A stretch of 64,000 nt of DNA from Rhina ancylostomus (lineage: Eukaryota). How positions within the stretch are numbered: the stretch's first letter is position 1; the number at the start of each line of letters is the position of its first letter. Under the pieces are notes generated by a model that saw only the letters and a program-made list of their open reading frames with translations, searched no databases and was not told where the DNA came from. The stretch spans positions 74,914,798-74,978,797 of the forward strand of contig JARFYF010000112.1 in the NCBI GenBank assembly GCA_030265395.1, written 5' to 3'. The translations under genes and the position numbers were made by a program. Of this stretch, positions 1 to 64,000 are shown piece after piece.

Positions 1-490
1 CCATCATCTATACGGCACAAATCAGGAGCAGGATATAACATTTTCACTTGCCTGGATGAATGCAGCTCCAACAACTCAAAAAAAATCATCTGAGATAAAG
101 TAACCTGCTCACTCTAGTCATTAACTCCCTCCATCATCAGTGTACAGTGGCTTCAGTGTGTAACACCTACAAAATGCACTGAAGTTACCCACCCAGGTCC
201 TCCCAAACTTGTGACCTGCACCACCAAGAATAAAGGCAGCAGATGCTTAGGAACACCACCACCTGCAGGTTCCCTTCTATGTTGCACTGTCACTGACTTG
301 GAAATATATCCTTGCTTCTTCTTTATCACTGAGACTGAATCCTGGAATTCCCTACCCAATACCACTATTGTAGCTTCACCAGGATTGCAGTAATTTAAGA
401 AGGTAATTTACCACTGCCTTCAAGGGTAATTGGGGATTAGTTATATATGCTGGCATTGCCAGTGACAATCATCCTTAAGAAAAAAATAAA
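1..490 (+). mobile_element. Degenerate 3' end of a CR1/L2-group LINE
   Basis: RT C-terminal-like sequence (ttgcctggatgaatgcagctccaacaac) and a 3' tail (caagggtaattggggat...tgctggcattgccagtgac) ending in an A-rich tract; the same family recurs elsewhere in the window. Confidence 0.7.
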
Positions 491-1099
491 GTTACAAAAT
501 TATTATTAGTCATCAAAAGCAGACCCTGGCAGTAGGAACAATGTAGGAAAAATAGACTAGAAAGCAGAAAGAGCAAGAAAACCTAAGTAAAAATAGATTG
601 GGGAGAAGATTGATTTATTGTGTATCAACCATACTTTCCAGACACAGAATTGAAGGTTAAAGAGTAAAAAAAAATCTTAAATGTATTCAGGTTGGTCTTT
701 GTAACATTTGCTTGAGAAGCATGCATTCCACTAGATGATAGTAGAGAATTAAAAAGTACGAGAACCATTTGCTCTATAGGAACATGTCAATTAAATAACT
801 GGACTCAACATTGCTTTTAGGAAAACGGGAGAAATATCACAAATATTTACTTAATTGATTAAATAATTCAATTTTTTTTTCAAAAAAAATTATTTACCGT
901 CCTCGCCTAAAAAAGTAAGTCGTGCAACTGCAAAACTAATAATTTATTTGTATTTGGTTAAATCTTAACGTTCGAATGGTGTAACTCTCAACAATTTAAA
1001 ATAATTCAAGAGAAATAATTTGTTTTGGTCATTTTTCTTTGTTTTTGCAATGTTAGCTACATCTTCAACAGAATAAAACTCGCCGAATGACATTTTAAA

Positions 1100-1380
1100 A
1101 TCTCCGCCCGCCTTCAGCATAACGAAGGATCCAAGCACATGCCACCCTTCGCCTCAGACTAAAGTGATGGAGCTAGGCCTAAAGTCTGTGTGACAGCGGC
1201 CCTGACCAATAATATTCCAAGCCACTGGCATCTTGCCTTTGTGACATCACAGATGTTCTTTGATCATCCAATAGAGTTACCCAATCCACAAGCGAGAGGC
1301 GGGAAAACACAAATCTCATTTTTAAAGTTAGGTTGAGGCGAATGATTTTTTTTCCCAGTGTCCTCTGCTCGCGCTCTTCG
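1100..1380 (+). promoter_or_regulatory. CpG-island promoter of NONO (CCAAT boxes, GC box, E2F-like site, no clear TATA)
   Basis: CpG-rich stretch at about 1080-2200 in an otherwise CpG-depleted window. CCAAT at 1206-1210, 1268-1272 and 1281-1285; CCGCCC near 1104; GCGGGAAA (E2F-type) at 1299-1306; TGACATCA at 1242-1249. Confidence 0.75.
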
Positions 1381-1424
1381 CGGCTTTCCTTCGTTCGTCA
1401 GAAGCGCAGTGGCCTGTAATCGAG
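1365..1424 (+). other. NONO: Non-coding first exon (5' UTR) of NONO; start position approximate
   Basis: Pyrimidine- and CpG-rich segment ending in the donor CGAG|GTAAAA at 1424/1425. Acceptors downstream at TTTTCAG (1593) and CTCCAG (1630), the latter just before the ATG at 1635. Confidence 0.6.
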
Positions 1425-1634
1425 GTAAAAAAAAATCAAATTACACAAAAATCACGCTCTGTTAAAATCTACATCGTTTCGTTAACTACCGGGTGCACAA
1501 AAATACTTAAAATCTGAAGCAAACTACTTCAAAATTCGACGCCCAGAACAATTGAGCGGGTGGCGGGATTTTTTGTTTCCGTTAAATTTTCAGGCTCGGG
1601 TTTTCTTTTTGTCCCTTCTCGAATCTCCAGAATC

Positions 1635-1985
1635 ATGCAAGATCACATCCAGAAATCCGGTGGGAGGAACCGCTCCGACAACACCAGCCCCCGCAAGAGG
1701 GAATACCGTCAAGAGCAAGGCTCGGGGCCCGGCGCCGCCAACAACCACCATCACCAGCAGGCCTCCAGACATGGCGAGCGGGCCGCCACCGGGCCCGGAA
1801 TCACCGTCGACATGACCAATTTCCGCAAGCCCGGCGAGAAGACCTATACACAGCGCTGCCGCCTCTTCGTCGGCAATCTGCCCAACGATGTGACCGACGA
1901 GGAGTTCAAGAAGATGTTCGAGAAGTACGGCGAGCCGTCCGAGATCTTCATCAACAAGGATAAAGGTTTCGGCTTCATCAGGCTG
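1635..1985 (+). CDS. NONO: NONO coding exon 1 (N-terminus and start of RRM1)
   Basis: MQDHIQ...[22 protein letters not shown]...KGFGFIRL; donor CTG|GTGAGT; phase 0. Confidence 0.93.
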
Positions 1986-4900
1986 GTGAGTGTGGCTGCC
2001 TCCGTCTTTGTTCTCGGCCCCTCCCCCCACGCACCATTTCATGCATTTAAAGCCTCTTTCCACCGACCTTTCGTATATAAACGAACACGGGAATACACGT
2101 TCAACGTAATTTTGAAACCGTGTGATATCTTTAAATATCACTTTTCCGCCCGTTAATTTGAAAACGCCGCATGCTATTACGTAAAGAGAAACGTGGGTTT
2201 TGTGTTAAAATCCTGACAGGCATGATAATTTTGATCAAGGGCGAAAAGCATATTTGGAGTTCTGATCGTCCAAACCAGTGTCTATTTTTTCTTACCAGAT
2301 GCCGGCAGTGACATGTATTTACTATTCTTTAACATTTTCTATTTTGTAACTAATAAATCTCTACCAATGGAATAAGAGACCTAGTTGGACATATGCAGAG
2401 AGCAATATCTTAATTCTTTAGTGGTGGTATTAGATGCTTCTTGTTAGAACAGTTTCCCAGAGTATGTCATTTTCAGTTCATGTTTACAAATATAGACATT
2501 GTTGGTTAAGAATGTAAGAATTAGTAGTTGTTGGACCTATTCTCCCATTTGTCAAGATTGTGGCTGATCTACCCAAGTATCATTTTCCTACACTGTCCCT
2601 ATATTCTGTGACTCCCTAAAATTCCAGAAATCTGTTTCTGCTATGAATGAACTTGATTTCTGAGCCTCCACAGATCTCTGCAGTAAAGCTTTCATGACCT
2701 TCCAAGTGAAGAAATCTGGCCTCATTAACTGTGCAAAATGATTTAAGTCCCAGGTGAAACGTCTACCCTGTCAAACCCTATGAGAATTTTATAACTTTCA
2801 GTAAGATGGCCTGTCATTCTTATGACTGGAGAATGCAGGCCTAGTCTGCTCAATCTCTCCTAATACTGCAAACCTGCTATCTCAGCAATTTTCATTGCAC
2901 CTCCTCCATGGCAAGTATAACTATTTTTAAATAAGGAGAATAGAATGGTATGCAATACTCCTGGTGTGCTCTCGCTGAGACTCTTTATATTTACAGAGAG
3001 GCACCTTTATTACAAGAGGATTAAGTACAAGAATAAAGGTCAATGTAACTTTTCATTCTAATTGCGCACTGCACTTGCATTTTAACATTGTGATTTTTGA
3101 CACAAACTGTTCAGTCCCTTTGAACATTTCCTTGGCCTCTCCATTTAAAACACTCAGCTTTTCTGTTTTATGTCTAGGAAATTAAAATGCAGCCCAATTC
3201 TGTCATTACACTGCATATTTTCCCACATGTGATTCTTCATAGTGATTAAGCAAGCATGGGTATGTTACCCTACAATTACCTACTACCCCATTTCAAAAAA
3301 GAATTGGAAGTTTTTTATTTCCCCCCCCCCCCCCCTGTGGTTTAGATTAACTAAATATTTCCACTACAGGCCACCCCTGTGTTTACAGGGTGGGGTGGGG
3401 GCTTGTGTTTCCTGAAAACTGTTCGTATTGTGATTTTTCTGAAACGCAGAGCCATGCCATCGCTCGTGCATCAAGAAATGCAAGTTGGAAAAAAATGTTA
3501 TTTACTTTTTTTCACAAATTCCATAAGACTGAATTTTATTGCTCATCATATTTGCAGGTCTTGACTTGTGAACTTTGTAAGGATGAATTTCTGATACTTG
3601 AATGGCTGTGATATGGAGGTCACCTATATAGGTAGTTTGTGATTTTTTTTCTTGTGTGTATATGCAACTGGTGAGGATTTTGAGTTAAAAATAAAACTAA
3701 AAACTGCAGATTTTGGAAGTCTTGACCTGAAACATTAGTTACGTTCCTTTTCCCACAGATGCAGCCTAACCTGCTGAGTATTCCTAGGATTTTCTGTTTT
3801 TGTTAGGGATTCCCATTTGGCCCATGGCAATTCAACAAGAGCATATTGACCCAGTTGGTGAAGAAGGCATGTGGCACACGTGCCTGCATTGGACAGGGCA
3901 TTGAGTACAAGAGTTGGGGGTATCATGTTTCAGCTGTTTAGGGTGTTGGTGAGACTGCACCTGGAATATTGTGTGCAGTTCTGATTGCCATACAATGGGA
4001 AGGATGTGATTAAGTCAGAGAGGGTGCAGAAAAGATTCACAAGGATGTTGCTGGGACTGGAGGGCTTGACTTAGAAGGAGAGACTGGATAGGTTGGAGCA
4101 ATGGAGGCTGAGGGGTGACCTTGTAGACGTTTAAAATGATAAGGGGCATTGTCAAAGGTTTCTGCCCCCCCCCCCCCGGGTATTGGAGTCTAAAACTAGA
4201 AGGTATAGGTTTAATGTGAGAGGAATAAGATTTAATGGACACCTGAGAGGCAAGTTTTTCCACATAGGGTGGTGGTTATATGGAATGAGCTGCCAGTGGA
4301 GGTGGTAGAAGAAGGTACAATTATAACATTTAAAAGATGTTTGGTCAGGTACATGGATGGGAAAGGTTTAGAGTGATTTGGACCAAATGCAGGCAAATAG
4401 GACTAGCTTGGCATGGATGAGTTGGGCCGAAGGGCCTGCTTCCATGCAATATGACTCTCTGACTCCAGATTTTCATGTGATGAGATGTTCTCTCCTCATC
4501 TACCTTGTCAATTGGAATCGTCTGTTTCAATTAAGTCTCCTTTCTTTTAAATTTTGAGTGAATACAAGGCTAGCCTGTTCACCTTCTCCTTATAAGGCAA
4601 CCTGCTCATTCCAGATTTCAATCCAATAACCTTTGATGTGGTACCTTGTCAATGTCTTATGGCTTTTAAGTTCTTGTTTTATGTCCCCTTTCTGAATAAA
4701 TGGATTCCATTTGTTCTTTTCTAATCTGATAGAAACTTTCCCTGAATCTGGAATTGTGGAAAATTAAAATCAATGCAAGAACTATCTCGCTAGTTACTTT
4801 TTTTTTAAGACTTTGGGGTGAAATCATTGAGGCCATGTCAGCTTGCCGCTCCCACAACTTGCTCAGTACCACTTGATGAACGGTCTCGACCTGAAACATT

Positions 4901-7900
4901 GACTGTGCATGTCCCTCTGTATATGTTGCCTGACGTGCTGAGTTTCTCCAGCATTTTGTGTGTTGCTTTCTGATGATTGTCATTTTCCTGATTTTTTTTT
5001 CATCTGTCCCTTGCATTCTTGGTTGTTGTTTGTATTTTCTGTAGTGAAGATGTGCAAGTACTTGTTTGATTCTTCTGCAATTTTCTTGTCTTCCATTGAT
5101 TCCTCAGACTCAATTTCTGTAAGGGCCAATGCTCACTTTGCTAACTCTTTTCGAAATATGTATTAAGACTCTTGCTTTCTGTTTTATTTTTCTAGCTAGC
5201 TTTCCTTTGTGCTTTAATGATTGCTTTGGTTATTTTTTTTGTTATTTATATCTTTCCAATCTACCGCTGATACTGTTACGGACTAGGTTACTATTAGTGA
5301 AGGTCCCTTTAAGATAGTGTGTGTATGTGTGTGGCGTGCTTACGTCACAGAAGATAAAGAACGTCATGATGTTGTTGAAACAACCAGTCGGGGTCAGTCC
5401 GAAGGAGAGGGAGGAGAAAGAGACAGAAGAATGAGAGAGAGGGAGAGAGAGATCAGCCTGCTTGTTTTCTCTGTCGATGGATGAGAAACAATAACTGTGA
5501 CTGTCACTTCAATCCACATATGGATTGTTGNNNNNNNNNNNNNNNNNNNNNNNNNNNNNNNNNNNNNNNNNNNNNNNNNNNNNNNNNNNNNNNNNNNNNN
5601 NNNNNNNNNNNNNNNNNNNNNNNNNNNNNNCTTTTATTTTTCTTATTATCATAAGTAGTTATAAATAAAGTCGTTTTTACCACTTATACATGTCTTGGTG
5701 TGTTTCTGTCGTTGCTGGTACGTAACAATACTTTTTCTTTGAGCAATTCTATACTTTTTAAAAAAAAATTTAAGATGTCATGGCACTAGTTTTTCCCAGT
5801 TAAAATCCACAAACTGAAAATACTGCTTAATAATACAGCTGTTTTTATTTCTGTTTGAACTTCATAAATTTAACTTGCCACCTTCACCTATGTAATGACT
5901 TCAGGTGCAACAAATTATTCTTAATTCTAAATTTGGAGGTTTAGGCTACTAGAACAAGGTATGGGTTGCATTTTAAGTATTGTAACAGTAGATTGCCATG
6001 TGTTAAATTATTAATCGGTGGAAGACTGAACTTTTTATTACTTCATGTTTCACCGTTAGTTTGGTTTGTACCAGGGCCACTGCTCCAAACCTTATTGTAG
6101 CCTTGGTCCAGACATTGATAGAAATAATCAAGTGAGAGTAAGTGTCTCAGCATAGCATTTGTATGGCAAGATGGAGACTTGGTGAAGTTGAAGTCAAAGT
6201 GAATAGAGGATTGTCGGGGTAGCGGGGAGATGCTTTTTTTAAATTCTTATTCCCATTTCTGTGACTGCTTATTGGTGGTCAGGCAATGCACCACCTGGAT
6301 GTCATTGCAGGAGGTCTTCAAGCCAGTGTGAAATTAACCATCTCAGTTACTTGCCTCCATCATAAGGTTTAAAAAGGCTATTTGTTTATATGGTTAGACA
6401 TCATTGTTCCTTCGTTGTCAATAGGTTTTGGCGCTCTTGGAACTCAACACCCAAGAATGCTGTGATTGCTTTCATCATGTGGGCTATAGCCTTTTAAGAT
6501 AGCTGACCATGATCTTCATGAGGGTAATTTATGATGGACCGTAAATGCTGGCCTTGTCAGCAAGACCCACATCCCATGAATTATTAAAACAGTTGCCTTT
6601 TTAAAACGTATGCAGTGTTTTGGTTTTGACATTTTAACTTTGTGTCTATTGCTTGATGTAGATTAAGTAGAGTCCTTGATTGAAGAATCTTGAAGAGGTG
6701 AGGGAAAGAAAGTAATGCATTAGGTTGCCACTGTACCTGGTGTGGTCTTAAGGGGCTGGGTTCTGTGGTGTGAATCATATTCTATAAGTTAACATCTCTA
6801 TGATGATCAGGAATTTGTATATCAATGTGATATGGGAGGTTGTGCAACTTAAACCTTAGGTACTGTTTATAAAAAAAAATAGTACAGTAAATTGAGAATG
6901 ATTCTGAAGGCTATTTGAGGTGCATCCTAATCATCAATTTGCCAACAAACCTCTTAAGGTGTTAGGGTATTTGTTAAAGAGCTAAATTTTGGGGAACAGC
7001 TTAAAGGGGATCGGATTATGTGACAGAATTTGAGATGCGGAAGGTACTACTCTCTGACCGATGGTATTCCTCCACCTCATCAATCTCAGAAAATGATAAT
7101 CTGGTGATAGGATGGGATAAAACCATTGAGATGAAAACTAAAGATTTTTTGTGCTGGAGGTGGCATTGTTTGGGAGCTATAGGTGCGTTGGAGGTGGGGG
7201 TGGTTGGGGATGGATTTAAGGGATCAGAAGCTCTGCTCCGGTTCAACCAGAGTCATCATTGTGAGTGGTGAAGCAATTTTAAACTATTGGCAAAGGGAGG
7301 CATGGAGTCTGGCTGCATGTTGGAGTTAAAATAAAATATAAGGTATTCTTTGAGTTGCTCAACTGATGGTTCTAGCCTTCTTAACTACAAGTTTCAGATC
7401 TACATCTATCACTGGATGTTGGAAATGGAAGTGATTGAACTTGAGGATGTGGAATGGTTGAGAGAGGTACTGGTGAGTTAGAGCTGAATATTATTGGTGT
7501 TTCTATAGAATCTGATGTTTTCAGTTGAAAACATCCTGGTAGTATCAATAGCTATACCATTATGAATAGCTGTACCTTGGAAAGTATGTTTTCACTTGTC
7601 AGTTAATTCATACCCAAACCCTGTGCCATTAGTGAGAAACTGATAGATGCAAAGGGTGATTAAGTTTCTTTTTATCTGTCACCATTATCTTTTACATAAC
7701 ATGTCATGTGGCTATGCAGACATGTTGCATCCTTTTCTGCTCACCTTTCCACCCAAGTTGTATCAGTAGAGAACAATGATCTATTGTGCACTGCTCTTTC
7801 ATCACATAGATACCCAATAGATGACAATATAATGCTGATTCCTTTCATGCCCTGCTGATAACAGCTTCCCAACCTGAAAACTATTTGTTTTGTTTTTACT

Positions 7901-10900
7901 GTTTTTGAAGATTATTTTCAGGGATAAAAGTCAATGTATGTTAATATATTACAGCAATTGTGTTTATCTTCATGTTATGAATAACCTTTTGCCTGTGATG
8001 TGGATGCTCAAAGAATCATTTGAACAAGTATATTACAGCGCTGTTTCTTTTCTCATCTATATTTGAATGATTGGGTCCTCAGAAACTCTTACTAGTTTTA
8101 TCATGAACATTTCCCTTAATCATAAACTGTTGTGACAGTTCTTGCCATTGCAGTTTTTCTTCATGCTCTTTTACCTTGCTCTTAACAATGGGTTTGGATA
8201 TTTTGGCGATAACTTGGATCCGTGTTCACTGGTCTGTAAGTTGTCTCTTATAAAGTAAGTGATATTACATTTGCCACTATCTATTTTACAGAGATTGTTG
8301 CAGAATTATAAGGAATTTCCTAATCTCTAAAAACACAGACATTTATCTTGAGTGCAGGTCCAGAATTGATAAGGCTCAACGCTACCAAGACATAATTTCC
8401 TCCCTTTACTATTCAAGAAAATTTACATTTTTCTCATAGTTACTATAATAATCTATGTGGGACAAGCTTTGTGCAAGATCAAAGAACTGGGTAAAAAGAG
8501 AACATGGTTTTATCTGAACAGGTGTTGGGCCAGGTGTCAACTAGTTCAATGTACTTTATTTTAACTTCCCATTCCTTCCCAACACCTTTTAAAGTTTTCT
8601 GCATTCTTCTGCTTGAGATGTAACAAAGTCCATGAATGTGGCATTTTGATTGGTTCTTTGTCCAGAATGACATTTTTATTGCTGAAAATTAAATCCTTTT
8701 TTGATGACAGGAAACCAGAACCCTGGCAGAAATTGCCAAGGCAGAACTTGATGATACTACACTGAGAGGGAGGCAGATAAGGATTCGATTTGCAACACAT
8801 GGTGCTGCTCTCACAGTGAAGAATCTTCCTCAGTTTGTATCAAATGAGTTATTGGATGAGGCATTTTCTATCTTTGGACCAGTGGAAAGAGCAGTGGTGA
8901 TCGTAGATGACCGTGGGAAACCAACTGGAAAAGGCATTGTAGAGTTTGCTGCAAAACCTGCTGCACGCAAAGCTCTGGACAGATGCACAGATGGTGCATT
9001 CTTGCTGACTGCGTAAGTAATGAATATCGAGCTTTACGTTGGGGATGAGTTTTAAGCAGGAATTCTGTAATTAACTTCTAATGTAATTTTGTCAATTCCA
9101 ACTCCATGATTTGTGAAGTCCATTGATGTATCTTTTAATGTGCAAGTGTTTAAAATTTCACCTGCTCTGGTGTGGAATTGATGCCTGTTTACACTAATTG
9201 TCTTGTTAGCTAATCTCAGTTAGTGTTGTAAACAGGTTTGTAAGCTTGGTTTGGGAGAGGAAAATGGATTTGATATCTTGTGTATGGATGATCTATTTAA
9301 AATTAGCTGCAAACAAAATGATAGTACGGTAGATTAGATGAACATTTATTTTAATTCTACCAGAGCTGTTTGCAGCAGATCAATTGCCATGCTTGATAAT
9401 TTATCTTTGTTTGACTGCCTTAAAAGTTGTCAAAAATTAGCTTTTGTCTGCAGTATGTATATGTATATCATTTGAGGTGGTCTTTTATTTTATTAGTATT
9501 GTCTTGATAGTATCAAACAAATTCCCACCTAATTTCAAAGACAGAGTGAAATTTCATTTTGCCTTTTCAAGTGTCCATGTTAAGTGGTATGGTTTATTTC
9601 CGAAGAGTTGAACTGAAAAGTTTGGGGTCCTTTTAAACCTGGGTAAGACCACACAGCACTGTGAATAGCCTTCATTTTGTCAAAAGGGTATAGAGGCAGT
9701 GGAGAAAATGCAGAGTAGACTTAAAAGGGTGATACTGAAGTTGGGAGGATATATACACAGTGGACAGGATGAACAAACTTTCTCACAATAAAGGCATTTA
9801 AAATTATGAAAGATCTTGATCAAGGAGTTACAGAAAGAAAGTTTCACTTGTGGAGAAGACTACATGTGGAGGCCATATATTCCCCATTTCCTTCACTATT
9901 TTAAAAGTGGTATTTTTCTTTGGGGGGGGGTGAGAGAGAGAATATGTTTTGTATTCATGGCTAGTGTAATGGGCTGATCATGCTGACTTCTGTGTTGAGC
10001 TGCTGAGTTCCTCCAGTATTTTGTTGTTCTTTCAAAATCTGAATAAAAGCCAGCATGAAAGTCTTGGATTTCATATAGAACTTGGAGCAGAATCCAGTCT
10101 TGCTGGGAGTCCCCTGTGTTGTCTTCATTGGATATTGTTGGACAAAGATTTAGGAGGAGGGGAAGGTGTTATATTTAATTGTAAAGTTTTTAAATGCCAA
10201 TGTTGGCTTAATTTTTGAAAAATGTAATCCAGGCACAGGGCATTGCTAATTGTCAGGGGAATTTCATGGATGGGTCCTGTTTACGGCAAGCTCAGCCTCC
10301 AAGTTATGGTCCTGGACTCAGATGTAGAGTTTCTTTTCCAGCCTGGATTAATGGGTAGCTGGACAAGGGACAGCTAGATCAGTTTTACTTAACTTTTTTG
10401 TTCTATAACCAAAAAAACTTTCCAAAAGTTCTACTTGGGTAGAGTTGTTAGAGCATAAAAGTTTTGTTTATTTGTCACAAGCTGAGAGTCTGCTGATATG
10501 AGTCGCTTGTTCCAATAATAAACATTTATCTCTTCTTGGAGAGGTAATGTCCATACAATTGAGGTAGATTGGCTATGGAAATAGTATTCTGTGTCCTCAC
10601 AAATGGATAGACTTTTCATATGGGATTCTTCAAGGAAAAGTACAAATGAAAATTAGGTTGTGTTTTTGTACATTATTACAAGATGATTTTTAACTTCCTC
10701 TGTTCTTTCCATTTTTTTGATCTTGTCACCTAAAGATTGAGAGGTGCAAAATATACCTCCTGTGCATTTCTTACTTCATATTTTGCATTTCATTTGGGCA
10801 TATGCAAATTGTCTTTCCAGTAGTAACCTATCCAGAAGTTGAACAATCAATTAAAATTTCCTGGAATGGTTCTGCCGAGCTGAGTCACAGGTTCACCTTA

Positions 10901-13900
10901 TATTGCTCCTTCTTTGAACTTGCATTCTGTGGACCACACTGGCTGCTGTAACCATAGGTGGCACTGGTGCTTTCAATATGCCACTAGTAACTTTTGGATC
11001 TGTCCTGCCATTGCATGCAAAGCATTTGCAGAAGTCTTTGAATTAAAATCAAACCATAGGAGCATAGATTAAGCAAACAGTTCTGAATATTTTGCATCCA
11101 TAATGAGGGTGGCAAGGGAGGGGGTAAAATGTTTCTAATTTAACAACTTTCACAAGCCAGGGAGCCAATTCCAACTGTGTTCCAAATTGAACTTCGTCAT
11201 ATGCCTTGTACTTCAGGACAACGGTTACTTTGTGTCTGATTTTGATTTGGGGAAAACTAACTAAAAATCTGCAATTGATAATTTGAAAATTTATCTTAAT
11301 TTCCCATTCCCAAAGTTGCATGAATGCTTTCCATATCAGAAATTTAGATATGTTTATAAAGTGGATAAATAAAAGGTAGTTTATGGTCACACACTCCATG
11401 TGGAAAATGAGAGATTGTGTGACGTTACTGAACAATGCACAAAATTTTCCTCCTTCCTTGCAGGAGGTCCTCAGGTTACATAACAGTTCCATTCATGAGA
11501 ATTGTTTATAAAATTAATTTTCTGTAAGTTTGAAACAAACAATTTCCCCTTAAAATCGTAATGTCAAATCTTTGGCTGTGGCAGCCTTTGGGAACTGATT
11601 TGCAAACAGTAGATTGGGGAAGGTCAGCATTGGGAATAGGAGTTGTTACCAGATGGTAAACTGTGACAGTTGTTTGTTGTATGGAGTGATGGGGTTGGGG
11701 AGAACTGATTCGCTAATCAGTCAGAAATTATCAGCGGTTTAATAAAAGGTGTCTGCGAATGAGAGATGGCTGGGGTTTTTTATAAATGTTTGATCTTGCC
11801 TGAAGGAGTTTGGAGAAGGCATTGGCTTTTCTTTGGGTGATCCCTGCATTGTTTCATTGTGAAGAGATTGGAGTACTGTACCTGAGAACAGAATCTGGGA
11901 GAGTTTGCATAAAGTCAGATTTTTTGTAAGTCAGATCCTCCATACCTGGGGACCACCATACTTCGTTTTCAATAGGTTCAGCAGAAATAATCTGATTGAA
12001 ATGACGAGTTGGAATGGAATTGGGTGAAAAACTATTTGATTGGGACATTTTATAAATTCAGAAATCAGTTCAATAGGATTGTTTCTCAGCTTGGTGTTTA
12101 TTATTTATAATAAAGCTAGCATCTTCAAGATTTGCTATCTTTATTCTCTTTTCCTTTTCCTAGGTTTCCAAGACCCGTGACTGTTGAACCATTTGATCAG
12201 TGTGATGATGAAGATGGCCTTCAAGAGAAACTGGTTCAGAAAAACCAACATTATCACAAGTAAGCGTTGAATGTAAATTGCTACCTCCCCATTTAAAATT
12301 CCTGTGTTTTAAAATTTTTAACTAGGACTTAAACAGTGTGTTTACGGATCTCTCTTGTCTTGGGCCTGCTTTTACAAAGCACACAGTGAAATATGTTTGG
12401 TTTAAATAAATTTTGCTTGGTTGAGTAACTTGGTGTGTAAAATAAGTTAGTGCATTTATTTTCTCATGAACTACTTGGGATTTCTACATGCTCCAGCCCA
12501 GCCATGTAAACACCAAATGAAATTGTGCTTGTTTACCCTTGGATTACATTTGTAGAAGTCCAATGGAATGGTTATGAGCTGGCACAAAAGGGGTAGAAAG
12601 AGAAAGTAGTTGAGGCAGGTACAATAACAACATTTAAAAGACATTTGGATAAGTAGGTGAATGGGAAAGGTTTAGAGGGTAATGGGCCAAATACGGGCAA
12701 ATGGGATGAGCTCAGGTAGGCACCTTAGTCAGCATGGATGAGTTGGGCCGAAGGGCCTGTGTTAATCTATGAATGGGGCTTGACTGGACCCATGTGGGAC
12801 TATTTCTTGAGGGCCAGGGGCCTAAGTGTTTCTACAGCCCCTCAATAAACATTTAAACTGTTTAAACTACACTGCCCCTCCTGCCCCACCACCATCCTAG
12901 AGCCATACATTTGCAAGAAGCCCCTAGCTGAAGGCCAATACTGCCACTGAAGCATGCGATCTTTCACAATTTCGTACTGATCTGAACGAATCAAGCAGTT
13001 GTCTACTGGGAAGTAAGTGAGATCTGGCCATAAAATTCAACCTGGTCCCACTCTCCAGGCTGCCGGTGGGGACAAAGGGTGACCACCTCTTCCCTCTCTT
13101 TTCAGATCTGTCTCACACACACGCCCCCCCACTCAGCAGACCTCAGGAGCTTCCAGGTCCTCCTGTAAAGTGCCACATGCACCAATGTTGAATAATTGCT
13201 TAGGGGCGAGCTCAGCAAGTGCTGCTGCCCCACAGCTCCAGAATTCCAGGTTCAATCCTGACCTCCGGTACTACCTGTGTGGAGTTAGCAGGTTCTTCCC
13301 CATAACTGCATGGGTTTCATTGGGGTGCTCCCGTTTCCTGCCCATCCCAAAGATATTCTTGTTTGGTAGTACAAAATGGAGATTGTTATATAGATGAGTG
13401 GTAAGAAAATCAGGATGCAGTTGAAGGGCATGTGAGAGAGAGAGAGAGAGTGGGTTGTAGGGAAATGGGGGGGGGGAGGAAATGGGATTGAATGGTTTTA
13501 TCCTGCAAGCTGGCAGTGACTCAAGGGCTGAATAGCCTCTTTCCATGCCTGAGTAATATGAAATAATCCTGAAAATGTCAGCTAGTTTACCAAAGATTCT
13601 TATTCGACATTTTCTTTCAAACACTTGGTTGCAACTTGTCAAGAATAGTAAAGACTTTCCTATGATTAGGTGACCAGAATCACAGATTGCTCTCTCAATA
13701 GGATCTCAGCCCAAGAATAACATTAGCTCCTAATTCTGCTTCCTGATGTTTCACAAGCTAGGTTGATATTGGTGGGGGCTGGGGATGGTTGGTGGAGGGG
13801 TAGCTAATGGCCCAGGGTCTGGTTATGTCAAACCTGCACTCCTTGTCCCACTTTCCAATTTTCTGCCATGTTCAGCAACCATTCCATAGCCCTCCTATGG

Positions 13901-16900
13901 CTGAGTATATTGTAATAACATGTGATTGTACTGGATTTCTTCTCCATCTTTCATGTCCTGGCAACATGGAAGGTTAGTGTATCCCACACATCCAGCATGG
14001 GGAGAAGATTTAACATTAAGATGACCAATTTCACTGTTGTAATTTTCTGCACAATGGAAACTGACCCAGTGGAAAATGGCAATCAAAGGAAACCTTATTT
14101 GAGACCTGTTGTTCCACTTAAAAGAATTAAAGATTTACATTTTTATAATATCTTCTAAGCATACCAGTGCCTTTACTTTCTTAGAAGGTTAAGGAGGTTC
14201 TGCTTGTCACCAAACACGTTAACAAACTTATACAGACGTACTGTTGAAAGCATCCTGCCTGGTTGCATCATGGTCTGGTAGGGCAATTCAAAGGTGCAGA
14301 ATGTAAGAAGCCACAGAGAGTGGTGGACTCTGCCCAATACACCATGGGCACATCCCCCTCTACCACTGGTAGTATCCGCAGGAAGCATTGCATCAAGAAG
14401 GCAACATCGATCATCAAAGATCCCTACCATCCGGGCCATGCCATCTTTTCACAGCTACCACCAGGCAGGAGGTACGAAAGCCTGAAGTCTCACACCACCA
14501 GCTTCAAGAACAGCTACGTCCCTTCAACCATTCAGTCGTTGAACCAACCAGCAAAACCCTAACCACTACAGTTTAGCAACACTACGACCACTTTGCACTA
14601 AAATGGACTTAGTTTTTTTGTTCTAATTGTGTTCTTTCTTGTAAAAATTGTGTATAATTTATGTTTGATTTATATTTTTCTTGAGAATGCTGCTTATTCT
14701 GTTCTGTAATTCTGCTTACACATGTCTGTGATGCTGCTACAAGTAGGTTTTTCATTGCACCTGTGCATACATGTATTTGTGCATATGACAATAAACTCGA
14801 CTTTGAATTTTAAGGCCTCAGAACCTCTCAAAGAATTTTACAACAAGTGAAATGCTTCTCTGATGTTTCGGCATTGTTGTAAACTCCCTTACTTATCATA
14901 GGAACTAACATTCTTCTTCCAGCTGGAACAAACAGGTAAGCAGGTCCTTAGTTTTTTTGCTCACCTCGCCCACACTACTGTGTTGGTCAATATTTCTCTG
15001 ATCATGTCTCAGAGAGCAGAACGTGAGCATGGAACCATAGTCTCCTTACCCAGTGAGAATGCTATGTAATTAGGCCAAGGGTTACAGTGAAGCAATATGC
15101 TGCTATGATATTCCACGCCTTAGCATCATCTACTCTAAAGAGGTAGCATTTAATCAGGTGTTCTCCTAATTGCAGAATTGCAACAAATAGGGAGCCGGAG
15201 ATCTCCTGGAGAGATCCTCCTAAGACATCGTACTATTAAAAATGTTCACAAAGCAGTTATTAAAATGTTAATGTGGGTAAGATGTTATAACATTGTAAGC
15301 ACAACTCGTTTACAAGACCATTACATACAGGAGGTCCAGGTTCGCCCATCATTCCAGTATTTCCACAGTGACCAGGCTGACCCGGTTTTCCTCTCATACC
15401 CGCAGGCCCAGGATCACCCGGATCTCCTTTCTCTCCTGTTGAGGGGAAAATACACAAATATTTCAATGTCCAATGCCTTGTTCATCCACTTAACAGTAAC
15501 TGCATCTTAAAAGTATTCAACTGAATGTGAAGCAATTTGATTCTTTTCTGAGATGTGTGGGGGTGCTTTCTAAGCATTCCTATGCTTTAGTGGGAAGTTT
15601 TTTATATCAAAAGATTGCACAGAATAAATTACCCTCATCCTCATACATAATATTTGTGGTTGCAGCCCAGCAATCTCACCCAGAACTATATATATTTTAT
15701 CAATAGTTATTGCTGCTCCACACAATGCAAGGTAATTCTCTGCACCATCACTTAAAAAAACAAAAAGTACTGTGACTCCCCTTATACAGTTCTCAGTTGG
15801 CTACTTCTTTTCCATTGGTACAGTATACTCTATAAGTTAATTCTTCTGTTATACTAGTCGTACATTCATCCTGCTAACTCATTCTACTTACAGGCTAAAT
15901 TTTTGCATCACACTTTCAATTTCGATTATTTATGGGCCTCCTCACCATCCTTCAAACAGATTGGAAGTCCAGTGCTAAAGGCTTGTAGATCAAGATGTAT
16001 GTGTGAAGACAGCATCTATCATTAAGCTGATGACTGAGAAATTCTATTAGGCTTTTGTGCAATATGGGATTGAAATGAATCAAAAATGTGATTGTTATGT
16101 CATGCACGCGCTGTCCTGTTAAGCAAGATACTGCTCACTTCAAAGTAGGCTTTAACTAGAGGGCTTTGGCATTATTTAAAGTGAACAAATCTTCCTTGAT
16201 CTGTTGCTGGGGAGTCCAAGGGATCCATCTCTTTCACGTTGGTCCTCCTTCATAAAATTTTCTTGGTATTCACTCTCTGCTCATTCTCTCACCAGCACTA
16301 CATCCTCACACCTCACAAATCTCTCTCCATTCAGCCCTCCACCTATCAATTGCCAACCCATGTGACCAGAATGTGATCTCCTAAAAGTGATAAACAAAAT
16401 GCGGATGCTGAAATTCTGCAATACAAACAAAAAATGCTGCAAGTGCCCAGCAGGTCAGGCAGCATCTGTGGAAAGAGAAACATTGATGTTTCAGGTCTGA
16501 GTACTTTCATTAGAAACTGTCCCTGTGGCCCCTATGCATTTTGGAACAAGCTTCTCTCTACCCCCTCGGTCCTGCCTCCATCACCCCANNNNNNNNNNNN
16601 NNNNNNNNNNNNNNNNNNNNNNNNNNNNNNNNNNNNNNNNNNNNNNNNNNNNNNNNNNNNNNNNNNNNNNNNNNNNNNNNNNNNNNNNGTGCTCTCTACA
16701 AAGTCTATAAAGCTTTACCTCAACTGAAGTAACTCCTGGTTGAATAAGTTATGCAGTGTGTAGTAGTTTACTTGTTATTCTTGTACTCTATTCCACAGAA
16801 TTTGTCATGCATAAATAGAAGCTGAAGAACTTGAATGTAGAATTAGCTGCGCCATTCTTTTCCTCCCATGTGTTGGTAATTGATTGGGAGAGCAAGTTTT

Positions 16901-19900
16901 GCACTTCTGAGCTGTTGACTACTCAAAAAAAAAAGGATCAAAATGAAAATGCATTTAATGTCAAGTACAGTCTAAGTTCTTAGTTTTCTCTGCTGTAAAT
17001 CATTCTACATTAATTTGCACATTTCACTTAATTTGCCAACTCCTGTGCAATGGTAAATTGGTTTATTATTGTCACATGTACTGAGGTACAGTGAAAAACT
17101 TTGTTTTGTTTGCCATCCATACAGATCATTTCATCACATTAGTGTATTGATGTAGTACAAGGAAAACAATACAGAATGGAAAATAGTGTTAGAGTTGCCG
17201 AGAAAGTGCAGTGCAGGCAGACAGAATGGTGCAAGGCCCTAACGAGGCTGATTGTGAGGTCGAGAGTCCATTCTTATTGTACTAGGGGACCGTTCAATAG
17301 TCTTACAACAGCAGGATCAAAGCTGTCCTTTAGCCTGGTGGTACGTGCTTTCAGGCTTTTGTATCTTCTGCCCAATGGGAGGGAGGAGAAGAGAGAGTGA
17401 GTGGGGTCTTTAATTTGTTGGCTGTTTTACCGAGGCAGTATAGTATAGACAAAGTCCATGGAGGGGAGGCTGNNNNNNNNNNNNNNNNNNNNNNNNNNNN
17501 NNNNNNNNNNNNNNNNNNNNNNNNNNNNNNNNNNNNNNNNNNNNNNNNNNNNNNNNNNNNNNNNNNNNNNNNACCATAGAGAAAGAATTACTGTCACTTG
17601 TTTTAGCCTTGCAGCATTTCAGTGTATATGTTTGCACCGCTAAGAAACCTTTGACTGTGTATACAGATCATAGCCCGTTAGGTGTTTCTGAGCCGAGTGA
17701 AAAACAAGAACAGAAGGTTGTTAAACTCGATGGTGCATCTATTAAAAACTGGTGAGGGTCAAAGGGGACGTCAAATTTCTTTAGCCTTCTGAGGAAGTAG
17801 GGGAGTCTGATTTTTCTTTTTCTAGTGGCTACCTGTTAAACTAGCAAAATAAATGGTGGGGGGAAGAGGAGTACAGGGATTTTTTGATTGATAATTCATG
17901 CCGTGCATATAAGTTGGTAAATGCACAAGGAGTACAGTGATGTTTACTCTTAGTTCCTGTCTCCTAGTATACTACGTTGTAAGTTTTTCATACTTGATAA
18001 TTTTTAAGGGAACGAGAGCAGCCACCAAGATTTGCCCAGCACGGGACATTTGAGTATGAATATGCCATGAGATGGAAAGCACTGCTTGAAATGGAGAAAC
18101 AACAACAAGAGCAAGTGGACAGAAATGTGAAAGAAGCACGAGAAAAACTGGAAGTAGAATTGGAAGCTGCACGTCATGAGCACCAAGTCATGCTGATGAG
18201 GCAAGGTATGTTGAGAAGTGAGCCATATACTTTTCTTTCTCTCCTTCTAAAGCTATTGACTTCTGGTAAACAGGTTTGGAATATAGAACATAGAACAGTA
18301 CAGCACAGGAACTGGCCCCTTTGGCCCACAATGTTATGCTAAACTAATTTAATACCTCCCTTCTGCCTACACAATGCCTATATCCATCCATTCTCTGCAC
18401 ATTCATGTCTATCTGAGAGCCTCTTAAACACTTGTTTGTGTTGTATTTGCCCCCACTACTACCCCTGCCAGGCACCCACCACTCTGTGTTTGTAAAAGAA
18501 ATACTTGCCCCATACATCTCCTTTGAACTTGCTCCTTCTGGCTTATATGCATGCCCTCTAGTGTTATGCATTTTGACCCTGGGGGAAAAAGTAATGACTG
18601 TCTACTCTAGGCCTCTCATACTATTTTAAACTTCTATCATATGAACAGTGGATCAGTTTTGTTATCCCTTAATTCTATTCTCCTGTCCTCTCTTCCAACT
18701 CTCCCTTTTAACTTTAATGTGTCTGGCTACCCATTGTTGTGACTGAACTAAACTGAGCCACGTGGAAGCTGTAACTGGGAGAGACAGANNNNNNNNNNNN
18801 NNNNNNNNNNNNNNNNNNNNNNNNNNNNNNNNNNNNNNNNNNNNNNNNNNNNNNNNNNNNNNNNNNNNNNNNNNNNNNNNNNNNNNNNNNNNNNNNNNNN
18901 NNNNNNNNNNNNNNNNNNNNNNNNNNNNNNNNNNNNNNNNNNNNNNNNNNNNNNNNNNNNNNNNNNNNNNNNNNNNNNNNNNNNNNNNNNNNNNNNNNNN
19001 NNNNNNNNNNNNNNNNNNNNNNNNNNNNNNNNNNNNNNNNNNNNNNNNNCCCTCTTCCTTTCCAGTTTGATGAAGGGTCTTAGCCCAAAATGTCGACAGT
19101 TTATTTCCTTCCATGGATGCTGCCTGACTTGCTGAGTTCCTCCAGTACTTTTTGTGAATTGCTCCAGATTCCAGCATCTGCAGAATTTTTTTTGTGACAC
19201 CTAAAATATACCTCTTTTGTCACTGTTGAGGGATGGCTCTGTGATCATACAACTAGCCAGAATATTAAGTGACAAAACAGACCTGTCCTGAACTGTGTTT
19301 TAAGTCGTAGGGATATGCCTTTAACAATTCATTGATACAGTAGATGGCCACTTAATGCCTTCCCTGATCTCATCCTGAAGTTTTCAAAGCCCACCAATTA
19401 ACATGAACATTTGTCTATTGCCTTCCCCTGTGTAGTTTCAAGGAGATAAAATCAGAATGTCCCACACCCAGTGATTGGATTCAATGACCCCAAAGCATCA
19501 GTTAAAGTTAAGTTGTGAATAGATTTTGTTTCTTAAAGACTGGTTCTCATTTTAATTAATATCTGCTATCTATAATTTAATAACTCCAGAATAATCCCTA
19601 ACACCCATCCCACCCAGTCTATGAACGGTGAAAGATTTTGTAGTTCCTAAGTTTTGGTTTGTGTTGCTGACTTTTTTTCAGCTGCTCCATTGAGTAAGTC
19701 TTCGAAGGGATTTTTTTTATTGTCAAACTCAGTACATTGCCTCTCCACAAACTAGAGTTCCACCAATAGATTGTTGCTTTTATGTAATATATTGGGAATT
19801 TTCATAAGTTTTCTTTCAGACATTATTTTAAATCTGTATCCTCTATCATTGAACCTTGTGCCACTGTTTACTTTATCTGAAACCTCCATGATTTTTGAAC

Positions 19901-22900
19901 ATCACTGTTTAATGGCCTTCTCTGCTCAATCCNNNNNNNNNNNNNNNNNNNNNNNNNNNNNNNNNNNNNNNNNNNNNNNNNNNNNNNNNNNNNNNNNNNN
20001 NNNNNNNNNNNNNNNNNNNNNNNNNNNNNNNNCCTTCTCTGCTCAATCCCAGGTTTTCTAACTTTCTGTGCTTAACTGGAGGTTATCATCTCCTGCAACA
20101 ACTGATAATTTGTGCACTTTTTCAGTTCTTGGCATCTTTCCTGAAGTATGATGCTCATTATTCAATCTAACTTTCTTTGGTGTTCTGCCACTATTTGTTA
20201 ACTCAAGTTCCAAAATGGTTGACATGCAGAACTCTGCTTTATGTTCTCAGGACTTCCCATTTAAAAATGTAACATGTGTAAAACATAACATGTACAAAGT
20301 GTGCCCAATAACCCCTTTAACATTAAACAGCCCTTTTGTAGTCTATCTGGGTTTACCAGCAAACTAAGCACTGAACCTCTGACCTCAGAACAGTTGATCA
20401 TTCATCCTGGTACCCCTGGCATACATAAGACCAGTACCGATATTCATTCTGTGTTCTCCCCCATGCTCATGAAGGTTCTTCCCTCCTCTTGCTCCATAGA
20501 TACAGAAGTAGAGCCCATGGTAGAATGATGGTCTGAATTGGGGGCTTCCTGGGAAGGTGGACCACATCCAATGGTGTGTCACTATTTGTACGGATTGAGG
20601 GGAGACTAGAAGTGATATTAAAGGATGAAGAGAGTCAGAAATTAGAGTGTAAAAATAAATGTTGGAAATGGATTTTGAGCTTGTATGTTCTTTAAGGTTA
20701 AGACAATCTGTCAATATGTCCTTCTATCATTTACTATATATACTTATTTAAGGTTTTGCCATTTATTTGCCTTGTTAAAGATTCATACTTTCTTGTGGGG
20801 AAATAAGACAGGCTGTTACCATCCTTGTGTACCAGTGAATATACCATAAATCTAACTCCAGGTTGTTGAATTTATAGTCTGATGGGCAGGAATACAAGAA
20901 TGGATTGTGAATGTTTTTGGAATTTCTTCAGAAAATATAATTAAAGTTTCATTCACCTGAAGTTAAGTCTGCATCTTTCAGAATGTACTCTACCTAGGAC
21001 AAGTATAAAAATGAATTTGTTCTTGGAAATGTATAATTTAAGCATGTTAATTGACCAAGATTTTGTCAACAGACTTAATGAGACGTCAAGAAGAGCTGAG
21101 ACGCATGGAAGAACTACATAATCAGGAACTGCAGAAAAGAAAGCAGTTGGAACTGAGGTAAAGATTATTGCATTGAATTCTTGAAAGTGAATGTCTAAGA
21201 TATATTTCTGGAAGAATATATTTTCTGACAGGTAACAGTTAATTTATTAAGCATAACACAAACATTTAGAAGTTTTGTTTCATTATCCAATTCAAACAAT
21301 TGAATCTGGTTTTAGATTTGATGAATAATATTGCAGTAGAATGAATAAAGATGGTATTAAGAATTAGGTATTGATTTAGGCAAAAGATGCTCTTTGTTCG
21401 GAGGTTAGTTGAGTGGCTAATACATGGCTTACCTTATTTTGGGGGCTGACTGGAGTGAAGAGGTGATGTTTTGTTGGCATGATGGAATGGGGAACAGAAG
21501 TGGGTTGGAGAAATTGCTTCCTTCCAGCAAAGTGTGTGCTATTTGGTAAGGAGGAGTACATGTCTTTAAAACATCTATTTTGTTTGGTGGATGTCTCTTT
21601 TCCTAGGGATGTTGGATATGGTGATCAATGGAAGAGAGGAGTATTGTAATGAGTAATTATGCTGCTGATCACAGTTCCAACTTTGAATTCACAGATGTCA
21701 ACATACTGATTTTATTATTGCATGTTATGTAACATAATTTGTAAAATGCCATTTTTCTCTTAAACAAATGTGGTCTAGTGGTGTAGAATTTACAGAGAGG
21801 TCATTGGGGAACCATGTTTTATTTTTGTAACTATTGAAAAATTGTAGACTTAAAGAGCACAGAAACCTGCCCTTCATTTCACCCAACTGTGCACCAACTA
21901 TCGAGCATCCATTTGCGCACATTCACTTTTTATTCTGCTCCAGATTCTCCACTCACCTTTTTGCTAGGGACAATATACAGTTTTCAAGTAAACTAGCAGA
22001 CCCCCACTTTGGATGTGGGAGGAAACCAGAGAGCCCTGAGGAAACCCATGGGGTCATAAGGAAAAATACAAATTCCACATGGACAGCCCCAGAGATCACA
22101 ATTGAACTTCAGTCGCTGGAGCTGTGAGGCACCAGCTTTACTAGTTGCATCATTGCGCTGTCCTTTCTGAATATTTGAAACTTTTGTTTTATGCAATAGT
22201 AAAAGGTTCTTTGTGGCACACAGAAACTTAATTGGCAAGGCTGCTTGTATTGGGATCATAGCTTCATCTGTTAGTGATTGTAGCATCCATTTTTATTGCT
22301 TCATTACCTGTACTCCCTGTAACACCAACAGCATCTGAAATGAGAATCCATTTGTAATCAGCCACTAATCTGATTGTCTCGCCTTTCTTAGCTGTCTTTG
22401 GATAATGAATTCAAAATTAGTCTGCCATTAGCTGTAGCTGCAGAGTTTTGTCTGTTCAGTGCTTCTGTTTGCCTTTGACATGTCTGAACACCGTGATGTT
22501 TGAATTAAGTGGCTTGGCTTCACCAACATGCGACAAAATAAGTATATTGGTATCATTCTTGACTTGTTTTGCAGTGTGTTGTTTCTTAACAGATTGTGTG
22601 AGCATTCGTTGGTTGGCCATCTATGCTTGATATAGATTCATTTATACTTCTGTATTTAGACATAGGCATTAGATATTCACACAATAGTTAATTATCAGTG
22701 ACATTTTGGCCTCGGAATCTTACTTGTTAGTCATAGTAATGCACTTCTGAAAAAGAATACCAGCCAACTTAATTTTTTAAGTTAAAAGCAGAATGACTAG
22801 AAGGCAAAGTGCCTTTAACTGTTATGGGGAAAAAAAGTTTAAACTATTTTTAAGTTGAATTCTGCTTCAAAATTGTTTTCACAGCTTGGGAAATAATGTA

Positions 22901-25900
22901 ATGAAAGGGAATGGGCTAAATTTTACTGTCATAAGGGGGAAGCTTTTTCAAAAGCCAGAGAATATGATAGTTGTTAAGGAAATGGATAAGGATTATAGGA
23001 AAACGTTGAAAATGTTACTTCAATTTAAATTCAATACCAAAGCTAGTAAATGAGCTTGGCTTTCTTTTCAGTTGTTAATTCTCTTTTTTTTAAAAAAAAC
23101 TTCAAGTTTGCACCAATTATCCATAGCCTTAGCAAATTACTTCTGAAAAATATTTTACTCACCCTTTTTTGTGGAAAAATAGGTTTGCTTATTGTAGGTG
23201 AAGTGTTGAATCCATCATTTAATTTGAAAAGAGTAATTTTGTAATTTCTCATTGTTATTTACTTTAGGCAAGAAGAAGAACGCAGAAGACGTGAAGAAGA
23301 AATATTGCTGCGTCAGCGTGAGAAAGAAGAAATGATGCGACGACAACAGGAGGGCTTTCGAGGAAACTTTGAAAATGTAAGAGTTCTGAGATACTTCACT
23401 GAGCTAAAGTGAATTAGTAAGTTAGTGATGTTATTAATGCACTGGAGGGAAAAGGTGACATTTAAAACAATATCAGAAAGAAAGTTAATTACTTTTCACA
23501 CCACTTAACCAATTGTTCTTTGGCGCAAGCTGCACAGTGTGTTGATTGATTAAGCACTTAAATATTCATTGTGGTGGAGAATCAAAAGATGAGGACTTTT
23601 TTTGTATAGCTCCAATTCTTTTATCTAGTCATTGACCTGTTTATGTATAGTTGATATAATTATAAAAATAACTGCCTGATCTCTCGCACGCCAGTGCAAT
23701 GACATCAGTTTTGCTATCTCGATTAACATTAGAAAAGAAATTGCAGGTAAATGTACACATTATGGTTTATTTCCTCAGAAGCATTTAATTCCATTTGATA
23801 GTCATTTTTTTCCTCAAGGTTTGCAATACTAGTATGAACTTCATTTCTGAATTTCAGTGTCTTTCACAAGTGTTGCATAGCATTTTAGAACTTGAGCAGT
23901 AACCAAGGGAACTGCACATCAAAAAGTGAGACTGCTTTCTGTTTTACTTTCAGCAAAAATACAAAGGTTGAAGTCTTGATGATTTTTCCAAATGACTTGA
24001 TTGCAAGCTGAATGTCAGTGCCCAATATTCTTTGTAATATCTTTTGTATTTAATTAGTCAATTGTGGTTGGTTACTAATATTTTGGACAATGTACTACTT
24101 TACCTGTTACTAAGCAAAACAGTTTGTTTTGAAGGTCAAGCTATCAACAGTTTTGCTTTGTATTCTCTCCATCTAGATAAGGCCACAAATAATTGCAACT
24201 AAAGCCAACCCTCACTAGCCAGTTTCAATCCTGATGTATGTTTACTTAAGATAGTATTCAAGAATATGGAACTATCTATTAGAATTTGTTGAGTCTTGAC
24301 ATGCATTGCCTAGAATTGCTGAAGCCAAATGGTTCAGTAATGTTCTTCAGGAGAAGAAATTTGACATGCTTACTTGGTTTGGCCTTTAAGTGACTCCATA
24401 CCTTAAGCGCGGTCAATTCTTAAATGTCTGCTGAAGTGGCTAGATTCCATCATTACCATTGCATTCAGAGTTGGAGTAAAGTGGTTGGACCACTTGGTGA
24501 TCATGTGGCACATTGTCTGTAATATATAATTCTGTGAGTTCAAACATCTGGGGATTGGTGTCTAAATTGGGAGAACTGTCCCACAGCCAGGCAATAACCT
24601 GACGTGGTCGTACCCACAGAATTGTGCATTACGGACTATGTGGGAGACTCCTCTGTGACAATACTTATCCCTGGATAGACCCACCAGAGGTAGTAGTATG
24701 GTGGTGAGCAGACAATAGGGAGAGTCTTTGAAATCTTGGAACACTGACTCCAGATCCCATCAAGTCTCATGGCAAACATGAGAACCACCATTTCATCACC
24801 ATTGAACAACACTTGGAAGAAACACTGAAAGGAGCAAGAGCACAAATTGTTCTTTGGGTGGAAGACCAGATGGCTTGTCACACCATCATAGATTGAACTG
24901 GCTCATTCCTGAAGGACATAGCTTCCAGATTATGTCTGTGGCGGGTAGTGAGTGAATCAACACAATGGAAAAACCTATTTGACGTCATCCTTGCCTACCT
25001 TCCGATGGCAGGTGAATGGTTAGAAGCTGGCTTTGTTAGAAGTGATCATTCCACAGTCTGATCTTCATGCTGAGCATACCCTCTGTTGTGTTCCACTAAA
25101 ATTATGCAAATAGTATAGATACAAATCTAGCAGCCCAAAATTGGGCGTCAGTGCAGTGCTTTGGACCATCAGCAGCAATAGAATTGAACCTTGTGGCCTG
25201 GCATATCCTACATTTTAATCATTACTGTCAAGACCAGCTCAATGAGTGTAGAAAGGCATGACTGGTGCAGCACCATGCATAATTAGAAATGCCAGCCTGG
25301 GGTAGTTGTAATAGGGACTAAGTGCTTGCTATAGTCCCATATTAGATAGAATTATTCAATCTCTCAATTAGTGGATCAGATCGAACCTCTGTTGGAAAAT
25401 GGAAGGACAAGGCTCCAATATATTGACATTCTCATCAGGGACCAGTATCTGAGTACAAAAGAGAAGGCTGATACATTTCCAACCTTGTTAAGCCAAAAAG
25501 TGCATAATTGATCCATTTCATCTTCTTTCTGAGATCCCTACCCTCACAAGCCAGTCTCCAACCAATTTGATTCAGTCCACTATATCTAAAACTGGCTGAA
25601 TGCACTATACTTGACAAAGGCTGTGGGACTAGATAGCATCCCACTGTAATTGTGAAGACCTGCATTGCAGAACTAGCTATGCCTCTAGCCATACTGTTAC
25701 AGCATAGGTCCAACAGTGGCATTGACCTGTCAATGGAAAATTGCCCAGGTGTCTTTGGTTTTTGTAAACAGGACACAAATCCTCTGCAGCCAATCTCCAC
25801 CCAAGCAGTCTGACATCAAGGAACCATTTGATGTGGCATCAAAGCACCCTGGTTTAAAAATTAAATCAATGGGCATCAAAAGGATTGTGGTTCTCAGAGG

Positions 25901-28900
25901 TCAATCTTCCCAGTCCCAGGATATCAAGTTCTTTAGGGAAGTATCTGAGGCGCAACCTTTCATCACTTCATTTATGACCTTTCTTCCCTCATGAGATCAG
26001 AAGGTGCAATCATCAGTGAACATCCCAAATGTCCAATTCCATTTGCAAATCCTCAGTACATGAAGCAGTTAGTTAGCAAAGTCTGGAGAGCTTTTGGGCA
26101 TGGAAGAATAAGTGGCAAGTAACATTCATGCCACAACAGTTTCCAACAAGAGAAAGTCTAACCACCTACCTGTGATATTTTTTTAAATGGTATTACCAAT
26201 GCAGTGTCTCCCATCAACCAAATGCTTGCCATTAACTGGAAACTCAACTGGACCAGCCATGTAAATATCATGGCCATAAACTCAGGTGACTGCCTCCTGT
26301 TGCCATATACAAGGCACAAATCAAAATGTGGTTGAGTATGTGATGAGTGCAGCACTAACACCACTTGGGAAGCTTAACACTGTCTAGCATAAAGCAACCT
26401 GCTTGATCAACACCCTATCCACTCTTAAAATGCACTGCAGTTATTCAGTCAAGATACATCAACAATACCTTCAGACTCACGGCCTCTACTACAGAAGAAC
26501 AATGATAGCAAGTACATGGGAACGCTCTCACCTGCAGGTTTATTTTCAGGTAAAACGTTGTTCTGACTTGGAAATAAATCATTAGGACTTCATTGTTGCT
26601 GGGTCTTGTCTAACAGCACTGTAGAAGAACAGTCACTGAGACTGCAGCTGTAGAAGAAGGTGGTTTATCATCAACTTCAGGGCATTAGTAGCGGTCATCC
26701 TGATTAGTAGCATTGCCATCCTGAATAAAAAGTCACTTCTACCTTTTGGAAGAATTTACTTGTGATGACCTGGAATTAAATCTGACACCCTTCAGCTCTG
26801 TAGTTTATTTTCGCACACTAGTTTGTCCATTGCTCTTTTTGAGTGAGGGGATGTGGTGGGCATGCAAGTGATGTGGTCTGAATTGGATTAAAATGTAGCA
26901 TTCTTTGATCTATAATCTTTAAGATCCCCTTTGGGAGACTCTGCATTGATATCAGCTGTACAACTGTAATAGCACCTTCTATGGCATTTTCACAGGAAAA
27001 GCAGCATTTCTTCCTCCTGCCTAAAGTGTATGATTGGCTGAGTTGGATTCCTTGTCACCTTTTTCCAAATGATTTCTTTTAATGCATAACATCAAAGCCC
27101 TGATATTTGTTTTGCTGCTTTGGAATTTTGGACAATAATTGGATGCCCTGAATGTGCAATCTAGGCAAAGTGTAAATGTTTTCAGGAGCGAAGAGCATGG
27201 CAGAAGACTTCATTGTGCATATGTGTTTTTTTTAAAGAGAGAGAATATGAGGATGGAAGAGATGGCTCAACGTACTGGAATGGCCATGCCAGGTGAGATT
27301 TAAAAATCACTTTAGAATGGTAATCAAAGCAATATTCTCGATGTTATGTATATAGGAGTTACTTGGTTTCAATAAAAAATAGTAATAAAATACAGCTGTG
27401 TTTCAACTGTGTGAAAATGCTGATTGTTTTGTTTTTTTTCAAAAAAAAGTTTGTAGATAAAATAAAGAAACTTCCAGACACAGGCTCACTGGTATTGGAA
27501 TGGTGCTTGTTGTTGACTGGAGATGTTGGCCATTTTCTGTAGTGTCTTTTCTAGTGTTGATTTCTGTTTAGGCATTAGTTCTAGGGATCCTTTGTGACTA
27601 AAAATGGTGAAGCTACAAGCTGGCTGAGCAGTCTATCAATTGAAGAATTGTTCACAACTGTAGAGATATAGCATTGAAACTGCCCTTTCACCCCACTGAG
27701 TCTGCATCGACCATCAGTCACCCACTTACACTAATCCCTTCTGTTCTTCTTACATTCTTATCAACTTGACCACCTGCCCCCTGCCTTCACTGCCCCCACT
27801 TCTGTAACTGTACCTGAAGTCAGGATTGAACCTAAATCTCTGGCACTATGAGGCAGCAGCTCTACTAGCTCTGCCACTGTGCTACCCATTCTCACATGAA
27901 GTAAAAAAAACAAATCTTCCAAATTTTAATTGGAACTAAAGGTAGAAACTAACATGTTGAATAATTTCTAATATTTATCTGAGTGAATTGCCATTGGTAC
28001 AAATTGGGTATTAAGCTCCAGAAAAGGTGATTACTAAAAAAGTAAATACGATGCAGCATGCCATTTACGAACTTGCTTTCATCTTGTGCAACAAAATTTT
28101 CTGAGTACATTCATAATTATCTGAAGTTGTGATTTGTCACTGATTTCTGGAGAAATTTGCAAAACAGCTCCAGTGTTGATCATTGACAACTTCTCTAGAT
28201 TTTTTTTCTTGTAACCATGCATGTTTGTATTCTAAAAGTTGCTGTCATTATGTCATTACAACTGTAATATCCAGATGATTTATTTTTATGTCTATACTTA
28301 ATAGATTGGATTCAGTGATGTTTTAGTTTCATTCTTGCACACAAAGTTGAGATCTCATGGTTTTAAATCTATTTTGTTAGACCCTTTTTTTGAAAAAAAA
28401 ACAAAGCAAGTTTTCTTGGACTGGCTAGTAGTAGTACTGCAGTTCTTAACTGTGAGTTTGCTGTCTCTACTATTGAGGCATTCCAGGACTAGCTGCGCCT
28501 CCCGTCAAGCTGTTCCAGAACAGTAAGAACGCTGGCACTGATCCGACAATGGAAAATTGCCCAGGTATGTCACACTCACAGAAGACAAATCCAATTCTGG
28601 CTAATTACTGCTCAATGAGTCTGTTCTTAGTTATCAGCAATATAATGGTTGATCTTGTTGACGGTTATTTGCTCACTATTGCTCAGTTTGGGTTGGCAAG
28701 ACCACTTGGGTGCAGACCTCAACAGCCTTGGTCCAAAGAAAAAGGCAACATTTTGTAAGCATCCCATAAAGCATCCTAGTAAACTTGTAGGTAATGAGCT
28801 AATGGGGAAAGCACTCAATTGGTTGGAGTTGTAACATATACAAAGGAAGATTTTGGTAATTGATGGTGGTCAATCGTGAGAATCCCAAGACCTCATCTTG

Positions 28901-31900
28901 GGAGTTCACCAGGATAGTGTCCTTTGCTCAGCAAACATTGGCTGGTTCTTTCATGACCTCCATTCTATTTTATAGCCAGAAATGGGATATTTGCTAATGA
29001 TTGAAGAGTGTTTTATTCCATTTACAACTCCAGAAAATGAAACAGTTGATGCTTATGTGTAGCATGACAGAAACATTCATTTATTCACTTTTTGTAATCT
29101 GAGTGTCATTGGTAAGCATGTGTTTATTGCCCATCCCTAACTGTGCTTAAGGTGATAATGAACAGCCTTCATGAACAGCTGCAGACCTTCTGGTGAATAT
29201 ACTTGCACTGTATTGTAAGCTGGTTCAGGATTTCAAATGAGATGAAGGAACAGTGATACATTTCCAAGTTGGTTAGTGTACAACTTGGAAGGGGACTTGC
29301 AGGTGATTTCCATGTACCAGAAGTTTTTGTCTTCCTTGTTGGTAGAGGTTGCAGGTTTCTGAGATGCTGTCGGAGTAGCCTGGGCAAGTCACTGTCATCC
29401 ATTCTTTTTGTACGGTAGAAACTGCAGCCACTGTGCAATGCTAGTGATGGATGTGAATGTTCAGGGTCACAGATGGAGAGCCAGTCACAGATTGCATTTG
29501 TCCTCGATGTCAAGAAGCTCGAGAGTTGCTTTGATTATTTGATTGAAAGGAGGTCATTGAAGAAACAACGAAACATGGTTAGGCCTTGGATCTTGCCCTA
29601 AGGAACTCTCACAGTGGGGCTGGCACAGTTGCTGTCCAACAAACGACAACCATTTTCTTTTGTGTGAGCTAAGGCTCCAACCACTGAAGTCCTTTCCCTT
29701 TGGTGGTCATTGATTTCAGTTTTACCGATGGAAGCTGCACTCGATCAAATGCTGCCGAATTAATGATGTTCTTTCTCACCTCTGGAGTTCATCTCTTCAT
29801 TTCACAAGGGTTGGATGATGTATGAAGCCAAATGGTCCTGTCTGGGACTCAAACTGGGCATCTGTGAGCAGGTAATTGGTGGGCAAGTGCCACTTGATAG
29901 CACTGTCATTGACACTTTCCATCGCTTTGCTGCTGATTGGGTGGTTGCTGGCCAGATAGGATTAGTTCTACTTTTTCTGAACAGCGCATACCAAGACAAT
30001 TTTGCAGGTGCCCCCTGCCTCTGCTGCTCTTGAATTTCACTTTGGACAGGCATTCAACTGGCTTCAAGACCAGGACAGTGGTGTGGTGTTCAGAATTGAG
30101 TAACTTCCTTCCTGACAGGACAAAGCCTTTCTTCAATCTACAGGGCATAAACTGGGGAATATGCTGCAATGTTCTTCACTTGTCTGGATGCGTACAGCCC
30201 CAGTGACTCGAGCTCAACACTATTCAAGGCAAAGCAGCTTGGTAACAGCCCCTTAATTGCCCTAAATAACTCTGGCTTTAGTGTAGCATCGCTTTAGTGA
30301 GTATCACCTACAATTACACACTTGGGCTTCTAAGGCAGCATCCTGTAAATCTGCAACTTCTGTCACCAAAAAGATGGCAGCAGCAGGCAACCTGTTGCAT
30401 AAAAACTTTGGTTTTCTTTCAGGTCTGGTTATCGTATTAACTTTATTACAGGGTCTAAGTCCAAGAATTTCATATGCAACATTACTGGTCATACCTTCAC
30501 CAGAGGGATCATGGCAGTTCAAGAAGGAGTTTTGCCACCAGTTCAAAATGGTTAATGGATAGGAAGCATTCCTGTAGTGACCAAGTTTTTGTAAAATGAC
30601 CACATCCCTATTTTGATTCTTTCAAGTTTTCAGAACCTAGTGCAGGGAAATGCATATGGCCCAACCATTTCTATACACATGTTATGTATGTTTGTTAATG
30701 TGACTCTGGTATAGTTCTTTAAAATAAAAGTTGCATGTATGAATTAAAAGTAGGATTTCATTTTTTTTTACATGATCATGAAAGCTAAGTTTGAACTTGA
30801 CCTCATTTAATGAGCGGTCAATCATCTTGTACCTATCAAGTGTTCTTTTGTGTGAATGGTGTTCATTTTGAGGTTAAAATTGGCCCTTTTTGAAAGTTCC
30901 AAATGTGCTTATTTTAATGAAAGAATGAATTAAAATTGTCTAAATCATGCAGTTAAATCTTGTGTATTATATTTAACTGTAAAATGTTGCAGTGCTGTGT
31001 GCTTTCTGAATTTTAGTTATTGCTCTTGCCTATATCTGCTGTTTATTTGTGACCTTGCTATGAGTTGAGGTAATAGTCTTGTTGAATGGTTTGAGGATCT
31101 ATATGGCCTCATATCTTATGCTGTTGACTGAGCTGGAAAAATTTTGATAGTTTAGGAATCTTAATTTTAGTCCCATAGATATTCTTTGAACATAGAGTAC
31201 TTTAGAAATACTGGGTTTTTTTTAGAATTGCAGGATAATATCCTTTCTTTTGAAATAAGTTACCTACGTTGAAACTAATGGCTATGCTGCTACATCCACA
31301 AAACTTGCCTAATATGTCGATTGGTCATAAGCTCAGAATTGATTTAAGGGAAAGGAAGAATTTTGGCAACATTCAAAAATTTACTGTTAAACTATTGCTT
31401 GCAGGGTTCTCTCCAGTGTCGAATCATGATAATGGTTCAGAAATATGATGGTCGAAATATGTTATGTATTTTCCTGTGCACTTTTATCTTTTACATTTTG
31501 AATTTTAGTTGTCTTATTCCACATAATGGAACATATAGTGGGCGGCACAACATGGTGGGCCGAAGGGCCTGTATTGTGCTGTATTGTTCTATGGTTCTGT
31601 ATTCCAATTTGTGGAATTAATTGAACTATATTAATGAAATTGTTCAATATTCATGTAGAATGGCAATTCTTCAAATTTTTTAAAATTTTGTTTTCTTTAT
31701 CTTTATTTTAGTGGGACTAACTGCAGCTGATTTTACAAATCTGAAAGCAGGTATGGAATTTTAAACTTTTGCATAATTTGCACCTTATTATTTATTGAAA
31801 GGATCCTAAGATGCATTTGTTGCATGGAGAAAATAAGAAAAGATTGCATTCTCAAGGCAATATAAATGATTATGCCTAATGCAGAACAAAATATAAACTT

Positions 31901-34900
31901 TACGAGTAAAGAGTCAGATCTTGGCTTTAATTATTAGAGTTGATGCTGCAGTGATCTGCATTTTGTGCACCCACTTGACTAGATGAATGCCAAATGTGAT
32001 TTTTTCAGTCAATATTTTACTGAAATACTGTACTTATCAGCCTCTGCAAACCAAGTTCCTCAGCCACTTATGGGAATGAACAGGCCCACTGTGAATACTA
32101 ATGCACCACCACCTCAAGGTCCTCCTGGAAGCCTGGGAAACCAGATGCCAGAAAACAACATTGGATTGGTAATGTATTAAACATAGTGCAAAATAAAAAC
32201 AGTATATTATAAAGATTAGAGTAAAATTGTGAATATAAGAAGAAAAATAAGTGAATTTGAAGTTAAGAATTTTTTAAATCTTTCATGTGCTACATTGAGG
32301 GGGGGTGGGAAGGATGTAAATGAAATCAAACTGTACACACTTGAGTTCAAGGGTGTGGGTTTGGTGGATCTCTTAACAGTATTTGCAAGGTGCAGAGCAC
32401 TTTGTTTGGACACCCTTGCTAAAAGAAATATTCTGAGTTTTAGCCAATGTCTAATGTCAGTCATACTTTTCCTGTTTTAGGAGAGAATTTCTTCTAGATT
32501 GCCATCTGTGTCCTTAATGAACCTTTTTAAAATATTGCCTTAATTTTGTCTTTTGTTATCCCATAGTTTTGCAAAATTCCAAAATTATGTGCTATATTTG
32601 ATAAACTGGATTTTGTATTAATTTTCAGCTTTTCTCATTTGTGTGTATTGCACAGTAACTGCATTATTCTGGGTTAATCCAATGTTTGGAAGTGCACTCA
32701 TGTAAAGGGAATTAGAACTGCAAGAGGTTAAATATGGTATAACATCTAAGATGTCAAGGCTTTCTAAGTTCTAGGTTCTCACAGGAAACTTGCATATCTG
32801 AGCTCCGTTGTGCTAGGTTTGCATTTTAATGGTTTTTGGCCATTAGGTTATAGTAATAAATACATTGAATACTGAGAGTGGATTTAGTAATACTTCATTG
32901 TTTCACGGTAGTGTGTGAAATGCATAAATTTCTGACTTCCTGGTTACTTAATAAATGGCAAGTTGCCATTTAGGAATGCAAATTCTTTCCAAGGCCTATG
33001 ATTTGAATGTTTGTTCCTTGGTGGCAGCTTTTTTCTGTTTTTAATATTCAATAATATTTCTGATCAGATTATCAGACTCCTAATTGATTTCTTAATTTAC
33101 CTCTTTACCTCCATTTGCTTTCTGGAGTAGATCAGGATGAATTATGACGAGTTCCCTACTGGACCAACGTCTGCATAACTATTAACACAATGTTCAGTAA
33201 AAGAATGAACTGGGTTCACATATGGTGGCCAAAATGAGATACAGGAATGGATAGAAAAGTAGAAGAAAACCTAAAGGGGAAAGTTTGAATGCAAATTTCT
33301 GGAAATACTGAGGAAAAGGCTTAAGTTTAAATGAGTGAAAGTCAACTTCTCAGAATAAAATACTTCTGGGGGACCATTCTTAAATTGAATTTTGTATTCC
33401 ATTTATCTAATTTTGTGTAGACTTAAAACTGTTTAAGGCTCCATAGTTATATTGAGAGCAAGTTATTTCTTATGTAATCTTTAACATGGAATTTGTTCCA
33501 CTAACATTAGATACTACTGCCTGGTCTGTAATTGTCACTTATTGCATATATTACTTAATACAGTTAAAACACTTTCTGTGTGCACTCTGTCAACTCTTTA
33601 CATTATATTTCTGTATCCATATTTGTAAAGCTGGCTTTTAAAACTTGTAGGTTAAAATTGCATGGCCCCCCACCAGTGGAGGTGTTATAGCTCCACCATT
33701 GGAAAGAGAATGTAATTATATTTGTGCTAAGCTTGTTTAGGGAGTTTCCATTTTAAATGGAAATAGGAATGTATAATGGAAAAAGTTATGGGCAGAATAT
33801 ATGACTTCTTAAAAATGTGGCTGAGTTACCTTAATACACTAATTATCCCATCTTCACCTGCAAATTACACTTGGTCTTTACTCTGCAGTGTCACAGAAGG
33901 TTGACTGTATGATAGATTCTTAATTGGCAAGCAGATATTAAACCTCAAGTCATACATTCCAAAAGCAGTACCACTTTTGAGGATGTGCCAAACTATTTAA
34001 TTATGTACATAGTGAAAAAAGACACAGATTCTGTACTGAAATAAAAGGCACTGATGGAAGATGGACACTTGTATCACTTTGGTGCTGTTGTCATTACAAA
34101 GCATTTGTGTGAAATACACCACTGTGTCAACAACTGCAAATAAATTTTAGAAACTTAAAGCTCATATGGCCCAACGGTCAATTTTTTTTTAAGAAACTCC
34201 AGCCAACCTGCCTTATCACCAAATCACTCAATCCATTCTCTATGCAGAAAGTTATTAGACATCTTTGAGCCCATTTGTACAATATTAAGATTATACAGCG
34301 ACCTGTGTAGTTTATTGGTAGCTTATTGTCAGTTGGGACGAGTGTTGTCAAATTTTGTTTCCTAGAGCTGTTTTACTAAAATGGGAATTTTCAAAACTTG
34401 TAGACATAAAGACTACATTATGTGTTTTAAAAACAATCATGGGTATATAGTTGCACCTTGCACAGTAGTTTTTCTTGGTTGTTTTTTTCTGGAAATAATT
34501 TTTGTTTTTTGAATAGAAACATTTCTGAACCTAATTAACTATAAGAGTGCTGTTCCTAGTGAATATATTGATGCTGGTAAAAAATTAAACCCTTAATTTT
34601 TGGAAGAATTTTAATGTTGAATTATTTGGTATCCTTTAAAATGGGTTAGTTGGTGCAAGTTATTGTTACTTTAGGGCAATTATGTTTTTCAGCTGAAATA
34701 TGCTGTCAGTTCAGACTAATCTAGTAACCTTTAAATTGTGACTAGGGCAATTAATGGATTTACAAATTTTGGTACATGTGGGGTAGTGGGTGGAGAGTTT
34801 ATTTTTAAGCATTATTCAGAGGATACAAGAAATGTGAAACATTTTTGCAGATATTTTGTAAATTTAAATACTTCAGAAAATAACCTTACTATTTGTATGA

Positions 34901-37900
34901 AAAAGATTTTTTTAGTGAATGAGCTACTGTGATGGCACTTTGATCATTGGTCTTGAATACAGATTTTTCTTGTAGTTAGTTACCAGATCAATCCATTTAC
35001 CAGCAACTCTATTGCTTTTACTAATATTGGTTTGAGTTTCTAAGTTATGTAACTAAAGGTGGCTTGAATTCCATTAGTTTTAGAAAGGTTCAACTATTGG
35101 GTGGATCACTGGAAAAAGTCAGTCTGAATATATATCTTGCACCTCCAATGTCAAAGGCACGATTCTTCGTATTTCTGAACATTAATATATTGGATACACA
35201 GTTATGTTTTCCAGTAATTTTATATGTAATCTCATTTCTCACTGGTTGCTGCCATAATTATTCATTGAAATCCACAGCACAAAATGGGCCAGTGACAGCT
35301 TGAGGAAAATTTCATTTAACTGTACTTTGGCAAAGTTGTTATAAGTTGTCTGTTCATCTTTTTTAAAAAAATCACAGAACCCATTAGCACTGAAATGATG
35401 ACGTTATGAAAGCATTGATTATTATTTGTATTACAATGGAGAATTTTTGTGGCAGTTATGGCTATGAATTTCTCAGCAGTTTGATTATGGCTATTGAAGC
35501 ACCCCAGTAGCTGCTCATTTATTCAGTCTATTGTGTGGTGACCCAGGAGGACAAGGTATTATTAATGCAGCAATTTAATACTACTGAATGCATGGGCTGA
35601 TGGTACTGTAGAAGTTTGTGTGCACAGGTAATGATTAGTGCTTTTCTACAGACCCATTGTCAGTCCTTCTGAAAGCTGTTTCTACATGGACATATCCATG
35701 ATCGAACTTATTGACATAGATATATTTTCAATCTTGTGGTGAGCCAGGTGAATGATATTTACAGGTCTTAATAACTTTAAAAGATCAAGCATATAATCAT
35801 TTCTAGCTTGCGCAGATTTTAAGTAATTTCCAGAGATTCTGCAGTTTGAATCTGACAATAGGTTAGATAGAAGAATTTTGAAATTTCTCTGACTACTCAG
35901 AGAACAAACTATTAAGCTATTGCTTAATATGTAAACTCTTACTGAGGTGGGATAATGAACTAAAAAGGGAAAAAAATGAGTTGTTCAACAGTTGTTTAAT
36001 AATTTTTTGTATGTTTTGAATGATAGTAAATATTTTTGCCCACAAAGTTTGTTGGGTCATGAAAGTAAGAATGCTAAATACAGAATGGGTTATAAGAAGT
36101 GGATTTCATTGCTCCCCTCCAGCTGTCAAATTGATTCTGTTTTTGTTGACCGTTACTGCTGATGAAATATTTTTAATCATGTACTTAATTCCAAACCTAA
36201 ACTTAATGGTGCATATGTACCATTCGGTAAGTTATTTGATATGTTTTTGTTTGTTTAAAATCTTTTTGTAGTTTAATCTTTCTCTGGTTCTGAAGTTATT
36301 GAGATAATAGCTCCTTGAATGACGTGCTTGTTGGTATATTGCAGGAGGAGGCATGGGAAAATGTCTGTGAGAGTTTGGTCCAGATTTTGCATATCACTAC
36401 CTGCACTTTTGACTAGGATTGATAACTAGATTATGGATTTTTAAACATTTTTTGGCATTGTCCTTTATCCAGGTCTTTACTAGTTAATTAGAATGGTAAC
36501 ACACAGTCGGGAATAAACACTCTGTCCTCTTTGCTTCCCACCCCCCCCCCCCCCCCCCAACCTTATCTCTGCACTCCATCACAAAACTAGACTTGAAAAT
36601 AATTGGCAACATCATACAAAGAATAACATTTTTAACTCCCCATTAACCGTTTTGAACGTGGGAATGCACTGGTATTCACTGACTGTAGACTTTTAAAATT
36701 GAAGATGACAGCATGTTTTTCCTAAAATAATCTTTAATACCTGTGCAACTGGTTTCAAAGATCAGGTTACAGTGTGTACACCAGTGTATTACTGGAAAAA
36801 AACATTTCATTTAGGAGATGATGTATAAGAGGTCAAGAGGACAAAGTATTCCATTTTAAAATTTGTATTGGGGTTTAAACTTTTTGGAACCATCGTTTAC
36901 TTTTTTAGGCAGAGCTCTAATTTAGAGTTCCACTTATACCTGAGCAGGCAACTTTTTTTTCTCCCCTGCTCCCCACTTTCCTCATCCAGAAGGACTGGCA
37001 ACAAGGATTCAAGTTTTTGTACTGTCACTGGTTTTGTATTTTTGTACAGTTGTCTCTTCCCAATCCTTGCTAACATGCCTATTACTTTGTGTTTTGAATA
37101 ATGAATATGAAAAAGCATTACATAATGCAGGCATTGTGTCTCGTGCTGACCTAAATCTTTTTTTTATTGATGTCCCTTTTTATGGGCTGATTGCTCCCCA
37201 TTTTGCTCCCCATTCTCCCACTCTTCCCTATACTAGAGGCACTAGACCTGAATTTGCTATGAGCAAGATCTTTTTGAGATAAATTATCATAAATTTTGTG
37301 TTGGAACAAATAATAACCCCTGCTATTGCTATTACAGTGAAGCTTTAGGAAATGAAAGATTTCACAGAAGGTGAAATCATTGTTAAATCAAGATTGGGAG
37401 GGATAACGATACATTTGATGCGAGTAAATATAGACATTTTGAAATACACGATGTGACAGTTAATGGGAGGCATACACAATCTATTTTCTGCTGGTGCAAT
37501 CAGTAAATATGAAAGGGAAGGATAAAGTGATTATATAATCGTCTTGCCTGTTTGTGTGTGGAAGATAGAAAATCTGCTTTAATTGTACTTCATTGAGAAT
37601 TTTCCAGTTCAGAGGCTTAAGCATCTTTGAACTAACTTGTCCTATTGTATTTCATATTTATTATGTTCCAATTTATCTTTCCTATTGAATAGTTCACTTT
37701 GATAATTTGCTTTGAGCACCAGTTTAGTGTTTTGCTTTTACCAATTTTTCCCTTCTAATAAGATACTAATTCTCAACTTTGTCACGGTAGTCATGAGCCT
37801 CTCCTGGCTCTTAGTTTTTTTGAGAACCAAGGCTTCTCATAGTTTTGAGAACCAAGGCTTTCTGGTCAAGCCCAGATCTTTCGAGCATGCTTGTAAAGAG

Positions 37901-38513
37901 GGTGATTACATACAAATTATGTGATCTGTTGACTACACAAATCAGAAGTAGATTTTGTGTACACACCATTATATTATCAGAGTACTTTAGGAGCATGTAG
38001 CATTCTATGTAAATAACTTCTGACTATTTAGCGGGTGTATGTGTTTTTGTGTAGGCTCACAATTTTCATGTGCCTGAGAGTAATTGGCTTGTCTTTTGTT
38101 TACCTGTTTTTTTCATTTTGTGCATCTATATTTTGTCAGTTTAATAAGTGCTGTGTACAGACAGCAAGTGGAAGGTGCTGAAATGTTTCCCAAAGTTTGT
38201 TATTATCTTGTAAGTCTAATGTGATTACCCCTTTCCCTTTTTTTATCGGTACTTCTGGACCCTGCTGACTTTCATCGTTCCATTGGGGGATTCTCAACCT
38301 GCCTAATGTTAAATCTACGTTGGACTTGCAATGAACACTAATGTCCAATCCTACGTATTTTATCTAAATTAATAGCCTAATGATCGATTTGTTCCTGGAA
38401 ATATGGATGGTCAAGCAAATAACATGGGCGGACCGATGGTTGGCAGCCCTGCTGGGTTTCCCCGTGGAAATCAAGTTGGAGAGTTTGGTGCAAACAAACG
38501 CCGTAGATACTAA
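1635..38513 (+). CDS. NONO: NONO/p54nrb (DBHS family: RRM1-RRM2-NOPS-coiled coil-NLS); join(1635..1985,8711..9012,12164..12259,18009..18205,21073..21157,23268..23376,27238..27292,[31712..31750],32041..32168,38376..38513)
   Basis: All junctions are GT-AG and phase-compatible, giving an open 486-aa protein (499 aa with the cassette exon). NONO-diagnostic motifs: [62 protein letters not shown] and C-terminal NKRRRY*. Exon sizes 302/96/197/85 nt match the DBHS gene structure as recalled. Confidence 0.9.
2505..3170 (-). mobile_element. CR1-type LINE fragment
   Basis: The reverse strand carries a degenerate [11 protein letters not shown]-type motif near 2940-2975 and a CR1-style tail near 2508. 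Confidence 0.55.
3830..4467 (+). mobile_element. CR1 (HER1-like) LINE 3' fragment
   Basis: ttggtgagactgcacctggaatattgtgtgcagttctg encodes an [12 protein letters not shown] motif; tail tgggccgaagggcctg...tgactctctgactcc. Confidence 0.8.
4868..4968 (+). mobile_element. Penelope-like terminal repeat fragment with degenerate hammerhead motif
   Basis: tTGATGAa-cGGTC-tc-GACCt-GAAAC followed by the conserved gcctgac.tgctgagtt.ctccagcattttg block; sister copies at 3690-3805, 16392-16520 (-) and 19050-19197. Confidence 0.55.
5274..5727 (+). mobile_element. LTR (solo-LTR-like, probably Gypsy class) with 4-bp TSD
   Basis: Termini TGTTACG...CGTAACA (7-bp perfect inverted repeat), flanked by ATAC at 5270-5273 and 5728-5731; AATAAA near the 3' end; internal 100-N gap at 5531-5630. 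Confidence 0.8.
6060..6590 (+). mobile_element. Degenerate CR1/L2-group LINE fragments
   Basis: Shares the tail aaatgctggccttgtcagc...cccacatcccatgaa and internal motifs with the copies at 1-490 and 24330-26730. Confidence 0.55.
8711..9012 (+). CDS. NONO: NONO coding exon 2 (end of RRM1, RRM2)
   Basis: GACAG|[14 protein letters not shown]...[17 protein letters not shown]...GAFLLT(A)|GTAAGT; 302 nt. Confidence 0.96.
12164..12259 (+). CDS. NONO: NONO coding exon 3 (start of NOPS)
   Basis: Long polypyrimidine tract, TAG|[31 protein letters not shown](K)|GTAAGC; 96 nt. Confidence 0.96.
12560..12775 (+). mobile_element. CR1 LINE 3' tail
   Basis: Closely similar to 4280-4450 (acatttaaaaga...catggatgagttgggccgaagggcctg). 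Confidence 0.75.
13200..13560 (+). mobile_element. tRNA-derived V-SINE (HE1-like)
   Basis: B-box-like ggttcaatcc followed by the V-core ctgtgtggagtt...tgcatgggttt...gtgctcc.gtttcct.cccatcccaaaga. Confidence 0.7.
14168..14805 (+). mobile_element. Rex1/Babar-type LINE 3' fragment
   Basis: Translates to FLRRLRRF...[10 protein letters not shown]...QRVVDSAQ...[30 protein letters not shown], typical of the C-terminal region after the RT; tail ...gacaataaactcgactttga. Confidence 0.75.
15329..15435 (-). pseudogene. Intact collagen Gly-X-Y exon of the nested antisense gene
   Basis: Acceptor TTTTCCCCTCAACAG; (G)[35 protein letters not shown] is 12 uninterrupted triplets; donor CCT|GTATGT. Confidence 0.85.
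17050..17800 (-). mobile_element. Rex1/Babar-type LINE fragment (gapped)
   Basis: The reverse strand reads ...[31 protein letters not shown], the same motif as 14440-14550. Confidence 0.7.
18009..18205 (+). CDS. NONO: NONO coding exon 4 (NOPS and coiled coil)
   Basis: TTTTTAAG|[39 protein letters not shown]...[10 protein letters not shown]|GTATGT; 197 nt. Confidence 0.96.
18281..18640 (-). mobile_element. CR1 LINE 3' tail
   Basis: atagaacatagaacagtacagcacagg..ggcccctttggcccac is the reverse complement of the CR1 tail. Confidence 0.7.
19050..19197 (+). mobile_element. Penelope-like terminal repeat with degenerate hammerhead motif
   Basis: tTGATGAa-GGGT-ctta-GCCC-aaaatgtcgac followed by gatgctgcctgacttgctgagttcctccag...ccagcatctgcag. 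Confidence 0.6.
21073..21157 (+). CDS. NONO: NONO coding exon 5 (coiled coil)
   Basis: CAACAG|(D)[27 protein letters not shown](R)|GTAAAG; 85 nt. Confidence 0.96.
21845..22160 (-). mobile_element. V-SINE (HE1-like)
   Basis: tttggatgtgggaggaaaccagag...gaaacccatg...attgaac...ctggagctgtgaggca is the reverse complement of the V-core and tRNA head. Confidence 0.7.
23268..23376 (+). CDS. NONO: NONO coding exon 6
   Basis: CTTTAG|[36 protein letters not shown]|GTAAGA; 109 nt. Confidence 0.94.
24330..26730 (+). mobile_element. Long degenerate CR1/L2-group LINE
   Basis: Collinear decayed endonuclease/RT-like blocks (tggaaaattgcccaggtgt; gataagtggcaagtaacattc-like; ccatatacaaggcacaaatca) and the family 3' tail ending ctgaataaaaa. 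Confidence 0.7.
27238..27292 (+). CDS. NONO: NONO coding exon 7
   Basis: TTTTTTTAAAG|[18 protein letters not shown]|GTGAGA; 55 nt; resembles the DBHS REQE(I/M)RM motif. Confidence 0.85.
27660..27890 (-). mobile_element. V-SINE fragment
   Basis: caggattgaacc...ctggcactatgaggcagcagctctactagct; shared with 21845-22160 and 48860-49180. Confidence 0.6.
28530..30610. mobile_element. Cluster of CR1/L2-group LINE fragments in alternating orientation (+ 28530-29060, - 29085-30050, + 30150-30610)
   Basis: + strand tggaaaattgcccaggtatgtc; - strand tail tttattgcccatccctaactg; + strand tail gcagttcaagaagg...caccag...gaccacatccc. Confidence 0.65.
31712..31750 (+). CDS. NONO: Candidate 39-nt in-frame cassette exon of NONO ([13 protein letters not shown])
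   Basis: Strong acceptor TTTTCTTTATCTTTATTTTAG and donor CAG|GTATGG; phase 1-1; open in the NONO frame. Confidence 0.7.
32041..32168 (+). CDS. NONO: NONO coding exon 8 (low-complexity P/G/N/M region)
   Basis: TTATCAG|(A)[42 protein letters not shown]|GTAATG; 128 nt; ends like the MPDGTLGL of NONO. Confidence 0.88.
38376..38513 (+). CDS. NONO: NONO last coding exon with NLS
   Basis: AATAG|[45 protein letters not shown], with TAA at 38511-38513. Confidence 0.92.
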   Translation, partial: PNDRFVPGNMDGQANNMGGPMVGSPAGFPRGNQVGEFGANKRRRY

Positions 38514-39256
38514 ATACAGACCTGAAAAAAAAATACAGTAGCCTTTAGCCATTCCACTTAATTGCCTCAAGTATTTTTGCAGATTGTATCAGTTGTAATG
38601 AGCTTTAGTACATAAGGTCTTTTTGGTATTTTACTGTTTCAAATATTCTTTTAACTTCCTGTTGGATGTATTTAGTGAATGTGCATGATATGTTTCAGTA
38701 ATCTAAAATGTACATAATGTAATGCACAAGTTGCAGAGAATTTGGACAAAAAGTCTCACTGAGATGTTACTATTTTGATATTTGTTTAGCTACTCTAGCA
38801 CCACCTTCAATGAAACAGTCTTCTGGAACAATTTTGACTTTTGTGATTTTTGTTTTTTTTTTAAGTGATTTCAGACAGTAAAATTGGAATCTCAAATGGC
38901 TTATGTGTTTTTATTTTGTATTGCTGAAGGCTTTATGTTGATGTGTTTAGTATTTTAAATATAGTAGATGGGGGTTGGGGTGAGAAATGTAGGCAATAGG
39001 TGGGTTTGCATTTGAGTTTGTTGGAATGTGGAATGGGCTTAAGCTTTTTGACATGAAATAGACAGAATTGAGGTTCATTGACCATACTCTGCTGTGTTGA
39101 CTTTTCAAGGATATGGTGTCTTCTGTTTCTGGTAGTTCTAAAGCTCAATATTTCTAACTACTGACCATATCTAACAGGAATGACTTGTATTTGTGGGACG
39201 GGACATTAGAATTAAAATTCACCTGATCCCTGGAAAATATGCCTGGCTTGCAGGAA

Positions 39257-39400
39257 AATAAATCAAATATAAACCCACCTTTTTGAACTTGATACCCTCT
39301 AGTTTGTTCACGGTTGCTTGGTATACGTTGCAATACACGCTTTAAGATGCAAATAAAGTTCTCGGCAATCTTTCCTGTATTGTAATGTATTCATTTACAG
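39257..39400 (+). terminator. NONO polyadenylation signals
   Basis: AATAAA at 39257-39262 and 39352-39357; the second is followed by a U/GU-rich stretch (ctgtattgtaatgtattc). Confidence 0.6.
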
Positions 39401-40301
39401 CCCTAATTTTTTTTGTTAATACTTAATGTAATACTGTTGCTCATTTCTGAGCAGCATTTTTATTCAGTCTTTTGAGAAGTTTGTTATCTTTGTTCATCTG
39501 AAAATGAATAATTAAAATCAAAGACTTGGTAGGAATATATTAAGTTTATTTTGTTTCTAGGTGAAACCAGACATTTTGTCTTGGAAGTTATCGCATAAAG
39601 GAAGAAAACTAGTTTTATTCAGAAAATGCCTGTGATTTTTGTAGATGGTCAGAATTTTTTTTTCTGTATCCCAAGCTTAAATACCACTGATCAGAGGCAG
39701 CCAGCAGGTTGGTCTATCCAAAACTAAATTGTTAATTTGCATTATAGTTCTCTGGTTAAAGATGTGAATTTTAATAGCAAATATTTTATATAGTTAACAA
39801 AAATATACTTGTCATCTTATTCCTGTTGCTCATCGCCCATTTGATGACATCTTATAAACCTATTGCATCTTACTTGTAGCACAGTTCTTTGTGAGAGCTT
39901 AAATGGAACCTACTTCAGTTTAGTGGATATAGTTTGATGCATGTGGGCTACCAAAGCCATATATAGTAGGGAAAATAATGGTGGGATCAGAGACGAGAAT
40001 TTTTAATGTAAATTTTTAAACTGCCAAATGGGATTTTATTTAAAATATAAAAAAAATCATTGCAGAAAGATTGAAAACTGGTCGTGTAATAATAGACTCA
40101 GTGCAAGAACATCTGTGCTTCCAGAAATGGATTAACTCCATATAGGGTCTGAATGTCTTAACTCTAGTCTTTGCCATGCTTTCCTACAGTTGAAAGTTGC
40201 TTTCCTTTTCACAACTTATGTAATGGAAATGATGGGAGCAGAAAGCAGTTCTTTGTTAGCTTTCATTTCCATTTTTCAACTATTACTGATGCAGCTCTCT
40301 T

Positions 40302-40346
<45 letters not shown>

Positions 40347-43300
40347 NNNNNNNNNNTTAAGGTGATCTATCTACAGTCCTGTCAGCAAGTCTTTCCCAAG
40401 GAGTTTGTATTGTGGATTGTTCCCATAAGCAATTTAAAAAGTTTGCTTGCAGCAGTCCTTTCATTACATATTATTTCAAAGACACTTGTTTCTGTACTTT
40501 TTTTATTCATTACTTAAAGGTTTGGAGAATTCGTAGATAACTGTTCTCCACGTCTTTTTCCCCAGTGCTTCCGTGCTTTTCCCAGTGCTTCCACTGCAGT
40601 TCTAAATTGGCTTAATGAATTATTCCAAGTTCATAAGGCATGTTGAATGTCAAATCAAACTAGCATATATAAAACATTTTTCACAGCCTTGAAGTCGCAT
40701 GTTTTGGAACTAGTAAAATACTTTTAAAGTGTTGTCACCATCCCATCTTGTTACATATTTTAAAGTGCACTGACCAGCTGCTTTTTATGGCTTGAATAAT
40801 TGATCATTTTTATTCGTTCCAATAGTGAAGGCTTTTTCATGTTCTATATGTGTGATTTTATATGCATCTATCTAGTCATGTTACAATAATCTACCATATT
40901 CTTGTCCACTTACACAATTGATGGAAATCATTCAGAAGATCCTGTATTATTCTTTTAAACACTGGCTACCCATTCAAGCTTGTGCCATCAGCATATGTAA
41001 TGGTATTGAAGATGTCTTGTTCCATAATTTCAAATATGAAAAGTAATCTACAGATGCTTGTTGTCCCAGATGGATCAATATTGGTCTGCATGTGCTGATA
41101 CTCTGTGAAACCAAATCATTAATAAAACTGTACTATGAGATTATGCACATTCTCTACAAACCTAATGAGAAACTTTATTGATTTTTGGGAATCCAGCTAA
41201 ACTGGTGGCTATCCATGCTCACGAGCTTTATTCTCGGATTCCAGTAACTTTTCTAGACTTGAGCTGTGTTATTTCTTAAAAATCATTGTGATGTTTGAAT
41301 TCATTCATGGTATCCTGTGAACACCAAGCTTTTTCCTCCAATATTCGTTGACTCAGTTATCTGCTACATGCAGACTTTTAAAAAACTGGACAAAGGAACT
41401 AGATTTATCTATTGCTGCTTCATCAAGAATGTTACTGATTTTTTTTTCATTCCTTGACAATTTTGTGAAATAATCCAGTTTATTGGATGTGTTTATCTTT
41501 CACTAATGAATTTGTTACGGATTGCAGCATATTTACTGTTACGGGAGTTGGCAGTCGTGTGTGCCAGCTGATGTGAAGAAACGATTATGTACCTCCAGCA
41601 ACTTGTCTTTTTTTTGACTAACCCAAACTTTCCTGGGTTAAAGGTAATGTACATGTTAAAGTGGGGGATGCATCTGTGACTATTGCTTTGATCAGTTTTT
41701 TTAATCTATTGACAAAAGTAGTATTGCTTTATAATTCCAAGTCAAGTGAAACATAATATTTCGGGGGCAAGTTGTGAAATATTGTCCACAGTGCAATTGC
41801 TCTGCAAAGAGGAAGCATCAATTGGTCTGTAAACAAAAATGCCAAGTTCAATGAGAAATAAGATCTGGACAAATAATGGCAACAGTGGAACTTGAGATGT
41901 AGGAAGTGTTGAAATGTGATGGATCATGTACAGAGCAACTATCTTCATGATGAAGGTTTTATCAGAATAATTGGAGATTAAAGCTGAAATTTAAAGGCTG
42001 AGTTGTAAAATGGGTTAAAAGTGGAAAAGAGCGAAGTGTAAAGGGAAATTAAACTACTAAATGAGAACCAAAGCTACACAAGTATTAGGGAGTTTTTCAT
42101 AGTTTTAAAAAGGCAGTTGGAAATAATCGAGTTGTCTGTGTATAGCATAATGGAGATATTACATTTTGCACCAGGTTTGGAAATGACAGTGAAGGTGAGA
42201 ATACTGGATAAACAGAAAGAATACCTGAAAGAGGTTGTTTTAGAAATGCCTTTTAATTTGGTGGGAGATGCTTTTTTAAAAACAAAAGCAAAGGCAGGGT
42301 GGAACATCTTGGGCAAGCAGAAGAATTAAAGACCATACTAGATGTGACTAAAATTTTCTTTTGCCGGTTTCAAAGGTGGATTTGAGTTTGATATCTGGTA
42401 AAGAATGTGCAAGGTGGCTTCATCTTTAACTTCTAAATAGGCTAGCCGCCAAGGGTAACATGTTGGCAGTAATGCTGTTGGCCACCATCTTTGGGATGCT
42501 GCCTTGTTGCTTTTGCTAAATGAACAATCTTGAAATCTACTCCAGAGTGTATTTTGTTGATTTTGAATTGCTGTAGAATAGTTGGCACAATCTGAATGAA
42601 CTCTGCAATGAACTTTCAGTTCTATGCAATAGTATGACATTATACCCTTAAATATGTTGGTTTCTTAAATGCTTGTTTTCACTTGTCTCTTAGATTGTGT
42701 TTATTAATTCGATAATCTTGAGTCTGTGCCAGTGCTTCATTTTTTTGCTGTAGTTTTGACAAAGATAAAAGTTTTTAACAATAATAAATCGCAAAATCTC
42801 AGCTGATCACCAATCTAGGGTAAATGAACAAATGGAAAATGACGGTTAAGACTGATTTAAAATGAAAGCGATTCATTGAGGTGACCAGAGCTACTGTTTT
42901 TTCAGATGGGCTGCCAGCTATTGGAATTGATAAATGCATTCCACTGGAGCTAAATATGTTGTAATTGTTTTTCAGATACTACTTCCACACCACCTCCAAT
43001 CCTTTAACTGCTCATCTAGTGGTCTATAGCAAGTACAAAATTTTCTGAGTATTTACATTTTTTGTTTTAGCTCAGTTTTCTGTTTACTGTAACCTCTTTA
43101 AACATCTGAATTACTTATCAATAAAAATAACAACCATGTCTTTTTGGATCATTATGTAACGTTTTATACCTATTTAGTGTGTGCTCTCTGCAGTTAACCA
43201 CTTTGAGATGCCAGTATTTCATTTCTCAAGCTATTAAAGTTTTAAGAGTTTACTTTTTGTGATTTTTGTGCCACCAAAGGAAATTTGTTACCCCTAATCA

Positions 43301-44760
43301 CTGTTCTAGGCCAACCAATAAAAAGATCAGAGATGGGGTTTGGGGAGAGAGTGTGGGTGGGCTGGGAAGGTATGGGGGTGGTGGGTGTAATGGAGGACAT
43401 TCCAAGGGGAAATCACAAAAAGCTAGAATTAGGGAAATACAGTTAGTGCCGATGTAGTGCTGAAAGAGTTTACAGAGAGGAGGGATGAAATTGTATCAAA
43501 ATTGGAAGTTCTGATTACATGCCAGGAAGGCCAAGAGTGCTGTGTAATGGGCAGCAGAATATTGGGCAAGCTACACTTTAAGCAAGTGAACTTGATGGAT
43601 GTGGGGATGAGAGATTTTTGTCTGAAGGAGCTTAAGCAGGCGATTTAAAAAGGAGTTGGAAATTGGAAGTTTAAATCCTAACTTTTTTTGCATATCTCTA
43701 TTCTATCTGCACTAGCCTTGTGCATAATTCCTGCATGTCTTGAATTACAGACTTTAATTCAGAGTCTTTCTGAAAGATCTTGTATACATACAAGCTATCT
43801 CCTCTGTTCTTACCTTTTCGGACTTTTTTTGTTCAGCATATTGTTTCTTCATTGGGAGTCTACTTTCATGGAACTAGGCCTGGTGTCACATAATCATTGT
43901 ATAGTAAAACTTTGATAATCTGTTCTCCATTTGTTTGGAAATCCTGAACCTGGCATCCTGCACTTTTTCTAATACACTAAGACCCCAATTCTCTCACGTC
44001 CTTCCAACTTGCTGGATTCACTAGAAAATTGATCATATTACTATACAGTGAATTAAGTGTATGGTTGTTAGTCCAATTAATACTCGTATTAGTGTGGAAA
44101 ACCTGTCAGTCCAGCACCACCCAAGCACTGAGCATGCAAGATTAAGTGTTAATTTGGTATAATTTCTTGCAGGTTCCACCATACTGTGGTGTTCCTTGAA
44201 ATCATGGTTATGATAAGAGACGTACTACCAATTTACTAGACAAAGCAGGTCAATAGATATTACCTTTTCTGGTTTCCCACTTGGATGACTTTGTGTNNNN
44301 NNNNNNNNNNNNNNNNNNNNNNNNNNNNNNNNNNNNNNNNNNNNNNNNNNNNNNNNNNNNNNNNNNNNNNNNNNNNNNNNNNNNNNNNNNNNNNNNNNNN
44401 NNNNNNNNNNNNNNNNNNNNNNNNNNNNNNNNNNNNNNNNNNNNNNNNNNNNNNNNNNNNNNNNNNNNNNNNNNNNNNNNNNNNNNNNNNNNNNNNNNNN
44501 NNNNNNNNNNNNNNNNNNNNNNNNNNNNNNNNNNNNNNNNNNNNNNNNNNNNNNNNNNNNNNNNNNNNNNNNNNNNNNNNNNNNNNNNNNNNNNNNNNNN
44601 NNNNNNNNNNNNNNNNNNNNNNNNNNNNNNNNNNNNNNNNNNNNNNNNNNNNNNNNNNNNNNNNNNNNNNNNNNNNNNNNNNNNNNNNNNNNNNNNNNNN
44701 NNNNNNNNNNNNNNNNNNNNNNNNNNNNNNNNNNNNNNNNNNNNNNNNNNNNNNNNNNNN

Positions 44761-46490
44761 AAACTTGAAAGAAATTTAGAGGGCAAAATGGGGCCATGAA
44801 TTGACTTCAGCAAGTAGTATTAACGGGATTCCTAAAATCTTAAGTATATTAGAAGTAAGAGGGTAGCTAAGCAAGCAATAACTCCTGTTGGGGATCAGAG
44901 GGGTAATGTATGCATGGAGCCACGGAATCTGAGCAAGATCCTAAATGAATACTTATTGGGTGGAGGCTGAAGAGTTACAGGAGGGGTATGTTGATGGGTC
45001 TGGAGCGTGTCTATTAGGAATATGAAAATGCTAGAATCATTGGAGCAAATTAGGGTGGATAAATCTCCAGGGCTTCATGGATTTATCCCAGAATGCTGCG
45101 GGAAGCAGTGGAGGAGATTGCTGGGGTAATGGAGATCTGTGCATCTTTGATAGCTGTGGGTGAGTACCAGAAGACTTGATAGCTAATGTTGTCCCCTTGT
45201 TCAAAAAGGGATAAGTCTTGAAAATACAGGTTTGTGAGCTTTGCATCAGTGTTAGGGAAGTTGTTGGAGAAGATTCTTAGAGGCAGTGAATGATTAGGAG
45301 TTAGCATGGTTTTGTGCAGGGGAGATCATGTCTCAAATCAGAGCTTCTTGAGAAGGTAATAAAGAAAATCAATGAAGACACTGCTAGATCTGGTTTACAT
45401 GGACTAATAAGGCTTTTGACAAGGTCTTGCATGGTAGGCTGGTCCAGAAAGTTAGGCACAAAGAATCAGAGGTGTGTTGGCAAACTGAATCCGAAATTGG
45501 TTTGGTGATAGGAGACAGGGTAGCGAAGGGTTGTTTTTCTGACTGGAAATCTGTAACAAGTGATATATCACAGGGATCAGTGCTAAAACTTCTGTGATGC
45601 ATGCACATGACTCGGGTATAAATGTAGGTGGCCTGATTAGTAAGTTTGCAGGTAACACAAATTAGTAGAGTTGTAGATAAGGCGGATCAGCTGTAAGATT
45701 GGGTGGAGCAATGGCAGATGGAATTTAACCCAAACAAGTGTGAAATAATACACTTTTGGAATTTTGGTAGGACATGTAATGTAAATGGCAGGAACCTGGG
45801 GAGCATTGATGTATAAAGACTCAGGGTGCATGTCCGCTCCCTGGAAGTGGTGACCAAGGTGATGAGATAGGAAAAAGGGCATTTGGTATCCTTGCTTTCA
45901 TAGGCCAAGGCATTGAATGTAAGAGTTGGGATATGTTGCAGTTGCACAACGATGCTGGTTGGACTGCACTTGGAGTAATGTGGACAGTAACTACAGGGAG
46001 GATGTGGTAGGCATAGAGAGGGTGAATTTCTTTTGCACAAACATGTTGCCAGAAATGGAAGGCTGCAGTTCTAAAGAGAGATTGGATAGGCTGGGTTTAT
46101 CCTCACTGGAACGTAGGAGGATACAGGGTAGATTTATAGAGGTTTTTAAAATGATTGAAGAGCATAGTACTATGGTCAGAATCTTTTTTTCCCCTAAGGA
46201 AGGAAAGTCTAGAACTGTAGGGTACAGGTTTAAGGTGAGGGGACACATTTAAAGGAGAACTGAGGAGAAGGTCTTCCATACAGATTAGTGAATATTTGGA
46301 CTGAGCTTCCAGAGGAGGTAGTGGAGGCAGATGCAATTATGTTGAAAGGTATTTGGTTAATGCTTTCATAGGAAAGATATAGAGGGATAGGGGCCTAATA
46401 TAGTTAAATGGGATTAGCATAAATTGGCATCATGGTATGGTGGAGGTGATCCAAGAGGGCCCATTTCTGTGATGTACTTTTCTATGATTC
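44761..46490 (+). mobile_element. CR1 LINE, decayed RT-region fragment
   Basis: Motifs resembling DKSPG, ANVVPLFKKG, QHGFVQGRSCL, KAFDKV, QGSVL, QWQMEFN..KCE and LEYC, followed by the CR1 tail. Confidence 0.85.
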
Positions 46491-47859
46491 TTTGAAAATT
46501 TGGTTCAACTTTTTNNNNNNNNNNNNNNNNNNNNNNNNNNNNNNNNNNNNNNNNNNNNNNNNNNNNNNNNNNNNNNNNNNNNNNNNNNNNNNNNNNNNNN
46601 NNNNNNNNNNNNNNCCACTGGCTAATGAATTTTGTGGTGGAGCAGTTTCTTCACTTTTCTGATTTCCTGTTTTAGATTCCAGAGTGATGTTCACTCCAGT
46701 GGTCGTGATGCTTTTGACTTTGGAAGATTCATAATTGGTATAACCTGAATTCTGCTTCTGTGAAAGGTGTTGTAATTTTAAAATATTTACATTTAGGATA
46801 TGTTTTTGCCTGAAGAATTCAGTTTGACTGAAGAAAACTAAGGTAGATTCAGGGAAATTAATGGTGGTTCAGTGAAAATTCAGCAAAAGAAACTTGTGGA
46901 TATTTCATTGTAGCTTTCATTCAAAATACAGTACATATATTCTGGTGGATAATATTTTTTTGGAGCAAAGATGTGGGAAAACATTTGGGTAAAAAAACTG
47001 GATTTTTTGTTTGGCTAAGTATGATTTTTCTTATAATTTTCAATTTTGTGTCCCCAGTTTACCATGCATGCAAAACTAAATTTGGAAGATCTGACTGAAT
47101 TACTTGCCTATTTCCATATGTTGGATAAATTGAAACCACTACAGATGGTGGAAAACTATCCCCATCTTTAAAACCCTAGGAAAGTTGTGGCTGAAAGGAA
47201 TTTGAGCTCAAATGCTTATCCTTTTTAAACAATGCAAAATTGTAATTAAATTAAGCATTTGAATTAGCATTCAAATTGTCCTGGTGTTTATTTTGTCATC
47301 GATTTAATCAAACATCTCCAAGCTTTAGAAGAAAATATGTACAGCTGTTCCACTCATTTGTATGTAGACCACTGCCTGCTTAACTGTGGGTTTTCCTGGA
47401 CTATTTTCATGTGGGATTATTATTATTTAAAATGAACAATTTCCAAAAGCAAATATTTTTAGTATGTTAGTTTCACCACTTCATTATTTGGCAGATATGA
47501 CTGGTGGGCACATTTTCAGAAAATACAACTACCAGAAAGGAATGGAGTTCTGGTGCTTACTCTTTAAAGTATATAAGTTACAAAGAGGCATTGCCAAACC
47601 ATTTGTGAATTTCTAATATTGAGGCATCTGTGTCTTTGCACTAAATGAAAAGACATTTATTCCGAGATGTAAACCCTTCTGAAATCTTGATGGACGTTTG
47701 TAAATAGTGTATTCAAAGATAGCTAGCCCACGCAGCATGTAAGATAGACAGCTATGTGCTTGCTTGTCATATGAAACGTCATAGTTTTATTGGTTTCTCT
47801 TTAATTTGTATTTCATTTAGTCTTGTCATTATAGTTGCGCTTTTTCTCTTTTGTCAGCT

Positions 47860-48310
47860 CCTGGGAATCAACTGTAGCTGAGTAGTGTTGCCTCTGTTCA
47901 AGGACTGTTTGTTCAATACCCACTCTGAACATTTGAGCATAAACCTAGACAAATACTCCAGTGCAGCACTATCATTATACTGCATTGTCAAAGCTTAAGG
48001 TTGTACTGCACTGCTAAAAGAGCCATCTTTTGGATGAGATATTAATTGGGCAGTTACTGTATTTAGGTGGCTATCAGAAGGTAAATGGCAACTTTTTTTG
48101 CAGGAGAGTTTTTCCCTATCAGGATGTTTATCCTGATCAAAGTCACCAAACCAGTTTATATTATTGTTATCACATTAATGTTAATGAGATGTTCCTTTGT
48201 TCAAATTAGCTATCGCATTTCTTAAGGAACATTGAGTACACATCAGAAGTACTTAATTGACTATCAAATGCTCTGGGATCTTCTGAAAACATGAAAGATG
48301 CTACTGGCTT
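47860..48310 (+). mobile_element. DeuSINE-like (SacSINE1/AmnSINE1-type) element
   Basis: tRNA-like head (gttcaatacccactc), ctccagtgcagcact and ccatcttttggatgagatattaa core, and a tail; weaker copies at 56040-56340, 56960-57210 and (-) 14812-15085. Family assignment is from memory. Confidence 0.5.
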
Positions 48311-48859
48311 TTCCTGAGTTATGAATGGACGCCGTTTTTACAGATGCTTCTAAGTTGATTTTGTCCATTTGTCGGACGGCATAATCACTGGATATGGTAA
48401 CCATACCTCAACAGTATTATAACGCATGATGTTGATGAAATCCAATTATCATGAACGTTTATAGTCTTCCCCTGCCTTGTTACACTGGTATAGAATCGGG
48501 ATGTCACATGCTGGTCTTGATGGGCTTCAGTGGATGTTAGAGTATCGTTGCACAAGTATCAATGGAAGCGATTGCTTGTCAATTTCCAAAGCAACTCTTT
48601 AAGTGTCGTCCCATGGTAAAATTGGCAACCTGTGTTCTCAAGACGATGGTTTCCGATTACTGCCTGGATGTTACATGTGAACAGGTTTTTTCAACATTTC
48701 ACATTTGAATTTATTAATTATGGGAGCTCGCTCATAAGTATGGATATCAATAAGTTGGGTATTCATAATTTGGGGAGGGCTGCTTATATAAATAAGTCCC
48801 CTGTATACTTGAGTTTCTTCCTAAATTATTTGGTATTTCTGTTTTCACGCTTTCTTTTT

Positions 48860-49180
48860 AGAGGCGGTCATACAGCATGGAACACGGAACTTCGGCCCAT
48901 AAATCTGCACTGACCATCAAACACCCATTTACCCTAATCACAATTTTTATTTTCCTCGCATTTCCCTTGATTGCCCTAGTTTTCTAACTCTCACTTGCAC
49001 ACAAGGTGCAATTTACAGTGGCCAATTAATCCATCAACTCAACGTCTTTGGGATGTGGGAAGAAACCAGAGCACCCAAAGAACACCCATGTAGTCACATG
49101 AAAAACTTGTAGATTCCACGCAGCACTGGAGATCAGGATTGAAGCTGTGAGGCAACAGCTTTACTAGCTGCCCCATTGTG
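48860..49180 (-). mobile_element. V-SINE (HE1-like)
   Basis: gtctttgggatgtgggaagaaaccagagcaccc...caggattgaagctgtgaggcaacagc. Confidence 0.7.
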
Positions 49181-52100
49181 TCACTTTTGTGTTCCTTCTG
49201 ATTTTCTGTCATGTACATATTTGTGGCATTTGATTTCATAAACCCCAGGATCTTGTTATTTTACACACGTCCATCAGGGATCTGGATATTCAGTAACTTC
49301 TCTACTTCTCACTGTTGCCCTTTGCAAACCCTTCAGTGGTGAACCGCAAGTTGTGAATAATAAAGTTTTAAAAAAAAATTGCCTTTTTTTTCTGTCCTTT
49401 TTTATGAATGTGTTAGTTTTTGAGCCACAAGTTGGATATATCAAAAGATAAATTTTCCAGCAAGCAATCCAGTAATGGTACTCAACAATATGAAATATAA
49501 TCATAAAACTGGTTTTACAGTCACTAGAATTTTTAGATGGGTTTGCCTTTTTAGAGCTTAAGGACTGCATTATTATTAGGTTTATGGTGGTGAGCGTGTT
49601 CTACCAGTTTATAACCTGTAATAATTGTAATGCTATTTTGCATGTATTAGTTTTTGTTTAGAGAAGAAAATTTTAGTATTGCATTAAGCTGTGTGCATTA
49701 CATTTTATTAGAATCTGGAATTGTGCACAAAATTTATTGTGAAATGGGTGAAAAAGAAATTGTCAAAATACTCAGTGGATCAGGTAGCATCTGCAAAAAA
49801 AAAACAAATCCAACATTTTGGAATGATTAATCAAGCAAGTGCTGCTCAAAGGCAATCAGTATGAAATGTTGACCACTTCTCCACAGATACTGTTTGGCTT
49901 TATCTACATTTCTATTCTTTAAAATTAAAACAAAATGTTGTGATTGTTTTAAGTCTTGGAGTATTTGGGATGTATCTAATTTGTTATTGAGGACTAGTTT
50001 TGTGCCTAAACTGAAGTGCACAAATTCAGGAATTTATTTTCATAGTTGGTGGACTTTGTCTATCATCAGCATTACTTTCAACAATGAATATGAATCAAAC
50101 TCTACTGTATACAACTGAGATCATAATACATATAACAAAAAATACTATCTTATAATAAGATAGGATGGAGCACCACTATTATGAATGCATCCAAATGGCA
50201 ATTTCAACATTGAATCTATTTGCCATGAGTGTTGTGTAACTTTTGTGGGAGCATACTTGTCTTGGTTCACAACATGCAGGGTTCTAATGGTGCTCCAGCT
50301 AATCTTTGCCCACCTCTGGATTTTGTGGTGTTTATTCAGCTGGGTACTTGCGTCCAATGGGTGTGGATTGTAGAGCACATGAAACCCTCCAAGTGTATGG
50401 GACTAACTGCTGGCTGATGTAAAAATACTATATCAAAGATAAGTGCAAGATTGTTAACATACAAATCATTTTGCTTTCATATTTTCCCGAGGAAAAGTGA
50501 ACCATATACAATGCTCGTACAACAAACTATATTTTGTGTTCTTCATTATGCTGCTGCCATTATTTTTGCTTTAAAGAAAAAGTATTATCTAACAGTATGG
50601 AGATTTGTTTTGTGAATACAGGTTATGGAAAAGTATGTTGTGAAAAACAAAAACCTTGAATGAAATCTTGCACAGAATATATTGATGAGTTAATTTCCTG
50701 GCTGCCAGTGGGGCGGGGCTAGAAGTAAACCAGACTGTATGCCTTAAAAGAAAATGGGGGACATTTTCTGTGTTTATGTTGATTCCAGTGTCTATCACAG
50801 CAAATAAAGATTTATGACAAATACTAAAAAATGTTTTAATGTACTGAACATATGAATTCATAAACTTCCATATATCAGCTCTGCAATGCAAATTTTCACC
50901 TTATGTAAACATTTACTCTCTGGAGAATATCAGCTTGCAATTATCTTTCATTGCCTTTTGGAAAATGCTTTTAACTGGGGTCCTGACTGCTCTCTCAAAT
51001 AGTTAATAAAGTTTTCATTAATCAAAGCAAACAAACTTAATTTGTTCTTTTTAAAAAAAAAATTGGTTGTTGTATTTCACTAAGTGTTTCTTGGATTGAA
51101 ACAGTTCTGAACTTGTAGAAGGTGTCGGCTATATAGATGGAAACCCCTCTTCTATTGTAGATTCATTTCTTTTGGAGTTGGGGCTTATTTGCCTCCATGC
51201 ATGCAGAGCGTGATTGACTATTACCAACTTCAGTCTTAATTATGTGAGTATTCCATATTACTCACCTCTTTGACTTCTATATGTTACAGAGGCTTGTGAA
51301 GGTTTTTACCTTGCACATTGCATTTTCTGACCCAGGGTAGAGCTGTAAAGTAAATGCTTTCTGTCCTGTTTATTGCACCTCTGCCTGTAGGTAACCAATG
51401 AATACTCTTTCTGCATTCTTTCCAGAATATTAGCGCACACTTTTAAATTCATTTCACCATTCTTTTCAATTGATTCAGGCTGTTTGCAGCATTACTATGC
51501 CATTTGATTCTGAGCTGAGTAACTGATGTGCGACCTTGTTTGATTTTTGTGAAGCTAATCCACAGTTCCCTGTAGTGATCACTGCTCTTATTTCCATTTT
51601 TTTTCTCCCAACTACCCCTCTTTCATTTCGACCCTCCAGTTTGGAAGCATTTGACCATCTAACTTTGTTTCGTTCTTTGGCGTCCATTTAGCAAATTGTC
51701 AGTGGAGTATTTTTACTTCCATATAAACTTTGAAATGTGAGCAAATTCTTAATACCTGCTATTTCTTTTAATCATCAGCCTACAGTGTTCTTAAGTCCTT
51801 CGTCATTTTTTTCCTCACCTCTATTAGTTTATTTTCTGGATATTTTAACATTTCCAGCTACAAAAGGAGAAGCTTTTTCCTTACTGAAGCTGGCAGCAGG
51901 TGGAATTTGTGATGGTTGGTGATTAGGAGTAGGTACAGAATGCATTAAATTAATTTCAAGATTCTTTTGAAAAGGTGAGTTTATATTGCAACTATTAACT
52001 ATATTGTGATACTCCACTATTTCAATAGTGTTCTTGGAACTGATTTTTTTCTTTCACTATTCAATAATCATGCTATAATTGATTTAACTTCAATCTGTCT

Positions 52101-53170
52101 TCAAATGTGCCTTGGTCCAAATCTCCCTTCATAACACACAACGTAGTATTTTTGTATCTCCATTTACTCAACCTAAACATTTGCCAGTTTAGTACTGAGG
52201 TGGCATAGACTCATGGATGGATAGTAAAGCTATTAAATACCACATCACAAGCAAACAAAACAAATCCACTTTCCAGGAAGATTTTTTTTGCATTTGAACT
52301 TTATTTCAGGCCTCAAGTGTGGGAACAAGGTGCAAGAACCAAGGAAAATGAAGGGAACAAGCCAAATGTATGCACAGTTCATATGTAGAGTAAAGCATTG
52401 TAAAGATAAAGGGATGTTCTGCATTAACTACTCTTGCACTTCTGGGGGGAGGGAAAAATCAATATTCCTGAAATTTATTTTGATAAATTCTCCACTCTGC
52501 AACAACTATTTAAGCAGAAACAGGTTTTTTTTTTGTAACTTTTTTGATTGTAGTTGTTTCATCTTTCATCATGATACTGCCAGTCCAATAATTTACAATA
52601 GAAGCTGCAAAATCTTCATGCAAGAGTTTCGTTATATATTTAAAATATTGCAAGAGTACTTGTATTCAAACCAGTGATTTGGTGGCTTCAAAACTAAAGT
52701 GAACCTTTATGTTACTGTGTTGGTGTCCCCTAGTTGTCAGATTTTCGGACATCCAAAGCCAGCCCAAAAGGGAAATTGACTTCATTTGTTCATGGGCTGA
52801 TGTGGCCAGCACTTGTCTATTTCTTAATTGGTCTTGGAACTGAGTGGCTTGCTGAGTTATCTGCCTCCGAAATGAGACAATTGCATTGGTTGTACCCAAA
52901 GTCACAAGCCAGACAAGGTGAGGAAGATATTTCCTTCCATTGAATACATTGGCCAACTAGATTAGTATTAACAAAAAACACTTCACTGGGCACTAATATT
53001 GATATTCTCTATTTATTTCAGATTTACTAACATATTACCATGGTAGGACTCAAACACATTTGTGAATCATTAATCTAGCTATTTGCCAATCAGATCTTTG
53101 AAAACAATGTTTCAATCAGAAAGATGATGGCAGTTATATGAATGGTAATATATTTAGGAAGTGACAATGA

Positions 53171-53243
53171 AAATAGGATGGAATTCTTGTAGAAAAAGTT
53201 TGTGGCAATGTTAAACCTTTTCTACAAGAATTCCATCCTATTT
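53171..53243. repeat. Near-perfect inverted repeat (31-bp stem, 11-nt loop)
   Basis: AAATAGGATGGAATTCTTGTAGAAAAAGTTT (53171-53201) pairs with AAACCTTTTCTACAAGAATTCCATCCTATTT (53213-53243): 26 perfect pairs, one mismatch, then 4 more pairs. Confidence 0.9.
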
Positions 53244-56200
53244 CCTTTGTTCATGGTCTTTTAAATTCATTCTAGGTGAGTAATATTTTGACTATAGCCA
53301 ATAAGATGTTTACAATAAGAAAATAATGGGGATTTACTCACATGAAATGAATGACTGACTCATAAAGGTGCAGCTTATTTCTATGCACTTTTCTGTAAAA
53401 TTTAATATTTCAAATATCTTTTCTGTTGAATTTTACATTGCATCTTCAAGCAGCAAAGATGGGTATTTTTGTTGCAGTTAATGACATTTCTGCATAAAAA
53501 TGGCATTTTCATACAAACTTTTTTGTCCTCTTGGATCCATCCTTGTCATGTACATTCTGGTCAAGAAATCCTGCTCTTGTTCTGATATTTAAAAACAAAT
53601 GGTTACATTAAGGTGTTCAAAAATAAAAGGTATTTAGAGCACTTTCTATTTTATCATTAAATGTATTTTTCATTCAAATAGCCACCAATTGGTAAAAATC
53701 CTTTATTCTTCTTGAATTGATTGTGTATTGCATAATTTTTCCTGAAATCAAGGTTATTTTAGTAAAGAAATTAAACTACTCTGTCAGAATGTAAGAAATC
53801 AGTTATGGAAATTTCAGATTTTGACATTGGACATTTCTGATCATTATTTCCTTTTTTTTCTTCTACCCCCACATTTTGATATTTTGCTTTGTTTTCTTAA
53901 ATAAAACCCCTGTTTATCCATTAAGAATGCATCAGTTATTTGAATCATCTTTTTTGTGGAGGAGTACACACGACTTGTTCTGAAGGATAACTGTAAAGGA
54001 TCTCAATCACTTGAATTGACATTATCAAATTTGGACATTTATTTTAGAAAATGTCAATTGACACTTTGAAAAATTGTTATCCTTCATTATTGTGCTTGAA
54101 TCTTAAGTTGTACTTTAAGTGGAGAGTAAAGAATTAGCAATTGATGAATTACTTTTTCCTCTGATTATAGTCTTCCCCAAGTGACTTTCTTGGCACTGTA
54201 TTATGGTAATACATAATTTCTTTGTTTTTTTTTCCTCTTCCCCATGGTTCCTCCCCACCCCCCTGCATTTTCAGTGATCATGTGTTTGGAATCCTCAAAT
54301 TCCTTTGCCACTTTCGTTCTTATGAAAGCAGATTTGGCAGCCTAATTGTTCACTGATTATGGTCCACAACATCCTATTCAATATGGATAAGTAAATCTGT
54401 CAAAATCTGTTAATATATTTAACATCCAACCTCCTGAAATTTTACTGCTTTCAACCTTGAGCTGTTCTAGCAACTTCTGGATCCCATTTGTTGCACATTA
54501 TCCTGTCGTGGTTTTTGAAATATCAAATCTCTCATTCCCAATCTTTGAATTTTCGCTATCACATTGATATTATTGTTTATCTGTATCTGAACTGGCAGTT
54601 CTATTAAGTGCTACGCGCAGTGCTGAAGCTCCCCTTTCTGAAGCACCAAATAATGAGGAGGAGCTGCAAAGTACGTCATACTAGTGCCTGAGAAATCACT
54701 GCTATTCTGCTACTGTGGACAGGTGCATCTGACGCAAATAGCAAGCCAACCTGTTACAGCTGTTGGGAAGCTACAAGGTCATATAAACACCTCCTGCAAG
54801 AATACTTGTATCAGATATCACTACAAATCTGTGAATCTGAATTGCAGTTAAAATTGTACCAATTAGATAAAATGCTGTGCCGTTTTGGGTGCCCTAAATT
54901 TCTGAAGATTGTTCTGAGCCTTGCATTACTGCTTTTAAAGTGCTTCAATGAGGATTAAACTCAGTACCCACATAGGTTTGTACTCAATGTACACCCATTT
55001 TAAAAAGCTGTCCAGCACATGGTACACCATGTTTTTGGTATGATTTGATAGGTTTTTTGTACAAGTAAAATGCAAGACTAGTAACAATTTTTTTTCCTAT
55101 CATACTTCTACATCTTGTATATAGATGTATACAATTATATATAGATTGTACATTGACTGAAAACAATGGAGCAAGTTAAAAATGATTATATCAGAAGCCT
55201 ACAAACCTAAGAAAGGGAAGAGCTTGGAATATAAGTCATGAAGACAAGTCGGGAGAATATACAGAAAGTTACTAATGTTTTTTTTGAATCTCTTCAATAT
55301 AAAGATTACCAAAGTCAAGGCAGACTTGAATGATTAAATTTACTTGGCCTTAATGACTTCCCTTGTATCAAGGTGGATCCATTTCAAAAGCAAGGACTAT
55401 CTAGTTTTTCAAGATTTTAGTCATTTGTTTGATTACTTTCCAAATGTTAATATTGCCTTCATTCTTTGACATTGGCCCAAATTTTCCTGTCAGTAACAAT
55501 GAGACTAATTGTCATTTTATTTAAACGTGAAAATGGCTCTCCAACTTCAGGTAAGGGGCAGGTGCACAATTAGGCAACAGTGGTCTGTCATGTTTAGTGT
55601 TGAAACAACTGAAATGGTATTCACTTACAGGATTTGTGTGCTAGATACAAATTAAATCTGACATAAGCTGAGTTTGGGCTAGGCATTCTGTTTCTGCTTC
55701 TAACAAAATTGTAATTGGTCATAGCTGTAATCTCTCTGAAACTGAAACTAGGTTTTAAAGTCTCTCAATTTCATTGTTGAGCTGTAAAACAATGCCTTCA
55801 AGTGTTCTTTTCTTTTTATCTACCTCATTTGATAATGAGTTAATCCATTGTAATTTATGCTTAGTTCTTGGGATATTAATTTTCCTTAACTGATTACTGT
55901 ATCTTAAACAATAATTGCATTATTAAATTATGGGCTCTATGCTTAATTTTTGCAGATTAACTATTCTACTGCAGCAAAACTGAGCCCAATTGGTTTCTTT
56001 TCTGGAATTGTGAATACTATTATTTATAGTTAGGGTAATTCAGCTTTAGTGCAGTATTAAGCACATGCTTCACCGTCGGAGGTTCTATCTTTTGGATTAG
56101 ATACTATAACAAAGTAGTGTGTCTCAGCTGGATATTAAAAATCCCTCCATATGCTGGCCAATACTTAACCTTCAGATGTTATTCCTTAAGTATCTGTTAA

Positions 56201-59200
56201 CTTCTCTCATTGTTTGCTGAACCATATTGGAATACCATCCTTCTCATCTTCTAACACTGACTACAAAGTACTTAAGTGCCTTGTAAAGCCTTTTGGACAT
56301 TTTGATGTGATAGAATCTAAATGAATGCAAGTTCTTTCTTTGCAAGGGGACACAGTTCAAGCACTGCTAAAGATATTCATGAATACACAGGAAGGAAAGC
56401 TTTGGATAAATAAAGAACATTTATTTGTATGTTTTTTTTCTCTTGGGTTGGACTTAAAAAAAAACTAAGAAAACCAGTTACTTCAAATACTGATTCAAAT
56501 TGTAAACATTAGTTACAGCAACATTACAGAAGAATTATCAACTGCAGTGTCAGAATTTCATGTTTATCACTGACTTCAGGGTGAGTTAATGTGAAAAGGA
56601 CTTGTGTACTCTGCCTCCCTATATCACTAACCCTACTGTGCCACCTCTTTTGCAAAACTACTTGCTTCCAGATACTGATACTTTTCTCTCAGAACTGTTG
56701 TAATGTGGAAAACTTAGATTTGATTCTGCAGTGTTACCAAGCTATAGTCTTGTTTGCTTTTGCTAGCCACCACCACCCCCCATCCACTGTAATTGGCAAA
56801 TCACTATAATCCAATTAATTACTATGCCCATCACAGTTTTGCTGTATCCTTCCCTTCTTAAAAAAAACAATATTAGATAGTGGATTAGGTAATGACCAGC
56901 ACCAGTCATTTGTGATGTGCTTCCTTTTGCTTGTTTAATGTGTTAAATTGATGGACATGCCCATTATTTGTAAAAGATCAGTGATACAGCCAAAAGGAGA
57001 CTTTCCCAAGTATTTTGGCCAATATTTGTTGCTTGTCTCAAAACAGATTTAATTGCTTGCTTATTATATTTCCGCATTGTGCCACGTTGCTGTGTCCAAA
57101 TTATCTACTGTTTTATTTAACATACTAACAATAACTATAAAAAAAATTAAGCTGGCAAATGCACTGGGCAGTTCTGACATTATAAAAGGCATTCCAATAA
57201 GTGCATTATTTTGGTGTTGATTATTTCATGATCCTTTAATTTTGATTCTTAAAGCCAGAATAAAATAGAGATTGGTAAATGTGACATAAATGCTAAGTAG
57301 AGTACAGAATTGAACTATTAAAATACCATGTAATAAAACGGAAGTTAATTTCTCATACTGTTACTGTATGGTATATTAAATAACACCTGTAGAACAGCGT
57401 ATTCTTGAGTTGTGTTTAATTATATTTGTTGGGGCAGATTTTTTTGGTACTGATTTCCTGTATGCACATTTAACTCTTATCAAATATTTTAAAATTGTGA
57501 AGAATATAGGGCAAGTGAAATTTACAGAGTAACTTCTTCCTTCAAATTAAAAATCTTATTAAGAAGCCAAAGGTCCTTGGTGGCAACCTGTGTGCAGGGT
57601 GAGGTTTGGGACTTCCACAATAGCTTGACTGATTTTCTATGATCAGCTGATTTAATGTTGGATGGCTTAGGTTAAAACTGCCAGGAATTGAGTTTCCGAT
57701 TAAGAATGCATGTGTATCCTGCTTCAGGATTTAGTGTTAATAGCATTTTAAATTACTGGCCAATTCAGATCAATTAAGGGAATGAAATCACAAGCAGCAT
57801 GGAACAGTGCCATGCATGGTGGAAATTTTGTTTGCTTACAAGTTGAAGATTCTTCTGCAAAAGTTAAGTCAAAGAAAGATGGTCTATATGTTGAGCAAAA
57901 GCTGAAGATTCATGATTACAGCACAAAGGAAATGGAGGGTGGTAACTATAGCATTGAATCATAAGTTAGATGACTTATTATCTAACAGTATTTACCTAAC
58001 AATGTTGTGAACGTGAAAGAATGCAGCTCAATATAGTGACAGAATAATGCACTGCACATTACTGTTGTAAATTTGATGATGGTATTTTTTATCAGTGACA
58101 ATGTTATGGCAAACTTTCTGAAACATGAAGGATACCATACTTACTATAATTCCTGTTTCTATTACATTTCCTATGTTGTAATTTGTATCGATTGGGTGAT
58201 TTTTATTAAACCGGTAAATTGTAACTTAAAATTCTTTCCAACAGTAGAGGTTCTGAATTTCCTGACTGGGGTTGTCTTCACTCGCTGCCTTTGTTGCACA
58301 AAATTTAAGTGCTTTGGATCTGCATGGCCCATCACACTGACGTAGACCATCCCAGAGCTAAATGGTGAGGTGCTGAGTTTTTCTGATGATCACCACTATC
58401 CCCTGGTGCTTCTGATAGGTGATGATGGATGGGTGAGATCAAGCCTGACTATAAAACTCCAATGAAAATGTTCAACTAACAAAACACTTCCCAGCTTTGC
58501 TATTTGTCAAACATGTATATAAACTATAACCTGCCTTATTCTTTCATCCCTGCTTAGATGAACGGAAACCAGTTTTAACTAAGAATGGATTTGTCATTGT
58601 AAATACTGGGGAATCTTTGGAAGTTCCTGCTCCTCCACTGGACTTCATGGGTAGTGCATTGACAGACTACAACCAGGAAATTGGTAGCAGAGCTAGGCCA
58701 GTACGGCTGCAGCTTGCACATACCCATCTGCAACCTGAAATTTACCAGCACTTGCATGTAAAGAACTACTAGCAAAATCAGCACCAATGACATTTATTTG
58801 ACATGTATAGGGAAACTTCCACCAACAACAGAAAATATTCTACTAGAGTAGAAATATGGAGGATGAATTTTAATATATAGTTTTGCAGGGCTTTGCAACC
58901 ACTTCAAGGAATATTCACAGTTGTTTGATTTAAGCATGTGGGCATCTGTGAAATTGAACTAGGAACCTGAGTTCATTGTATGGGGAAAGGTTTGTGCCCT
59001 CAAGTATCATTGATGTTAAATTGTGAGAAGATGAAAAATGATGGCACTCAGTAGAAAGTGCCATCTCAGTTCTCTCAAATAGATGTTACACGATGGTGCA
59101 TTTTTAGGGAAAATGTAACAATTCCATGAAATGGTACCCTGTATTCATACCAAAAGGCAAGGATTTCGTTTGTATACTTGCTAATGGCCTTGTGTACTTG

Positions 59201-62089
59201 AAATACAATGCAAGGCAGTTATTTTGGAAAGTATGTGCTACTGCTTTTGCTTTAAATAATATAGGTGCGCTGCCTGATGTAATTGAAACAAGTAACATAT
59301 ACACGTGTTGGCAACAGATTGGCTAATGTTGATAGAATCCAATTCTAGCCAATCAGTAATGTGCATTGTTAAGAAGAGTTTTTTTTCCCCCAATAGTGTA
59401 TCAAATTGGCAGTGGATTGGTGGTCAGTCATTTAGTGGTTGAAGTTCAAGATGTTTCTTGAAAGAATTTTGGGGTCTGGCTCTGCGGAATTCTGAAGGAA
59501 GTGAAATCAGCATTTACTATGTATGTTTGTCAATTTCAGCATAAGAATTGCAATCTATTGGATGTGCAGAACACCAATTTACATATTAAGTATGGAATAT
59601 TGCCAGTTTTAAATGGAAGCGATGGGTTCCTTAATTGCATTCTCACTTACTGGTTGCTTGTATGAGTAAAACCTGATGGTTTGTGGTTAAAAATACTTGT
59701 GCCCTCATTGGTCAGTCTTGTCACTGCTAGATGTGGATTGGCTGCAAGCGTCTCAAAATGAAAGAGATTCCAAGCAGCTTTCAGAGACAACATTCATGAG
59801 TAGATTTTTTTTGTTTTGAAAGCTTTAAGGTAAGCAGGATTGGGATATGGCTTGGGAGACATGGTCTGTTGGATCCCTGCAAATTTTTGTTGTCAATTAC
59901 TCCTAGATTGGTGCTCCAACTACTTGACCTGGACTCATTATTTTCACTGGACAATCCTTACTTCAGCTGTATTCAAAACTTTTCAAGCTTGTTACCTCAT
60001 TGGTTCTGATCATATTTGTCTTGAAAAATTAGTTATTGAAATTTTTACTCTCTGCAAAACTTAACTCTTTTGGCTAGTGACTCAGCTGTTCTCAATTGCT
60101 GATTTGTTTTTTGTGATCTAAATCATAAAGTTGCAACTATTCTACAAAGCTGTATCTTTACTATTTATTCTCAACTATACTGCATTGATATTTTCTACAT
60201 TCTCAATCCATGTTAGGTATCAATGATTATTCTGAATCCCTTTTTGGAGTTATTAATCTCTTGATATATTTATGGTCCTTACATATTGGTAGCCCCAAAT
60301 TAAATGGATGTACCTTCCCTGTACTCCATCAAATGCATTCATAATTTTAAAAATTCTACTGGGTTGCCCATTGTCTTTTTAGACAGGGCAATTTCTTCAG
60401 AGATGTAGCACCAGGTGTTGCTTCTTGTAACTAAGTGGCCATCTACAGACACCAATGAATGAGGAAGCTTTGTATGTGGATGGGCTTTGTATGTGGAAAA
60501 CTGTTCTGCTTTCCTGAGGCATAAGAGATGGGCAGCTGCCGCCTTTGAGGGGTGTGCATCTTAAATGAGATGGGATCTCTTTGAATTGACCTGATTTGCA
60601 AGCTTTCTTAATCTTAAGGAATCCAAGCAGCTGAAACAAGGTGAGAGCAGCTCTGGGGAGATCTCATATGTATGCAATACTTACGGCATTGGTAATGATT
60701 CAGGAGAACTTGGAAGGCTCTCCTTACGCTCTCAGTGTGTCCAATTCCTTAGATTTTCCCACTGCAAACCCATAAGAATTGGATAAACCTTATTGGTTCT
60801 GGAGTGAGTGTTTCCAGCATTCTCTCTTCTCTTCCCTCACAGGACTCGCACACATCCCAGTCCTGTATCCACGGCTAGTTTCAGGCAATGGATGCATACT
60901 GCTGGGAATGTGGTGGATAGAGTAGTTTCTGGGGCTCAGCATTGTGGGTAGGGAGACACTGCCTGACTGGAAGCCAAGTCTATCATTAATAAAAGCTGCA
61001 TTCTAAACTAAATCAAGTGGGTATTGCCTGACTTCTCAGTATCCATCTAAAACTTGCCAAGCTTTCGTCTACACAGCTCATTTCAGTAAATCATTCAAAA
61101 CCTGATCTTATTTGCACCTGTTCTGTACATTCTTTAAACATTACATAGCTGTGTTCACCATTCTCTATTCAAGTACAGCAAACTAAATAGTTTTCTTCCT
61201 AGTAGCTTATTAACATACCTCGTTTTCACTGATGTTCCATTTATTACTACATGGCATCAAGAGTTTCATCTTGTTTCTGATGACTATTAGAATGAGCAAA
61301 CGCTTGGGTTTGTCACTCTGGCTGGCCTTCCACTGCAGCAAGGCAAGCCTGAGCCACCCTTTGATTACCCAGCAGTATTCATCAGCTCCAGGAATTAGCT
61401 GTACAATGATGAAGTGCAAATCTGAAGTTGCTAAAGGATTAAATAACTGGCAATGTTCTTGAGCAGCTTCCCTAATGCCCTTTTGTGGTAGACCACCTTC
61501 TTGATCTTTTTCTACCTTGAATCCAGTAAATTAGTTGGCTGTTTGGACAACTCTTAAAATGTGCTGATGAAACCTATGTAAAACTCCCAATTGGTCAGTT
61601 GAGAAGAGGTACAATGAAAGCCTTTATGCAGTTAAATTTCTGCTTGCTAATGCTCCATGGTGCAACCCCCTGTGACTTCACCAGAGACTGATTTGCTTTC
61701 TTGCCTGCTCTGACTGTTGAGATGATATTAGTTGACATCCTCTGAATTTTAAATCTAGTCATAGACTGCTGCATCTTTATCTATAATTGGGTTTGGTTCT
61801 TATTTAATATTAATGTAGAAAGTAGGGCAATGGATCAGAAGTGATTGTTATGGGCAGAAACCCAACCCATCCCTATTTTCTTGCCATTAGCCCACTCATC
61901 CTCTACTTTCCTGCTACCTTTTGGACTGGTGTGCATTTTTCTGTAGATCTGAGTTGATATCTGTCCAGACCAAGGTGGCATCGATGGTGTGAAAGGCCTC
62001 GGTCTGCATGTATTTTTTTTCAAGATCCATGTTTGAACTATGCAGGTTGCCATATTTGTTTCATTGAAAGGCCATCATGGTAAATGTAG

Positions 62090-63390
62090 AAGCACATAAG
62101 TTGGAATAGGAGGATGACATTAGTCTCCTGTTCCTGCATTCTCCCTATATCTCTTGCTCCCTTTATCCCAAGAACAATATCTCAGTCCTCAAACATATTT
62201 AATAATTTGTCTTCAACTACTTGCTATGGTAACAAATTCCAGAGCCTCGCCACTGTGAAGATTTTTTTCCTCACCTCAGCCTTGCATGGCTTATACCTTG
62301 TGCTTTGACTATGACCACTGGTCCTGGACTCCCCAGCCATCTGGAACAGCATTCCTGTATTTTCAAGTCCTGATGGAATTTTGTAGGTTTCTGTGATGTT
62401 CCCTTCTGTTTTTCTAAAGTTTAATGAATATTGGCCTAAATGACCCATTCTCTCTTAATATGTCAGTCCTGCCATCCCAGAATCAGTCTGGTATACCCTT
62501 GGAGACCTGCATTGCAAGAACATCTATCCTTGGATAAGGAGACCAAAACTGCACACAGCACTCAAGGTGTGATTTCATCAAGGCTTTGTACAATTCCAGC
62601 AAGACATTCCTGGTCCATTACTTGAATCTGCTTGCTATGAAGGCCAACATACCATTTGCTTCCTTAAGTGCCTGTGCATGCTTACTTTTGACTGGTGCAC
62701 AAGGATGCCCAGGTCTCATTACACTTCACCATTTTCCTAACGCATTGCTGTTAAAATAATAATTTTCCTTCCTGTTAACGCTTCAACCTGTACAAATCAC
62801 ACTAACTTCTCTGCATCCCATTTCCCCCATCCCTTTTGTGTTGTCTATAAACTTCCCTCATCCTAAGTCACGTTGTGAATAGCTGGGGTCCTAGCACTTA
62901 TTCCACTAGCCACTGTCCGCCACTCCAGAAAAACCTGTTTATTCCCATTCTTCACCACCTGATGACCAACCAGTTCCCTGCCTATATATGTTATGGCCAA
63001 TCCCACTTGCTTTAATTTTGCGTGTCAATCATAATAACAAAAGCTTTCTGGAAGTACACCAGATTACTGGTTCTCATAATTTTTCCTGCTACTTAATCCT
63101 CATTAAATACCAGTAGGATTGTCAAGTATGACTTCCCTTTCATTATTCCATGTCAACTTTACCTGATCCTATCACATTTCTCCAAGTGTCCTGCTAATAC
63201 ATCTTTTATGATGCACTCTAGCATTTTCCCTCTACTGCCCTCTGGGCTAACTTATCTCTAATTCCCCACTTTCTTTCTACCTCTTTTAAACAGTCCGGCT
63301 GTTTTCCAATCCAGTGGAATCAGTTTAAAGGATGTTGGAAAATAACCACCAATGCCTCTGCTATTTCTAGGGCAACTTCCTGAAGTGCTG
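62090..63390 (-). mobile_element. CR1 LINE fragment
   Basis: The reverse strand has a PHLECCVQFWSPYPRID-like motif (ggataaggagaccaaaactgcacacagcactcaaggtgtg) and further RT-like blocks. Confidence 0.75.
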
Positions 63391-64000
63391 TAATAACATG
63401 CTACTTATGCTTGATGGTTTTCCCGGTCTCTCCAAGTATGCATTGTGTGGCTGAGAAGTCGGTCAGTACATCACATTTAGAAGTATCCTGTTCATTGATT
63501 GACGAGGTGTAGTGTCAGCATCTAGTTGATTCTCATAGCAGTACTCCTGACTCTGTCTTCATCATGTGCTATTACTTGCTTGTGATGTGTGAGTCACCTG
63601 TGCCAACCAACTTTCTTAGCAATCTCATTGGAGTGTGGGTATCTGAACTGGTGCCTGGTCCGTGTAAGGCTAGTGACTGTAGATCCTCAGAATGAGTGAC
63701 TTCTGAGGAGTCTTCAACGTTCTTCTGCTGCATCTTTGGTGTATAAAGACATGAATTAGGACTATCAAGGTAAGAATAATTTAGATTATCATTATGCTCT
63801 TTGATTTTTGATGACTTTGAGGCTACATTATGACTGTTGCATGCAATGTGGGTAGATGGCACTCTGATTTTCAGGGTATTTTTAATGCCTCTGGCTATTC
63901 AAGTGTAAGTAGCAATGGTTTGAGGGCTACCTCCAGGTCTCTGCCTCTGCCTACTGATCTGTGCGCTCATTTCTGGGGAAGGACCAAGAATAATAAGAAC

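Follow-up and report, generated by a model that had tools for sequence, protein, structure and literature searches.

The intact Gly-X-Y exon that lies antisense in an intron of NONO in Rhina ancylostomus is likely all that can still be read of a dead multi-exon collagen-domain gene. The analysed stretch of DNA (the window) comprised 64,000 nucleotides. We directly saw that the exon exists, that it stands isolated and that related species have it too, with residue-changing differences and frameshifts in those species. Since no other exon was statistically recognisable, the case for a multi-exon gene at this place would rest on a pair of splice sites and a single neighbour of compatible phase. 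To which class the lost gene belonged can be said only tentatively, the leading single candidate being a possible, very divergent fibrillar type. As it stands, the locus amounts to a minor genomic fossil: a housekeeping gene harbours a collagen exon that would mark a lost gene.

The host gene on the plus strand is NONO, a member of the DBHS family. Its best PDB match was NONO (E 6.6e-50), with 170 bits vs. 163.5 and 160.7 for SFPQ/PSPC1. This match and the location of PSPC1-like and SFPQ-like genes on other contigs of the same genome bear out the host named in an earlier note on this DNA. The PSPC1-like (60 kb) and SFPQ-like (80 kb) loci held no nested collagen exon, and an Rfam search over 9000-18300 returned 0 matches. 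The following NONO exons frame the locus:

~1636-1985, plus strand: NONO exon, from exon boundaries in the sequence
8711-9012, plus strand: NONO exon (RRM region), best PDB match NONO
12164-12259, plus strand: NONO exon with the helix exon on one side and the putative C-propeptide pieces on the other
18009-18205, plus strand: NONO exon closing the intron that contains the helix exon

The collagen exon within this intron was supported by Pfam, a decay-aware scan and its splice ends:

15329-15435, minus strand: intact Gly-X-Y exon (helix exon), 107 nt, 12 triplets

Read from about 15435 to 15329, the helix exon begins at AG/GA in phase 1 and ends at CCT/GT in phase 0 (slashes mark the exon boundaries). 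It is collagen-domain sequence, its Gly-X-Y repeat exceeding the cut-off of Pfam Collagen PF01391 (28.5 bits, E 1.3e-6, cut-off 27.2). The decay-aware scan gave it 70.9 bits, and the next match in 11400-15500 reached only 12.0 bits. The 12-triplet exon reported earlier was thus confirmed, and it is the only solid collagen sequence at the locus. Throughout the surrounding 544 kb it was also the sole Gly-X-Y run of more than 5 triplets, all other runs having at most 5 triplets and at most 1 proline compared with its 12 triplets and 8 prolines; it therefore does not belong to an intact collagen close by. That such a run arose by chance is scarcely credible in view of these scores, the length and proline content of its rivals, and the AG and GT placed exactly at its ends.

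Related species were compared from 4 and 3 of 14 sequencing runs, with patchy coverage in two and with three informative. The whole 1.2 kb lay in one contig in relatives C and D (69 and 76 differing letters), and relative F differed at 53 letters in 559. In C and D the helix exon carried 7 substitutions in 6 codons; all six altered the residue (6/6), and no glycine was affected. Among the substitutions listed for relative C, changes fell on 7/107 and 8/102 exon bases and on 9/243 and 14/199 intron bases; the rows listed for the relatives held 40/113 and 40/56 substitutions and 12/21 indels per comparison. Frame-breaking indels among those listed were 1 nt at 15731 and 7 nt at 16304 in C, 1 nt at 15731 and 10 nt at 15677 in D, and 59 nt at 16244-16304 in F. 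Further frame-breaking indels were found within 10280-11130, and the candidate upstream exon described below had a frameshift and a damaged donor in both C and D. The locus thus combines the neutral change and the frame-breaking lesions of a pseudogene. Since the exon rate was close to the intron rate and separate frameshifts had occurred in the relatives, the sequence is likely dead.

A multi-exon collagen-domain gene would accordingly be pictured as having once lain antisense within NONO and as having died before several related species split. The helix exon would now be without function and decaying neutrally, and NONO splicing would be undisturbed because the exon is on the opposite strand. 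Against neutral loss, the glycines were unchanged in the window, C and D, and CpG in the helix exon was kept at 0.49 of expectation vs. 0.20 regionally (4 CpG retained). These kept glycines and CpG fit a recent loss but also residual selection. It is very unlikely that an unannotated antisense transcript encoding a small collagen-domain protein still includes the exon: frame, glycines, both splice sites and the four CpG are all intact, but every changed codon in C and D alters its residue, the upstream donor is damaged there, and no partner collagen exon exists in the 544 kb. Decay was probably small, under about 10% per site, given that the frame and every one of the 12 glycines have been kept. 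The modelled chance of glycines and frame surviving was 0.10 at 5% decay, 0.011 at 10% and 0.0001 at 20%, under an assumed indel ratio and uncorrected for the fact that the exon drew attention by being intact.

Genome-wide DNA searches, which skip common words, returned the helix exon itself only, with no parent sequence elsewhere in this genome. Protein searches found no intact orthologue, which is weak evidence; with the helix exon as query there were 21 matches among 282 candidates, the top identity being 62%. Nested antisense genes and unitary pseudogenes are known in vertebrate introns, and the locus shares with them the opposite strand, the position in host introns and a neutral decay common to relatives. 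It differs in that no functional orthologue was identified. Of the unitary pseudogene proposed earlier, dead collagen-type sequence antisense in NONO (helix exon, neutral change) and the lack of a parent copy are supported, and 'unitary' is putative.

A single exon might instead have been copied from another collagen-domain gene, of type IV or scavenger-receptor-like, in which case there never was a gene here and the likeness of the flanks is due to chance. The top match in the same genome was a type IV collagen exon (56% identity, E 0.0074) with the same 107 nt and the same phases, phase 1 to phase 0. It belongs to a gene with dozens of helix exons, for which no counterparts were seen at the locus. 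Bird MARCO proteins contain 36-residue segments that share the first seven and last six residues of the helix exon, and no second helix exon was detectable. However, the genome holds no DNA parent, and the MARCO proteins had been retrieved by those same shared words, identities of 20-22/36 being frequent among collagens. With a phase-compatible open exon 244 nt upstream as well, we consider a copied exon improbable.

The preferred reading, a dead multi-exon gene, draws on this neighbour, and a TSPN exon had been proposed further upstream:

15680-15781, minus strand: candidate upstream exon, open frame with a phase 1 donor in the sequence
16139-16380, minus strand: proposed TSPN exon ending FE/GT, profile scores within the decoy range
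16381-16516, unstranded: interspersed repeat, source of the apparent TSPN acceptor, as many as 49 copies across 895 kb, depth spike in 4/4 runs

Spliced to the helix exon, the upstream exon would read YIVLG-EKGDPG across the presumed join. The pre-helix residues match an amphioxus clade C protein, a match that was noticed before the test was picked and that 49/2072 decoys reached. The open frame and phase-fitting donor of this piece, 15781-15680 in the earlier note, were upheld, and its resemblance to collagen is qualified by those decoys. A protein search with the upstream exon gave 5 candidates, none scoring, and one read-through frame of 15672-16400 found a single unrelated repetitive match among 1.84 billion representatives.

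The homology of the candidate TSPN/LamG-like exon did not rise above chance. Its scores under four profiles were reached by 55, 86, 116 and 89/500 decoys (86/500 for the profile of a clade B gene and a divergent gene of the same genome, G000:C56:32.16-32.37 Mb), Pfam returned no match, and its apparent acceptor AG is the edge of the repeat. In clade B (COL5/COL11 type) and in the divergent gene the TSPN exon ends FE/GT and is followed by an exon beginning with Gly, as proposed here. The claimed boundary is indeed present, but the codon pattern is common (67/548 stretches of 1.5 kb), and in both genes of this genome that were checked the exon following FE has a phase 0 end, unlike the candidate, which ends in phase 1. 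The notion that a phase 1 intron follows this successor exon in clade B proved wrong in both.

Of the 3859 bases that separate the helix exon from the putative C-propeptide, 2888 were non-repeat sequence. The features in and beyond this interval, with repeat copies counted over 895 kb of loci from this genome, were:

14173-14810, unstranded: interspersed repeat, up to 8 copies
13212-13370, unstranded: interspersed repeat, up to 46 copies
12599-12772, unstranded: interspersed repeat, up to 41 copies
10307-11470, minus strand: proposed C-propeptide (COLFI) remnants, from profile and block-chain scores

Degenerate helix exons had been described here, and none rose above the decoy rate of 0.93 matches of at least 12 bits per 3.9 kb in the decay-aware scan. 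The long helix of fibrillar types was not found; there is one 12-triplet exon and nothing further above decoys, and the label 'short helix' would reflect solely the absence of further exons.

Homology to the C-propeptide at 10307-11470 is suggestive at best. The peptide motifs listed earlier do translate at the coordinates given for them, collinear, in the expected order and on one strand, and all 21 strings checked translate in the region (those motifs and a few added), and the ME at 11394 is followed by no in-phase GT. Pfam searches of three read-through frames of 10101-16580 and of the candidate exons returned the Collagen match alone, a PDB search with three C-terminal frames found no COLFI chain, and tblastn with the clade C exons of the same genome gave no match at the proposed sites. 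In frameshift-aware COLFI and TSPN alignments the scores fell within or at the edge of the decoy ranges. The Viterbi score for the C-propeptide was reached by 3-5/64 decoys, the local forward score by 8-18/272 (45-68/272 with a stricter background), and the end-to-end forward score with the clade C C-propeptide by 12-20/340 decoys and 14-24/150 shuffles, the highest decoy value being about 4. Under all six COLFI profiles the region ranked within the top 2.5-16.5% of decoys (5/200 at best, 33/200 at worst). Its score was reached by 12/200 decoys for clade A, 19/200 for clade B, and 16, 19 and 33/200 for the clade C sets; the region thus shows no preference for clade C over clades A and B, and clade A fits equally well.

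The seven blocks hand-picked in the earlier note scored 49.9 vs. a decoy mean of 38.0 and beat 426/426 decoys and 300/300 shuffles, with two of the seven landing away from that note's sites. Their z of about 4.5 was reached by 11/300 decoys with only 150 tries. Objectively chosen blocks were equalled by 149, 152 and 267/426 decoys and random conserved sets by 57-103/300. The best end-to-end path was not that of the earlier note and was reached by 99 and 35/220 GC-matched decoys. Simulated decayed copies of close COL24A1/COL27A1 relatives scored 40-184 vs. an observed -2.7, which excludes such a close copy. When an ancestor of 30% identity was simulated with 20% decay, the median was -2.8, near the observed score, and a decayed domain of 30% identity could escape detection in this test.

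A compact fibrillar gene in which TSPN and a C-propeptide flanked a very short helix, spanning ~16.4-10.3 kb and interleaved with the NONO exon 12164-12259, is a tentative sub-case of the preferred reading. It would require only ~25-30% identity to clade C before death. The collinear motifs, the hand-picked blocks, the COLFI ranks and the pre-helix residues are consistent with it, and, by our reading of the substitutions listed, C and D have CAA in place of the window's stop at 10900-10898 and HPQL in place of the DPNL of the profile. The decoys for objective blocks, the divergent best path, the TSPN scores and the phase after FE argue against it, and a decay of 20% is hard to reconcile with the intact helix exon. 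The NONO exon would lie inside an intron of the collagen gene only if the C-propeptide pieces are real. Overall, the clade C-like gene with TSPN and C-propeptide, as first proposed, was not borne out by its pieces.

COL24A1 and COL27A1 are both present elsewhere in the Rhina ancylostomus genome. Likeness to them is confined to a weak ordered series of motifs downstream, and to a hydrophobic run followed by G-x-K-G-D-x-G in the COL27A1-like gene and in amphioxus P0119, as at the presumed helix start here. Unlike the locus, these two genes span at least 200 kb with many helix exons, and their TSPN and variable region share a single large open frame, interrupted by an intron neither at FE nor where the first glycine stands.

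Our literature search, its coverage lying mostly outside subscription journals, found no account of a collagen gene nested in a NONO intron. It is doubtful, though conceivable, that a miniature fibrillar-type collagen (TSPN, ~13 Gly-X-Y triplets, divergent C-propeptide) once lay antisense in cartilaginous-fish NONO, interleaved with one exon, that the ancestor of this group of species lost it, and that it may survive intact in other sharks, skates or chimaeras. Were the fibrillar reading true, a lost branch would be added to the fibrillar family, together with a place to look. Jawed vertebrates are usually credited with 11 or 12 genes of this family, and a clade C gene reported from hagfish (accessions OK655922 and OK655923) groups with neither COL24A1 nor COL27A1 (PMC8887668).

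On the minus strand of the window, antisense to NONO, 12 perfect Gly-X-Y triplets including eight prolines lie at 15436-15329. The exon that carries them is 107 nt long, runs from phase 1 to phase 0, is preceded by AG before base 15435 and followed by GT after 15329, and exceeds the Pfam Collagen cut-off. Across the 544 kb that have the window at their centre, 27,897 of them N, no other run exceeds five triplets. The intact 12-triplet exon described in an earlier note was therefore confirmed in its triplets, its splice-site ends and its Pfam Collagen score, and it is a real, isolated collagen exon. DNA searches of the 2.2 Gb genome with 15250-16390 and 10250-11500 found no second copy, only the window itself. 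The exon is quite probably the remnant of a gene that once lay at the NONO locus.

On the plus strand lies a DBHS gene, and among solved structures its best relative is NONO. Paralogues that we take, from diagnostic residues, to be PSPC1-like and SFPQ-like sit on contigs C7 and C55 of the same genome. The collagen region is bounded by the following exons.

NONO exons bounding the collagen region (mapped boundaries)
8711-9012, plus strand, NONO exon
12164-12259, plus strand, NONO exon
18009-18205, plus strand, NONO exon

There are zero N bases in 10300-16380. Further NONO exons, up to and including the stop codon, were read from translation; they lie on the plus strand at approximately 21100, 23300, 27400 and 38700, and an 80-residue open frame at 58530-58772 (plus strand) resembles an exon of a neighbouring gene.

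Sequencing runs matching part of 15250-16450 numbered 14, from six organisms and none recorded as RNA, and four were compared base by base. A single contig covered the whole stretch in each of two related organisms, C and D, which differed from the window at 69 and 76 letters; a third, F, had 53 differing letters over 559 bases. The helix exon of C and D showed seven base differences altering six codons, all six of which change the residue and none of which touches a glycine. Among the 40 of 113 rows listed, C had substitutions at 7/107 and 8/102 bases of the candidate exons and at 9/243 and 14/199 bases of introns, an equally high exon density. Exon-breaking indels varied by lineage: 15731 (C and D), 15677-15679 (D and C), 16304 (C) and 16244-16304 (F). 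The proposed C-terminal stretch gave the same substitution and indel pattern in three runs (among the 40 of 56 substitution rows and 12 of 21 indel rows listed). Since exon substitution density equals that of introns and the breaking indels vary by lineage, these comparisons suggest neutral decay that would have begun before C, D, F and the window's species split, and the helix exon is likely dead. The extent of decay appears small, because all glycines and the frame are still intact; their computed survival, under an assumed indel ratio, was 0.10 at 5% decay, 0.011 at 10% and 0.0001 at 20%. A T-run acceptor-like site at 15752-15751 is present in the window's species only, with another base there in C, D and F.

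The flanking pieces of the proposed fibrillar gene were less distinctive. The score of its TSPN exon (16380-16139) was equalled by 55, 86, 116 and 89 of 500 decoys, the acceptor is part of a repeat at 16381-16516, and the FE|GT pattern at the exon end is common (67/548 stretches), so this exon was not confirmed. Nor were the degenerate helix exons: the best reached 12.0 bits, a score that occurs at the decoy rate. The repeat at 16381-16516 is high-copy, and on the minus strand a pyrimidine run plus AG at its end mimics a splice acceptor.

The proposed C-propeptide and TSPN exon were scored by frameshift- and intron-aware alignment against decoys of equal length. The clade C profiles drew on 100 proteins, which gave 63 C-propeptides and 23 TSPN domains once those too short were left out; further profiles came from own-genome clade A and clade B exons. 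All quoted peptides that were checked are in the sequence. The C-propeptide scores of -1.9 to -2.8 were equalled by 12, 15, 15 and 20 of 340 decoys and by 17, 14, 16 and 24 of 150 shuffles. The best single path departs from the one proposed, and among 220 GC-matched decoys 99 and 35 did as well; objectively chosen block chains were equalled by 149, 152 and 267 of 426. The seven blocks of the earlier note, picked after the sequence was seen, were matched by 0/426 decoys and 0/300 shuffles (z about 4.6), with two blocks placed off their proposed sites. With 150 random sets of conserved blocks, however, the region did not stand out (equalled by 57 to 103 of 300 decoys), and 11/300 decoys, each taken with its own best set, attained z 4.5. 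The claimed closeness to clade C failed: six other C-propeptide profiles, equalled by 5 to 33 of 200 decoys, gave clade C no preference.

Detection power was simulated with genes decayed by substitutions and indels (20 per setting). At 10, 20 and 35% decay, median scores were 184, 120 and 40 for a clade C copy, 27, 7 and -7 for a 40%-identical ancestor, and 7, -3 and -8 for a 30%-identical ancestor. Because simulated clade C copies (medians 40-184) score far higher than the observed -1.9 to -2.8, a COL24A1/COL27A1-like pseudogene is ruled out. A gene with TSPN, helix and C-propeptide would require an ancestor only distantly related to clade C, and we regard it as possible though rather doubtful. 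A very divergent fibrillar gene is compatible with the observed score, to which the 30%-identical ancestor at 20% decay falls, and such genes do occur in this genome (C56:32.16 Mb). In favour of the proposed gene, though weakly and noticed post hoc, the 15781-15680 exon has an open frame and the end phase required by the helix exon, but in two FE-type genes checked the next exon ends in phase 0, and the own-genome clade C genes lack introns at the corresponding places. The join YIVLG-EKGDPG that we infer in the window resembles FYIVKGEKGDKG at the helix start of an amphioxus collagen (P0119), a weak, post hoc likeness equalled by 49/2072 decoys. In our own reading of the rows, likewise weak and post hoc, the stop at 10900-10898 is CAA in C and D, and both carry HPQL at the profile's DPNL. 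Against a fibrillar origin, a type IV collagen exon matches the helix exon in length and phases. A type IV gene with many phase 1 exons lies at C7:84.70-84.76 Mb.

An intact orthologue was found neither by word-seeded protein searches with the helix or upstream exon nor by HMMER with one read-through frame, both weak negatives. No description of a collagen nested in NONO was found in the literature searched, whose coverage was incomplete; the word NONO does not occur in PMC8887668, and the part of PMC13188829 consulted held nothing relevant. According to the former, jawed vertebrates have 11 or 12 fibrillar collagen genes, and a hagfish clade C gene falls outside COL24A1 and COL27A1 (PMC8887668).

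Elsewhere in this genome, the best named match of a collagen exon was a catshark protein (75%), which points to a cartilaginous fish as the source animal. Single C-propeptide exons at C63:2.08 Mb, C94:0.654 Mb and C66:10.787 Mb all match the catshark clade C protein P0023; the assembly has likely broken a single COL24A1 gene across these three contigs. The minus strand at C56:32.16-32.37 Mb carries a divergent collagen gene of fibrillar type. The part of it that was read is intact and comprises helix exons, a TSPN exon ending FE|GT and a C-propeptide that resembles none of the own-genome exons of clades A, B and C; the gene may be an additional member of a family usually counted as 11-12.
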